Shown piece after piece: positions 1 to 44,369 of a DNA stretch of 44,369 bases. The translations under genes were made by a program, and so were the position numbers. This stretch comes from an uncultured Candidatus Saccharibacteria bacterium (GTDB lineage Bacteria; Patescibacteriota; Minisyncoccia; UBA6257; HR35). Below the pieces are notes generated by a model that saw only the letters and a program-made list of their open reading frames with translations, made no database searches and was not told where the DNA came from. The stretch covers positions 1-44,369 of the forward strand of contig CAZZNB010000023.1 in assembly GCA_964655375.1 (NCBI GenBank), in the 5' to 3' direction. The stretch's first letter is position 1; each line of letters opens with the position of its first letter.

Positions 1-100
1 TTTCTATAAATCCTGCTCTTATTAAAAGTTTTGCATTTCTTGATTCTTCATCAGCTGGCTCTTCTTTGTAAGTTTTATAAATCAATTCAGACTGCCTCAT
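1..100 (-). CDS. proS: Prolyl-tRNA synthetase, 5' fragment (runs off the window start; not in the ORF track)
   Basis: Minus strand from ATG at 100 reads MRQSELIYKTYKEEPADEESRNAKLLIRAGFIE, the typical N-terminus of bacterial-type ProRS. TAAAAT lies 8 nt upstream. Confidence 0.85.
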   Translation of the reverse strand, partial: MRQSELIYKTYKEEPADEESRNAKLLIRAGFIE

Positions 101-184
101 TTTAGATAATTTTAAAATAAAAAGCAAAATAAATAGCAAATATATTATTAGTTTTATTTATTTAGTAATAATTTAAATTTATTA

Positions 185-2338
185 CTAAGGAAGCGGAGCG
201 CATCCATATCCAGGGAAATATGGCCACTCATCTCCCGTAAAGTAACCTATCTCTACCACACATGATTTTCTTACTATTGATGGATTTGAAGGATCAGGAT
301 AGTACATACTGCTATAATCTCCTTTTACTTTTACCCCTTGTCCTATTTTGATGCAGCCTGGATTTCTTATGAAATCATCACCTCTAAACCAAAAATAATG
401 TTCAGCATCTATAGGCCAAAACATGGTTGGATCAATCCATAAATCTAAACTGGAATTATTAGTTTCAAAGGAAGCGCTAGGTGGGTAATGCTTTCTATCC
501 TGCAGAGACCACGTAGTACCGTATCGTGGTGGATTATCTGAAAGCCAGTAAATAGATGAAGTTACATGAGAAGGAACATTATTATTTATGTTGTTTCTAT
601 AATAATTAAACTCATTAATATAATCCCAGGGATAAGGACCTACATTAAATTTTATTCTTACACTCATCTTACAATAAGTACTCCAATGAACACCACTATT
701 TCTACTTTCATAACAAGGAACACCGAATTCAGCTGTTGGACTATAAACAAACGGGATGTTTTTATTAGTAAATGTTTTAGTATAATTTCTACTATTGGCA
801 CAATTTGTAAGATAAATATCAATTTGTTTAATAGAAATTGTTGGTGGTGGAGTAGGCTTTAAAATGAAACCTTGTGTTGAAGTAGCGTAAGAAGCATAAT
901 GACCACTGTGATAATTAGCATTTATACCTGCAGAAAAATATGAATATCTACCAATTGTTGGATACCACAACTCAATATTACTTGAAGTCGGAGGTAGTAT
1001 TATTTCTGTAGAGGTTACTACATCTCCATACCTACTATAAAAGTATAATTTATAATTTTTCAGATCATAAATCGAATCTGAAGGAGAATTAGGAATATGA
1101 CTAGGGGCTGGAGGAGTAAATTGAACATTCATTTTGAAATATCCGCTATTAATAAAAAGTGAAGGATTCCACTCTAAGCTCTTACAAAGTTTATCAACTT
1201 CATATTTGTTAACAACTTTATCTCTAAAGATTTTAGTAGAGTATTCACCTTCAGGCTTACCTACGAATAAAGGAGCATACTCATTAGCTGATTTTTTAAA
1301 ATGAATACCTTTATTTGTCGTATTAAATTTAAAAAATTTAAAAGGAGGGGGATCGAAAGCGAAATTAATACCCCTTCCAAAACACATTTTATCAACATAT
1401 TCTTTGGTGGCCGCCATTGCAGAGGGGGAACCTGATGTAGGAGATTGAACAAATATAGGCTTTAGAAGGCCTCTATTAGATCCAAATATGAAAAAGGAAT
1501 TAAGTATGTCTAAACTTTTAAACACAATAAATTTAGTATTTAAATTTTTAAGTTCATTTTCCAAGTCAATATTATCATAATAGACACCATATGAATCAGT
1601 TTTATGCGGATAACCTAATTTACTAAATAAATATTGAAAAGTTGCCGCCTGATTAGGACTACTATTAGAAGAGGGAGAAGAAGCTAAAACATAGGTAAGA
1701 TAATTCTTTGATTTTATTGTAAACACGAAATAACGATCGTATTTGCTATACTCATACATATCATAATACATATATTTAGCGAAAGGAGTATTTGTAGCAT
1801 ATCCTGTTGATTGAAAAGTTGCACACTCTCTATAATACATAGAGCTATCACAAAACATTCTATCATTCCCACTAATAGAGAGAAAGAAAATGGCATTATA
1901 TAATTCATTGTAGCAAGGTAGAATATTACGTGATTCATAGAGTTTGTCTGTATCTATATAAATTAAAGCATATTTATAATTAAAATATCTTTCGTTTAAT
2001 TTGCCGAAGAAATAAGCAACCTGATCTCTTGCAAGTCTACAATATAATTGGTTATTCTTATATAAAAATAATTCAAAAATATAATTATTATTTAAGTCTT
2101 TACTAACTGGATATAATTGGATGTTATAAGTTTCTCCACTTATTTCTAAAAATGGATAATTATGTTTAAACAACAATCCCCCTGATTGAGTAGTAAATTT
2201 AGTATAGTTATCCCCCTGCCCTAATGCTTTTTTTAATTTAATATCAATAGGATATATAGGGAGGATTATGATTAGTAATATGAGAAACAGAAAGTATAAT
2301 AATAGTTTAAATAAAGAAAATAAATTAATTTTATGCAT
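185..2338 (-). CDS. Exported/membrane-anchored surface protein, 717 aa, Tyr/Pro-rich, with fibre-like AATKxYVD-type motifs
   Basis: N-terminal hydrophobic helix followed by KKALG-Q; motifs AATFQYL, AATKEYVD and VVNKYEVD; several Cys. No enzyme motif recognised. Confidence 0.7.
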   Translation of the reverse strand: MHKINLFSLFKLLLYFLFLILLIIILPIYPIDIKLKKALGQGDNYTKFTTQSGGLLFKHNYPFLEISGETYNIQLYPVSKDLNNNYIFELFLYKNNQLYCRLARDQVAYFFGKLNERYFNYKYALIYIDTDKLYESRNILPCYNELYNAIFFLSISGNDRMFCDSSMYYRECATFQSTGYATNTPFAKYMYYDMYEYSKYDRYFVFTIKSKNYLTYVLASSPSSNSSPNQAATFQYLFSKLGYPHKTDSYGVYYDNIDLENELKNLNTKFIVFKSLDILNSFFIFGSNRGLLKPIFVQSPTSGSPSAMAATKEYVDKMCFGRGINFAFDPPPFKFFKFNTTNKGIHFKKSANEYAPLFVGKPEGEYSTKIFRDKVVNKYEVDKLCKSLEWNPSLFINSGYFKMNVQFTPPAPSHIPNSPSDSIYDLKNYKLYFYSRYGDVVTSTEIILPPTSSNIELWYPTIGRYSYFSAGINANYHSGHYASYATSTQGFILKPTPPPTISIKQIDIYLTNCANSRNYTKTFTNKNIPFVYSPTAEFGVPCYESRNSGVHWSTYCKMSVRIKFNVGPYPWDYINEFNYYRNNINNNVPSHVTSSIYWLSDNPPRYGTTWSLQDRKHYPPSASFETNNSSLDLWIDPTMFWPIDAEHYFWFRGDDFIRNPGCIKIGQGVKVKGDYSSMYYPDPSNPSIVRKSCVVEIGYFTGDEWPYFPGYGCAPLP

Positions 2339-2385
2339 ACTACTATTTAATTATTGATATTCATTATTTTTAATTTTAGCATAAT

Positions 2386-3018
2386 TTATTTTTTGTCAAT
2401 GTTAGTTGGTGGATTAATTTCTTTACTATATTCTATTATTTTATCTATTAAACCATATTCTTTTGCTTCTTCTGCTGTTAAATAAAAATCTCTATCTGTA
2501 TCTCTTTCTATTTTTTCTATTGGTTGTCCAGTATGTTTTGCCAAAATTTCATTAATTCTTGCTTTTATCTTAAGTATTTGTTTAGCTGTTATTTCGATTT
2601 CTGTAGCCTGACCAGCTGCTTCTCCCATAACTTGATGTAATAATATTTCTGAATTGGGCAAAGCCATTCTTTTTCCTTTTGTTCCTGCTGCAAGCAAAAT
2701 AGCAGCTGCTGAAGCTATCATTCCTAATCCTATAGTTACAACATCCGGTTTCACAAATTGCATTGTATCATAAATAGCCAATGCAGAAGTAACTACTCCC
2801 CCTGGTGAATTTATATATAGATAAATATCTTTTTCTGGATCTTCGTGCTCTAAAAATAAGAGTTGAGCAATTATAGAATTAGCAACAGCATCATTTATAG
2901 GTGTACCTAAAAAGATAATTCTATCTTTTAAAAGTCTTGAGTAAATATCATAAGCCCTTTCTCCATATTGAGTTTTTTCTATTACATAAGGTATTAATTG
3001 CATATATTTTTCTTCCAT
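2386..3018 (-). CDS. clpP: ATP-dependent Clp protease proteolytic subunit
   Basis: [22 protein letters not shown], catalytic Ser (IASAA), His (LLHQ) and Asp (DRD). Confidence 0.98.
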
Positions 3019-3027
3019 TTTAAATTA

Positions 3028-3600
3028 TTATATCAAGTCTTTGTTTAAAATCCAAATGAAAAATAATAATATAAGAAATGTTCTTAAATAAATATTAAGG
3101 GGTAAAAAATAAAAAAGCCAGAAGGTTTCACAAACAAAAATACTTATAATAAATGCCGAAATAAAATTTTTATTAAAACCACTATAAACAATTAAAAGGA
3201 AAATTAAAAATAATAAAGTTACTATCCATAAGAAAGGATATCTATTTACAAAAAAACTAGAAATTAAAACTACAAAAATTAAAAATATAATCCAACCAAT
3301 TTTTTTGTTTTTTAAAAATATTAAATAATAGATGAACCAAAAGAATGTGAGTAAATAATTATTAAATTGGGAGAATGCAAAGAGAAAAAGAAGTGGTAAA
3401 GGATAAATTATTGTATGTACCAGAATTTCTAAGCCTCTCAAGTAATAATAGTTAACAAAAAGCAAAAATAAAAGAAAAAATGGATAAAAACGTGATGAAT
3501 TTAAAGATAAATAAAACAAGATTGTAAGTACTAATAGAGAAAAAATTAAAAAATAATTGTTATATATCCAAGTTTTTAACTTCTCGAGCATATGCTTCAA
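3028..3600 (-). CDS. Hypothetical polytopic membrane protein
   Basis: Very hydrophobic (F/L/I-rich) 190-aa ORF between gyrB and clpP, overlapping the gyrB 3' end. Exact start uncertain. Confidence 0.7.
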   Translation of the reverse strand: MKHMLEKLKTWIYNNYFLIFSLLVLTILFYLSLNSSRFYPFFLLFLLFVNYYYLRGLEILVHTIIYPLPLLFLFAFSQFNNYLLTFFWFIYYLIFLKNKKIGWIIFLIFVVLISSFFVNRYPFLWIVTLLFLIFLLIVYSGFNKNFISAFIISIFVCETFWLFYFLPLNIYLRTFLILLFFIWILNKDLI

Positions 3601-5467
3601 TGAATCTTTTTCTTGGTTCTACTTCTGTACCCATTAAAATTGTAAATAATTGATCTGCTTTTTCTGCATCTTTAATTGTCACTTTTTTAAGTACTCTTTT
3701 TTCAATGTTCATTGTAGTTTCCCATAATTCTTCTGGATTCATTTCTCCTAACCCTTTATATCTTTGAACATCTATATTTTTCTTTTTTTCTTTCTCTAAC
3801 TTTTTTATAATTTCATCTTTCTCTTCGTCTGAATATGCATAATAAATTTCTTTCCCTGCTTGTATTTTATATAGAGGTGGTTGAGCAATATAAACATATC
3901 CTTTTTCAATTAATGGTCTAAAGAATCTATAAAATAAAGTTAAAAGTAATGTTCTAATATGAGAACCATCTGTATCTGCATCAGTAGCAATAATTATTTT
4001 TGAGTATCTTAAGTTATCCAAGTTAAAATCTTTACCAATACCAGTGCCTAGAGCAACAACAAGATCTCTAATTTCTTTAGATTTTAAAATTTTAGACAAA
4101 TTAGCTTTTTCAACATTTAAAATTTTACCTCTCAAAGGCAAAACAGCTTGGTAAACTCTATCTCTGCCCTGCTTAGCACTACCCCCAGCACTATCTCCTT
4201 CTACAATAAAAAGTTCTCTTTTAGAAAAATCTTTGCTTGAGCAATCTGCTAATTTACCGGATAAAGCCAAAGAGACAGATAATCTTTTTTTAAATATATT
4301 CTCTCTCGCTGTTTTTTCTGCCTCTCTAGCTTCTAAATTAACTACTAATCTTTGTAAAATATTTTTTGCTTCATCTGGATTCTTGCCAAAATATTCTTTC
4401 AAAAAATTAAAAGTTTTACTTTCAACAAAGCTTCTTGCTTCAGGATTACCTAATTTTGATTTTGTTTGACCTTCAAACTGTGGTTCTGGGATTTTTAAAG
4501 AGATAATAGCATACAATCCGCCTCTTATATCCTCTGTTATTAAATTTTTGTTGTTTTTTAAAATATTAAATTCTTTACTCAAATCATTAAATATTCTAAC
4601 CAGTCCGTTTCTGAAACCTACAAGATGAGTACCGCCTTCAGGATTTAAAATGTTATTAGTAAAAGCTAATTCTTTAGTTTCTTCATTTTCGACATAATTA
4701 AAAACAAACTCATATTCTTTATCATCTTCTGAGATTTTTCCATAAATATGATAAGGATTTACAAGTTTTTTATTTTTTATAAGATGGCCTAAAAAACTAA
4801 TTAATCCTCCTTCAAAACAAAAACCATAAGCGAAAATCTCTTCTTCTCTCTCATCATAAAAACTTATCTTAAGACCTGGTGTTAAATATGCTTGATGCCT
4901 TAAATATTCTAAAATAAGATCACGGTCAAATTCTATCTCTGCAAAAATTTTAGGATCTGGCTCAAATATAATAGTTGTTCCTGTTTTTTTAGAAGGCCTA
5001 ACTTTTTTTAAGGGAGTTTTCGGTATCCCCCTTTCATATTCTTGTGACCATTCAAAACCATCTCTGTGAACAATAGCTTTTAAATATTTAGACAGAGCAT
5101 TAACAACAGAAAGCCCCACTCCATGTAGTCCTCCAGAAACTTTATATACTTTTTGACTAAATTTCCCTCCAGCATGAAGATAAGTAAGAACAGTTTCTAA
5201 GGCAGATTTTTTTGTTTTAGGATGAATATCAATAGGAATACCACGCCCATCATCTGAAATGGCCACTTTATTATTTTTAAGTAATCTTACTTCTATGTTT
5301 TTTGCATACCCAGCTAAAGCTTCATCTACTGCATTATTAATTATTTCCCATATTAAATGGTGTATACCTTCTTTTCCGGTTCCACCAATATACATTCCAG
5401 GTCTTTTTCTTACAGCTTCTATACCTTCTAAGACTTGAATATGTTCTGCCTTATATTCTGTACTCAT
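3560..5467 (-). CDS. gyrB: DNA gyrase subunit B
   Basis: EAVRKRPGMYIG, NAVDE, GGLHGVG, TOPRIM VEGDSAGG, DADTDG, QRYKGLGEMNPEELWETTM. Confidence 0.98.
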   Translation of the reverse strand: MSTEYKAEHIQVLEGIEAVRKRPGMYIGGTGKEGIHHLIWEIINNAVDEALAGYAKNIEVRLLKNNKVAISDDGRGIPIDIHPKTKKSALETVLTYLHAGGKFSQKVYKVSGGLHGVGLSVVNALSKYLKAIVHRDGFEWSQEYERGIPKTPLKKVRPSKKTGTTIIFEPDPKIFAEIEFDRDLILEYLRHQAYLTPGLKISFYDEREEEIFAYGFCFEGGLISFLGHLIKNKKLVNPYHIYGKISEDDKEYEFVFNYVENEETKELAFTNNILNPEGGTHLVGFRNGLVRIFNDLSKEFNILKNNKNLITEDIRGGLYAIISLKIPEPQFEGQTKSKLGNPEARSFVESKTFNFLKEYFGKNPDEAKNILQRLVVNLEAREAEKTARENIFKKRLSVSLALSGKLADCSSKDFSKRELFIVEGDSAGGSAKQGRDRVYQAVLPLRGKILNVEKANLSKILKSKEIRDLVVALGTGIGKDFNLDNLRYSKIIIATDADTDGSHIRTLLLTLFYRFFRPLIEKGYVYIAQPPLYKIQAGKEIYYAYSDEEKDEIIKKLEKEKKKNIDVQRYKGLGEMNPEELWETTMNIEKRVLKKVTIKDAEKADQLFTILMGTEVEPRKRFIEAYAREVKNLDI

Positions 5468-5470
5468 TTT

Positions 5471-5809
5471 TTAATTTGTTAATCTAATATCTAAAATTTT
5501 ATCCAAACTCCAGCCTGGCCCTGAAGAAATTAATATTATAAAATAAGCTATTAAAGGTAATTTTTCTAATTGAACTTGTTTTTTAACTATACTTCTAGTA
5601 AAATTTGCCATTTCAAAAAACAATAAAATTATAGCTGAAATAGAAGTAAAAAGCCCTAGAGCTAAAGAAGTTGCTAATATAAAAATGAGAGCACTTTTTA
5701 TTTTGTCTAAAGGATAAATTTTATAAGAAAGGTTAAAATAAATAAATGAAATTATTAAACGAGAAAAGAATATTAAATAATCTCCTAAAATCCAAATAAG
5801 CTGTATCAT
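5471..5809 (-). CDS. DoxX-family membrane protein
   Basis: Hydrophobic helices with an early Arg and the C-terminal GPGxxSLD signature (SGPGWSLD). Confidence 0.8.
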   Translation of the reverse strand: MIQLIWILGDYLIFFSRLIISFIYFNLSYKIYPLDKIKSALIFILATSLALGLFTSISAIILLFFEMANFTRSIVKKQVQLEKLPLIAYFIILISSGPGWSLDKILDIRLTN

Positions 5810-6833
5810 GAAAGAAAAAATATATTTTAATGCAATAAATATACTTTATAAACCTTATCAGCTTTCTATATTTAAATTATATCAAAAATTAGGTAGTTTT
5901 GAAAGTGTATTTAACGAATTAAAAATTAAAAATAAATTAGATATTGAAAAAGAATACAAAAAAGTTGAGGATTTAAATATTAAAATAATTACCTATAATG
6001 AGAAAGAGTATCCTATAAAACTAAAAAATATTGATGAGCCACCTTTAGGATTTTATATTTTAGGAAATAAAGATTTATTAAATAATGATAATTTATTCAT
6101 AGCTATTGTAGGAACAAGAAAAGCAACAAATTATGGTTTGAATATATCACAAAAATTTTCAAAAGAATTGGCTAGTTTGGGAATAATTATAGTAAGTGGA
6201 TTAGCTTTTGGCATAGATGAATATGCCCATAAAGGAGCGGTTGAGATTAATGGTAAAACTATTGGAGTTGTAGGAGAAGGTATCGACATAGTATTAAGGT
6301 CTACTAAAAGAAAATTAGTAGAAAAAATATTAGAAAATGGAGGAGCGATTATTTCTGAATATTCTTTATCAACTCCAGCAATGCCTTATCATTTTCCATT
6401 AAGAAACAGAATAATTGCTGGCTTAAGCGATGGTATTACAGTTATAGAAGCTCCGATAGATTCAGGTGCGTTAATCACAGCTAATTATGGATTAAAATAC
6501 GGCAAAGAAATATTTGTTGTTCCAGGAGAAATAACAAATAAAAATTACCAAGGTAGTCATAATTTAATTAAACAAGGAGCAAAACTTATAACAGAAATAG
6601 AAGATATTTTAGTAGAATTTAACTTTGATGTTGATTTAAGAAATAAAATAAAAAAACTAAAACTTTCCCCTAAAGAGGAAATTATTTTTGAAATTTTAGA
6701 AAAAGGTGAAAAAACTATTGAAGAATTAAAAGCAGAAACAAATATACCTATTCAAGAGCTTTTAGTTGTTTTAACAAATATGGAAGTAAAAGGATTAATT
6801 AAAAATAAAGGAGGGAAATTTTTTCTAGCTTAG
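5808..6833 (+). CDS. dprA: DNA-processing protein DprA
   Basis: AIVGTR, VSGLAFGID, FPLRNRIIAGLS, SGALITA, GSHNLIKQGA and a C-terminal winged helix. Confidence 0.97.
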   Translation: MKEKIYFNAINILYKPYQLSIFKLYQKLGSFESVFNELKIKNKLDIEKEYKKVEDLNIKIITYNEKEYPIKLKNIDEPPLGFYILGNKDLLNNDNLFIAIVGTRKATNYGLNISQKFSKELASLGIIIVSGLAFGIDEYAHKGAVEINGKTIGVVGEGIDIVLRSTKRKLVEKILENGGAIISEYSLSTPAMPYHFPLRNRIIAGLSDGITVIEAPIDSGALITANYGLKYGKEIFVVPGEITNKNYQGSHNLIKQGAKLITEIEDILVEFNFDVDLRNKIKKLKLSPKEEIIFEILEKGEKTIEELKAETNIPIQELLVVLTNMEVKGLIKNKGGKFFLA

Positions 6834-9800
6834 TAAATATATAAAGAAATAGTTCCCATATTTTCGTAAGTAAATTCTCTTACTATTTTGAATTTTGTAG
6901 GTTTTGTATATTTTACAGAAATTAAATTACATTCTTTAATGATTTTATCCAAATTTCCTCTTACAATAGATTTTATATTTTTAGAAGCAACAATAGCTAA
7001 ATTAACTTTTTTACTTGGTATTAATTCTAAATCTTGTCTTAAATCTTGAATATTTCTTATAAGATCATTAACAATACCCTCTTCTTTAAGTTCTGGTGTA
7101 ATTACTGGATTTAGCCATATATAAATAGGTTCATCAGTGAATAAATAATTTTCTTTATTTTTAGGCTCTCCTATTATAACTTTTTTGACATTTATTTCAT
7201 CTTTAATAATATCTAAATAATCTTCTTCAATTTTCTCCCCAAGATAAACTTCGCTTAATGGCTGTCTTACTTTTATCTTAGCAGATTTTCTTAAAGCTAA
7301 AATTGCTGAAGTTATATTTTTTATTTTCTTCATTTCTTCTAGTATTTGTTTTTCTTTTGTAGAAATTGGTTTTGGCAAAGTTAATTCTTCTAAATGAACG
7401 CTTAGTTTAGTTTTGAATCTGCTTTGAACTTCGTCTTTTAATTCTTGGTACAAAAATTCACTAAAGAAAGGAGTAAGAGGAGCTGAGATAATAGCAATTT
7501 TATATAAATACTCTTCAAGTTTTAATAAAGCTTCGATTTTTTCTTTTTCATTTTTAGGCCTTTGAAATCTTTTCCTGCTTCTTCTAAGCCACCAACGAGA
7601 TAGATCTTGAATTAAATTCACCAATTCTCTTGATGCTTTTGTTGGATTAAAATTATATAAATTTTCATAAAATATCGAATACATTTCTTTTATTCTAATA
7701 TCAAACCATTTATCTAAAAGATTATTAGAGCTTAAATTTTTGTATTTATTTTTGTTCCTATCATAGTACATTCTATAAAAGTTATATATATTCAAAATAA
7801 GATCAAAATAATTCCTTTTAAGATTTATAAGTTCTTCCTCATTAAACTTCTTATTATCAGCAGATTCGCTTATGTATACAAAATACAATCTTAAAAGATC
7901 CGCTCCGTATTTTTCAATGATTTCTAGGGGATCAATAACATTTCCTAAAGATTTAGACATTTTTTTCCCTTCTTTATCTAAAACTAACCCTGTCACTACA
8001 ACATTTTTGTAAGTTTCCATCTTTTTTATTAAGTATCCAATAACCAACAAAGTATAGAACCATCCTCTAGTTTGATCAACCCCTTCAGCAATAAAATCAA
8101 TAGGGAACAAAATTCCTTCATCTATTTCTTTTTTATTTTCAAAAGGATAGTGTTTTGATGCAAAAGGTGCAGCTCCTGAGTCAAACCATATATCTATTAC
8201 ATCTTCAATCCTTTCTTTTTCGCCCCCACATTTACATCCCCATTTAAACCTATCTACAAAAGGACGATGGACATCAATTTCTCCCTCTTCATTTCTAGGT
8301 AAGACCAAATAATCAATTTCTTTTAATTCTCCAGGAGAAAGACTAAAATCTTCTCTTTCTGCAGTTTGTTTGCGTGAAAGAGCTTGCATTTCTCCAAATA
8401 AAGCCCATAATGGATCTTGGTGAGAAATTATTAAAATCGTTTTACCTTCATATTTCTTTTCTAATTCAAGAATTACTTTTATCATCCTTTTTCTAACTTC
8501 ATCTAAGCTTTCGCCACCCTCAGGTTTTTTGAAATATTGATCGTACTGATCTTTATACAATTTATCATATTCTTTAATTGATTTTCCATTTAAAACCCCG
8601 AAGTCAATTTCTCTTAGATTAAAATCTACATAAACAGGTAAATGAAGGTATTCTTTAATAATATTAGCAGTTTGTCTTGCTCTTAAAAGAGGGGAAGTAA
8701 TTATAAAATCAATATTTAATTTCTGAAGAGTAGGTATAAGATTTTTAATTTGTTTAATACCTTTTTCTGTTAAAGGATTAAAGAAAGTTTCAGGATAAGA
8801 AGAAAGTAGATTTTTTATATTACTCACAGCTTCCCCATGCCTTAAAAATAAATATTTATTATTTGATCTAAAATGTTTAGCTAATTCTTGAAAACTTCCA
8901 ATGATTTCTAAAGATCCACATTTATTACATCTCCATATAGGTAAAGGAATGCCCCACATTCTTGTTCGTGAAAGATTCCAGTCTTTACCTTCTTTTAACC
9001 ATTCATAGAATCTTCCTCTTCCTATTTCTGGAGGATGCCAGTTTATTCTCTTATTTATATTAACTAATTTGTCTTTAAATTTAGAAACTTTAATCACCCA
9101 ATTTTTAGTAGAATAGTATATTAATGGAGTTTTACAACGCCAACAATGAGGATATTCGTGCTGATAACCTTCTAAATTAGCGTATAAAATTAGATTTCTA
9201 TTTTGTAAATCATCTATAATAAACGGATCTGCTTCTTTAAAGAATAAATGATTGATCTTGCTACTAATAAAAGCAGGTTCATCAAAATTAAATCTACCTG
9301 TCTCATCAATAGGATTTATTAATGGTAAATTATATTTTTTGCTTAACTCAAAATCTTCTTCACCAAATGCAGGAGCTATATGCACTATTCCCGTTCCTTC
9401 TTCTTCTTTTACAAAGTCGGCAGGGTAAACTTTATAAGCGTTTTCATAATTTTCAATATTAACAAATTCATAAAGTGGAGTGTATTCTATTCCAATTAAT
9501 TTTTCTCCTTTTATTATTTTAATGACATTCCCTTGGTAATTTGATGGCAATCTTAAACTAATTATTATTTCACCATTTAATTCATAAACCTTGTATTCAA
9601 ATTCAGGATGGATTACTAAAGCTGTGTTAGAAATTAAAGTCCAAGGAGTTGTTGTCCATACTAAAAGATAAACTTCTTTGTTTTCAAACTCTTTTAAGTC
9701 TTCGTTTAATTTCTTAATTTTAAATTTTACATAAACATCTGGATCTAAAACAGTTTTATAAGCATCTACTTGTCCTACTTCAGCTTGAGAAAGCACTGTT

Positions 9801-10348
9801 TCACATCTAGGGCAATAAGGAAAAACTTTATATTCTTCCTTTAATAAACCTAGTTCATAAATTTTTTTAATTATCCACCAGCAACTTTCCATATAAAAAG
9901 GATCATAAGTGATATAAGCATTTTGATGGTCAATCCAAAAACCCATTCTTTCGTCTACATATTCCCAAATATCTTTAAACTTCATTACAAGCTCTTTACA
10001 TTTCTTATTAAAATTTTCTATTCCTAATTGAAAAATTTCTTTTTTATCTTTGATACCTAAAAACTTTTCAGTAGCAACTTCTATAGGTAATCCGTGCGTA
10101 TCCCAACCTGCTTTTCTCTCAGCATATTCACCAATCATTGTTCTAAATCTTAAAATAACATCTTTATAAACTCTTGTTAGAAAATGTCCTATATGAGGTT
10201 TATCATTTGCATACGGAGGACCTTCGAGAAAAACAAATCTTTTATTATTTTTATTTTTTTCTAAGCTTTTTTCAAATATATTATTTGCCTTCCAAAAATT
10301 TATTATTTTTTTTTCTATATTTATCAAGAAATCTTTATTTATTTGCAT
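6830..10348 (-). CDS. ileS: Isoleucyl-tRNA synthetase (type 2-like) with inserted histidine-phosphatase domain
   Basis: [50 protein letters not shown]. Insert carries [21 protein letters not shown] and SHQ. Confidence 0.96.
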
Positions 10349-10829
10349 TTTTGTAATTTTCTATAGCTTTATTAATTAACTCTTCTGCCTTTTCTTTACC
10401 TAACCAATTTTTTATTTTTACCCATTTCCCTGGCTCTAAGGTTTTATAGTTTTCAAAAAAATGTTTTATTTGATCTTTATAAATTTGAGGAAGATCTTTA
10501 ATATCTCCATAATGAGCCCAAAAGGGATCAATTTTTTTAAGTGGAACAGCTATTATTTTTTCATCTTTTCCTGCTTCATCTTCCATTTCTAAAACTCCTA
10601 TAGGTGTAACTTTTATTAAACTTCCAGGTAGAATAGAAGCATAAGAAAGAACAACTACATCTACAGGGTCTCCATCGTCTGCTAATGTCTCTGGGATAAA
10701 GCCGTAATTAAAAGGGAAAACCATAGAGGTATATAAAAATCTATCCACCCTTATTAGATTTTTTTCTTTATCTAGTTCATATTTTACATTACTATTTTTA
10801 GAAATTTCTACTAAAACATCTATTTCCAT
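10335..10829 (-). CDS. ppa: Inorganic pyrophosphatase (family I)
   Basis: [33 protein letters not shown]. Confidence 0.97.
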
Positions 10830-10833
10830 TTAA

Positions 10834-11982
10834 TTATTCTTCTGACGATCCACTCTCTAAGGAATCGTCAGGTTGATCTAATGAATTTGCCTCTGCAATA
10901 CCTCCTTCTATTTCTTTTTCTGGTTCTTCTATTAATCTAACATCTATCCTCCATCCTGTAAGTTTTGCTGTTAATTTAATATTTTGCCCATTTTTCCCCA
11001 ATGCTACCGGAATTTGATCTTCTGTTACATAAACCTTAATTGTTCTTTTGGGTAAAACTTCTGCACTTACTGCTTTTGCCGGAGATAGCGCATTTAAGAC
11101 ATATTGAACGGGATCGTCTGAATATTGAATAATATCTATTTTTTCTCCATTTAATTCATTAGAAATGCTTAATACTCTGGCTCCCTTAGGACCTATGCAC
11201 GTTCCTACAGCATCTATTCCTTCAATATTTGACTTAACTGCCATTTTACTTCTTACACCAGGAATTCTTGCAATGCCTTTTATTTCAATTATTCCTTCAG
11301 CTATTTCTGGAATTTCAAATGTAAATAAAGCTGGAACAAATAAAGGATTAGATCTTGAGAGGTAAACTTCTACACCTCCTGGAGTTTTTTCTACTCCATA
11401 GACATAAAATCTCATTCTGTTTCCTATTTTATAAAATTCTCCAGGAATACTTTCTGATCTAAACATAATCCCTATAGCTTTTCCTAAATCAACATAAACT
11501 GCTTTACTATTTATCTTTTGAATTATCCCAGAGATTATTTTGTTTTCTTTTGCTTTAAGTTCCTGGTAGACAGAATTTTTTGTAATTTCTTTTAATTTTT
11601 GAGTAATAACTTGTTTAGCAGTTTGGGCTGCAATTCTGCTAAATGTATCTTTATATTCTAGGGGTATTTTAATTTCATCACCTGGTTTTGCATTTGGGTT
11701 TATTCTTAAAGCTTCAGAAAGGAGAATATGTCGATAAGGATTAAATTTTATATTTTGTTCTTCTACATCTTTATCATCTACAACAGTTTTCACTAAAAAA
11801 AATTCTATTTTTTTGTTAACAGGATCAATTCTGCCTTCCACTTTTTCTTCTTTATGTCTATAATCTTTTTTATAAGCAGCAGCTAAAGCATATAAGACAG
11901 CTTCTTGTACTTCTTCTTCATTTAAATCCTTTTCTTCTACTATCTGCTCTATTAAATTTTGAATTTGTTTTATATTTATCAT
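10834..11982 (-). CDS. nusA: Transcription termination/antitermination factor NusA
   Basis: RIAAQTAKQVI, S1 domain, ARIPGVRSK, CIGPKGARV, GEKIDII, GKNGQNIKL..KLTGWRID. Confidence 0.97.
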   Translation of the reverse strand: MINIKQIQNLIEQIVEEKDLNEEEVQEAVLYALAAAYKKDYRHKEEKVEGRIDPVNKKIEFFLVKTVVDDKDVEEQNIKFNPYRHILLSEALRINPNAKPGDEIKIPLEYKDTFSRIAAQTAKQVITQKLKEITKNSVYQELKAKENKIISGIIQKINSKAVYVDLGKAIGIMFRSESIPGEFYKIGNRMRFYVYGVEKTPGGVEVYLSRSNPLFVPALFTFEIPEIAEGIIEIKGIARIPGVRSKMAVKSNIEGIDAVGTCIGPKGARVLSISNELNGEKIDIIQYSDDPVQYVLNALSPAKAVSAEVLPKRTIKVYVTEDQIPVALGKNGQNIKLTAKLTGWRIDVRLIEEPEKEIEGGIAEANSLDQPDDSLESGSSEE

Positions 11983-12026
11983 GGCTGAAGTTATATAATT
12001 ATTTAATTTTAAAATATAATTATAAC

Positions 12027-13268
12027 ATGGAGAAAAGGGGGCAAATAGAAGATATTATAGTTTTTCTAGTCACTATTTTGCTTATCCTTTCTGCGCTTGT
12101 TTATTTTTTATATTTTAAAACAGGCGTAGTACCTGCATATAAACCACCTAAGGAGATTGAGCCAGCTCAAAAGGGTATTGTCCCAAAAGGTACTTTTTTT
12201 AAACATCCAGAAGAGAAACTGCCCTTTAAATTCTTCTTAAAAAAGACCTATGCACAGTCTAAAAAGCTTAAACCAAATAAAAAAATTGAAACTTATATCC
12301 ACCATGACTATTTTGATTTAAATAATATTGAAACTAACATAGTTAAATTTGTTTTTGAGGGCAAAAATTTTGAAAATCCTAAAGAGAGATTTTATTTTCT
12401 TTACATTCTTTATCCGCTAGAAAGAGATTGGAGGGCCTCTTATTCAAATACAAAATATTTTTATTTACCTAAAGGATACTATAGGTATTTTCTAATTGTT
12501 ACAGCTGTTAACAAAAACGGTGAGTATGATCCTTCTCCTGCTTATCTTTCTTTTAATACAAAAATTTCTCCATATTTTAAAGATATTTCTATTTCACCTA
12601 GGGGAGATAAATTTACTTTATATTTAAATAACAATACCAATAAAGAAATAAATATTACAAATTGGAGGATTGTGTCTTCTCAGGGAGTGTATTTAATTCC
12701 TAAAGGGGTTAATTATGTAGATCCTGATTATAAATATAAAGAAGAAGACATCATCCTGCCTCCATATGGAAAGGCGAAAATAATTGCTACTTCTTCTCCG
12801 TTAGGATTTAGCTTTAGAACCAATAAATGTTTTAAATATTTCTTAAATTTAAGGAGAGATGTTGAGAAATTTGTTGACTATATACCTTATTATTGTAAAT
12901 ATTTCTCGAGAGAAGAACTCTTTAACTTAAGAAAACAAGGATATTCTATAAATTGCTTAGATTTTCTAAAAAGAATTTCTTGTCTTCCAAGGTACAAAGA
13001 TTTAGAGAAAATAGTATATGATTCAAAATGTATGAAATTGATTGATGATCTTTTCACTTATAAAGGATGTTATTATAACAATTTAAACCAGCCTGATTTT
13101 CTTACTAAAAATTGGATTATTTTTATCCCTACTCCTACTACTACAATTTATGAGACTTCCACTTTGAGATTCAAAGAAATTTATAAAAATTTATACCAAA
13201 CAAGATATGAAGAGATCAGGCTTTATGATAACAAAAATTTGTTAGTAAATACATATATTTATTATTGA
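12027..13268 (+). CDS. Membrane-anchored exported protein with FN3-like and lamin-tail-like segments and Cys-rich C-terminus
   Basis: N-terminal TM helix; FLIVTAVNKNGEYDPSPA; LYLNNNTNKEINITNWRI (LTD-like); six C-terminal Cys. Confidence 0.65.
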   Translation: MEKRGQIEDIIVFLVTILLILSALVYFLYFKTGVVPAYKPPKEIEPAQKGIVPKGTFFKHPEEKLPFKFFLKKTYAQSKKLKPNKKIETYIHHDYFDLNNIETNIVKFVFEGKNFENPKERFYFLYILYPLERDWRASYSNTKYFYLPKGYYRYFLIVTAVNKNGEYDPSPAYLSFNTKISPYFKDISISPRGDKFTLYLNNNTNKEINITNWRIVSSQGVYLIPKGVNYVDPDYKYKEEDIILPPYGKAKIIATSSPLGFSFRTNKCFKYFLNLRRDVEKFVDYIPYYCKYFSREELFNLRKQGYSINCLDFLKRISCLPRYKDLEKIVYDSKCMKLIDDLFTYKGCYYNNLNQPDFLTKNWIIFIPTPTTTIYETSTLRFKEIYKNLYQTRYEEIRLYDNKNLLVNTYIYY

Positions 13269-13531
13269 TTAGCGAAAACTTTATTAAATTTTTGTGCCAA
13301 CTTTGATTTTATTCTACTTGCTGTATTTTTATGCATAAATGTTTTAGTTGCTTTATCTAAATATTTGTAAATCAAATTTAAGTATTTTTTTGCTCCCTCT
13401 TGGTCTTTATTTTTTAAAGCAAGCAAAAATTGTTTAACAGCTGTTTTAATTTGTTTTTTTCTTTTTAAATTTCTTAATCTTCTCCTTATATTCTTTCTTA
13501 ATTCTTTTTTTGCTGACTTTGTTTTAGGCAT
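13262..13531 (-). CDS. rpsT: 30S ribosomal protein S20
   Basis: MPKTKSAKKELRK...HKNTASRIKSKL. Start moved from 13561 to 13531 on family N-terminus and a TATAAT 6 nt upstream. Confidence 0.95.
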   Translation of the reverse strand: MPKTKSAKKELRKNIRRRLRNLKRKKQIKTAVKQFLLALKNKDQEGAKKYLNLIYKYLDKATKTFMHKNTASRIKSKLAQKFNKVFANQ

Positions 13532-13550
13532 TTTTAAATTATAAAAAATT

Positions 13551-14591
13551 TTATATATCAAGCAAAGGGTTTATATCTAATTTTTCTGGTATTACTGCAT
13601 TTTTTTGTAAAAAATAACCAGCAAAAGCAATATTGATCCCATTATCTGTAGATAAGGTCCTATCTGGAAAAATTATCTTATCTTTACCGAAAACCTTTAT
13701 TAGCATTTTTCTTAATGTCAAATTAGCAATTACCCCTCCTGTAACTATGATAGTTTTAGGTTTGTACCTATCATAAGCTTTTTTTGTTTTAATTATAAGT
13801 GTTTCAAAAACAGCTTTTTGATAAGAAGCAGCTAGGTCTTTTTTTGTTTCTTCATTAAATTTATTATATTTTTTTATCTCTTCAACAAGTTCCCAAAAGG
13901 CAGTTTTAATACCAGCAAAACTAAAATTAAAATTATTTTGCCAAACCATAGGCCTTGGAAGATTAAAAAGTGGTTTTCCTTTTTTTGCTAATTTTTCTAA
14001 TTTTGGACCTCCTGGATATTCTAAGCCTAAAATTCTCCCAGCTTTATCTAAACTTTCACCAATAGCATCGTCTTTTGTTTCTCCTAATTTTTTAAATTTA
14101 TGAAAATTAGCCATATAGATTAAAATTGTATGACCCCCTGAAATCAAAAGGCATAAAGCTGGAAATTTTATTTCTTTTATTTTTTGATAAATATTCATTT
14201 TATTTTTAGGGATTAGAACAGAATATATATGTGCTAATAAATGATTTACAGGTATTATTTTCTTATTTAATTTTTTAGATAAACTTATAACAAATTCTTT
14301 CCCAGAAATTAAAGCTGGAGGTAATCCGGGTCCATACGAAAATGCTATATAATCAAAATTTTTAGGATCTTCTTTTGTTTCCTTGAGAAGTTTTTCATAT
14401 AAAATAGGTAAGTTTTTTTTATGTTCTCTTTCTGCTAATATTGGTACAATACCACCATATCTTGAATGCACATTAAATTGAGTTCTTAATTGATGATTTA
14501 CAATTCTAAATTTCAATTCTTTTTCTTCAAAAAATTCTAAAAGAGCAATTCCTGTCTCATCACAAGTTGTTTCTATGCCTAAAATTTTCAT
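13551..14591 (-). CDS. tsaD: tRNA N6-adenosine threonylcarbamoyltransferase
   Basis: ILGIETTCDETG, GPG, NHLLAH, ISGGHT, DDAIGESLDK, YPGGP, FSFAG, TDNG. Confidence 0.97.
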   Translation of the reverse strand: MKILGIETTCDETGIALLEFFEEKELKFRIVNHQLRTQFNVHSRYGGIVPILAEREHKKNLPILYEKLLKETKEDPKNFDYIAFSYGPGLPPALISGKEFVISLSKKLNKKIIPVNHLLAHIYSVLIPKNKMNIYQKIKEIKFPALCLLISGGHTILIYMANFHKFKKLGETKDDAIGESLDKAGRILGLEYPGGPKLEKLAKKGKPLFNLPRPMVWQNNFNFSFAGIKTAFWELVEEIKKYNKFNEETKKDLAASYQKAVFETLIIKTKKAYDRYKPKTIIVTGGVIANLTLRKMLIKVFGKDKIIFPDRTLSTDNGINIAFAGYFLQKNAVIPEKLDINPLLDI

Positions 14592-14604
14592 AAAAAATAT
14601 TATA

Positions 14605-15582
14605 TCATTCTCTTACACCACCAGCACAGACATCTCCGCAAGCTGAAGAAGAGGTAGGCACCCATTGTGTACCATCCCACCAATAACAATAAGAAAATAT
14701 GCACCTACACCAATTACCAACAGCTCCAGGACATTCAAATGACCCTGGAGGTGGAGTAGATGGTGGTTTAACGTTTATAGTAACTTTTACAGGAGAACTA
14801 GGTCCTATTCTCTTGTTTAAAGAATTAACTAAATACAATTCATAAACTCCCTCCGAAATGCCATTTAAACCTAAGTTTTTAACAACGTAATCAACGCTCA
14901 AAAATGAAGAAGAAGCAACTCCAAAATGGACGAAGGACCCTGAAACAGGAGATGGTGTTGTTGTTGATATACCACTTGCCATATAATTTGGACAATAAAG
15001 TTTGTTGCTGTAAACTTTATAGTTAATAGTTGAAGTTGGTTCTGTTGTCGTTGAAGTAGGTTCTAAATAATATTGATCGTCTTTAGAAGCTATAGTTGAA
15101 GTTTGTGCATAAGATTGTTTAACAAGATAAAAAGAAGTAGATGCGGATCGGTTATTTTGATCTATTTGTATTGTCCATTTTTCGTAATCTTTTGTCGGGC
15201 TTTGAAATGTTCCCTCAATTATACAATCGTTCCCCGAAATTTTGCCCACAGAAGTACAATTTATAATAGTTCCCATTCCATAACCTAATGTATATAATTG
15301 AAAATTAAAAAAGCCAGTTCCTACTCCTTTTAATTTAATTTGATATTCGGAACCTTCAACAACTACAGATTTCAAAGGTAACTTATATTTATCCTCTTCT
15401 CGGTAAATATAGCTAGGTCCGGCATTTTCAACTTTAATTAAATTTCCTCCACCATAGAAGCCCTTGGGATAAACATATAACTCTATCCCAAAGTTTTGAG
15501 CTTGGCTTAATTTTTCTTTTATAAAAAATAAAATAAATAAAAGTAAAAAGCTTAAAACTATTGCTAAACCTGCTTTTTTCAT
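14605..15582 (-). CDS. Exported surface protein with Thr/Ser/Pro linker and Cys-rich C-terminal tail
   Basis: Signal-peptide-like MKKAGLAIVLSFLLLFILFF. Start at 15582 preferred over 15603 (TATAAT 9 nt upstream). PTSTTTEPTST linker; C-terminal six-Cys module. Confidence 0.7.
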   Translation of the reverse strand: MKKAGLAIVLSFLLLFILFFIKEKLSQAQNFGIELYVYPKGFYGGGNLIKVENAGPSYIYREEDKYKLPLKSVVVEGSEYQIKLKGVGTGFFNFQLYTLGYGMGTIINCTSVGKISGNDCIIEGTFQSPTKDYEKWTIQIDQNNRSASTSFYLVKQSYAQTSTIASKDDQYYLEPTSTTTEPTSTINYKVYSNKLYCPNYMASGISTTTPSPVSGSFVHFGVASSSFLSVDYVVKNLGLNGISEGVYELYLVNSLNKRIGPSSPVKVTINVKPPSTPPPGSFECPGAVGNWCRCIFSYCYWWDGTQWVPTSSSACGDVCAGGVRE

Positions 15583-15614
15583 ATCATCTATATTATAAAT
15601 CAAAATTAAAAAAC

Positions 15615-15634
15615 AAACAATAAAATGTGGATAA
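15615..15634 (+). promoter_or_regulatory. DnaA-box-like site (TGTGGATAA at 15626-15634) within shared motif AAACAATAAAA-TGTGGATAA
   Basis: Exact reverse complement of consensus TTATCCACA in a short divergent intergenic region, 1 nt before an extended -10 (TG-T-TAAAAT, 15636-15644). Confidence 0.55.
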
Positions 15635-16849
15635 ATGTTAAAATTAAATTATATGCTTAACTTCTTAGCAAAATTAATTTATTTAAAATTTAAACCCAAG
15701 ATTATAGTTGTTTCAGGAACTTCAGGAAAGACTACTACTATAGAAATTATAAAAAGATTTTTAAGTAATAGAAAGAAAATTTTTGCTGTAGAATATCATA
15801 AAGATCATAAATTAGCAATTGCATTAACTTTTCTATTAGAAAAAGAATACAACTTATTAAGAAATATTATTAAGGGGATAAAAATTTTATTCTTTCAAAA
15901 GAATTACCCTGAATATATACTACTTGAATTTGGCTTTGAAAATCCCAAAATCGTAGATTATTGGATTAAAAATTTAATGATTGATTATCTAATAATTACT
16001 TCTATAGGAGAAATACCTGCTTATTCAGAAGTTTTTGTTGGGCCTGAAAATATTAAAAAGAGAAAGAAAAAATTAGTCGAAAGTGTAAAATCTACTGGGT
16101 TAATTATTTTAAACAATGATGATATAAGTTGTATTGAGTTAGTAGAAAAAGAAAATCGAAGCAATGTCATATATTTTGGCTTCTCTGAAGATTCAGATTT
16201 TAAATGCGTTAGTTATGAAATTATTTGCAATTTATATTCAACACCGTCTGTATGTGGAACTTCATTTGAAATTACTTCAAAGTTTGGTAAAAAAAGGATA
16301 TTTTTAAGAAATCTATTTGGGAAAGGAATTATTTATTCATGTTTGGCAAGCATAGCTTTGCTTTATCATTTAGGATTTGAATTAGAAGAAATAGGAAATT
16401 ATTTAGAAACCTTTTCTGGAGTTAAGCACAGATCAAATTTAATTAAATCTAAAAATGGCTATTATATATTAGATGAATCTTTACACCTTACTCCAACTTC
16501 TTTTTGGAATATACTTGATGTCTTTACAAAAATACCAGCAAAAAGAAAAATATTTCTAATCGGAGATTGTATAACTGCAGGAAAATATGGAATGGAATTT
16601 CACTTTGAAATAGGAGAGAAATTAAAAAATGTATGTGATTTTGTAATTACATTCGGAATAAGATCAAAATATACAAAAGATTCTTTAATAGCCTATGGTT
16701 ATGACGAGAATAAAACTAAGCATTTTTATCATACTCAGCATTATGATCTTTTGAATTTCTTAGAAGAATTTTTACAACCTGATGATCTTATTTTAATTAC
16801 TGGAGATAAAAGATTAAATCTACATAAAATTGTTGATCATTTATCTTAA
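15635..16849 (+). CDS. Divergent Mur ligase-family protein (MurF-like, lacking the N-terminal domain)
   Basis: P-loop SGTSGKTTT, LEFG, ILDES, RKIFLIGD, DDLILITG. Probable true start is the Met at 15653. Confidence 0.75.
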   Translation: MLKLNYMLNFLAKLIYLKFKPKIIVVSGTSGKTTTIEIIKRFLSNRKKIFAVEYHKDHKLAIALTFLLEKEYNLLRNIIKGIKILFFQKNYPEYILLEFGFENPKIVDYWIKNLMIDYLIITSIGEIPAYSEVFVGPENIKKRKKKLVESVKSTGLIILNNDDISCIELVEKENRSNVIYFGFSEDSDFKCVSYEIICNLYSTPSVCGTSFEITSKFGKKRIFLRNLFGKGIIYSCLASIALLYHLGFELEEIGNYLETFSGVKHRSNLIKSKNGYYILDESLHLTPTSFWNILDVFTKIPAKRKIFLIGDCITAGKYGMEFHFEIGEKLKNVCDFVITFGIRSKYTKDSLIAYGYDENKTKHFYHTQHYDLLNFLEEFLQPDDLILITGDKRLNLHKIVDHLS

Positions 16850-18004
16850 AAATCTTTTAAGTGCTTTAACAACATAATCTAAATCTCTTTTCTTTGTTTC
16901 TAAGCCAAATGAAAATCTTATACTTTTATATGATCTATCTGAATTAGGGAAAAGTTCTTCTATTATATAACTTGGGGTTAAAGCTCTTGCTTTACATGCC
17001 ATACCAGGAGATACCATTATCCCTTTTGAATCTAAATAGATTAGAATTTCTTGGGAAGTTTTTTTAGGGAAGTATAAATTTAAAATTTTTGGCGTAGAAA
17101 AATTTATATCTCCATTTATTTCGAAATTAACATTCTCTTCTTTTAATCTGCTAATAAAGTAATTTCTTAAATTCTCTAGATATTTTCTATTTTTTTCTTT
17201 ATTTTTTACTGCAATTTCTAATGCCCTTGAAAAACCAACAATCAAAGGTACATTTTCTGTCCCTGCTCTTAATTCAAATTCTTGTTCAGAACCTGAAATT
17301 AATCTTTCTAAAATAATATTTTCTTTTTTAAATAAACAAGCAATGCCTTTTGGTCCATAAATTTTATGTGAAGACAAAGTCATCATGTCTACATTTAAAT
17401 TTTTTATAGAAATATCTTCGGTAAGCGGAGCTTGTGCTGCATCTGTATGAAAAGTTATTTTAATATCTCTATTTTTGTTTATTTCTTTTATCTTTTGGCC
17501 TAATTCTTTTATATTTTGCACTATTCCTATTTCACTATTTACATAATGCAAAGTAATTAAAACAGTATTTTCTTTTATTAAACTTAAAATCTTATCAACA
17601 TCAACTAATCCAGTTTTTTCTGGTTTTGCTAAAGAATATTCTATTAAATTTAATTTTTCCAAATCTTTCAAGACTTCTAAAATAGAAGGGTGTTCAATTG
17701 TGGAAGAAATTATATGTGGTTTTAGTTTTAATCTAAAAAAATAGTGGGAAACTAAACCTTTTATTGCTAAATTGTTACTTTCTGTAGCTGAAGAAGTAAA
17801 AATTATTTCACGAAAATAATCTGCTTCAATTAATTCCTTTATGTTATTTCTTGCAAAATCCAAAGCTTTTAATGCCTTTTGGCCTAAAAGATGCAAACTA
17901 GAAGGATTTCCGAATTCTTTTATAAAATATCTTTTCATAAAATTAAAAACTTCTTTTGAAACAGGTGTTGTTGCCGCATAATCAAGATAGATTACTTTTT
18001 TCAT
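16841..18004 (-). CDS. iscS: Cysteine desulfurase (IscS/NifS group I)
   Basis: YLDYAATTP, FTSSATESNN, EHPS, HTDAAQ, SSHKIYGPKG, RAGTEN, catalytic Cys in SPGMAC. Confidence 0.93.
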   Translation of the reverse strand: MKKVIYLDYAATTPVSKEVFNFMKRYFIKEFGNPSSLHLLGQKALKALDFARNNIKELIEADYFREIIFTSSATESNNLAIKGLVSHYFFRLKLKPHIISSTIEHPSILEVLKDLEKLNLIEYSLAKPEKTGLVDVDKILSLIKENTVLITLHYVNSEIGIVQNIKELGQKIKEINKNRDIKITFHTDAAQAPLTEDISIKNLNVDMMTLSSHKIYGPKGIACLFKKENIILERLISGSEQEFELRAGTENVPLIVGFSRALEIAVKNKEKNRKYLENLRNYFISRLKEENVNFEINGDINFSTPKILNLYFPKKTSQEILIYLDSKGIMVSPGMACKARALTPSYIIEELFPNSDRSYKSIRFSFGLETKKRDLDYVVKALKRFLR

Positions 18005-18006
18005 TT

Positions 18007-18240
18007 TTATGGAGATATTTTTTTAACTTCTAAGAAAGATAAAATTAAAACAGGAATTGAATAAGAAGCAAAAAGTAAAGCTAAACCTAATAAAATCCAA
18101 GGTAAATTTTTTTTCACTTCATCAATTTTTTTCGTATAAGTCATATAACCTAAATAAATAAAAACGATTGCTGATCCTAAAACTATAAAGATTTGCATTA
18201 TTCTAATTATTTTATGAAGGATGTTTACAATTTCAGTCAT
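18007..18240 (-). CDS. VirB2/TrbC-like pilin (small)
   Basis: Two hydrophobic helices separated by a short basic loop (FIYLG..KK...ILLGLALLFASY), the same pattern as its neighbours. Confidence 0.7.
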   Translation of the reverse strand: MTEIVNILHKIIRIMQIFIVLGSAIVFIYLGYMTYTKKIDEVKKNLPWILLGLALLFASYSIPVLILSFLEVKKISP

Positions 18241-18503
18241 TATTTAAATTTTGGAACAAAAATTTCTATTGTTTTGAAAATAATTTCTCTGTTAAGAATT
18301 ATTATACCTAAAAGTGCTAGACCGAGAATTATAAAAAGAAACGAGATTTTAACATCTTTAAGATTTTTTTTAGCAAAATAAATCTTAACACCTAAATAAA
18401 TTATAAAAAAAACTGCTATTAATAGCGAAAATTTTAATAAAGTTTCTAAAATTCTAGTTGCTATCTCAAGAATTTTCTCAAAGATAGGGAATAATTCAAA
18501 CAT
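18240..18503 (-). CDS. VirB2/TrbC-like pilin (small, divergent)
   Basis: IAVFFIIYLG..K...IILGLALL pattern; 1-nt overlaps with both neighbours. Confidence 0.65.
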   Translation of the reverse strand: MFELFPIFEKILEIATRILETLLKFSLLIAVFFIIYLGVKIYFAKKNLKDVKISFLFIILGLALLGIIILNREIIFKTIEIFVPKFK

Positions 18504-18778
18504 TATTTAAGGAAAGAGAAAATTAAAACAGGAATAGAGAAAGAAGCAATTATTAATGCAATTCCTAAAATAACATACAAAAGTTCGCTATGCCAGTCTT
18601 TACCTTTTGTATACATATATTTTGCTCCAGCATACATAATAAGAACAATTCCTAAGACTAAACTTATCCAATAAAAAGCATTTATTACTCCTATAAATTT
18701 ACAAATAAAATACTCTATACCTTCTTTATTTATACATCCTGTTTCTCCTCTAATTGTCTGAGCTAATACTTTTAACAT
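18503..18778 (-). CDS. VirB2/TrbC-like pilin
   Basis: GIVLIMYAG..Y...ILGIALIIASF, with an N-terminal Cys pair. Confidence 0.75.
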   Translation of the reverse strand: MLKVLAQTIRGETGCINKEGIEYFICKFIGVINAFYWISLVLGIVLIMYAGAKYMYTKGKDWHSELLYVILGIALIIASFSIPVLIFSFLK

Positions 18779-20712
18779 TAAAATCCAAATAAGTCTCTTA
18801 AAATATTTCCTGAGGGGCTATAGAATCTACCTGTTTCTATATCATAAGTAGTATTAAATGGCTGATCTGAAATATTATTGTCATTAACTTTTACTTCTTC
18901 GCAGGCTCCTGTATAATGATAAAGCTCTAAATTTATAAAACCTAAAAGATTATTAGGTAAAGGAAGAGGAATGGGGACATTATAAGGACCTTCTCTATTA
19001 GCTTCATATCTTATTGTAAAAGAAAAATCTCTATTAAATGTAGTATAGCTTATTGCTTTTGTTTTATCAAAAGATAATTGATTAATTCGAATCCCTCTTA
19101 GTCTTCCATAAATAGTACAAGAGCCTGAATTTTGAGGTGATTGGTTATCTACAGTTACATTATAAGTTACATACATTGAAAATGGCGGATCATATAAATT
19201 CCTTTGAATCACAGCAATTCCTAAAATGTTCTCCAAAATACTTTTTAAATCACTTAGATCTTCAATATTTACATAAATTGTTTGCTGCCCAGTAATTTCT
19301 CTAATAGTTAAATCAATTATAGGTTTTTTAATCGTAGGAGGAGTTGTTACGATTTCTCTAGTTCTAATATCTAATTGCCTAACAGAAACTTCACAATTTG
19401 ATGAGTTAAATACTACTCTTACTGTATCACCTAAATCAAAAAGGTCGGATGGTATGTTATAACTGAAAAATTGAGGTGCTGAAATTGAAACAGGACCTTG
19501 AGAGCTTATATTTATTCCTTTTGTTAAGTTATAAAAAGATACAGTTAAATCGCATGGTTTTTCTGCTGAAACAAAAACACTAAATTTTTTATTTTCATCT
19601 ATTTTTGCTGTAGATTGATCTATTATTATTTTAGGAGCAGGAGAAATTGCCACATATTGACCAATTTTTACTATGTAAGAAGGTGGGTTAATCGTACAAA
19701 TTAGATCTCCTGGGGAAAAAGTTAATTCTAATTCTGTAGCTGTAGCAGGAATATTCAAGTTTCTAAATACTTTTTCTATATTTGTTCCAGCAGAAAGTTG
19801 TAAATTATTAGCTATATTATAGTTGTTTCCTGTATCATCTTTCCCTGTTATTGTAATACTACAATAGTTACTACCCTCTTTAGGTTTTATATCAAAAGTT
19901 ATATATAAAGCATCTTCCTGCCTATCAATATAAATTCTTCTTATAGAAATTAAACCTTCTTGAGCTGTCCCAACTGTTTCTCCGACAGTCCCACCTGTTT
20001 GAACTTCTGTTGTTAAACCTCCTGCAAGCCAATTTTCTAAAGCAATTACTATTGTAAATGAAGTTATTCCTACAATTATTCCCAAAATGCCCCAAATAAA
20101 TCTTTGATGAATATTTTTAGCTTCTAATGGTTTAGTTATATAAAGAATACCTGCCCACATCAAAAATATTACTCCTAAAGCTAAAGCACCAAAATATAGT
20201 ATTCTTAAAATCCTATCAAAAAAGAACAAAAGGCATTGACCTACCCCTTTTTCGCAAGGAGATACTCTTGGAAAGGGTCCTCCATATCCAGAAGGAGAGA
20301 TATATATTTTTCTTAAAACCCCACCACTAATGTCTACATTAACCGTTTTCCAATGACAATACTCTATCATTCCTAATGCAGCTAAAGTATCACAGTCCGA
20401 TAAAAGCAAATCTGTAGCTGATTTTATTAAATTTTCCCAGTTTCCATAACTATTTTGAACAGCTTCATTAACATTTTGTCCTGTTTCACTTATAATTGTA
20501 TCTCCTGATACTTTAAATGTAGAAGTATTATAAAATTCATTTAATAATTGAGCCGCTCTTTCTCTTACTTCATTTCTAAAATTTAAATTGTCAATAATCC
20601 TTACTTCCTGAACTGTTTTTATTCCATATTGAAATGGATTAAAAAATTGCTGAGAGAATACAAAGGTTAGAGGAATAATTACAAGAATTAAAATTAAAAA
20701 TTTCTTATTCAT
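18778..20712 (-). CDS. Large pilin-domain protein with beta-rich C-terminal extracellular domains (candidate minor pilin/adhesin)
   Basis: Signal peptide (FVFS-QQ), central pilin unit LGVIFLMWAG...ILGIIVGITSF, then ~400 aa of Ig-like-looking sequence. Confidence 0.7.
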   Translation of the reverse strand: MNKKFLILILVIIPLTFVFSQQFFNPFQYGIKTVQEVRIIDNLNFRNEVRERAAQLLNEFYNTSTFKVSGDTIISETGQNVNEAVQNSYGNWENLIKSATDLLLSDCDTLAALGMIEYCHWKTVNVDISGGVLRKIYISPSGYGGPFPRVSPCEKGVGQCLLFFFDRILRILYFGALALGVIFLMWAGILYITKPLEAKNIHQRFIWGILGIIVGITSFTIVIALENWLAGGLTTEVQTGGTVGETVGTAQEGLISIRRIYIDRQEDALYITFDIKPKEGSNYCSITITGKDDTGNNYNIANNLQLSAGTNIEKVFRNLNIPATATELELTFSPGDLICTINPPSYIVKIGQYVAISPAPKIIIDQSTAKIDENKKFSVFVSAEKPCDLTVSFYNLTKGINISSQGPVSISAPQFFSYNIPSDLFDLGDTVRVVFNSSNCEVSVRQLDIRTREIVTTPPTIKKPIIDLTIREITGQQTIYVNIEDLSDLKSILENILGIAVIQRNLYDPPFSMYVTYNVTVDNQSPQNSGSCTIYGRLRGIRINQLSFDKTKAISYTTFNRDFSFTIRYEANREGPYNVPIPLPLPNNLLGFINLELYHYTGACEEVKVNDNNISDQPFNTTYDIETGRFYSPSGNILRDLFGF

Positions 20713-20713
20713 A

Positions 20714-21358
20714 TTAATGAGTTAAACTATATTCAATTGCCCTTACCAAGCTATAAGATAATATTGTAACTATTGCACCTATTAATGACCATAATACATA
20801 TTGCATACCAGATCTATCACCAGGTTTTGTAATTAAAATAATTCCTCCGTAAATTATAAATCCTATTGCTGAAAGTAAGGAAATTGTATAGATAACAGTT
20901 AGAATTTTCTGGGCTAGCCATAATAGGCATTTACCAAGTAAACCTTGAGGGATAGACTGCCCTCTTAAAATGTCAAAAATATTATATGGAGTGCATACCC
21001 TACCTGGCTGAAATTTTAGTTGTTGAGCATAAGCTATATTTATTAGCCCAATAGCGCCTTTTGAAACTATATTTTCAATTAAAACTACCAAAGAATAAGA
21101 AATTATAGCTATTACTAAGCCTATTACTCCCCAAATTAAAATGTTTTTAACTTCATCAGCTTTTTTATAACTACCAATTAACATTATTCCTGCCCACATA
21201 AACATAATAACTGCTAATGCTCCAGAAATCCATGTTAATACTTTTAAAGCTACATCAAAAATTAATAATAAACAAGAAATAAAATCTTGACATACAATAG
21301 GAACAGGGGGGGTTAATTTACTTGGTAACCCAAAAAACGGATTAAAGGGATATGCCAT
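20714..21358 (-). CDS. Tandem double VirB2/TrbC-like pilin
   Basis: Two complete pilin units (AVIMFMWAG...IGLVIAIISY and AIGFIIYGG...IGAIVTILSY) joined by NIAYAQQ. Confidence 0.8.
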   Translation of the reverse strand: MAYPFNPFFGLPSKLTPPVPIVCQDFISCLLLIFDVALKVLTWISGALAVIMFMWAGIMLIGSYKKADEVKNILIWGVIGLVIAIISYSLVVLIENIVSKGAIGLINIAYAQQLKFQPGRVCTPYNIFDILRGQSIPQGLLGKCLLWLAQKILTVIYTISLLSAIGFIIYGGIILITKPGDRSGMQYVLWSLIGAIVTILSYSLVRAIEYSLTH

Positions 21359-21400
21359 CTAAAATTTACTGTTTAAAAATTTATCATTATGATCCTAATA

Positions 21401-21775
21401 TTAGCCTCCTAATCCTCCTGTTGTTACAATTGTATGAATTACAGTAACAAGGGCGTAAGAAATTAAAGCTATAACAAGACCTATAACTCCATATATTAAT
21501 CTTGTTTTACCTTCATCAATTTTTCCTTGAAATATTACATTAATACCACCCCAAATAATAAAAAGAACCGCCGCAGCAGCTGCTACCCATGTTAAAATTC
21601 TAAATAACCATTCAAAAATATTAAAAATAACATCTCTAACAGTTTGTTGCCCGGTAAATTGAGTTGTTACTACTGGTTCTACAATTGGTGGCTGCTGCTG
21701 TCCTAATGTAAAATTAAACAAACTAAATATTGTAAATAAAGCGACCAAATATATTAAATTTTTACTTATTTTCAT
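21401..21775 (-). CDS. VirB2/TrbC-like pilin (probable major pilin)
   Basis: Signal peptide ending FTLG-QQQ; AVLFIIWGG...K..IYGVIGLVIALISY; first gene of the array. Confidence 0.85.
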   Translation of the reverse strand: MKISKNLIYLVALFTIFSLFNFTLGQQQPPIVEPVVTTQFTGQQTVRDVIFNIFEWLFRILTWVAAAAAVLFIIWGGINVIFQGKIDEGKTRLIYGVIGLVIALISYALVTVIHTIVTTGGLGG

Positions 21776-21854
21776 TTTATCTTCTTAATTACTTAATCCG
21801 ACCCTCTTTATTTTATTCTTTGTTTAAAATAAATTATAAAATAAAGATTTCAAA

Positions 21855-21876
21855 AAACAATAAAAATTGTGGATAA
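21855..21876 (+). promoter_or_regulatory. DnaA-box-like site (TGTGGATAA at 21868-21876) within shared motif AAACAATAAAAAT-TGTGGATAA
   Basis: Perfect DnaA-box 9-mer 7 nt upstream of the comM ATG, with the same upstream flank as the site at 15615-15634. Confidence 0.55.
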
Positions 21877-21883
21877 TTAAAAA

Positions 21884-23383
21884 ATGTATTCGAAAATATA
21901 TTCTGCCATTTTAGATGGATTAGAAGGTAAAATTATAGAAGTAGAAACTGGTTTATTGCCAGGATTAACAGCTTTTTTAATAGTTGGATTAGGAGATAAA
22001 GCTGTACAAGAAGCAAAAGAAAGAATTAATTTAGCTTTAAAATCCATAAATGCTAAACCGCCTTTTAAATTTAATAGAAAAACAATAGTAAATTTAGCCC
22101 CTGCTGATATTAAAAAAGAAGGTTCTAATTTAGATTTAGCAATAGCTATAAGTTTTTTAATCGCCTCTAAACAAATTTCACCTATTAAAAAGAAAGTTTT
22201 ATTTTTAGGAGAACTTTCTTTAGAAGGAAAATTAAGAAAAATTAGAGGAGCCTTGCCTATTATTTTAAGTTTATATAAAGAATTTGAGGAAATTTATTTA
22301 CCAGCAGAAAATTATCCAGAAATTAAATATTTAAAAATTGATAATTTATATCTTTTTGAGAATTTAAAAGAAATTATAAGTCATATAGAAAAAACAAAAG
22401 TTAAAGAAAGATTTAAAGGAGAAAATTTTATTAAAAAAGAAAAGGATTTAGACTTAGATTTTATAAAAATTTCAGATTATATATTAAGAGCTATAACTAT
22501 AGCCTCAGCAGGAAGACATAATTTAATTTTATATGGACCACCGGGAACAGGAAAAACATTAATTGCAAAAAATATTGTTAATCTATTACCTGAATTATCT
22601 TATGAAGAAGCTTTAGAAGTAACAAGTATTTATAGCTGTGCAAATGAATTAAAAGAGGGATTTATAACCTCTCCGCCATTTAGAAATCCTCATCATAGTT
22701 CTTCTTCTGTAGCTATTTTAGGTGGAGGACAAAGTCCAAAACCTGGTGAGGTAAGTTTAGCACATAGAGGAATTTTATTTTTGGATGAATTACCAGAATT
22801 TAAAAGGGATGTCTTAGAAGGATTAAGAGAGCCTATGGAAAATGGTGAAATAACTATATCTCGAAGCAAAAAAACTATCAAAATGCCTGCTAAATTTATG
22901 TTGATAGGAGCTTATAATCCTTGTCCTTGTGGTTTTTATTTGGATCCAGAAAAAGAATGCAAATGTACTATTGCTGAAATTAAAAAATATCATAAAAAAT
23001 TATCTGGCCCGATTATAGATAGAATTGATATAAAAATAAATGTGCCAAGAATTAAAGGAGGGGAGCTTTTCTTGGAGAGCATTAGAAATTATAAAGATAT
23101 AGTTGAAAAAATAGATGAGCTTAAAGAATTACAGTTTAAAAGGCAAAATAAATTTAATAGCGAATTAAGCCCTAAAGAAATTAAAGAATATTGTAAACTT
23201 TCCTTAAAAGCTGAAATTTTTTTAAAAAAATCAATTGATAATTTAAGATTATCTTTAAGAGCAGTACATAAAATAATAAAAACAGCTAAAACTATTTCTG
23301 ATTTTGAAAACAAAGATATTATTGATTTAGAGCATATAGCTGAAGCTTTACAATATAGGAATGTAGAGGAAGATGGATTATAA
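21884..23383 (+). CDS. comM: YifB/ComM-family Mg-chelatase-like AAA+ ATPase
   Basis: IVGLGDKAVQEAKER, NLAPAD.KKEG..LDLAIA, GPPGTGKT, PFRNPHH, PGEVSLAHRGILFLDELPEF, NPCPCG, SGPIIDRID. Confidence 0.95.
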   Translation: MYSKIYSAILDGLEGKIIEVETGLLPGLTAFLIVGLGDKAVQEAKERINLALKSINAKPPFKFNRKTIVNLAPADIKKEGSNLDLAIAISFLIASKQISPIKKKVLFLGELSLEGKLRKIRGALPIILSLYKEFEEIYLPAENYPEIKYLKIDNLYLFENLKEIISHIEKTKVKERFKGENFIKKEKDLDLDFIKISDYILRAITIASAGRHNLILYGPPGTGKTLIAKNIVNLLPELSYEEALEVTSIYSCANELKEGFITSPPFRNPHHSSSSVAILGGGQSPKPGEVSLAHRGILFLDELPEFKRDVLEGLREPMENGEITISRSKKTIKMPAKFMLIGAYNPCPCGFYLDPEKECKCTIAEIKKYHKKLSGPIIDRIDIKINVPRIKGGELFLESIRNYKDIVEKIDELKELQFKRQNKFNSELSPKEIKEYCKLSLKAEIFLKKSIDNLRLSLRAVHKIIKTAKTISDFENKDIIDLEHIAEALQYRNVEEDGL

Positions 23384-23388
23384 TTATT

Positions 23389-24513
23389 TTGATGATTATT
23401 TTAGACAAAGAAAAATTGTTAAGGTTTAATAAAAACAATATAAAAAATAAAAAAGTTATAGTAAGGGTAGATTACAATGTAGAAATAAAAAATAAAAAAA
23501 TAGAAGAATTTTATAGAATAGAGAAAAGCCTAAAAACAATAAATTTTTTAAAGAATAATAAAGCAAAACAAATAATTCTTATTACCCATCTTGGAAGACC
23601 TAAAAATAGAGAAGCTAAATATTCTACTAAAAATATATTACCTTTTCTTAAAAAACATATAAAAGGAATCCAATACTTTAATTGGGAGCCTGGTAAAACA
23701 ATCAATATTAATAAAAAAATTGTAATTTTAGAAAATATACGATTTTTTAAAGAAGAAGAGAATAATAACCAAAAATTTTCTAAAAGCTTAGCACAATTAG
23801 GTGATATCTTTGTAAATGAAGCCTTCTCAGTTTCTCATAGAAAGCATTCTTCAATTTATGGAATTTCTAAATATTTACCAACTTATTTTGGTTTTAACTT
23901 TGAAGAAGAAATTAATAATTTAAACAAAGTTTTTGAATATATAAAAAAGAAAAAGTCTATAGGAGTAATTATAAGTGGAATTAAATTTGAAACTAAAATT
24001 GAATTAATAAATAAATTTATTAAAAAATCTGATGTTATTATTCTTGGAGGAGGAATAGCTAATACTTTTTTAAAAGCCAAAGGATTTGAGATAGGAAATT
24101 CTATTTACGATAAAGAATATTTAGAATATGTAAAAAATATATACTCAAATAAAATTATTTTGCCATTTGATTTTATCACTCAAAATGGTCATAAATATTT
24201 AGGAGAAATAAAAAAAGAAGATATAATTTATGATATTGGTGAAGAAAGCTTGGAAATTTTCATTGAAGAACTTAAAAAAGTAAGTTTAGTTATATGGAAT
24301 GGTCCTTTAGGCAAAATAGAAGATAAAAGATACTTAAAGGGGAGTTTAAATTTTGCTAAAAATTTAATGAAATTAAAAAATAAAAAAATTATAGGCGGCG
24401 GTGATACTTTAAAGATTTTCAAAAATATCAAAGTTAAAAACACATTTTTATCAACAGGAGGCGGAGCTATGTTATATTATTTAGCCTTCGAAAAGTTGCC
24501 TATTTTTGATTAA
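23389..24513 (+). CDS. pgk: Phosphoglycerate kinase
   Basis: VRVDYNV, THLGRP, LENIRF, FVNEAF..SHRKHSS, WNGPLG, GGGDT, STGGGA. Confidence 0.95.
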   Translation: MMIILDKEKLLRFNKNNIKNKKVIVRVDYNVEIKNKKIEEFYRIEKSLKTINFLKNNKAKQIILITHLGRPKNREAKYSTKNILPFLKKHIKGIQYFNWEPGKTININKKIVILENIRFFKEEENNNQKFSKSLAQLGDIFVNEAFSVSHRKHSSIYGISKYLPTYFGFNFEEEINNLNKVFEYIKKKKSIGVIISGIKFETKIELINKFIKKSDVIILGGGIANTFLKAKGFEIGNSIYDKEYLEYVKNIYSNKIILPFDFITQNGHKYLGEIKKEDIIYDIGEESLEIFIEELKKVSLVIWNGPLGKIEDKRYLKGSLNFAKNLMKLKNKKIIGGGDTLKIFKNIKVKNTFLSTGGGAMLYYLAFEKLPIFD

Positions 24514-25318
24514 AATGTTAGAAATTTTAAAAGAATCAATATTTTTATATCCTTTTATTTCTCTTTTGATAATTACTATTCCTATCTCTTTATTTGGTAT
24601 TTTTGTAATTTTTAAAAGAATGGTATTTTTCAGCGATGCAGTATCTCATAGTGCAATTTTTGTCATTGCTTTAAGCTATTTGTTAGCTTTAAATTTAAAT
24701 GTTCTAACAATTATATGGGTAATATTATTTTCGATTTTAATTTTTTTATTAAAAGAAAAATCTAAATTTAATTTTGATGTTTTAATTATGTTGCTTTCTA
24801 TTTTTGGTCTTTCTTTAGGTATAATAATTTTTAATTACATTCCTTTAATAAAAGGAGATATTAATTCTTATCTTTTTGGGAATATTCTTTTGTTATCTAA
24901 AATAGATGTTATTTTAATTCTTATTATTTCTTTGATTGGTATTTTGTTTATATTTCTAAAATTAAAAGAATTAATTTTAATTCCGCTCAATGAAGAATGG
25001 GCAATAACTGAAAATATAGATGTATATAAGATCAATTTATTATTTAATATTCTATTAGGAATTATTGTTGTATTGGGTATAAAATTTATAGGTGCTTTGT
25101 TGATAAGCGCAATTTTAATATTGCCTGCCTCTATAGCCAAATTAATTTCTAATTCTTTTAAAGAATTAATAATTTTTACATTATTTTACGGCGAGGCAAT
25201 TTCAATTTTAGGTTTTATTTTATCTTATATCTTAAATTTACCTTTAGGACCATGTATAGTTATATTAGGGTTTTTAATATTTAATATTATTTTGACTTTT
25301 CGAAGAAAGCTTATATAA
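24506..25318 (+). CDS. Metal (Zn/Mn) ABC transporter permease, ZnuB family
   Basis: KRMVFFSDAVSHSA, YLFGNIL, IGALLISAILILPA..A, GP.IV. Confidence 0.9.
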   Translation: MIKMLEILKESIFLYPFISLLIITIPISLFGIFVIFKRMVFFSDAVSHSAIFVIALSYLLALNLNVLTIIWVILFSILIFLLKEKSKFNFDVLIMLLSIFGLSLGIIIFNYIPLIKGDINSYLFGNILLLSKIDVILILIISLIGILFIFLKLKELILIPLNEEWAITENIDVYKINLLFNILLGIIVVLGIKFIGALLISAILILPASIAKLISNSFKELIIFTLFYGEAISILGFILSYILNLPLGPCIVILGFLIFNIILTFRRKLI

Positions 25319-25326
25319 TTTAATTA

Positions 25327-25578
25327 ATGGGTAATTATAAAGAAATTACAAAAATATTAGTTTGGATTGTAGTAATTAGTACAGTTCTTTATTTTGTTTT
25401 ATTGCCTATTAGTTTTACAAGACCTACTCCACAAAGAATTTCTCCTCAAGAATTAAATAAAACTTTAGAAGCTAATCCTTTTTCGACTTATCCGCCAACA
25501 TCACTAGAAACTAATACAAAAACAACTTCTACTTTAGATTTTGAAATTCCAGTACCTGCTCTTCCAATTCCTCAATAA
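25327..25578 (+). CDS. Small membrane-anchored hypothetical protein with Pro/Thr-rich tail
   Basis: One N-terminal TM helix; 3' end overlaps the convergent GalT-like gene by 50 nt. Confidence 0.6.
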   Translation: MGNYKEITKILVWIVVISTVLYFVLLPISFTRPTPQRISPQELNKTLEANPFSTYPPTSLETNTKTTSTLDFEIPVPALPIPQ

Positions 25579-26518
25579 ATTTTTTAGAGAATTCTAATAT
25601 ATCAAAACCTACAACAGAACATGCATATATTTCTAAACTTCCTATGTCTGAATTTAACTTAACATCTTCTCCTCTATCTACTAAATAACCTAAAAGTCTA
25701 TTTTTTGTTTCTATCAAAAAGACATTAAAATTTTCTGAAAATTTTTTATAAACATCTAAAACCAAAGCTATATCTTTAATTGATGTTTCAAAATTGGTAT
25801 CCCACAATATTATTTCTTTGTCTTTAAACGGTGTAAGATTGATAACTACTTTAACATTGCTTAACTTTTTAGCTAAATTTAATTTATTTAAAACATTAAA
25901 AAAGTCTTCGAGGTATTCTGAATTATATTTTTCTTTATATTTTTCTATTTTTTCATAAAAATCTTTTATTTTAAAAGGTATTTCAGTTAAAGAAAAGATT
26001 TGAAAATGTGGATGATCTATACTTGCTCCTGCTCTTAAACCATAATTAAAAATCAAGATCCTAATATTATTTTCTTGCTTTTTAAACCAATCAATTGCCA
26101 AATTAAGTGCATTATAAAAATCTATAAAATTTAAATCTTTTTTATTATGTTTTTTAAAAATAACTAAAGAGTGTGAAGGGGAAATTTTTGCTAAATTTGA
26201 AGCGGTGATAGCATATTCATTTTCTAATCTGCCTATCTCATCAACTGGCGTATTTTCCTTAGGATTACAAAAGGGATCATGAGTTTCTATTTTTATTTCT
26301 TTTTTAGGTTCTTTTCTCCTAGCTCTCCAAATATTAAAGCGGGTTTCTTGATTTAAAATTTTGTTTTTAAATATATATATTTTCTGCTCTTCTCCATTAC
26401 CTATTGTTTTTTTTAATTTATCTGGAAACTTTTGTTTAGCAATTTCTATTTTATACTGGAAAATCCTATAAAAAATTTCATCTTTTAAGTTCTCGATTAA
26501 TTTGATTAATTCTTCCAT
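25529..26518 (-). CDS. GalT-like HIT-superfamily nucleotidyltransferase
   Basis: DPFC, SNLAK, and RAGASIDHPHFQ (HxHxQ signature of the GalT branch). Confidence 0.75.
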   Translation of the reverse strand: MEELIKLIENLKDEIFYRIFQYKIEIAKQKFPDKLKKTIGNGEEQKIYIFKNKILNQETRFNIWRARRKEPKKEIKIETHDPFCNPKENTPVDEIGRLENEYAITASNLAKISPSHSLVIFKKHNKKDLNFIDFYNALNLAIDWFKKQENNIRILIFNYGLRAGASIDHPHFQIFSLTEIPFKIKDFYEKIEKYKEKYNSEYLEDFFNVLNKLNLAKKLSNVKVVINLTPFKDKEIILWDTNFETSIKDIALVLDVYKKFSENFNVFLIETKNRLLGYLVDRGEDVKLNSDIGSLEIYACSVVGFDILEFSKKFIEELEEQVLEFQNLK

Positions 26519-27445
26519 TTAAATCTTTAATTTATTTAAATAATTAACTGCTGAAAGTGCACATATAATCCCATGACCTACAGCTATTCCTATTTGTTTG
26601 AACGGTATATCTGTAACATCACCACCAGCAAACAATCCTGGTATTGCTGTTTCGCATAATTTATTTATTATTATTTCTCCATAAGAATTTTTAATATTCC
26701 ATTCATCAGGAATAAAATTTGAATTTGGTTGCATTCCTATATGTATAAACACACCATCTACATATATTTCTTGATCTTTATTTAAAATTGTATCTAAATA
26801 TCTAACGCCCTTAACAAATTTATCTCCGAAAATTTCTTTAGTTAAAGCATTATAAATAATTTTTAGGTTTTCTTTTTTTTCTAATTGCTCAATTAATGAT
26901 TTATCTCCTTTGAAATGTGGATTTTTATTAATTATATAAGCATATTTACAAATATCTGAAGCCATTAAGCCTGCTTCAAGCGCTGAATTTCCTCCTCCAA
27001 TAATTGCTACTATTTTATCTTTAAATAACGGCATATCACATACACTACAATAACTTACTCCTTTATGATAAAATTTATCTTCTCCAGGAATATTAAGTTT
27101 TTTAGGGCTTGATCCTGTAGTTACTATCAGTGTTTTTGTTTTGTAAATATTATTTTTATTTGTGAAAACTAAAAAAATATTATTTTCTTTTTCAACTTTA
27201 TTAACTTCTTCATAAAATACTTCAATGTTATATTTTTCTAATTGCTCCTTAAATTTTTTTGTAAGTTCTAAACCGGTTGTATTAGGAACACCTGGATAAT
27301 TTTCAACTATACCTGAAAGCGCCATTTCCCCTCCTATATCTTTAGATAAAATTAATAATTTTACACCTCGTCTTTTTAAATAAATAGCTGCACTTATACC
27401 GCCAGCTGATGCTCCAATTATTATTGAATCATAAATTTCATTCAT
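26519..27445 (-). CDS. trxB: Thioredoxin-disulfide reductase
   Basis: IIGASAGG, VENYPG, GVSYCSVCD (CxxC), IGGGNSALE, GLFAGGD. Confidence 0.9.
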   Translation of the reverse strand: MNEIYDSIIIGASAGGISAAIYLKRRGVKLLILSKDIGGEMALSGIVENYPGVPNTTGLELTKKFKEQLEKYNIEVFYEEVNKVEKENNIFLVFTNKNNIYKTKTLIVTTGSSPKKLNIPGEDKFYHKGVSYCSVCDMPLFKDKIVAIIGGGNSALEAGLMASDICKYAYIINKNPHFKGDKSLIEQLEKKENLKIIYNALTKEIFGDKFVKGVRYLDTILNKDQEIYVDGVFIHIGMQPNSNFIPDEWNIKNSYGEIIINKLCETAIPGLFAGGDVTDIPFKQIGIAVGHGIICALSAVNYLNKLKI

Positions 27446-27566
27446 ACTTTAAAGGAAATAATAAAGTTTTAAAAAGTGCCTCGATAACATCTGGATTTGT
27501 AAAAATCCATAAAAAAATTGCTGCAATTAAAAGATAAATAATAAATAATGCGATCTCTTTTTGCAT
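27438..27566 (-). CDS. Small single-pass membrane protein, 42 aa (not in the ORF track)
   Basis: MQKEIALFIIYLLIAAIFLWIFTNPDVIEALFKTLLFPLKYE*. ATG 1 nt after the prfA stop; its TGA overlaps the trxB start. Confidence 0.65.
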   Translation of the reverse strand: MQKEIALFIIYLLIAAIFLWIFTNPDVIEALFKTLLFPLKYE

Positions 27567-27567
27567 T

Positions 27568-28320
27568 TTATATTTTTTGTCCTACAAATTCTTTAATAAT
27601 AATTTCTAAATCTCCATCCATAATATCTTCTAAATTATACCAACTTTTATTTAATCTATGATCGGTTATTCTGTTTTGAGGAAAATTATAAGTTCTAATT
27701 TTTTCTGATCTTTCTTGAGTACCTATTTGTTGTCTTCTTTCCTCGGTTAGTTCTTTTGCAATTTTTTCTTGTTCTATTTGCCAAAGTTTAGATTTTAAAA
27801 TTTGCAAAGCTATTTCCTTATTTCTTTGTTGAGTCCGTTCTGATTGACAACTCACTACAATACCTGTAGGTTTATGGTAAATTCTAACCGCAGTTTCTAC
27901 TTTATTGACATTTTGACCACCAGGACCGCTAGCTCTAAAAAATTCAACTTCTATATCAGATTCTTTAATTTCTATAGGAGTATATTCATATTTAGGTAAA
28001 ACTGCAACAGAAGCAGTTGAGGTATGAATTCTTCCTGATTTTTCTGTAATAGGGATTCTTTGAACTCTATGTACTCCTGCTTCATTTTTTAGTAATTCAT
28101 AAACATTTTCGCCTCTTATTTCTGTTACTAAAGTTTTTATGCCTCCTAAATCTGAATATTGTTCTTCATGAACTATCACTTTAAAACCTTTTTTGTTAAA
28201 AAATTTTAGATACATTCTCCATAAATCTTTTGCAAATAAAGCAGCTTCTTCACCACCTACTCCTGCTCTTATTTCAAAAATTACGCTATTGATTTTAGAA
28301 TTTGTTTGGTTGTTATTCAT
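27568..28320 (-). CDS. prfA: Peptide chain release factor 1, lacking N-terminal domain 1
   Basis: [27 protein letters not shown] (PxT), [29 protein letters not shown]. Confidence 0.92.
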
Positions 28321-28393
28321 TTTTTGTCTTTATTAAAAAAATTTTTAAATAATTACTTGTAAAATAAATTCTTTAATGTTAAAATTAAATTAG

Positions 28394-28597
28394 TTAAGAT
28401 TTTTTCTTATATTTTCTTAAAAATTTCTCTACTTGTCCAAGAGCTACCTTTCTTTCTTCGGTCCCTATAAATAATGGAGCACAATTTCTACAAACTTCTA
28501 CATTAATATTTTCCTTTGTTGAATAAACTTCAAATTCATTCCCACATGCACATTTTACTTTTGTTTTAAAATATTTTGGATGAATATTTTTCTTCAT
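28394..28597 (-). CDS. rpmE: 50S ribosomal protein L31 (Cys-containing type)
   Basis: MKKNIHPKY, CACG, EVCRNC, VEKFLRKY. Confidence 0.95.
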   Translation of the reverse strand: MKKNIHPKYFKTKVKCACGNEFEVYSTKENINVEVCRNCAPLFIGTEERKVALGQVEKFLRKYKKKS

Positions 28598-28601
28598 TTC
28601 G

Positions 28602-28613
28602 ATTATAATTATA
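28602..28613. promoter_or_regulatory. Overlapping -10 hexamers of the divergent rpmE/rpsB promoters
   Basis: The 25-nt spacer contains TATAAT on + (28604-28609) and on - (28602-28607 and 28608-28613). Confidence 0.55.
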
Positions 28614-28622
28614 TCATATAAA

Positions 28623-29327
28623 ATGGAAACAAAAATAATAGAAAAAACAAAAGTATTAGAAGAAATGATGAAAGCTGGATGTCAATATGGAAGAGCTAAA
28701 AGGTTTACACATCCTTCGATAAAGCCATTTTTGATTAAAAATAAAAGAGGTAATATAGAGTATTTTAATTTAGAAAAAACTTTAGATAGCATTGAAAGGG
28801 TGGCAGAATTTCTTAGAAAGGTGTTACAAGAAAATAAAGTAATTTTATTTGTAGGAGCAAAGCCTGCTGCTGAAGAAGCTATTAAAATCATAGCTGATGC
28901 TTTTAATATGCCTTATCTAAATCATAAATGGGTTGGTGGTTTTATTACTAATTTTGAAACAATAAAAAATAGAATTGCTTATTTCAAAGAATTATTAGAA
29001 AAAGAAAAAAGCGGTGAAATAGATAATTATCCTCCTAAAGATAAACAGAGAATTATAAGGGAATTAGAAAAAATGAAAAAAATATATTCAGGTGTAATAA
29101 ATTTAGAGAATTTACCTGATGTTTTATTTATAGTAGATTTGGCTTACAAATCTCATAAAATTGCTTTGATGGAAGCTTTGAAAAAGAATATACCTGTTTG
29201 CGCTATCGCTGGATCTGATAATGATGTAAGTAAAATAGAATATTTTATACCTGCTAATGATAAAGCTCCTTCAAGTATTAAATTTATAATTAATTTTTTA
29301 ATTAAAAAAATAAAAGAAAATGAATAA
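28623..29327 (+). CDS. rpsB: 30S ribosomal protein S2
   Basis: ILFVGAK, KWVGGFITNF, LPDVLFIVD, PANDKA..SI. Confidence 0.96.
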   Translation: METKIIEKTKVLEEMMKAGCQYGRAKRFTHPSIKPFLIKNKRGNIEYFNLEKTLDSIERVAEFLRKVLQENKVILFVGAKPAAEEAIKIIADAFNMPYLNHKWVGGFITNFETIKNRIAYFKELLEKEKSGEIDNYPPKDKQRIIRELEKMKKIYSGVINLENLPDVLFIVDLAYKSHKIALMEALKKNIPVCAIAGSDNDVSKIEYFIPANDKAPSSIKFIINFLIKKIKENE

Positions 29328-29910
29328 AGAACTACTTGAAAAAATCAAAAAGCTAAGGGAAGAAACAGGGGCGCCAATTAGTTTATGTAAGGAGGCCTTA
29401 GAAAATACAAATGGTAATATTGAAGAAGCTAAAAAGTATTTAGTTAAAAAGGGAGAGGCTTTATTAGAAAAAAGAGGCGAAAAAATAACCGGCCATGGTA
29501 TTATTGAAGGATATATCCATTTTAATGGAAGAGTCGGTGCTTTAGTAGAATTAAGAGCAGAAACAGATTTTGTAGTTAAAAATCCAGAATTTAAACAATT
29601 AGCTCATGAAATTGCTTTACAAATAGCTACTATGAATCCTAAGTATTTAAGTAGAGAATCTATCCCGCCAGATGTTTTGGAAATTAAAAAAGAAGAATTA
29701 ATGATTGATCTTAAAGACAAACCACAAGATATTAAAGAAAAGATTGTTGAAGGGAGATTAGAAAAATGGTTTGAAGAAGTTTGTCTTTTAGACCAAAAAT
29801 ATATTAAGGATGAGAATCTTAAAATCAAAGATTTAATATCAAATTTTGCAAATAAATGTGGAGAAAAAATAGAAGTTAAAAGATTTGTCAGATTAAGCAT
29901 AAATGACTAA
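29320..29910 (+). CDS. tsf: Elongation factor Ts (short form)
   Basis: IKKLREETGA....CKEAL, EGYIH..GRVGALVEL..ETDFV, EVCLLDQ.YIKD, KRFVR. Confidence 0.96.
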   Translation: MNKELLEKIKKLREETGAPISLCKEALENTNGNIEEAKKYLVKKGEALLEKRGEKITGHGIIEGYIHFNGRVGALVELRAETDFVVKNPEFKQLAHEIALQIATMNPKYLSRESIPPDVLEIKKEELMIDLKDKPQDIKEKIVEGRLEKWFEEVCLLDQKYIKDENLKIKDLISNFANKCGEKIEVKRFVRLSIND

Positions 29911-30205
29911 TTTAAATTTTTTATCTCCAATAATTGGATTTTTATTATTAGGTGCTGTAGCTTTTTATTTGATAAGAAGATATAAGGGAATTAAAATTTT
30001 ACCAAGGGATTATATAATTTTTCATAATTTTGGAATTAGAATTAAAAAAATTATTAATCGCTATACTTCAATAATAACTATAGAAAAACTTAAGAAAACT
30101 TCTATATTTTTAGCAGTTAAATTTTTACAAAGATTAAAAACAGACACTATCAGGCTCCAATTATTTTTTGAAAATATTCTAAATAAATTAAAAAATCAGA
30201 CTTGA
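29903..30205 (+). CDS. Hypothetical protein with N-terminal TM helix
   Basis: Overlaps the tsf end; hydrophobic N-terminus and basic C-terminus. Confidence 0.6.
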   Translation: MTNLNFLSPIIGFLLLGAVAFYLIRRYKGIKILPRDYIIFHNFGIRIKKIINRYTSIITIEKLKKTSIFLAVKFLQRLKTDTIRLQLFFENILNKLKNQT

Positions 30206-30792
30206 ATAATATTTTTTATAAAACTCAACCTATGATGCTTTGAAATGCCGTATTTTTTTATCGCCAAAATATGTTCTTTTGTACCGTATCCTTTGTTAAG
30301 TTTAAAATTGTAAAAAGGATAATATTTATCTAATTTAATCATATACTTGTCTCTTAATATCTTAGAAATAATAGAAATTGCTGAAATTAACTTAACTTTT
30401 TCATCGCCATGTACAATAAATTTTGCTTTCCCAGAAATTATTTCTATTTTTATTGGTTTCCCATCTATCAATATATAGTTGGGCTTAAATTCTTTATATA
30501 AAATCTCTATTGATTTTTTAAAACACCAACCAATACCAAACTTATCAATCTCTTTATTTGTAAATTTAATGATTTTAAATTTAGGCCCTAAAGCTATGAT
30601 TCTTTTGTATATTTCTTTTCTTTTATTTTCCTTAAGTTTTTTAGAGTCTTTTATCTCTAATTCTCTTATTTTTTCATAAAATTTAAAATCGCCTAATAAT
30701 CCTCCTACGTAAAATGGGCCAGCAAGTGCACCTCTTCCTACTTCATCTATTGCCAAAATTTTTTTGTATTTTTTGAAAAATTTCTCTTCCAT
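30196..30792 (-). CDS. rnhB: Ribonuclease HII
   Basis: AIDEVGRGALAGP, DSKKL, IDG, HGD, AISIISK..RD, NKGYGT.EH. Confidence 0.95.
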   Translation of the reverse strand: MEEKFFKKYKKILAIDEVGRGALAGPFYVGGLLGDFKFYEKIRELEIKDSKKLKENKRKEIYKRIIALGPKFKIIKFTNKEIDKFGIGWCFKKSIEILYKEFKPNYILIDGKPIKIEIISGKAKFIVHGDEKVKLISAISIISKILRDKYMIKLDKYYPFYNFKLNKGYGTKEHILAIKKYGISKHHRLSFIKNIIQV

Positions 30793-30801
30793 CTAACTAT
30801 T

Positions 30802-30809
30802 ATTATAAT
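30802..30809. promoter_or_regulatory. Palindromic ATTATAAT giving a -10 hexamer on both strands between rnhB and dnaE
   Basis: Centred in the 26-nt spacer, exactly 9 nt from each start codon. Confidence 0.6.
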
Positions 30810-30818
30810 ATTTAGGAA

Positions 30819-33800
30819 ATGAAGTTTGTTCATTTACATGTTCATACGCATTATAGTTTATTAGATGGAATGTGCAAAATTAATGAATTAGTTAAAAAAG
30901 CAAAAGAATTGGGCTATGAAGCTTTAGCTATAACAGATCATGGAAATATGTATGGAGTTATTGAATTTTATAAAGAATGCAAAAAAAATGGAATAAAACC
31001 AATAATTGGAGTTGAGGCATATTTAGCACCAAGAACTATTTATGATAAAACATATAAAATCGATTCAAAAAATTACCATATAACATTACTTGCTAAAGAT
31101 TATCAAGGCTATTTAAATCTAATAAAGTTAATAACTATAGCTAATTTAGAAGGATTTTATTATAAACCGAGAATAGATAGAAATTTGTTAAAAGAACATG
31201 GTTCTGGATTAATATGTTTATCTGGATGCTTAGCAAGTGAAATCTCAAGAAGCATTTTAAACAATGGCCTAGAAAGCGCTGAAAAGTTAGTATATGAATA
31301 TATAGATATTTTTGGGAAAGAAAATTTTTACTTAGAAATAGGGTGGCATCCAGGCATAGAAGAAAGTAGAAAAGTTTTTAAACCTCTAATAGAGCTATCG
31401 AAAAAAACTAAAGTTAAATTAGTAGCTACGCAAGATGTTCATTATATAAATAAAGAGGATAGAGATATACATGATGTATTTCTAGCAATTCAAACAGGAA
31501 AAGATATTGATGAAAAGGAGAGATTAACTATGAAAGAAGACTTCTTTCATTTAACTAGTATAGAGGAAATGCTTGATAATTTCAAAGAAATACCTTCTGC
31601 AATTGAAAATACTTTAGAAGTAGCTGAAAAATGTAATTTAGAAATAGAACTAAATAAAATAAAGATGCCTGTTTATGAAGTTCCCGAAGGATTAACAGCA
31701 GATGAATATTTAAGAAAAGTTTGCTATGAAGGATTAAAAAAAAGAAATTTAGAAAATGATAATAAAGCAAGAGAAAGATTAGAATATGAATTATCTATAA
31801 TAAAACAAACAGGTTTTGCTTCTTATTTTCTTATTGTTCAAGATTTCGTAAATTGGGCTAAAAATAACGGAATAAAGGTAGGTCCTGGTAGAGGATCAGC
31901 TGCAGGTAGTTTAGTTTCTTATCTTTTAAGAATAACTGAGGTAAATCCTTTAAAATATAATTTAATTTTTGAAAGATTTTTAACACCAGAGAGAATTTCT
32001 TTTCCTGATATAGATGTTGATTTTTCTGATATCAGAAGAGATGAAGTTATAGATTATTTAGCAAAAAAATACGGGCAAGATAAAGTTGCTCAAATTATAA
32101 CTTTTGGGAAAATAGCTTCAAGAGCTGCAATAAGAGATACTGGAAGAGCAATGGGGCTTCCGTATTCTTTATGTGATAAAATAGCTAAATTAATACCACA
32201 AGGAATGGATTTAGAAAGTGCATTAGAAATTCCTGATTTAATAGATTTATATAATAGAAACAAAGATGTACAAAGGTTAATAGATATATCAAAAAAGATA
32301 GAGGGGACTGTAAGGCATGCTTCAGTTCATGCTTCAGGCGTAGTAGTAACTCCTACAAAATTAACTGATTTTATGCCCGTCCAATATGCCCCACAAGAAA
32401 AAAGAATAATTACTCAATATGATATGTACTCAATAGAAGATTTAGGGCTTTTAAAATTAGATCTTTTAGGATTAAGAACTTTATCAGAAATTGAAACTAC
32501 AATTGAATTAGTAAAACAAAGAAAGGGTATTAATATTCATTTAGATTATGAAAATTTAGATGATCCTAAAACTTATAAAATTTATCAAGAAGGGAAAACT
32601 GTTGGAATATTTCAAGTAGAAGGCAAAGGAATGACTGAATACCTCAAAAAACTTAAGCCTACAAATATTAATGATATAAATGCTATGATTGCTTTATATC
32701 GACCAGGGCCTGTAGAATATATTCCGTCTTATATTAAAAGAAAATTTGGTTTAGAACCTATTACTTATTTGCATCCTAAATTAGAGCCTATTTTAAAAGA
32801 AACATATGGAATAGCTATTTATCAAGAGCAGTTAATGCAAATAGCTCAAGCTTTAGCTGGTTTTACTTTATCTGAAGCTGACGTCTTAAGAAAAGCTATA
32901 GGTAAAAAAATTGCTTCTTTACTTGAAGAACAAAAAACCAAAATGATAGAAGGAATGATTAAAAACGGTATTGATCAAAAAACAGCAGAAAAAATATGGG
33001 CGTGGTATGAACCATTTGCAAGATACGGATTTAACAAAAGTCATAGCGTTTCTTATGCTTTAATTTCTTATCAAACAGCATTTTTAAAGGCGTATCATAC
33101 AATTGAATTTTTAACCGCTTTATTTATTCATGAAGGAAATGATACAGAAAGGATAAAAGAATTAGTAGAAGAAGCAAAAAGATGTGGGATAAAAATTTTG
33201 CCTCCAGATATTAATGAAAGCAGAGAAACATTTACAATAGTTGATGATTATACAATAAGATTTGGATTAAGTTCTATAAAAAATGTTGGGTCCAAATTGA
33301 TTGAAGATATTATAGCTGAAAGAGATAAAAATGGGCCTTTTATATCAATTGCAAACTTTTTAAGAAGAGTAAAGTCAAAAGATTTTAATAAACGTTCTCT
33401 TGAAGCTCTTATTAAAGCTGGAGTTTTTGATAGTTTAGAAGATAGAGGTGTCTTATACTATAATTTAGATTATTTACTAGAATTTGCATCGAAACAAAAA
33501 AGCTTTGTTTACACTGGAGCAAAATTATTTAGCGGACAAAGTGAAGAAATAATTTTTAAAAGACAAGGAAAGGTTGATATATTTGAAAAACTAAGATGGG
33601 AAAAAGAACTTTTAGGCATATATGTATCTAATCATCCTATAAAGCTTATCAAAAATAACAATTTTATGAAAATAAAGGATATTAAAAAATATAAAGATGA
33701 GATGAAAGTTAAAATTATAGGGGTTATTAATAAAATAAAAAGAGTTATAACAAAAAATAACGAGGTGCTTCTTTATGTAGAAGTTGAAGATCATACTGAT

Positions 33801-33947
33801 AATATAGAAATTTTAGTTTTACCTGAAATATATAATTCTATGCCTATTATTTGGGAAGAAGGTAAAATTATCTCTGTTATTGGAACATATAATCCTATTA
33901 AAAGAGAGGACAGAGTAGTCGCAGAAAGAATTTCAGAAATAAGATGA
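30819..33947 (+). CDS. dnaE: DNA polymerase III alpha subunit
   Basis: PHP domain HLHVHT..SLLDG, GPGRGSAAGSLV, PDIDVDF, HASG, KLDLLGL, ALYRPGP, GFNKSH, C-terminal OB fold. No intein seen. Confidence 0.98.
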   Translation: MKFVHLHVHTHYSLLDGMCKINELVKKAKELGYEALAITDHGNMYGVIEFYKECKKNGIKPIIGVEAYLAPRTIYDKTYKIDSKNYHITLLAKDYQGYLNLIKLITIANLEGFYYKPRIDRNLLKEHGSGLICLSGCLASEISRSILNNGLESAEKLVYEYIDIFGKENFYLEIGWHPGIEESRKVFKPLIELSKKTKVKLVATQDVHYINKEDRDIHDVFLAIQTGKDIDEKERLTMKEDFFHLTSIEEMLDNFKEIPSAIENTLEVAEKCNLEIELNKIKMPVYEVPEGLTADEYLRKVCYEGLKKRNLENDNKARERLEYELSIIKQTGFASYFLIVQDFVNWAKNNGIKVGPGRGSAAGSLVSYLLRITEVNPLKYNLIFERFLTPERISFPDIDVDFSDIRRDEVIDYLAKKYGQDKVAQIITFGKIASRAAIRDTGRAMGLPYSLCDKIAKLIPQGMDLESALEIPDLIDLYNRNKDVQRLIDISKKIEGTVRHASVHASGVVVTPTKLTDFMPVQYAPQEKRIITQYDMYSIEDLGLLKLDLLGLRTLSEIETTIELVKQRKGINIHLDYENLDDPKTYKIYQEGKTVGIFQVEGKGMTEYLKKLKPTNINDINAMIALYRPGPVEYIPSYIKRKFGLEPITYLHPKLEPILKETYGIAIYQEQLMQIAQALAGFTLSEADVLRKAIGKKIASLLEEQKTKMIEGMIKNGIDQKTAEKIWAWYEPFARYGFNKSHSVSYALISYQTAFLKAYHTIEFLTALFIHEGNDTERIKELVEEAKRCGIKILPPDINESRETFTIVDDYTIRFGLSSIKNVGSKLIEDIIAERDKNGPFISIANFLRRVKSKDFNKRSLEALIKAGVFDSLEDRGVLYYNLDYLLEFASKQKSFVYTGAKLFSGQSEEIIFKRQGKVDIFEKLRWEKELLGIYVSNHPIKLIKNNNFMKIKDIKKYKDEMKVKIIGVINKIKRVITKNNEVLLYVEVEDHTDNIEILVLPEIYNSMPIIWEEGKIISVIGTYNPIKREDRVVAERISEIR

Positions 33948-34510
33948 AAAAAAGATTGTTTTTTGCTATTCCTGTTACAAAGGGTCTTTATCCTAAAATC
34001 GGGAGATTAGAAAATGAAATTGATAAAAAATTTAAAGTAAATTGGATACCTCTCCAAAATTTGCATCTAACTATTCTATTTTTAGGGAATATAGATATAA
34101 ATCATTTAACAAAAATATTAGAAATTATGGATAAGGCTTATTTAGAAAACAAAGAAATATTTCAACCTATTAATTTAAAAGTTAAAAAAATAGATTACGG
34201 ACCTCCAGGTAAAAAAAGGATGATTTGGTTATACATTGAAAAAAATGAGAGATTGAAATTAATTAAAAATATCTTAGAAGAACACTTACAAATAGAAAAT
34301 ATTCCTTATCAAAAAGAAGAAAGAGAATTTTTACCTCATATAAATTTAGCTCGGCTTAAAAATTTTAAAAATTTACCTGATATTAAACAAGATTTAAATT
34401 GGGCAATAGTATTAAACGAGCTTAATTTATATGAATCATATTTAGAAAAACCTTTTGCTAGATATGAGATATTAAAAAATATTAAATTTATTCATCAGAT
34501 AAAAACTTAA
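33944..34510 (+). CDS. thpR: RNA 2',3'-cyclic phosphodiesterase (2H family)
   Basis: RLFFAI, NLHLTILFLG, FLPHINLAR, LYES.L....Y. Confidence 0.9.
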   Translation: MKKRLFFAIPVTKGLYPKIGRLENEIDKKFKVNWIPLQNLHLTILFLGNIDINHLTKILEIMDKAYLENKEIFQPINLKVKKIDYGPPGKKRMIWLYIEKNERLKLIKNILEEHLQIENIPYQKEEREFLPHINLARLKNFKNLPDIKQDLNWAIVLNELNLYESYLEKPFARYEILKNIKFIHQIKT

Positions 34511-35624
34511 TTGGGTCAAAATATCCATAATTTTGTGGATAATCAGGAGTATATCCATAACATTTTGTTTCTTTATTGTAAATAAAACAGCTTGCTTCTA
34601 CAGGTGATTCTAATGTAGGCTTTGTTTTTATTTCAAAATGTAAATGAATATCTAAAGGAGATTTCTTATCGCATCCATCTTCTCCTATTCGCCAATAATT
34701 ACATCCATAACCTGTAGCTCCTACTTTGCCTATAACTTCTCCTTTTTTAATGAAATCACCTTTTTTCAATTTAGGATTAATTTCAGAAAGGTGAGCATAA
34801 AGTGAATATATATTTTCTTCTTTAATTTTATGTTCAACAATAACTACATTGCCCATACCATGATCTTCTTCTCCATTTTTTACAATTTCTGCTACCTTAC
34901 CATGATAAATATTATAAACATTCAAATTTTTAGCAAATGGATATGGTGCTAAATCTATACCTGCATGTTGAATATAATCTATTCTTCTATCCTCAGAAAA
35001 TGTCCAACGATTTCGTATAGGGTTATTAAATCTTTGTCTAATAAAAAATTCATTTATGTTAACTGGAGGATGGAAGATAGGTTTTATTTTAAAATTTTTC
35101 AATTTTTTATAAGAAATAATTAAATCTCCTGGTTGTGATAATTTGAAAAATTTTTTTGCATATTCCTTTTCTAATCTTATGCATCCCCCGGAAAAATTGG
35201 AAGATACTCTTTGGCCATCTAGATAATAAGGAATTTCATGAATAAAAAAATCTTCATACATTTGCACAGCATAGTTCATATAAACAGGAAATAAAGAAGA
35301 AATATGTTTTTCCTTTTTAATCCCTATTCTAAAATAGCCTGTAGGAGTTTGAAACCATTTTCCTTCTGGTGCTTGATAAGCTATAGGAATAATTTGTTCT
35401 AATTTGCAGTTTTCATAAAAATAAATTAAATTATCAGATAAATCTACTTCCCATACTCTTTTTTCACAAATTTTAGGTTTTAATAAATTTGGGGAAGAAA
35501 AATCATAAATAACTTCGTTATTATTTTCAAAAACATAAGTTTTATAAACAATTGTTTTTAAAAATAAATTAATTGAAATCAAAGTTAAAAAAATTAAAAA
35601 TATAAATAAAATCCATTTTTGCAT
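34488..35624 (-). CDS. L,D-transpeptidase (YkuD) plus M23 peptidase fusion, membrane-anchored
   Basis: TP.G.F, FIH...SGGCIRL (YkuD His/Cys); HAGID, GNVVIVEH, YAHL, HLHFE (M23 Zn ligands). Confidence 0.88.
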   Translation of the reverse strand: MQKWILFIFLIFLTLISINLFLKTIVYKTYVFENNNEVIYDFSSPNLLKPKICEKRVWEVDLSDNLIYFYENCKLEQIIPIAYQAPEGKWFQTPTGYFRIGIKKEKHISSLFPVYMNYAVQMYEDFFIHEIPYYLDGQRVSSNFSGGCIRLEKEYAKKFFKLSQPGDLIISYKKLKNFKIKPIFHPPVNINEFFIRQRFNNPIRNRWTFSEDRRIDYIQHAGIDLAPYPFAKNLNVYNIYHGKVAEIVKNGEEDHGMGNVVIVEHKIKEENIYSLYAHLSEINPKLKKGDFIKKGEVIGKVGATGYGCNYWRIGEDGCDKKSPLDIHLHFEIKTKPTLESPVEASCFIYNKETKCYGYTPDYPQNYGYFDPIKFLSDE

Positions 35625-35633
35625 TTTTGAGAC

Positions 35634-37139
35634 TTATTTATATAATGTAAGATATTTAGCTTTTAAATAGTTAAAAAATGGCTGGGTATCAAAATTTTTA
35701 TTACAGATTTTATAAATCAAATCTTTTGATGTATAAACGCTTCCATATTTATGAATATTTTCTTTAAGCCATTCTTGAATTATATTTATCCCATTTTCTT
35801 TAATTAAAATTTTGTCAATGCTTCCTACGTCTTTTTCTAATTTTTCTAGCCACATTCCTGTTAAAAAAGTACCTAAAGAATAAGTTGGGAAATATCCTAT
35901 AGCACCCATCGACCAATGAATGTCTTGTAAAATTCCTTCTTTATAAGTTTTTGGTTTTATTCCTAAATACGTTTTCATAAATTCATTCCAATATTCTGGT
36001 ACTTCTTCTATTTTAATTTTGTTTTCTAATATCATCTTTTCTAATTCGAATCTTAAAATGATATGAAAATGGTATGTAATTTCATCCGCTTCAACCCTAA
36101 TAAATTCTGGTCTTATCAAATTGAAATAAATATAGAAATCTTTGAATTTGTATTTTTTTAGAAAAACTAAATGTTTTCTACAAATATTCCAAATCTTTTT
36201 TAAAAATATTATATTTCTACCAATTATATTTTCCCAAAACCTTGATTGAGATTCATGCAATCCATAAGAGGCTCCCCTTTGTAAAGGAGTAAATTTTAAT
36301 TCTGGATCAATATTAAGTTCATATAAAGAATGGCCAAATTCATGAATGGTTGCTGATATACTTCTTCTAAAATCTTTTTTATGATACCAAGTAGTTATTC
36401 TTACATCATTTAAAGAAATACTTTCTTCAAATGGGTGTGGTGCTATATCTAATCTTGATCTTTCTGGATTAAAATTTAAAATTTTTAAAACTTCATAATT
36501 TATTTTCTCCATGTCTTCTTTTTTATATTTTTCTTTTTCTAATGGATGTCTATCTACGTAATTTTTTGAGGATTTTATTATTTCAAAAATTTTTTTAAGT
36601 TCGTATTTTATATTATTAAAAAAATTTTCAAAATCTTTTGTAGTCCAATTTTCTTCATATAAATCTATTAAAGCATCATAAGGGTGTTCTTTATAACCTA
36701 AGTATTCTGCTTGTTTTCTTGCTAATTCAAATATTTTTTTAAGAGACGGTAAAAATTCTTTAAGATTATCTGTTTCTTTAGCCTTTCTCCAAATTATTTG
36801 AGCTTTATTAGTTGTTTCGTTAAACTCTTCAATAAATTTATCAGGTAATTTTGATAATATTTTAATTCTTTTTTTAAGGATTCTTATAACTGCTTTTTCA
36901 TAATCATTTAAGTTTTTTTCTCTTTCAGTTTTATTAATTAACTTTACAAATTCTTTATTTAAGATCAATTTTTTTATTAAAACATCTACCTTGCCTAAAA
37001 TTATACCTCTATCTTCAGCAGCTTTAGGTGGCATATAAGTATTTAAATCCCAACTAGCTAAAGCATATAATCTTTGTATTGCATCAATCGTTTTATATCT
37101 TTCTAATATTTCTTTTATTATTTTATTTTTAAATTTCAT
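35634..37139 (-). CDS. Carboxypeptidase, M32 (Taq) family
   Basis: HPYDAL, APHPF, HEFGH, HESQSRFWEN, IRVEADE.TY..H, GILQDIHW, GYFPTY.LG. Confidence 0.95.
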   Translation of the reverse strand: MKFKNKIIKEILERYKTIDAIQRLYALASWDLNTYMPPKAAEDRGIILGKVDVLIKKLILNKEFVKLINKTEREKNLNDYEKAVIRILKKRIKILSKLPDKFIEEFNETTNKAQIIWRKAKETDNLKEFLPSLKKIFELARKQAEYLGYKEHPYDALIDLYEENWTTKDFENFFNNIKYELKKIFEIIKSSKNYVDRHPLEKEKYKKEDMEKINYEVLKILNFNPERSRLDIAPHPFEESISLNDVRITTWYHKKDFRRSISATIHEFGHSLYELNIDPELKFTPLQRGASYGLHESQSRFWENIIGRNIIFLKKIWNICRKHLVFLKKYKFKDFYIYFNLIRPEFIRVEADEITYHFHIILRFELEKMILENKIKIEEVPEYWNEFMKTYLGIKPKTYKEGILQDIHWSMGAIGYFPTYSLGTFLTGMWLEKLEKDVGSIDKILIKENGINIIQEWLKENIHKYGSVYTSKDLIYKICNKNFDTQPFFNYLKAKYLTLYK

Positions 37140-37152
37140 ATTTAAATAATAA

Positions 37153-37707
37153 TTATAAAAATTTCCCGCTACCTATTTCAATGTATAAAAACTCTTTAGT
37201 AGGGAATCTATTTTTAATATTATTAAAAGCCTTAAAATCTAATAAACTTGATCCTATATAAAATATACGATTACTATTCTGGATTAAATTTAATAATTTT
37301 TCATTTATTTCTGAAGACAATTTAAATTGACTTACAAAACCTATACCTTCTTCTTCAAGTTTTTTAATTATTTTTCCTGAAATAAAAGGGAAATAATTTT
37401 TTGTCGTAGAAACAATTCTATTTGAAAATAAAACTACATTAATTCCCTTCTTGGCTAATCTTTTTATTGTTAACAAATACTCAATTGGAATTGAATGTTC
37501 TTTTGTAAATTTTTTAAATTTTTCTTTAGATAAAAACAAATATAATAAACCTTTAACTAAAATTTTTACATCTATATCTAATAATACTCCATCAATATCT
37601 AGTATTAACAAATCTTTTTCAGATAATTTTTCTTTTAATGCTTCTATAGCCTCTTTGAAGCTTTTAAAATAAAGTATTTCTTGTCTTTTTGCTTGTTCTT
37701 TAAACAT
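37153..37707 (-). CDS. HAD-superfamily-like protein
   Basis: Motif I LILDIDG, motif II LFSNR, and a motif IV-like FYIGSSLLD (first Asp replaced). Confidence 0.55.
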   Translation of the reverse strand: MFKEQAKRQEILYFKSFKEAIEALKEKLSEKDLLILDIDGVLLDIDVKILVKGLLYLFLSKEKFKKFTKEHSIPIEYLLTIKRLAKKGINVVLFSNRIVSTTKNYFPFISGKIIKKLEEEGIGFVSQFKLSSEINEKLLNLIQNSNRIFYIGSSLLDFKAFNNIKNRFPTKEFLYIEIGSGKFL

Positions 37708-37712
37708 TTTTA

Positions 37713-38978
37713 TTATTTTATAATTTCCACTACTTTATCCACAGGTACAGGTGAGGAAATTACTATTGGATTTTTAGATTTAAGTATTGAAGGCAAAGTA
37801 TCTTTTCCTACTACTTTATCATCGTCTATCCAGTAAATCTCAAGATCTAAGAAGGTATTTTTGTTCCAAAAACTTCTAATTTGTTTATCAGGAAAAATAA
37901 AAATCATGCCATCATAATCAACTGGTTTTTTAACAAACATTAATCCTTTCTGCCATTCTTCAGAAGTTTTTGCTTCACGAAGTAAATAAATTTTATTCTC
38001 TAATTCATAAGGTAGAAATTTTTCGCTTATTTTTTCTATTTGAAAATTATTATTAAGATAAAATTTCCTAAAATAGATATTTCTGATTTTTTTATTTTTT
38101 ATATAAACCTCAACGCCTCCACCGATCATTGTTTCTTTTGAAAAATTTTGGTCAAAAATAAAATTTCCTAAAGAATAAAAAATAAATTTATCTTTGTATT
38201 TTTCTATGTTTTGAATTACGTGAGGATGATGGCCAATAACTAAATCTGCTCCAGAATCAATGGCTATCTTTGCTAATTTCTTTTGTCTTTCATTAGCTAA
38301 TTCTTGATATTCTTCTCCCCAGTGAAAACTTACAATTAAAATATCAACTTTTTCTTTTGCTTTTTTTATCACTTCTTCTAAATCATCATCAATTACCGCT
38401 ATACCTATTTTATTTTTTTCATATTTTAAATGCCTTAAAAAATCTGAAAACCCTAAAAGACCTATTTTTACCTCTCCCTCTTCGAGAATTAAAGGCTCAT
38501 AAGTATCTCCAAAATATTTAATATTATTTTCATTCAAATTTTTCAATGTGTCTTCAAAAGCAATTTTACCATAATCAAAAATATGGTTATTAGCTAAATT
38601 AACAATTTTTATATTTGCTCTACTTAAAGCTTCAGCTACTTCTGGTTTCATTCTAAAAGAATATATACTTCCTATTTTTGTTCCTTTATTAGATATTGGT
38701 CCTTCTAAATTAATGATTATGTAATTGAATGTTCTTAAATAATCAAAAATTTTTTCAAATGGGTAATTAAAATTTTTACCCATTTTTTTTATTTTCTTCT
38801 CTACATATCTTGTCATCATTAAATCTCCAACAAATAATAGTTTAATTTCAACGGGGCTTGGATTATTTTTATTTAGAATATTACTGGTAAAAGTATAATA
38901 ATTTCCTTTAAAAATAAATAAGGCTCCAATAATTAAAGCCATAAATATCAAAATTATTACAAAATTTCTATTTTTCAT
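37713..38978 (-). CDS. CapA-family metallophosphatase-like protein fused to C-terminal DUF192 domain
   Basis: FVGDLM, NLEG, LANNHIFDYG, SFHWG.EY, GHHPH..Q, YSLGNFIFDQ; then KGLMF...GMIFIF...FWNKNT..DL. Confidence 0.88.
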   Translation of the reverse strand: MKNRNFVIILIFMALIIGALFIFKGNYYTFTSNILNKNNPSPVEIKLLFVGDLMMTRYVEKKIKKMGKNFNYPFEKIFDYLRTFNYIIINLEGPISNKGTKIGSIYSFRMKPEVAEALSRANIKIVNLANNHIFDYGKIAFEDTLKNLNENNIKYFGDTYEPLILEEGEVKIGLLGFSDFLRHLKYEKNKIGIAVIDDDLEEVIKKAKEKVDILIVSFHWGEEYQELANERQKKLAKIAIDSGADLVIGHHPHVIQNIEKYKDKFIFYSLGNFIFDQNFSKETMIGGGVEVYIKNKKIRNIYFRKFYLNNNFQIEKISEKFLPYELENKIYLLREAKTSEEWQKGLMFVKKPVDYDGMIFIFPDKQIRSFWNKNTFLDLEIYWIDDDKVVGKDTLPSILKSKNPIVISSPVPVDKVVEIIK

Positions 38979-40431
38979 TTATTAATCTTTTTAACAAATT
39001 TTTTATAATCTTATTAAATTTTTCCCCACGGTCAAATTCATTTTTAAATTTCTCAAATGAAGCTGAAGCTGGTGAAAACAGTACTACTGACAAACGTGAA
39101 TTTAACGCGGATAAACGAGAAGACAAGAAAAAAATTGCTTCTTTTAAATCTTCGAAAATATTTTCTTCAATTAATTGATATTTAATTTTTTTTAGTTCTG
39201 TGATTAACTTTTTAGTTGCACTGCCGTCAAGCAAAATTAAATTTTTAGGCTTTATTTCTTTTTTTATTTTTTTAGCCAATTCTTTAAAATCTAAATTCTT
39301 ATCAGTACCTCCAGTTATTAAAATTAAATTTTTATATTTTCTAGATCTCTCAATGGCATTAATTGTAGCATCAGGAGATGTTGCTGCTGCATCATTGATA
39401 ATTATTAAATTTTTGCTTTGATAAACTATTTCTTGTCTAAATTTTGGTGTTTTAAGCTCTAAAATAAAATTTTTTAATTTTTTAATTTTAACTTCTGGAT
39501 TTTTTATATTTTTAGATTTTAAATAAAGATAAACAGCTAATATAGAAAAGAGTAAGTTATAAAGATTATGCTCTCCATAGATTTCTTTAAATTTTTTAAC
39601 AGAAAAAATTTGGTAATCTTTTTTATCTTTTATAAAAATTTTTCCGTCTTTAACATAAATTCCCCTTTTAGGTTTTCTTTTCAAAGAAACAAAATAAACT
39701 TGACTTTTAGGTTTTAATTTTAAAAAGAATTTTGTCCATTTATTATCTAAATTCAAAATTAAATAATCGTCTTCTTTTTGATTTTGAAAAATTTTAGCTT
39801 TAATACTTGCATATTCTTCAAGGCTAGAGTATCTATTTAAATGATCATTATAAATATTGGTAATAATAGCAATATTTGGTGCTTTTAATCTACTATCATA
39901 AAACTCTAATTGAAATGAAGAAAGTTCTAAAACAGAAAGGGTATTTTCTTTTGTTTTATCTAAAATCTTGAATAAACTCCTTTCCGGCTGATTGCCTCCT
40001 AGAAAGATTGGGAATTTTAAAATTTTCTTTAATAACTCGTAAGTCCAAGTAGTAGTTGTTGTTTTTCCTCTTGTTCCTGTAATAGCAATTATATCTCCTT
40101 TAACATACTTAAAAAATAAATGACAATCATTTACAACCTCTTTTCCTTTTTCTTTTGCATATTTTACCCATTCACTTTTATAGCTTACTCCTGGATTAAA
40201 ATAAACTATATCAGCCCAGTCAATATCTTCAAACCTATGGATCCCTAATATGTATTCAGCTTTTATTTTTTTTAACTTTTGCAGAGAAGATTTAAGTTCT
40301 TTTTTTGTTTTTTTATCAGTAATTCTAATCTTTGCTCCATTTTTATAAAACCACTTAGCTGCTTCAATTCCTCCGCCTAGAAGTCCTAAACCGAAAATTA
40401 AAACTTTTTTATTTTTTATGTCTTTAATCAT
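38968..40431 (-). CDS. murD: UDP-N-acetylmuramoyl-L-alanine--D-glutamate ligase
   Basis: FGLGLLGGG, NPGV, AITGTRGKTTTT, ELSSFQL, NIY.DHLNRY, NDAAAT, GG.DK, SPASASF..FKNEFDRG. Confidence 0.93.
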   Translation of the reverse strand: MIKDIKNKKVLIFGLGLLGGGIEAAKWFYKNGAKIRITDKKTKKELKSSLQKLKKIKAEYILGIHRFEDIDWADIVYFNPGVSYKSEWVKYAKEKGKEVVNDCHLFFKYVKGDIIAITGTRGKTTTTTWTYELLKKILKFPIFLGGNQPERSLFKILDKTKENTLSVLELSSFQLEFYDSRLKAPNIAIITNIYNDHLNRYSSLEEYASIKAKIFQNQKEDDYLILNLDNKWTKFFLKLKPKSQVYFVSLKRKPKRGIYVKDGKIFIKDKKDYQIFSVKKFKEIYGEHNLYNLLFSILAVYLYLKSKNIKNPEVKIKKLKNFILELKTPKFRQEIVYQSKNLIIINDAAATSPDATINAIERSRKYKNLILITGGTDKNLDFKELAKKIKKEIKPKNLILLDGSATKKLITELKKIKYQLIEENIFEDLKEAIFFLSSRLSALNSRLSVVLFSPASASFEKFKNEFDRGEKFNKIIKNLLKRLINEK

Positions 40432-40790
40432 TTAAATTTTAAACCTTTTTGCAAAATTTCTTTTAAAACTACAGCATTATTGTATTTCTTATCTTTAGCT
40501 GAATAAAGTAGATTAGCTTTCTTTTTATTTTTTATAATTTCCTTTAATTTTTTAAAAATTTTTTTATTCTCTTTAATTTCTTTTTTATATCTTTTTTTAA
40601 ATTCTTGCCATTTTGAAGAATAATGGGAAAACCATTTTCTTAATTTATCGCTGGAAGCGATTTCTCTCAACCACAAATCAATCTTTGCTTTTTCTTTTTT
40701 TATTCCTCTCGGCCAAAGTCTATCAACTAAAATTCTAAAACCGTCATTGGCGGAATATTTTTCGTAAATCCTCTTTATATTGATTTTCAT
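40428..40790 (-). CDS. DUF488/YeaO-family protein
   Basis: IKRIYE....DGFRILVDRLWPRGIKKE...DLW, LRKWF, LLYSAKD...NNAVVL. Confidence 0.9.
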   Translation of the reverse strand: MKINIKRIYEKYSANDGFRILVDRLWPRGIKKEKAKIDLWLREIASSDKLRKWFSHYSSKWQEFKKRYKKEIKENKKIFKKLKEIIKNKKKANLLYSAKDKKYNNAVVLKEILQKGLKFK

Positions 40791-41191
40791 TTTATTTTTA
40801 ATTTTTTTAATAACTCGTCTGGATCAACTTCTATTTTGGGAAATTTTGGCCATGTGTCCAGTTTATCATTTTTCAATCTTGGAAAGAGATGAAAATGGAA
40901 ATGAAAAACAGACTGTTGCCCATCTTTACCACTTGCATGTAATAGATTTACTCCCGTGGCGCCTATTTTCTTTTTATATGCTAAAGTTAATTTTTTAGCA
41001 GTTATTACAAGTTTGGACAACAGCTCTTCTGGGATATCGTAAAGATCTTTATAGTGTTTCTTAGGATCAATTAAGGTGTGGCTATAAACTTGAATTGTTC
41101 TAGGCAAAAAGCAAATAACATCTTTGTCCTTATATACAATTTTTGCTGGCTTTTTTCCTTTTATTATCTTACAAAACACACAATTTTTCAT
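40787..41191 (-). CDS. HIT-family hydrolase
   Basis: CVFCKII, HTL..PKKH, GQQSVFHFHFHLFPR (histidine triad). Confidence 0.92.
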   Translation of the reverse strand: MKNCVFCKIIKGKKPAKIVYKDKDVICFLPRTIQVYSHTLIDPKKHYKDLYDIPEELLSKLVITAKKLTLAYKKKIGATGVNLLHASGKDGQQSVFHFHFHLFPRLKNDKLDTWPKFPKIEVDPDELLKKLKIK

Positions 41192-41264
41192 ATATTAATT
41201 TTAATTCAAAATTTACTAAAAATTTAATCTCGGACTGAGAGATAGTTTATGTTAAAATTTAATC

Positions 41265-41485
41265 ATGAAAAATTTAAAAGTTTGGGATTATAAATTACCA
41301 AGAAATTGGAGACTGAAAAATGATTTTGAATGGCAGTGGTATTTAGTTAGAAAAATAAATTATGGTGATTTTAAGGGTTTAAAAATCGAATTGATTAAAA
41401 AATATTGGAGGAAAATTAAAAAAATTTAACACCAGGAAAAAGACTTTTGTTTGAAAACTTTTTCAAATATGAAAATCCTAAATAA
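41265..41485 (+). pseudogene. Small antitoxin-like partner gene, frameshifted in an A7 run
   Basis: MKNLKVWDY...WYLVRKINYG...KKYW stops at 41427-41429. One extra A in the run at 41418-41424 restores ...KKNLTPGKRLLFENFFKYENPK*, overlapping the next ATG. Confidence 0.6.
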
Positions 41486-41603
41486 AACTCAAAAATTGTT
41501 TTAGATGTTTTTTTCAAAATCAGATTTAGTTAAAAATTTTTATTGGGCAGGGGAATTCTTTGAAAAAGAATCCTTGCGGTATTTAAAAAAATTTCTAAAA
41601 TGA
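41469..41603 (+). pseudogene. Remnant of an AbiEii-like nucleotidyltransferase toxin (internal deletion plus stop)
   Basis: MKILNKTQKLF*..FSKSDLVKNFYWAG resembles the AbiEii N-terminus leading into the GG(T) motif, then jumps to a C-terminal-like EFFEKESLRYLKKFLK* whose TGA overlaps the epimerase ATG. Confidence 0.6.
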
Positions 41604-42499
41604 AAATTTTAGTTACAGGTGGGGCAGGATTTATTGGTAGTAATTTGGTTGATAGATTAATTGATGAAGGTTACAAAGTTTTTGTTATCGATAATCTTTC
41701 TTCTGGAAAAAAAGAAAATTTAAATAAAAAAGCAATTTTCTATAAGGCTGATATTTGCAATTTGAATAAAATTTTTCCTTTATTTAAAGGAATTGATTAC
41801 GTTTTTCATTTAGCAGCTAATCCTAGAGTTTTATTTTCTGTAGAAAATCCAATTGAAAGTCATAAAGTTAATGTTGATGGTACTTTAAATGTTTTATATG
41901 CTAGTTATAAAAATAAAGTCAAAAGATTAATTTTTGCTTCAAGTTCTGCTGTTTATGGAAATATAAAAAAATTGCCATTAAGAGAAGATATGAAACCTAA
42001 TCCAATTTCTCCTTATGGACTACATAAATTAATTGGTGAATATTATTGTAAGTTATTTTCCGATCTTTATAATTTAGAAACAGTTTGTTTAAGATATTTT
42101 AATGTTTATGGGCCAAAAATGGATCCTGAAGGACCTTATGCTTTAGTTATTGGAAAATTTTTAAAACTTAAAAAAGAAAATAAACCACTTACAATTTATG
42201 GTAATGGGAAACAAACAAGAGATTTTGTTTATGTTGATGATGTAGTAGGAGCAAATATTTTAGCAATGAAAAGCAAAAAAGTTGGTAAAGGAGAGGTTAT
42301 TAATATATGTTCGGGCAAAAATTATTCAATTAATTATATTGCTAAACTAATTGGAGGAAAGAAAATTTATTTACCAGCAAGAAAAGGAGAAATGAAACAT
42401 ACTTTGGGAGACAATTCTTTAGCTAAAAAACTTTTAGGCTGGAAACCAAAAGTTAATTTAGAAGAAGGAATAAATTATCTACTTAACAACTACTTTTAA
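41600..42499 (+). CDS. NAD-dependent nucleotide-sugar epimerase/dehydratase (extended SDR)
   Basis: TGGAGFIGS, FHLAA, FASSSAVYG, YGLHK (YxxxK), LRYFNVYGP, RDFVYV.D. Confidence 0.95.
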   Translation: MKILVTGGAGFIGSNLVDRLIDEGYKVFVIDNLSSGKKENLNKKAIFYKADICNLNKIFPLFKGIDYVFHLAANPRVLFSVENPIESHKVNVDGTLNVLYASYKNKVKRLIFASSSAVYGNIKKLPLREDMKPNPISPYGLHKLIGEYYCKLFSDLYNLETVCLRYFNVYGPKMDPEGPYALVIGKFLKLKKENKPLTIYGNGKQTRDFVYVDDVVGANILAMKSKKVGKGEVINICSGKNYSINYIAKLIGGKKIYLPARKGEMKHTLGDNSLAKKLLGWKPKVNLEEGINYLLNNYF

Positions 42500-42620
42500 T
42501 TCTACTTTCTTAACATTGCTCACTGGCCAATAGGATTCAACAACAAAGTCTTTATCAGAAATGAATTCTGCTTTAGCAACTTTTCTATGTTTTACTGGCT
42601 ATATTTCAAATTTTTCACTT
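42479..42620 (-). repeat. Direct-repeat copy 1: displaced, degenerate duplicate of the 3' end of the gene at 43905-44369
   Basis: Aligns without gaps at offset 1426 to 43905-44046. Core 42513-42582 versus 43939-44008 matches 69/70. Translates SEKFEI*PVKHRKVAKAEFISDKDFVVESYWPVSNVKKVELKVVVK*. Confidence 0.92.
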
Positions 42621-42669
42621 ATCTCTTAAATTTTTACTTAGCTAAAAAATTTGTTTTTAGTTAACCATT

Positions 42670-42687
42670 CTTATATTATAATATAAG
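42670..42687. promoter_or_regulatory. Perfect 18-bp palindrome CTTATATTATAATATAAG containing the -10 hexamer of the TA operon
   Basis: Self-complementary; TATAAT at 42677-42682 is 6 nt upstream of ATG 42689. Confidence 0.65.
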
Positions 42688-42688
42688 T

Positions 42689-43339
42689 ATGGTTGATTTA
42701 CCAATTTTTAAAAAATTAAAAAAGAAAATACATCAAGAAATTGCCCTTGTGCAAGATCTTTTAGTCCAAGAGGTTTTTAATGTTTTTAAAACTGCTACTT
42801 TGCATGGTGGGACAGCTATTTGGAGATGCTACCAGGGAAATAGATTTTCTGAAGATGTAGATTTTTATATCTCAAAAAAAGAAAAAAACAAAATTAATAT
42901 TTTTTTAAAAAAATTAGAAAGTGCGGATTTTAAAATTTTGAAAAAGAAATTTACCCCAAATGCTTTTTACTCTAAATTAAGAAAAAACGGTATCGAAATT
43001 AGGCTTGAAATTTTATTCAAAGAAGTCAAAAATTACATTACCAAAGAATATGAAACAGTAGAGGGATTAAAATTCACAGTGAATACTTTAAGCGCTGATG
43101 ATTTAATTCAAGAAAAAGTTTTTGCTTATCTCAAACGAAGATTAATTAGAGATATTTATGATATTTATTTTCTTTTAAATTATGCTACAAAAGATAAAGT
43201 TAAAAATATTCTTTCAAAATTATTAAAAAATTTTAAAGAGCCCATTGATGAAAATAGTCTAAAATTTTTAATTATTACTGGAGTAGCGCCGAAATTAGAA
43301 GACATTTTAAATAAAATTAAAAAATATGCACGAGAATAA
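42689..43339 (+). CDS. AbiEii-family nucleotidyltransferase (type IV TA toxin-like)
   Basis: HGGTAIWRCY.GNRFSEDVDF (GGT plus SxDxD), EKVFAY..RR..RDIYDIYFL. Confidence 0.88.
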   Translation: MVDLPIFKKLKKKIHQEIALVQDLLVQEVFNVFKTATLHGGTAIWRCYQGNRFSEDVDFYISKKEKNKINIFLKKLESADFKILKKKFTPNAFYSKLRKNGIEIRLEILFKEVKNYITKEYETVEGLKFTVNTLSADDLIQEKVFAYLKRRLIRDIYDIYFLLNYATKDKVKNILSKLLKNFKEPIDENSLKFLIITGVAPKLEDILNKIKKYARE

Positions 43340-43904
43340 ACACATAAATAAAATAAAAAATTTCATTAAAAAAACACCTGTTTTTTCTTCTAAAGATATA
43401 GAAAGAATTATTAGGAATAAAAGTTATACCCATTTAATTTTAAGTAAGCTTGCAAAAAGAGGTGAAATTTTCAGATTAACAAAAGGATTTTATAGTTCTT
43501 ATGATGATCCTACTTTTTTTGTATTTTATTTTAAACCTGCCTATATTGGACTTTATGATGCTTTAAGTTTAAATAATTTTTGGGAACAAGAAACAAATAC
43601 AACTATCATTACTACCAGAAAAGTTAGAACTGGGATAAGAAAAGTCTTTAATTCTAACGTTATTGTCAAAAGAATTAAACCAAAATACTTTTTTGGTTTT
43701 GATTATTTAAAATATGAGAACTTCTATATTCCTGTTTCTGACCTAGAAAAGACTTTAATTGATATACTATACTTCAAAGAACCATTAACTAAACAAATTT
43801 TGAAAGATGCAGCGAAAAAAATAGAAAAAAGGAAAATTGTAAAGTACTTGAGGTTTTACCCTAAAAATTTTCAGAAATTAGTTTTACATAAGATCAAAAT
43901 TTAA
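43326..43904 (+). CDS. AbiEi-like antitoxin (N-terminal winged helix, C-terminal SDLEKTLID)
   Basis: L..LAKRGEIFRLTKGFY, PAYIG...AL, PVSDLEKTLID.LY; overlaps the toxin stop by 14 nt. Confidence 0.8.
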   Translation: MHENKHINKIKNFIKKTPVFSSKDIERIIRNKSYTHLILSKLAKRGEIFRLTKGFYSSYDDPTFFVFYFKPAYIGLYDALSLNNFWEQETNTTIITTRKVRTGIRKVFNSNVIVKRIKPKYFFGFDYLKYENFYIPVSDLEKTLIDILYFKEPLTKQILKDAAKKIEKRKIVKYLRFYPKNFQKLVLHKIKI

Positions 43905-44046
43905 TTATTTCACTACTATTTTTAATTCTGCTTTTTTGACATTGCTCACTGGCCAATAGGATTCAACAACAAAGTCTTTATCAGCAATGAATTCTGCTTT
44001 AGCAACTTCTCCTGGTTTTATTGGTTCTGTTTTAAATTTTTCACTT
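43905..44046 (-). repeat. Direct-repeat copy 2 (intact 3' end of the cupredoxin-like gene)
   Basis: Partner of 42479-42620; see alignment there. Confidence 0.92.
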
Positions 44047-44369
44047 CTAAACTCTAAACCACCATAATAAACTTTATCTGATCTTACATAAAGATGAAGG
44101 TTAACCCACTCTCCTTTTCTAAATTCCAAACTTGATGGGTAAAAACCATAATCATCTGCTTCAACTTTTGCTTCTACCCGTGTTTGTGTTTGTGTTGTTG
44201 GAGTTTGAAGTATTGGAGTTTTAACAGGACATCTGTCTGTTTTTAACCATCCTGGAGGAATATCACAGGGCGTTGGAAATTCTTTGCATTCTGATGGATT
44301 TTGAGGATTGTAGGCTGGAGTAATTACTTGAATACAGACTCTTGGAGTTGAAGTAACTGGTAACTTTAG
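43905..44369 (-). CDS. Exported-type protein, 3' part: four-Cys mini-domain, Thr-rich linker and cupredoxin-like C-terminal domain (5' end outside window)
   Basis: Frame is open from the window end: ...CIQVITPAYNPQNPSECKEFPTPCDIPPGWLKTDRC...EADDYGFYPSSLEFRKGEWVNL...IKPGEV. The ORF-track start at 44129 is an internal TTG. Confidence 0.75.
   Translation of the reverse strand, partial: LKLPVTSTPRVCIQVITPAYNPQNPSECKEFPTPCDIPPGWLKTDRCPVKTPILQTPTTQTQTRVEAKVEADDYGFYPSSLEFRKGEWVNLHLYVRSDKVYYGGLEFRSEKFKTEPIKPGEVAKAEFIADKDFVVESYWPVSNVKKAELKIVVK

What the first reader, a model, noticed from the sequence alone, without database searches (positions are those of the whole stretch)
20714..21358. Possible pilin polyprotein: two pilin units joined by a signal-peptidase-like AYA-QQ site
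Seen: unit 1 (Cys pair plus hairpin) is followed by GAIGLINIAYA-QQLKF and then unit 2 (Cys pair plus hairpin), in one frame with no stop. The downstream QQ mirrors the predicted mature starts of neighbouring pilins (G-QQQ, S-QQ, A-Q). The ORF has no N-terminal signal peptide. Inference: one translation product is cut into two mature pilins in fixed 1:1 ratio, an arrangement I do not know from characterised VirB2 systems. The alternative is a recent gene fusion that kept the second signal remnant.
Basis: partly seen in the sequence, partly recalled or inferred. Interest (0 to 1): 0.6.

Follow-up and report, generated by a model that had tools for sequence, protein, structure and literature searches.

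The report
Two-pilin fusion with internal signal-peptidase site
One gene of an ultra-small hot-spring bacterium encodes two secretion-system pilin units joined by a conserved motif that looks like the organism's own signal-peptide cutting site, so it is probably cut into two pilins, though cleavage has not been shown.

Summary
ORF 20714-21358 (minus, 214 aa) has two VirB2-like T4SS_pilin hairpins, each preceded by a Cys pair. They are joined by ..GAIGLINIAYA|QQLKF.., and there is no N-terminal signal peptide.

The gene lies in a six-gene pilin operon of a 716-kb Patescibacteria genome. The fusion is old:
- 18 of 19 syntenic loci carry it, all with N-[IF]-[AV]-Y-A-Q.
- One locus (L006) has two in-frame genes instead. 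Its second gene has a full signal peptide whose ..YA|Q aligns on the junction.

In 31 two-unit relatives that I picked by eye (24-86% identity), position -1 is Ala in 31 of 31. Position -3 is A/V/S/I/L in 31 of 31, and +1 is Gln in 25 of 31.

The junction matches this genome's own signal-peptide cleavage context: only 14 of 690 internal [ASG]Q sites score as high. AlphaFold2 places it in a low-confidence coil. The genome has one S26 signal peptidase.

Best reading (about 0.57): a pilin polyprotein cut by signal peptidase I. Cleavage is inferred only. The hydrophobic stretch before the site is too short to span a membrane. Relatives with up to eight concatenated hairpins lack the motif.

An earlier scan note (e1-716123) recorded this kind of pilin array in another genome. 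I rate this a new variant of a known kind.

The parts
20714..21358 (-). p214: a two-unit VirB2-like pilin gene (214 aa), the proposed pilin polyprotein
   Evidence: ORF. PF18895 at 34.7 bits in two stretches. Fused orthologues in 18 of 19 loci.
21272..21358 (-). Unit 1 N-terminal tail (residues 1-29) with Cys pair C23/C29. It has no signal peptide.
   Evidence: Sequence. C23 and C29 are invariant or nearly so. Orthologues start at the same M-x-YPFN.
21062..21283 (-). Unit 1 helical hairpin (residues 26-99). The loop SYKKADEVKN is predicted to be cytoplasmic.
   Evidence: AlphaFold2 helices 26-62 and 64-99. PF18895 stretch at residues 39-91.
21020..21040 (-). Junction motif N107-I-A-Y-A111 | Q112-Q113. 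The proposed signal-peptidase I cut lies between codons 21026-21028 (Ala) and 21023-21025 (Gln).
   Evidence: Bases read. Position -1 is Ala in 31 of 31, -3 is small or aliphatic in 31 of 31, +1 is Gln in 25 of 31. It is the top PSSM position in the protein, and only 14 of 690 internal sites score as high. It lies in a coil with pLDDT below 50.
20927..21025 (-). Unit 2 N-terminal module (residues 112-144) with Cys pair C122/C144. This would be the start of mature pilin 2.
   Evidence: C122 and C144 are invariant. It aligns with the mature N-terminus of the separate unit-2 gene of L006.
20720..20941 (-). Unit 2 helical hairpin (residues 140-213)
   Evidence: AlphaFold2 helices 140-177 and 182-213. 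PF18895 stretch at 18.1 bits.
21401..21775 (-). p124: the upstream single-unit pilin, with a signal peptide ending ..FTLG|QQQ
   Evidence: PF18895 at 30.8 bits. Conserved as the first gene of the operon.
18778..20712 (-). p644: a large pilin with a signal peptide (..FVFS|QQ), an N-domain, one hairpin (about residues 160-230) and a C-terminal domain of about 400 aa
   Evidence: Orthologues of 515-657 aa (one 279-aa frame in L003 runs into masked sequence) follow the two-unit gene, or the split pair in L006, in 16 of the 19 loci; in L004, L009 and L015 the held DNA ends at the two-unit gene.
18007..18778 (-). p91, p87 and p77: three small single-hairpin pilin-like genes that complete the operon. 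Their starts and stops overlap or abut.
   Evidence: Sub-threshold TrbC and T4SS_pilin hits. My own unit HMM finds one unit in each, and the gene order is conserved.

Best explanation
p214 is a polyprotein of two different VirB2-like (PF18895) pilins. It belongs to the pilin array of a Patescibacteria type IV secretion system.

Proposed mechanism, with each step marked as shown or inferred:
1. The protein inserts with its N-terminus outside. Helix 1 and helix 2 of unit 1 form a hairpin with the KK-rich loop inside (inferred from charge distribution and the Cys pairs).
2. Helix 2 carries the following linker across the membrane, so the junction and the Cys-pair module of unit 2 lie outside (inferred).
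3. The genome's single type I signal peptidase (S26) cuts after Ala111 in N-I-A-Y-A|Q-Q. The motif, its conservation, its homology to a real cleavage site and the presence of the enzyme are shown. The cut itself is inferred.
4. The products are pilin 1 (residues 1-111) and pilin 2 (residues 112-214, starting with Gln), made in equal amounts from one translation product (inferred).

In effect the former signal peptide of pilin 2 has been reduced to its cleavage region, because helix 2 of pilin 1 now does the export work.
For: (1) Family and context.
- PF18895 scores above its cut-off in two stretches.
- The gene sits in a six-gene pilin operon that is conserved in 19 loci.
- The genome has a VirB4-like ATPase (P-loop_TraG, 84.9 bits) with a further pilin on contig C45.

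(2) Split orthologue.
- In the syntenic locus L006, unit 1 (109 aa) and unit 2 (133 aa) are separate genes in the same frame, separated by TGA AAA and then the ATG.
- Unit 1 aligns to p214 residues 3-104 (E 4e-28). Unit 2 aligns to residues 107-214 (E 4e-47).
- Its signal-peptide end N-Y-L-Y-A|Q lies on N-I-A-Y-A|Q.

(3) Repeated switches between fused and split forms.
- In a tree of unit-2 sequences (29 fused, 4 single, 4 outgroup rows that I chose), single forms with a signal peptide sit in three well-supported places among fused forms.
- Supports are 99/93, 99/86 and 95/87, and the starred branches force at least 3 changes.

(4) Constraint on the motif.
- N107 is invariant and Y110, A111 and Q112 are at least 90% conserved in 13 orthologues, while the flanks vary.
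- All 18 fused loci keep N-[IF]-[AV]-Y-A-Q.
- In 31 two-unit proteins with a mean column identity of 24%, A111 is one of only 9 invariant columns.
- Across those 31, -3 is A/V/S/I/L in 31 of 31 and +1 is Gln in 25 of 31.

(5) Match to this genome's own signal peptides.
- [ASG]Q occurs in 26 of 99 signal-peptide-like N-termini, against 10.6% of random internal 30-mers (p = 1e-5). Typical ends are NISYA|Q, NFIFA|Q and NITFA|Q.
- I built a PSSM from those 26 sites, leaving out the pilin operon and ignoring positions -1 and +1. It scores the junction at 2.78. The leave-one-out median of true sites is 1.39, and only 14 of 690 internal [ASG]Q sites reach 2.78.
- With the full matrix, position 112 is the best in p214 (11.8 against 6.8 for the next).

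(6) Structure. AlphaFold2 (mean pLDDT 71.8) gives two hairpins and an unstructured linker. Residues 102-121 have pLDDT below 50.

(7) Enzyme. There is one S26 peptidase gene (150.6 bits). Its product contains GESMEP.

(8) Tolerance of insertions. One relative, P0011, has an insert of about 140 aa directly after the site. The distance from helix 2 to the site ranges from 13 to 79 residues.
Against: - No experiment or proteomic data bears on this. Cleavage is inferred from sequence alone.
- The uncharged stretch before the site has a median of 11 residues (range 3-27). That is too short to span a membrane.
- Helix 2 ends about 16 residues upstream in p214, with a median of 21 across the set. This is longer than the usual signal-peptide c-region (general knowledge, recalled).
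- Covalently concatenated hairpins without any such motif exist in the same family. Examples are P0035 with 8 units and many proteins with linkers of 1-20 residues.
- With the G000-trained matrix, only 17 of 72 junctions in multi-unit representatives score 6 bits or more. An uncleaved multi-hairpin protein is therefore viable in this family.
- The p91-type genes keep M-L-[EK]-V-[FL]-A-Q at their very N-terminus with no h-region at all. The motif might therefore have a role other than signal-peptidase recognition.
- I assembled the 31-sequence set by eye from hits that span both units, which favours sequences showing the motif. I left out P0011 (A-Y-G|E), P0039 (three units, A-A-Y-A|A twice) and P0035 (no motif).
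- For P0014, P0064 and P0070 I saw no genomic context, so only L006 is a verified split locus.
Confidence: 0.57

Rival explanations
1. p214 is an uncleaved tandem pilin. It stays a single four-helix membrane protein, a covalent hetero-dimer of two pilin units. It either enters the pilus as a double subunit or stays in the membrane. The conserved junction motif serves some other purpose, such as a membrane-interface anchor or a subunit contact.
For: - Multi-hairpin proteins without any cleavage-like motif are common among relatives. Of 162 proteins, 59 have two units, 8 have three and 1 has eight. Many have linkers of 1-20 residues.
- The site has no membrane-spanning h-region directly upstream.
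- p644 shows that long extensions after the hairpin are tolerated in this family.
- The same short motif stands at the N-terminus of the p91-type genes with no h-region.
Against: - The conserved residues (-3, -1, +1) are exactly those that matter for signal peptidase I. In the split orthologue they lie in the part that is removed.
- The motif sits in a coil with pLDDT below 50, not in a packed element.
- The distance from helix 2 to the motif varies from 13 to 79 residues, and an insert of about 140 aa is tolerated next to it. That argues against a fixed structural tether.
- Switching between split and fused forms at least three times is easier if the end products are the same.
Confidence: 0.3
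2. Two products are made, but not by signal peptidase I cutting the full-length protein. Either another protease cuts at or near the motif, in the way TraF-type or unknown host proteases trim the C-terminus of TrbC. Or unit 2 is translated from an internal start, such as Met59, so that helix 2 serves as a long VirB2-style leader that is then removed at AYA|QQ.
For: - Known VirB2-class pilins undergo C-terminal trimming and cyclisation by dedicated S26-like peptidases. RP4 TrbC is processed by LepB, then by an unknown host protease, then by TraF (passages of PMC13434634).
- Residues 59-111 would form a leader with a charged start (KKADEVK), a hydrophobic core and AYA at its end (sequence).
Against: - The genome search with the S26 profile finds a single gene, so no dedicated TraF-like peptidase is evident.
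- The motif matches the general signal-peptide ends of unrelated secreted proteins in the genome.
- No internal ribosome-binding signal was examined or shown.
Confidence: 0.08
3. The junction is a neutral remnant of a recent gene fusion, or the fused frame is an assembly or annotation artefact.
For: The split locus L006 shows that a change at one stop codon could join the two frames.
Against: - The fused frame is present in 18 of 19 loci from different assemblies.
- It is present in contigs of a second strain with 15 substitutions and no indels.
- It is present in relatives down to 24% identity, with the motif kept while the neighbouring linker residues vary.
Confidence: 0.03

Closest known systems
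VirB2-like pilin arrays of Patescibacteria T4SS (Quinonero-Coronel et al. 2025, PMC12102498 / 10.1101/2025.01.22.634366; Wang et al. 2023, PMC10633639; review PMC12857230). I read passages only.
   Same: - The Pfam family is the same (PF18895), and the genes form a tandem array of divergent pilin genes in an ultra-small genome that also has a VirB4-like ATPase.
- The papers report 441 arrays of 2-11 pilin genes, and an essential pilin array in Ca. Southlakia epibionticum.
   Different: - The passages I read describe separate genes. None mentions two pilin units in one reading frame, an internal signal-peptidase-like junction, or switching between split and fused forms.
- Here the array lies on a different contig from virB4.
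Maturation of canonical conjugative pilins: F TraA, Ti VirB2 and RP4 TrbC (passages of PMC13434634)
   Same: - These are small two-helix membrane pilins whose precursors are cut by the host signal peptidase LepB.
- Further trimming on the outer side of the membrane is part of normal maturation. TrbC loses 27 and then 4 C-terminal residues, the last step by the LepB-like TraF.
   Different: - In those systems one gene gives one pilin, the signal peptide is N-terminal, and the C-terminal piece is discarded.
- Here the piece after the cut would be a second complete pilin, and unit 1 has no signal peptide at all.
- PF04956 (TrbC/VirB2) scores only 14.8 bits against a cut-off of 27.9.
- Neither fold search nor sequence search found a solved pilin.
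Membrane polyproteins cut by signal peptidase at internal sites: flavivirus structural polyproteins, the cytochrome b-c1 precursor FbcH of Bradyrhizobium, and M13 procoat as a hairpin substrate. All are recalled, not read. A search for fbcH found nothing useful.
   Same: A transmembrane helix that runs from inside to outside presents a small-x-small site on the outer face, and the downstream part is released as a separate membrane protein.
   Different: - In those cases the helix ends a few residues before the site.
- Here about 16 residues and a short second hydrophobic patch lie between them.
- I know of no pilin among such cases. Searches found none.

Membership tests
PF18895 T4SS_pilin (Patescibacteria VirB2-like pilins) | Match to the family profile above the curated cut-off | tested here: met
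   34.7 bits against a cut-off of 26.6, in two stretches. The six-frame search gives unit 1 at 29.7 bits (above the cut-off) and unit 2 at 18.1 bits (below it on its own).
PF18895 T4SS_pilin (Patescibacteria VirB2-like pilins) | Two hydrophobic helices joined by a short charged loop | tested here: met
   AlphaFold2 helices 26-62/64-99 and 140-177/182-213. The loops are SYKKADEVKN and TKPGDRSGMQ.
PF18895 T4SS_pilin (Patescibacteria VirB2-like pilins) | Part of an array of pilin genes in a genome that has a VirB4-type T4SS | tested here: met
   The six-gene array is conserved in 19 loci. A VirB4-like ATPase and another pilin lie on contig C45. The array is not next to virB4. The paper likewise finds the pilin near virB4 in only 1,135 of 1,948 assemblies.
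PF18895 T4SS_pilin (Patescibacteria VirB2-like pilins) | Assembles into an extracellular filament | not testable with these tools
   According to the review passages read, this has not been shown for any member.
Canonical TrbC/VirB2 pilins (PF04956) | Match to the family profile above the cut-off | tested here: not met
   14.8 bits against 27.9 for p214. The neighbours score 15.8-21.9 bits, all below the cut-off.
Canonical TrbC/VirB2 pilins (PF04956) | Similarity to solved pilin structures | tested here: inconclusive
   Foldseek against the PDB gave no match with E <= 0.001. A profile search of PDB sequences gave only chance-level hits with E >= 0.35. Simple helical hairpins are hard to match.
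Canonical TrbC/VirB2 pilins (PF04956) | N-terminal signal peptide removed by LepB | tested here: not met
   Unit 1 starts MAYPFNPFFG.. with no charged start followed by a hydrophobic core. All close orthologues start at the same point.
Signal peptidase I (S26) substrate site | Small or aliphatic residues at -3 and a small residue at -1 | tested here: met
   Ala109 and Ala111 in p214. Across the two-unit relatives, -1 is Ala in 31 of 31 and -3 is A/V/S/I/L in 31 of 31.
Signal peptidase I (S26) substrate site | Hydrophobic core that spans the membrane directly before the site, preceded by positive charge | tested here: inconclusive
   Only a 10-residue patch (AIGLINIAYA) adjoins the site, and the median uncharged run is 11. 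Helix 2, preceded by KKADEVK, could supply the core but ends about 16 residues upstream.
Signal peptidase I (S26) substrate site | Resemblance to verified or predicted cleavage contexts of the same organism | tested here: met
   Only 14 of 690 internal [ASG]Q sites score as high as the junction when -1 and +1 are ignored. Position 112 is the best full-matrix position in p214. The training sites are predictions, not verified sites.
Signal peptidase I (S26) substrate site | Site on the outer face of the membrane, and the enzyme present | tested here: inconclusive
   One S26 gene is present. The outer location is inferred from the charge distribution and from the Cys pairs on both sides of the junction. 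I ran no topology predictor.
Signal peptidase I (S26) substrate site | Actual cleavage | not testable with these tools
   This needs expression with tags, or mass spectrometry.

The most novel reading that the evidence does not exclude
A widespread class of Patescibacteria VirB2-like pilins is made as polyproteins of two or three units. In them the second helix of one pilin acts as the export signal for the next, and the general signal peptidase cuts at a retained A-x-A|Q junction. The products are different pilins in obligate equal amounts for a hetero-polymeric T4SS filament. Lineages switch between this form and separate genes by gaining or losing only the hydrophobic core of a signal peptide. 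To my knowledge this would be the first pilin polyprotein.
Probability: 0.5. Interest if true: 0.7.

Novelty: new variant of a known kind. Interest (0 to 1): 0.55.

Why it matters
The T4SS pilin arrays of Patescibacteria are essential for the epibiotic life of the one species tested (passages of PMC10633639). It is still unknown whether and how a single-membrane bacterium builds a VirB2-type filament from several divergent pilins.

A conserved two-pilin precursor with an internal cutting site would show that at least two of the pilins are needed together and in equal amounts. It would define their mature ends. It would also give a simple, testable handle on pilin maturation in a group that is hard to grow: a tagged construct and point mutants at positions -1 and -3.

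It would further be a clear natural example of a signal peptide shrinking to its cleavage region once an upstream helix takes over export.

If the protein is not cut, the conserved motif in an unstructured linker still needs an explanation.

Tried and rejected
- **Fold search.** Foldseek of the AlphaFold2 model against the PDB gave no match with E <= 0.001.
- **Sequence search of solved structures.** A profile of A2 against PDB sequences gave only chance-level hits.
- **Unsupervised motif search.** EM on signal-peptide-like N-termini of the genome found only the hydrophobic core, not the cleavage site.
- **First-site rule.** A naive rule taking the first -3/-1 site picked sites inside the hydrophobic core and was dropped.
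- **Generic regular expression.** A regular expression for signal-peptidase sites was too permissive (63 of 81 junctions). I do not use it as evidence.
- **VirB6/TrbL.** A search for PF04610 in the genome found nothing at 99.3% completeness. I draw no conclusion from this.
- **Read-through from p124.** p124 and p214 are in the same frame, but three stop codons lie between them (read).
- **Frameshift joining p644 and p91.** The overlap TAATG is an ordinary stop-start overlap, and I saw no slippery site that leads into the p91 frame.
- **RNA evidence.** No RNA holder was listed. The runs laid are DNA contigs only.
- **Literature on FbcH.** The search gave nothing relevant, so that example is cited from recall only.
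- **Complex prediction.** I did not run a complex prediction of the S26 peptidase with the junction. Packing of membrane helices could give a pass that says nothing about the cleavage site, and the tool does not report which residues touch.
- **Earlier notes.** A word search of earlier notes failed on a formatting rule, and I did not repeat it.
Full report
**What is there**

The window has 26.5% G+C. It is contig C23 of a 716-kb, 46-contig genome rated 99.3% complete. Named relatives of the protein and of the locus are Minisyncoccia, Paceibacter and Patescibacteria group bacteria.

Six genes lie head to tail on the minus strand between 18007 and 21775:
- p124 (21401-21775)
- p214 (20714-21358, the finding)
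- p644 (18778-20712)
- p91, p87 and p77

Pfam T4SS_pilin (PF18895) hits p124 at 30.8 bits and p214 at 34.7 bits in two stretches, against a cut-off of 26.6. The other four genes give sub-threshold T4SS_pilin or TrbC/VirB2 hits. The flanking genes are housekeeping genes: a ComM/Mg-chelatase-like ATPase, phosphoglycerate kinase, a cysteine desulfurase-like aminotransferase and a Mur ligase. The T4SS core is elsewhere in the genome. Contig C45 carries a 599-aa VirB4-like ATPase (P-loop_TraG, 84.9 bits), a weak PrgI/VirB3-like hit and a 340-aa pilin.

**Check of the observation**

- p214 begins MAYPFNPFFGLPS.. and has no signal peptide.
- C23 and C29 precede helices 26-62 and 64-99.
- The linker then reads ..ENIVSKGAIGLINIAYA-QQLKFQPGRVC.. 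.
- C122 and C144 precede helices 140-177 and 182-213.
- The junction codons N107-Q113 are at 21020-21040 (read).
- The neighbours have predicted signal-peptide ends FTLG|QQQ (p124) and FVFS|QQ (p644), and p91 starts MLKVLA|Q.

The open frame is real:
- Contigs of four runs cover the gene without indels. Two of the runs may be the source of this DNA, and two look like one data set filed twice.
- One of those contigs is a second strain with 15 substitutions, none in the junction codons.
- 18 other loci have the same frame.

**Fused or split in relatives**

A word-indexed search found 13 relatives. Eleven of them have two units in 214-227 aa. One (P0011) has two units with an insert of about 140 aa directly after the junction. 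One (P0013, 133 aa) is unit 2 alone with its own signal peptide.

Scans of genome and metagenome contigs gave 19 loci with the same operon. Of these, 18 have the fused gene, all with N-[IF]-[AV]-Y-A-Q-[QA] at the junction. One, L006, has two genes.

In L006:
- Unit 1 (109 aa) ends at ..ATGNIG, followed by TGA, AAA and then the ATG of unit 2, in the same frame.
- Unit 2 begins with a full signal peptide that ends N-Y-L-Y-A|Q.
- Unit 1 aligns to p214 residues 3-104, and unit 2 to residues 107-214.

Compared with the split form, p214 lacks exactly the stop codon, the charged start and the hydrophobic core of the signal peptide. It keeps the cleavage region.

**The wider family**

The exhaustive search of cluster representatives gave 210 hits, of which 150 were listed. 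I built a unit HMM from hairpins that I chose, and it counted units in 162 proteins. These 162 include close orthologues and p214 itself, and the set is biased by a two-unit query. The counts were 94 with one unit, 59 with two, 8 with three and 1 with eight.

By eye there are two kinds of junction.
- **Long linkers with a motif.** A short hydrophobic patch and [AVSIL]-x-A|[QADE] are followed after 10-28 residues by the first Cys of the next unit. P0039 has three units and two such junctions.
- **Short linkers without a motif.** These linkers are 1-20 residues long. P0035 has eight hairpins of this kind.

With a matrix trained on this genome's own signal peptides, 17 of 72 junctions in representatives score 6 bits or more. 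In 12 of them at most 1% of 200 shuffles reach the score. Relatives with higher G+C have clear A-Y-A|Q sites that this genome-specific matrix scores poorly.

I aligned 31 two-unit proteins (24-86% identity to p214). I selected them by eye from the better hits, and left out P0011, P0035 and P0039. In that alignment:
- The Ala at -1 is one of only nine invariant columns.
- Position -3 is A, V, S, I or L in 31 of 31.
- Position +1 is Gln in 25 of 31.

In a tree of unit-2 sequences, single-unit forms with a full signal peptide are nested among fused forms at three supported places. I verified the gene context only for one of them (L006).

**Is the motif a signal-peptidase site?**

Among 99 N-termini of this genome with a charged start and a hydrophobic core, 26 have [ASG]Q shortly after the core. 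Type IV pilin leaders and the operon itself were left out of the 99. The rate in random internal 30-mers is 10.6% (p = 1e-5). Typical ends are NISYA|Q, NFIFA|Q, NITFA|Q and NLVKA|Q. These share even the Asn at -5 with N-I-A-Y-A|Q.

I built a matrix from these 26 sites and scored without positions -1 and +1:
- The junction scores 2.78, against a leave-one-out median of 1.39 for the true sites.
- Only 14 of 690 internal [ASG]Q sites in the proteome do as well.
- With all positions included, residue 112 is the best position in p214.

The genome has one S26 signal peptidase, and its product contains GESMEP. AlphaFold2 with the 31-sequence alignment (mean pLDDT 71.8, pTM 0.46) gives two hairpins. 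Residues 102-121 are a coil with pLDDT below 50. A strongly conserved short motif in a flexible linker is what one expects of a processing site.

The charge distribution places the junction on the outer side. Lys and Arg are dense in the two short loops and sparse in the N-tail and the linker, and Cys pairs lie on both sides of the junction. This placement is inference, because I ran no topology predictor.

**Most likely mechanism**

1. The protein inserts with its N-terminus outside.
2. Helix 2 of unit 1 carries the linker out.
3. The general signal peptidase cuts after Ala111.
4. This releases pilin 1 (residues 1-111) and pilin 2 (residues 112-214).

The preference for Gln at +1, shared with the genome's secreted proteins, fits a new N-terminus, possibly pyroglutamate (inference). 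The short hydrophobic patch before the site has a median uncharged run of 11 residues. That is what one would expect if a full-length core were selected against, because a second membrane-spanning segment after helix 2 would invert unit 2 (inference). I put this reading at about 0.57.

**What speaks against it**

- Nothing here shows cleavage.
- The site is about 16 residues from helix 2, with a median of 21 and up to 79 in relatives. This is farther than in ordinary signal peptides (recalled general knowledge).
- Uncleaved multi-hairpin relatives clearly exist.
- The p91-type genes keep the same short motif at their very N-terminus with no hydrophobic core.

An uncleaved covalent double pilin is the main rival (0.3). 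Processing by another route is possible (0.08). A recent fusion or an artefact is contradicted (0.03).

**Comparison with what is known**

Pilin gene arrays in Patescibacteria are described: 441 arrays of 2-11 genes, and an essential array in Ca. Southlakia epibionticum (passages read).

The passages I read do not mention two units in one frame, an internal signal-peptidase-like junction, or switching between split and fused forms. Full-text searches for pilin polyproteins, and for fused or tandem VirB2 in this group, found nothing on it. The supplementary tables were closed and might list such proteins.

Canonical pilins (TraA, VirB2, TrbC) are cut by LepB at an N-terminal leader. Some are also trimmed at the C-terminus by a LepB-like enzyme. 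In those systems one gene gives one pilin. p214 is a member of PF18895 but fails the PF04956 cut-off.

**Verdict**

- The polyprotein reading is the best-supported one but is unproven.
- The "recent fusion" alternative is rejected.
- It is a new variant of a known kind, of moderate interest, and it can be tested with a simple tagged-expression experiment.

Noticed in passing
window 18740-18800 (start of p91 at 18778, minus strand); L005 6613, L006 6275, L007-L019: The fourth operon gene (p91 type) starts with a leader of only six residues that ends like a signal-peptide cleavage site, directly before its Cys pair. Examples are MLKVLA|Q, MLEVFA|Q, MISLVFA|Q and MFNFTFA|Q. Its ATG overlaps the stop of the large pilin (TAATG). 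It looks like the junction of a former fusion with the large pilin. In L003, L016, L020 and L021 the ORF starts later and lacks this part.
   Followed up: partly
window 6830-10348 (minus): A 1172-aa class I aminoacyl-tRNA synthetase (tRNA-synt_1, 395 bits) carries a complete histidine-phosphatase domain (His_Phos_1, 130.7 bits, residues 500-661) inserted in the middle of the catalytic domain.
   Followed up: no
whole genome G000: Predicted signal peptides of this genome very often end [A/S]|Q. This holds for 26 of 99 signal-peptide-like N-termini, although Gln makes up only 2.5% of residues. Asn is frequent at -5. This suggests that mature secreted proteins usually start with Gln, possibly as pyroglutamate.
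   Followed up: partly
P0035 (820 aa, representative): One protein has eight consecutive pilin-like hairpins (16 predicted helices) joined by linkers with no cleavage-like motif. Eight further representatives have three units.
   Followed up: partly
window 18778-20712 (p644); L005 4964-6616, L006 4718-6265: The large pilin has a signal peptide, an N-domain starting QQFFNPFQYGIK, one hairpin, and a C-terminal domain of about 400 aa that varies in length (515-657 aa in orthologues). It gives a weak carbohydrate-binding-module hit (CBM_4_9, E 0.048). It may be a tip or adhesin subunit.
   Followed up: no
window 5808-6833 (DprA) and 21884-23383 (ComM/Mg-chelatase-like): Two genes linked to natural transformation lie in the window. 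The ComM-like gene is the conserved divergent neighbour of the pilin operon in L005 and L006 as well.
   Followed up: no
L022 (G000:C45:8000-27000): This is the T4SS core locus. It holds a VirB4-like ATPase (599 aa), a weak PrgI/VirB3-like protein (174 aa), a 340-aa protein with an N-terminal pilin hairpin, and large ORFs of 826 and 1102 aa with no family hit.
   Followed up: partly

Follow-up and report, generated by a model that had tools for sequence, protein, structure and literature searches.

Gene content and repeats at the locus

Towards the right-hand end of the window, by which we mean the whole 44,369-nt stretch of DNA that was analysed, a NAD-dependent epimerase/dehydratase gene on the + strand (41600–42499; Pfam PF01370, 1.1e-65) is followed by a pair of AbiE-family genes, also on the + strand, which converge on a − strand gene, here called X, that runs off the window (43905–44369). 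The 3′ end of X is present twice. One copy, at 42479–42620 (−), was identified by repeat search, alignment and translation as a pseudogenised 3′ fragment of this secreted-protein gene and is denoted X′; the other, at 43905–44046 (−), found by repeat search and alignment, is the functional 3′ end of X. The two are gap-free direct repeats at an offset of 1426, with 124 of 142 positions identical and 18 differences; the repeat search paired the slightly longer intervals 42472–42620 and 43898–44046 at 87% with the same spacing of 1426. A near-identical core in the left copy (42513–42582) matches 43939–44008 at 69 of 70 positions, the sole mismatch being at 42559. Finding one or none of the 18 differences in a 70-nt span had a permutation P of 4e-4, and comparison of the core with the flanks by Fisher's test gave p = 6e-4, so the clustering of identity is beyond chance. 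The geometry and the 69/70 core reported in a preliminary description of this DNA were thus confirmed by alignment.

The same order was found in four independent assemblies, namely that of the window and three from other samples (L001, L002 and L003), of which two were JGI assemblies and one a MEGAHIT assembly. The latter used k=141, which exceeds any identical stretch in the repeat pair, and the gene order was unchanged. The junction between the X stop and the end of AbiEi was also seen in two more strains (L067 and L068). Strain variants collapsed or chimerised during assembly might mimic a repeat: several variants co-occur in the same samples, and the Logan contigs, built at k=31, have breakpoints exactly at the repeat. 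However, Logan contigs L004, L006 and L007 link the left-specific flanks, and likewise the right-specific flanks. Because the arrangement recurs in several independent assemblies, we take the repeat to be real and regard the chance of an artefact, a possibility raised in the preliminary description, as negligible.

The right copy completes an intact gene, as had been proposed: X encodes 410 aa in L001 and L003, with an N-terminal hydrophobic segment (a putative signal peptide, judged by eye), a proline-rich linker, a conserved middle domain and a C-terminal domain that is weakly cupredoxin-like. The left copy translates as ...SEKFEI*PVKHRKVAKAEFISDKDFVVESYWPVSNVKKVELKVVVK*, with an in-frame TAG at 42599–42601. 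Its last 21 nt are shared with the 3′ end of the epimerase gene, which takes its stop codon (42497–42499) from them and whose last seven codons (LLNNYF*) are antisense to the X′ tail. The earlier account of this copy was correct on both the TAG and the epimerase stop.

The first gene of the AbiE pair (42689–43339, +) encodes the toxin, a 216-aa nucleotidyltransferase of the AbiEii family (Pfam PF08843, 1.8e-19, 71 bits against a cut-off of 22.5 bits; PADLOC AbiEii, with 23 AbiEii models matching). Its motifs I–II, read from the translation, are LHGG-TAIWRCYQGNRFSE-DVD with a spacing of 14; the motifs have been defined as hG[G/S]x15DhD (Dy et al. 2014, PMC3985639). Downstream of the toxin lies a gene for a 192-aa AbiEi-family antitoxin/regulator (43326–43904, +; PADLOC AbiEi, 7.8e-20), which scored 24.2 bits with Pfam AbiEi_4, marginally below the 25-bit cut-off. 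Since the two genes overlap by 14 nt, the bicistronic layout is kept. In the canonical bicistronic AbiE operon the regulator/antitoxin gene precedes the nucleotidyltransferase gene (PMC3985639); every homologous locus in which both AbiE genes were visible had the toxin first, the reverse of the canonical order. Features in common with the type IV toxin–antitoxin/abortive-infection AbiE systems (Dy et al. 2014, PMC3985639) are a nucleotidyltransferase of the DUF1814 type bearing hGG...DhD, a partner of the AbiEi kind with a winged helix, a bicistronic layout in which the genes overlap, and an inverted repeat at the putative promoter. The pair differs from them in having the toxin first and short proteins (216 and 192 aa). 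Judged by its sequence, it is an ordinary toxin–antitoxin/abortive-infection module of a short toxin-first subfamily, with putative toxic, autoregulatory and phage-defence activity.

A near-perfect 32-nt palindrome (42663–42694; 15 of 16 pairs by self reverse-complement match) contains TATAAT and overlaps the AbiEii ATG. It is conserved at the start of the cassette in four different upstream contexts, including that of L021, and is a candidate both for the AbiEi operator and for the left end of the cassette. A consensus scan of the + strand upstream of AbiEii found no promoter, the match count being that expected from shuffled sequence. Terminators were likewise absent from a scan in which counts equalled those of shuffles, and an Rfam scan of 41200–44369 returned no RNA families.

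Adjoining X′ is the 3′ remnant of a GtrA-like gene (42617–42664, +), consisting of 15 codons (TYLLNFYLAKKFVFS) and a TAA stop. It is 100% identical to a relative, L033, in which the GtrA gene is intact; the family was assigned by Pfam PF04138 on the homologue in L008. The sequence from 42621 to 42688, corresponding in L033 to the 3′ end of the intact GtrA gene and the region upstream of AbiEii, is also 100% identical. The sequence homologous to L033 begins at 42617 and that homologous to the right copy extends to 42620, leaving a 4-nt microhomology, ACTT (42617–42620), at the joint between X′ and the remnant. This joint is therefore illegitimate, and not an att site. The repeats had been said to bracket only a promoter and the AbiEii/AbiEi pair. 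The pair is there; the GtrA remnant contradicts the word 'only', and the promoter scan stayed at the shuffled expectation.

Variation among relatives and strains

Relatives carry several versions of this locus. The order X, GtrA, GT2, epimerase without the cassette was found in L008, L021, L023, L024, L027, L029, L031, L032 and L047. The cassette lies between X and GtrA, without the repeat, in L009, L030, L033, L042, L043 and L060, and many relatives have the AbiEii–AbiEi pair next to the stop codon of X, preceded by a complete GtrA gene and lacking the repeat. In L034, L025 and L035 the X tail overlaps or abuts the epimerase end. The epimerase gene is gutted in L025, L035 and L022, and there have been many independent deletions at the locus in relatives.

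Relatives differ in having or lacking a unit of 1240 bp (42665–43904, +), as defined by the L032 sequence and by a contig joint in run X7. Cassette-less alleles have TTTT in place of 42665–43904, and the X7 contig reads 42664/TTTT/43905. We rejected this joint as a deletion or circle joint, since it is the GtrA–X arrangement of a cassette-less relative. A target-site duplication was also considered, TTAA being adjacent to the cassette at either end, but an extra TTTT is present in the empty allele; the right-hand TTAA is the AbiEi stop, and we treat the occurrence of TTAA at the ends as an AT-rich coincidence.

The core of the repeat varies between strains. In the window and L003, which carry allele A, the copies are identical without interruption over at most 46 nt; in L001, L002, L006 and L007, which carry allele B, over at most 94 nt. 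In the allele B strains, five positions of the left copy have switched to the right-copy state and the right copy is unchanged. The variable length of the identical run and the alteration of the left copy only point to gene conversion, and we read 42513–42582 as a probable conversion tract. Conservation of the core by selection was rejected, because at several of its positions the orthologues match neither copy (IIESYWPL versus VVESYWPV).

Some integrative elements make good the 3′ end of the gene into which they insert, and CIMEs are cis-mobilisable elements that lack an integrase. The locus resembles both in that direct repeats flank inserted DNA and a carried 3′ end keeps the target gene intact. 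It could then be a dedicated minimal mobile toxin–antitoxin cassette with the 142-bp repeats as its ends and the 70-bp core as its att site, served by an integrase in trans, restoring X by the tail that it carries and excised as a 1426-bp circle. The near-identical core on either side of the AbiE pair and the restored X suit this reading, and AbiE modules are known to stabilise plasmids and ICEs (PMC3985639; PMC11062541). The structure of the interval does not suit it: the supposed element includes the truncated end of a neighbouring gene, joined by the 4-nt microhomology, and relatives carry the cassette at the same place, the X stop, without repeats. Nor does the 1426-bp unit coincide with the 1240-bp unit of presence and absence, which has other ends. 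The core, proposed as a fixed att site, has an identical tract of 46 or 94 nt depending on the strain, changed non-reciprocally.

As the preliminary description had stated, there is no integrase adjacent: the ORFs of the interval are AbiEii and AbiEi, and none of the 10 integrase-sized ORFs in the window has a recombinase domain. Near-identical strains yielded no empty site, and among 6 cluster members none had the left-type tail (KKVELKVVVK) on its X protein, which would have been the signature of an empty site; the empty allele of relatives corresponds to 42665–43904 and not to the repeat-bounded unit. Circle and deletion joints were sought in four runs, where k=31 contigs cannot phase an identical stretch of 46–94 nt; the X7 joint was the single clean one. 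Logan depth arithmetic for cassette-less chromosomes in runs X1 and X2 gave numbers that do not balance, because short and long forms of X and other lineages share k-mers. The reading as a self-contained mobile cassette is largely refuted, and we consider it highly improbable.

Origin of the AbiE block and of the two X tails

The interval 42617–43983 (1367 nt) matches L033 with 97.5% identity, compared with 93.1% for MurD–HIT and 77–90% for the body of X, and the first 79 nt of the right copy (43905–43983) are 100% identical. This excess over the 93% of neighbouring housekeeping genes favours the suggestion that the AbiE block, together with a new tail for X, was acquired from a different lineage by recombination. 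L033 itself is not the literal donor, since its present X is short and retains no more than a 79-nt remnant of the tail. Identity to L033 is 97% for AbiEii and 80% for X; in L021 it is 88% for X and 60% for AbiEii, which is at a different site there. The histories of AbiE and X therefore disagree.

The right copy follows L033 as far as 43983 at least; from 44022 it follows L021, and there a later mosaic block of X, 98–100% identical to L021, begins. As 98–100% exceeds 97.5%, this block is younger than the AbiE block, and it has blurred the original right-hand crossover. For the same reason the 44021/44022 boundary was set aside as evidence of a crossover within the repeat.

The left copy has another history. 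In L034 the X tail and the epimerase end overlap antisense in the identical codon register, the epimerase C-terminus there being LLYYYF*, which implies that the arrangement in the window is inherited. In L025 an intact long X abuts a 3′ remnant of the epimerase gene. Both support the earlier view of the left copy as an old convergent gene end. Comparison with orthologues further shows that the left copy retains states resembling theirs where the right copy does not; it is thus not a copy of the right copy, and the description of the two tails as separate alleles holds. The same states disfavour a templated insertion from the same genome.

Our conclusion is that homologous and illegitimate recombination together produced a mosaic locus, and that the repeats are not the ends of a self-contained mobile element. 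The repeat is probably a recombination scar in a hypervariable cell-surface/glycosylation locus of a hot-spring Patescibacteria (CPR) population. We infer the following direction, route and order of events. Two pre-existing arrangements would have fused: arrangement A, in which the epimerase gene and X converged with overlapping ends, and arrangement B, in which GT2, GtrA, AbiEii and AbiEi converged on X. On the left, the terminal 48 nt of GtrA would have been joined illegitimately, at the 4-nt microhomology, to X at a point 142 nt short of the X stop; on the right, homologous recombination would have occurred within or beyond X. The AbiE pair and a different allele of the X tail would have been placed in front of the old tail, stranding it as a pseudogene fragment, now in decay, from which the epimerase still takes its last codons. 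Later, non-reciprocal conversion from the functional right copy into the middle of the left copy would have yielded the 69/70 core.

The most likely route would be that DNA of a co-occurring lineage was taken up and then joined in by homology-facilitated illegitimate recombination (HFIR). A gene for DprA (PF02481, 1.5e-75) in the window fits with transformation and suggests that the organism may be naturally competent. A route that we regard as equally possible would be the single-crossover or 'ends-in' insertion of a fragment already carrying the X′::GtrA joint. The search for a near-identical recipient haplotype, in which the epimerase gene converges on an intact X without the cassette, recovered none, the closest relatives with the overlapping arrangement being 68–84% identical. 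Campbell-type insertion of a 1426-bp circle, or tandem duplication followed by deletion, would give the same structure.

In the insertion model, a 1426-bp fragment with the X(142)::GtrA joint, from a deletion circle or a tandem-duplication junction in a genome of arrangement B, would have entered the X tail of a genome of arrangement A by a RecA-dependent crossover, and could loop out again. Single-crossover insertion inherently duplicates the homologous segment, as is seen here, and the L033-like block (42617–43983, or about 44021 at the outside) spans almost the same sequence as the repeat-bounded unit, the right copy having changed from L033-like to L021-like by 44022. However, DNA normally enters by transformation as linear single strands; the 44022 boundary is part of the younger block and may be unrelated to the original event; and the polymorphism between strains is non-reciprocal, as expected of conversion and not of repeated crossover. 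No circle or deletion allele was observed in the run contigs, which at k=31 cannot phase the repeat. We consider this model unlikely. We doubt its extension to a reversible module, in which RecA-dependent loop-out would regenerate an intact X overlapping the epimerase end, and the released circle or linear fragment would re-insert by homology into any X tail after uptake. The X tail would then be a shared landing pad, shuttling the AbiE pair among co-occurring Patescibacteria lineages without a recombinase, and the toxin might stabilise the unit by penalising its loss.

A purely intragenomic origin would dispense with horizontal input: in an ancestor with arrangement B, a microhomology-mediated tandem duplication or template switch would have put the X tail beside GtrA, and GT2–GtrA would then have been deleted. 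The microhomology at the joint and the many independent deletions in relatives, such as those that gutted the epimerase gene, are in keeping with this. Against it stand the orthologue-like states found in the left copy only, which suggest that this copy falls outside the clade of the right one, the epimerase/X′ overlap in the register of L034, which implies inheritance, and an AbiE block closer to L033 than is the genomic background. It is very unlikely.

Relation to known recombination outcomes

Under the preferred reading, fusion by homologous and illegitimate recombination, the locus is close to the outcome of HFIR, described as a microhomology joint with a one-sided homologous anchor (PMC3240628; PMC5361080). 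HFIR in natural transformation is reported for Acinetobacter, S. pneumoniae and P. stutzeri (de Vries & Wackernagel 2002, Prudhomme et al. 2002 and Meier & Wackernagel 2003, as cited in PMC5361080). The locus shares with it one joint at a short microhomology (4 nt here) and the other side in homologous sequence, with what is probably foreign DNA trapped beside a presumed homologous anchor. DprA is encoded in the window. It differs in that the events are deduced from natural haplotypes only, in an uncultivated CPR bacterium of putative competence, and in that the illegitimate joint falls inside the homologous region, producing a 142-bp duplication where HFIR usually leaves a small deletion.

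The HFIR model has also been applied to displaced ('orphan') 3′ gene ends, as in the Rhs/CDI/T6SS effector–immunity arrays (PMC5361080). In those arrays, as probably here, an incoming module with a new 3′ end displaces the resident end, which persists downstream and has a conserved stretch in common with its replacement. At the present locus the cargo is an AbiE pair whose transcription runs towards the gene, instead of an immunity gene, X is no known polymorphic toxin, and a single displaced end is present, with no array. From integrative elements and CIMEs the locus differs in that it has no integrase in the window searched and no fixed att core, its inserted DNA includes a broken neighbour gene, and the cassette of relatives lacks the repeats.

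HFIR-type scars, displaced 3′ ends, gene conversion and toxin–antitoxin modules in variable regions are all already known as general phenomena. The locus offers a clean natural example of gene-content change in ultra-small, uncultivated CPR bacteria, in which a toxin–antitoxin/defence pair and a piece of a neighbouring gene would have moved between co-occurring lineages by homologous and illegitimate recombination with no mobile-element enzyme, leaving a datable scar and an ongoing conversion tract. It also warns that direct repeats around a toxin–antitoxin pair are insufficient evidence for an integrative element. The short toxin-first AbiE subfamily is common in CPR bacteria and DPANN archaea and may deserve functional study.

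Two tail alleles of gene X

The direct repeats at 42479–42620 and 43905–44046 lie at an offset of 1426 nt and align without gaps, with 124 of 142 positions the same. Within the core at 42513–42582, 69 of 70 positions match the partner copy, the sole mismatch being at 42559. Both the base comparison and independent assemblies bore out this repeat as it stood in the preliminary description (142 bp, offset 1426, 69/70 core). Identity is clustered in the core (permutation P = 4e-4; Fisher's test of core against flanks, p = 6e-4), and chance is an unlikely explanation. The right copy, on the minus strand, terminates an open frame that runs past the window edge (gene X). The left copy (X′), a dead 3′ fragment of X, reads SEKFEI*PVKHRKVAKAEFISDKDFVVESYWPVSNVKKVELKVVVK*, with a TAG at 42599–42601, and its final 21 nt lie within the 3′ end of an NAD-dependent epimerase gene (41600–42499). 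Since the order epimerase–X′–AbiEii–AbiEi–X recurs in two JGI assemblies and one MEGAHIT k141 assembly from other samples, the structure is real; short Logan contigs end precisely at the repeat.

The left copy keeps states, such as GTA coding V in KVVVK and V in PVK, that are absent from the right copy and common to a relative's locus, L021, and most orthologues. The left copy is therefore a distinct allele rather than a recent duplicate of the right one, in agreement with the preliminary description, which treated the two tails as separate alleles. Both copies encode VVESYWPV, whereas nearly every orthologue has IIESYWPL, so protein-level selection was ruled out as the reason for the core's DNA identity. 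In four strains (L001, L002, L006 and L007) the left copy is in the right-copy state at 42493, 42504, 42509, 42512 and 42559, and uninterrupted identity reaches 94 nt, with the right copy unaltered. This non-reciprocal change points to gene conversion from the functional copy and not to repeated crossover, whether site-specific or reciprocal.

In the independent assemblies L001 and L003, X is 410 aa long. By eye, it has a hydrophobic, signal-peptide-like N-terminal segment, a Pro-rich linker and a conserved middle domain; the C-terminal ∼100 aa are weakly cupredoxin-like. Homologues of this last domain (L013–L019, matching X residues ∼305–410) are 38–54% identical and occur in Saccharibacteria, Aenigmarchaeota, Woesearchaeota and Micrarchaeota contigs, which suggests a promiscuous secreted domain common to ultra-small bacteria and archaea. 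The long form co-occurs in the same hot-spring samples with a short form of 312 aa, whose last residues are ...TTTPSGY*; contig depths were 11 versus 50 in metagenome run X1 and, in run X2, 40 versus 79. In the short form the C-terminal domain is mostly gone, an orphaned in-frame tail remnant of 79–123 nt remains, and breakpoints vary by lineage (L002/L032, L033, L034). The two forms were seen at 43987–44225 in the window, at 6767–6895 in L002, and in L032, L033 and L034.

The locus in relatives

With X as query, we surveyed species-representative genomes and JGI/ENA metagenome contigs, and mapped neighbouring genes by tblastn. The locus is highly variable; HIT/MurD border it at one end, and genes for an ArsR-type HTH protein and a GT4 enzyme at the other. 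In arrangement I, which lacks the cassette, X converges on GtrA–GT2/PMT-like–epimerase (L008, L021, L023, L024, L027, L029, L031, L032, L047). Arrangement II additionally has AbiEii–AbiEi between GtrA and the X stop codon (L009, L030, L033, L042, L043, L060). In arrangement III AbiE directly follows the epimerase (L041, L061, L062), and in arrangement IV the epimerase end is overlapped or abutted by an X tail (L034, L025, L035). The epimerase of L034 ends in LLYYYF*, antisense to the X tail and in the same register as LLNNYF* in the window, which agrees with the earlier suggestion that the left copy is the original convergent gene end. L025 has a long intact X and an epimerase with an internal deletion; L035 has lost nearly all of its epimerase. 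The window joins the left side of arrangement IV to the right side of arrangement II.

The cassette-less allele of L032 reads GtrA stop–TTTT–X stop, and a contig from run X7 has a joint, 42664/TTTT/43905, that matches it exactly. The unit of presence or absence is therefore 42665–43904 (1240 bp).

Independent events have gutted the epimerase beside X in several relatives, either deleting its interior or leaving only the first codons (L025 1495–1640; L035 9123–9200; L022 9188–9240), and L033 has no epimerase at all, at a locus with repeated gene loss. A small ORF between HIT and the epimerase (41265–41429; 54 aa, WDYKLPRNW...WQWYL) has no Pfam match and is conserved in relatives (59% in L008; 78 aa in L035).

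Source of the block and its left joint

Positions 42617–43983 are 97.5% identical over 1367 nt to L033, a donor-like relative, and the right repeat matches it at every position of its first 79 nt; the comparison values are 93.1% for MurD–HIT and 77–90% for the X body. AbiE and X similarities are also incongruent: L033 has 97% for AbiEii and 80% for X, and L021 has 88% for X and 60% for AbiEii, at a different site. The AbiE block with the X tail has therefore been exchanged between lineages, in line with the homology-assisted arrival from another lineage first suggested. The exchange is probably more recent than the divergence of the surrounding genome. X itself is mosaic, being 98–100% identical to L021 from 44022 to about 44700, about 91% at 43905–44021 and 69–84% in its 5′ half.

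The repeats had been described as bracketing only a promoter and the toxin–antitoxin pair, but the interval also holds GtrA′ (42617–42664), the C-terminus of a GtrA-like membrane protein, reading TYLLNFYLAKKFVFS*. The assignment comes from a PF04138 match on the full-length homologue in L008. The 68 nt at 42621–42688 are 100% identical to L033, where their counterpart is the end of an intact GtrA gene and the AbiEii upstream region. Base by base, the match to L033 starts at 42617 and that to the right repeat stops at 42620; X′ and GtrA′ are therefore fused through a 4-nt microhomology, ACTT. The fusion is an illegitimate joint rather than an att site.

A site-specific element moved by a trans-acting integrase is not supported. 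GtrA′ and the ACTT joint lie inside the interval, the presence/absence unit is 1240 bp rather than the repeat-bounded length, and the identical tract differs non-reciprocally among strains. Furthermore, the arrangement II relatives scanned carry the cassette with no second X-tail copy found (repeat scan of L009; blastn with the 142-nt repeat against L009, L030, L033, L042 and L043).

The evidence best supports recombination between two haplotypes, with one illegitimate joint and homologous resolution on the X side. X, 142 nt from its stop, would have been fused to GtrA, 48 nt from its stop; the X side would have been resolved homologously, and the tail of the resident X would remain cut off next to the epimerase. 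Homology-facilitated illegitimate recombination is described as giving an outcome of this kind (PMC3240628), and it is also the model put forward for the displaced 3′ ends of T6SS and Rhs arrays (PMC5361080). A DprA gene in the window (5808–6833; DNA_processg_A, E = 1.5e-75), relevant to DNA uptake and recombination, is compatible with transformation. Two other routes are indistinguishable here from recombination between haplotypes: single-crossover ('ends-in') insertion of a fragment already bearing the joint, which was the homology-driven option of the preliminary description, and tandem duplication followed by deletion. The original right-hand crossover is masked by the later L021-like block.

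Thus, of the cassette interpretation, the two alleles, the original convergent end and the arrival from elsewhere stand, whereas there is no self-contained repeat-bounded element and no att core, and no sign of excision was seen. Recombination between the repeats could delete 1426 bp and restore an intact X overlapping the epimerase; no such deletion allele was found among six near-identical strains, and the metagenome runs consist of k=31 contigs, which would not show one. AbiE systems have a stabilising effect on plasmids and ICEs (PMC3985639; PMC11062541), so by analogy a penalty on loss of the unit is plausible. The finding, a fresh example of already known processes, is moderately interesting for CPR population genomics.

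The AbiE pair and its palindrome

AbiEii (42689–43339; PF08843, 1.8e-19), the toxin, has the NTase motif LHGG-x14-DVD and overlaps AbiEi (43326–43904; PADLOC, 7.8e-20), the antitoxin/regulator, by 14 nt. The toxin precedes the antitoxin in every homologous locus showing both genes, and the proteins are short, at ∼216 aa and ∼192 aa respectively (window 42689–43904; L009, L021, L030, L033, L041–L043, L060–L066). In canonical AbiE, by contrast, the regulator gene lies ahead of the NTase gene (PMC3985639). A homologue search gave 692 matches; among the best 120, source-named homologues at 72–76% identity are Patescibacteria, and at about 50–56% most named homologues are DPANN archaea. The pair represents a short, reversed AbiE subfamily, ordinary in function as far as sequence tells. 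L15e and TFIIE genes are among the neighbours in one archaeal context.

The start of the 1240-bp unit is constant, comprising TAACC and a 32-nt palindrome (window 42663–42694) extending over the AbiEii start codon. This start is kept after GtrA, the epimerase or unrelated genes (L063), and the palindrome is also present in L021, where the pair is flanked by the GT4 and HTH genes. An archaeal genome (L065) has the two-gene module as well; a comparable palindrome was not evident in the upstream sequence examined there. The pair of L021 (4201–5371) is divergent (60–67% aa) and on the opposite side of X, the X there being the most similar (88%). A contig from run X7 has a backward joint from 43360 to 42705 with 7 extra letters at a depth of ∼10, which falls inside the AbiE genes and does not coincide with the repeat; it could reflect a different arrangement of AbiE or a chance match in A/T-rich sequence. 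In L060 (899–1766), a few kb away from the main pair, a second AbiEii-like gene (219 aa) follows a 74-aa ORF.
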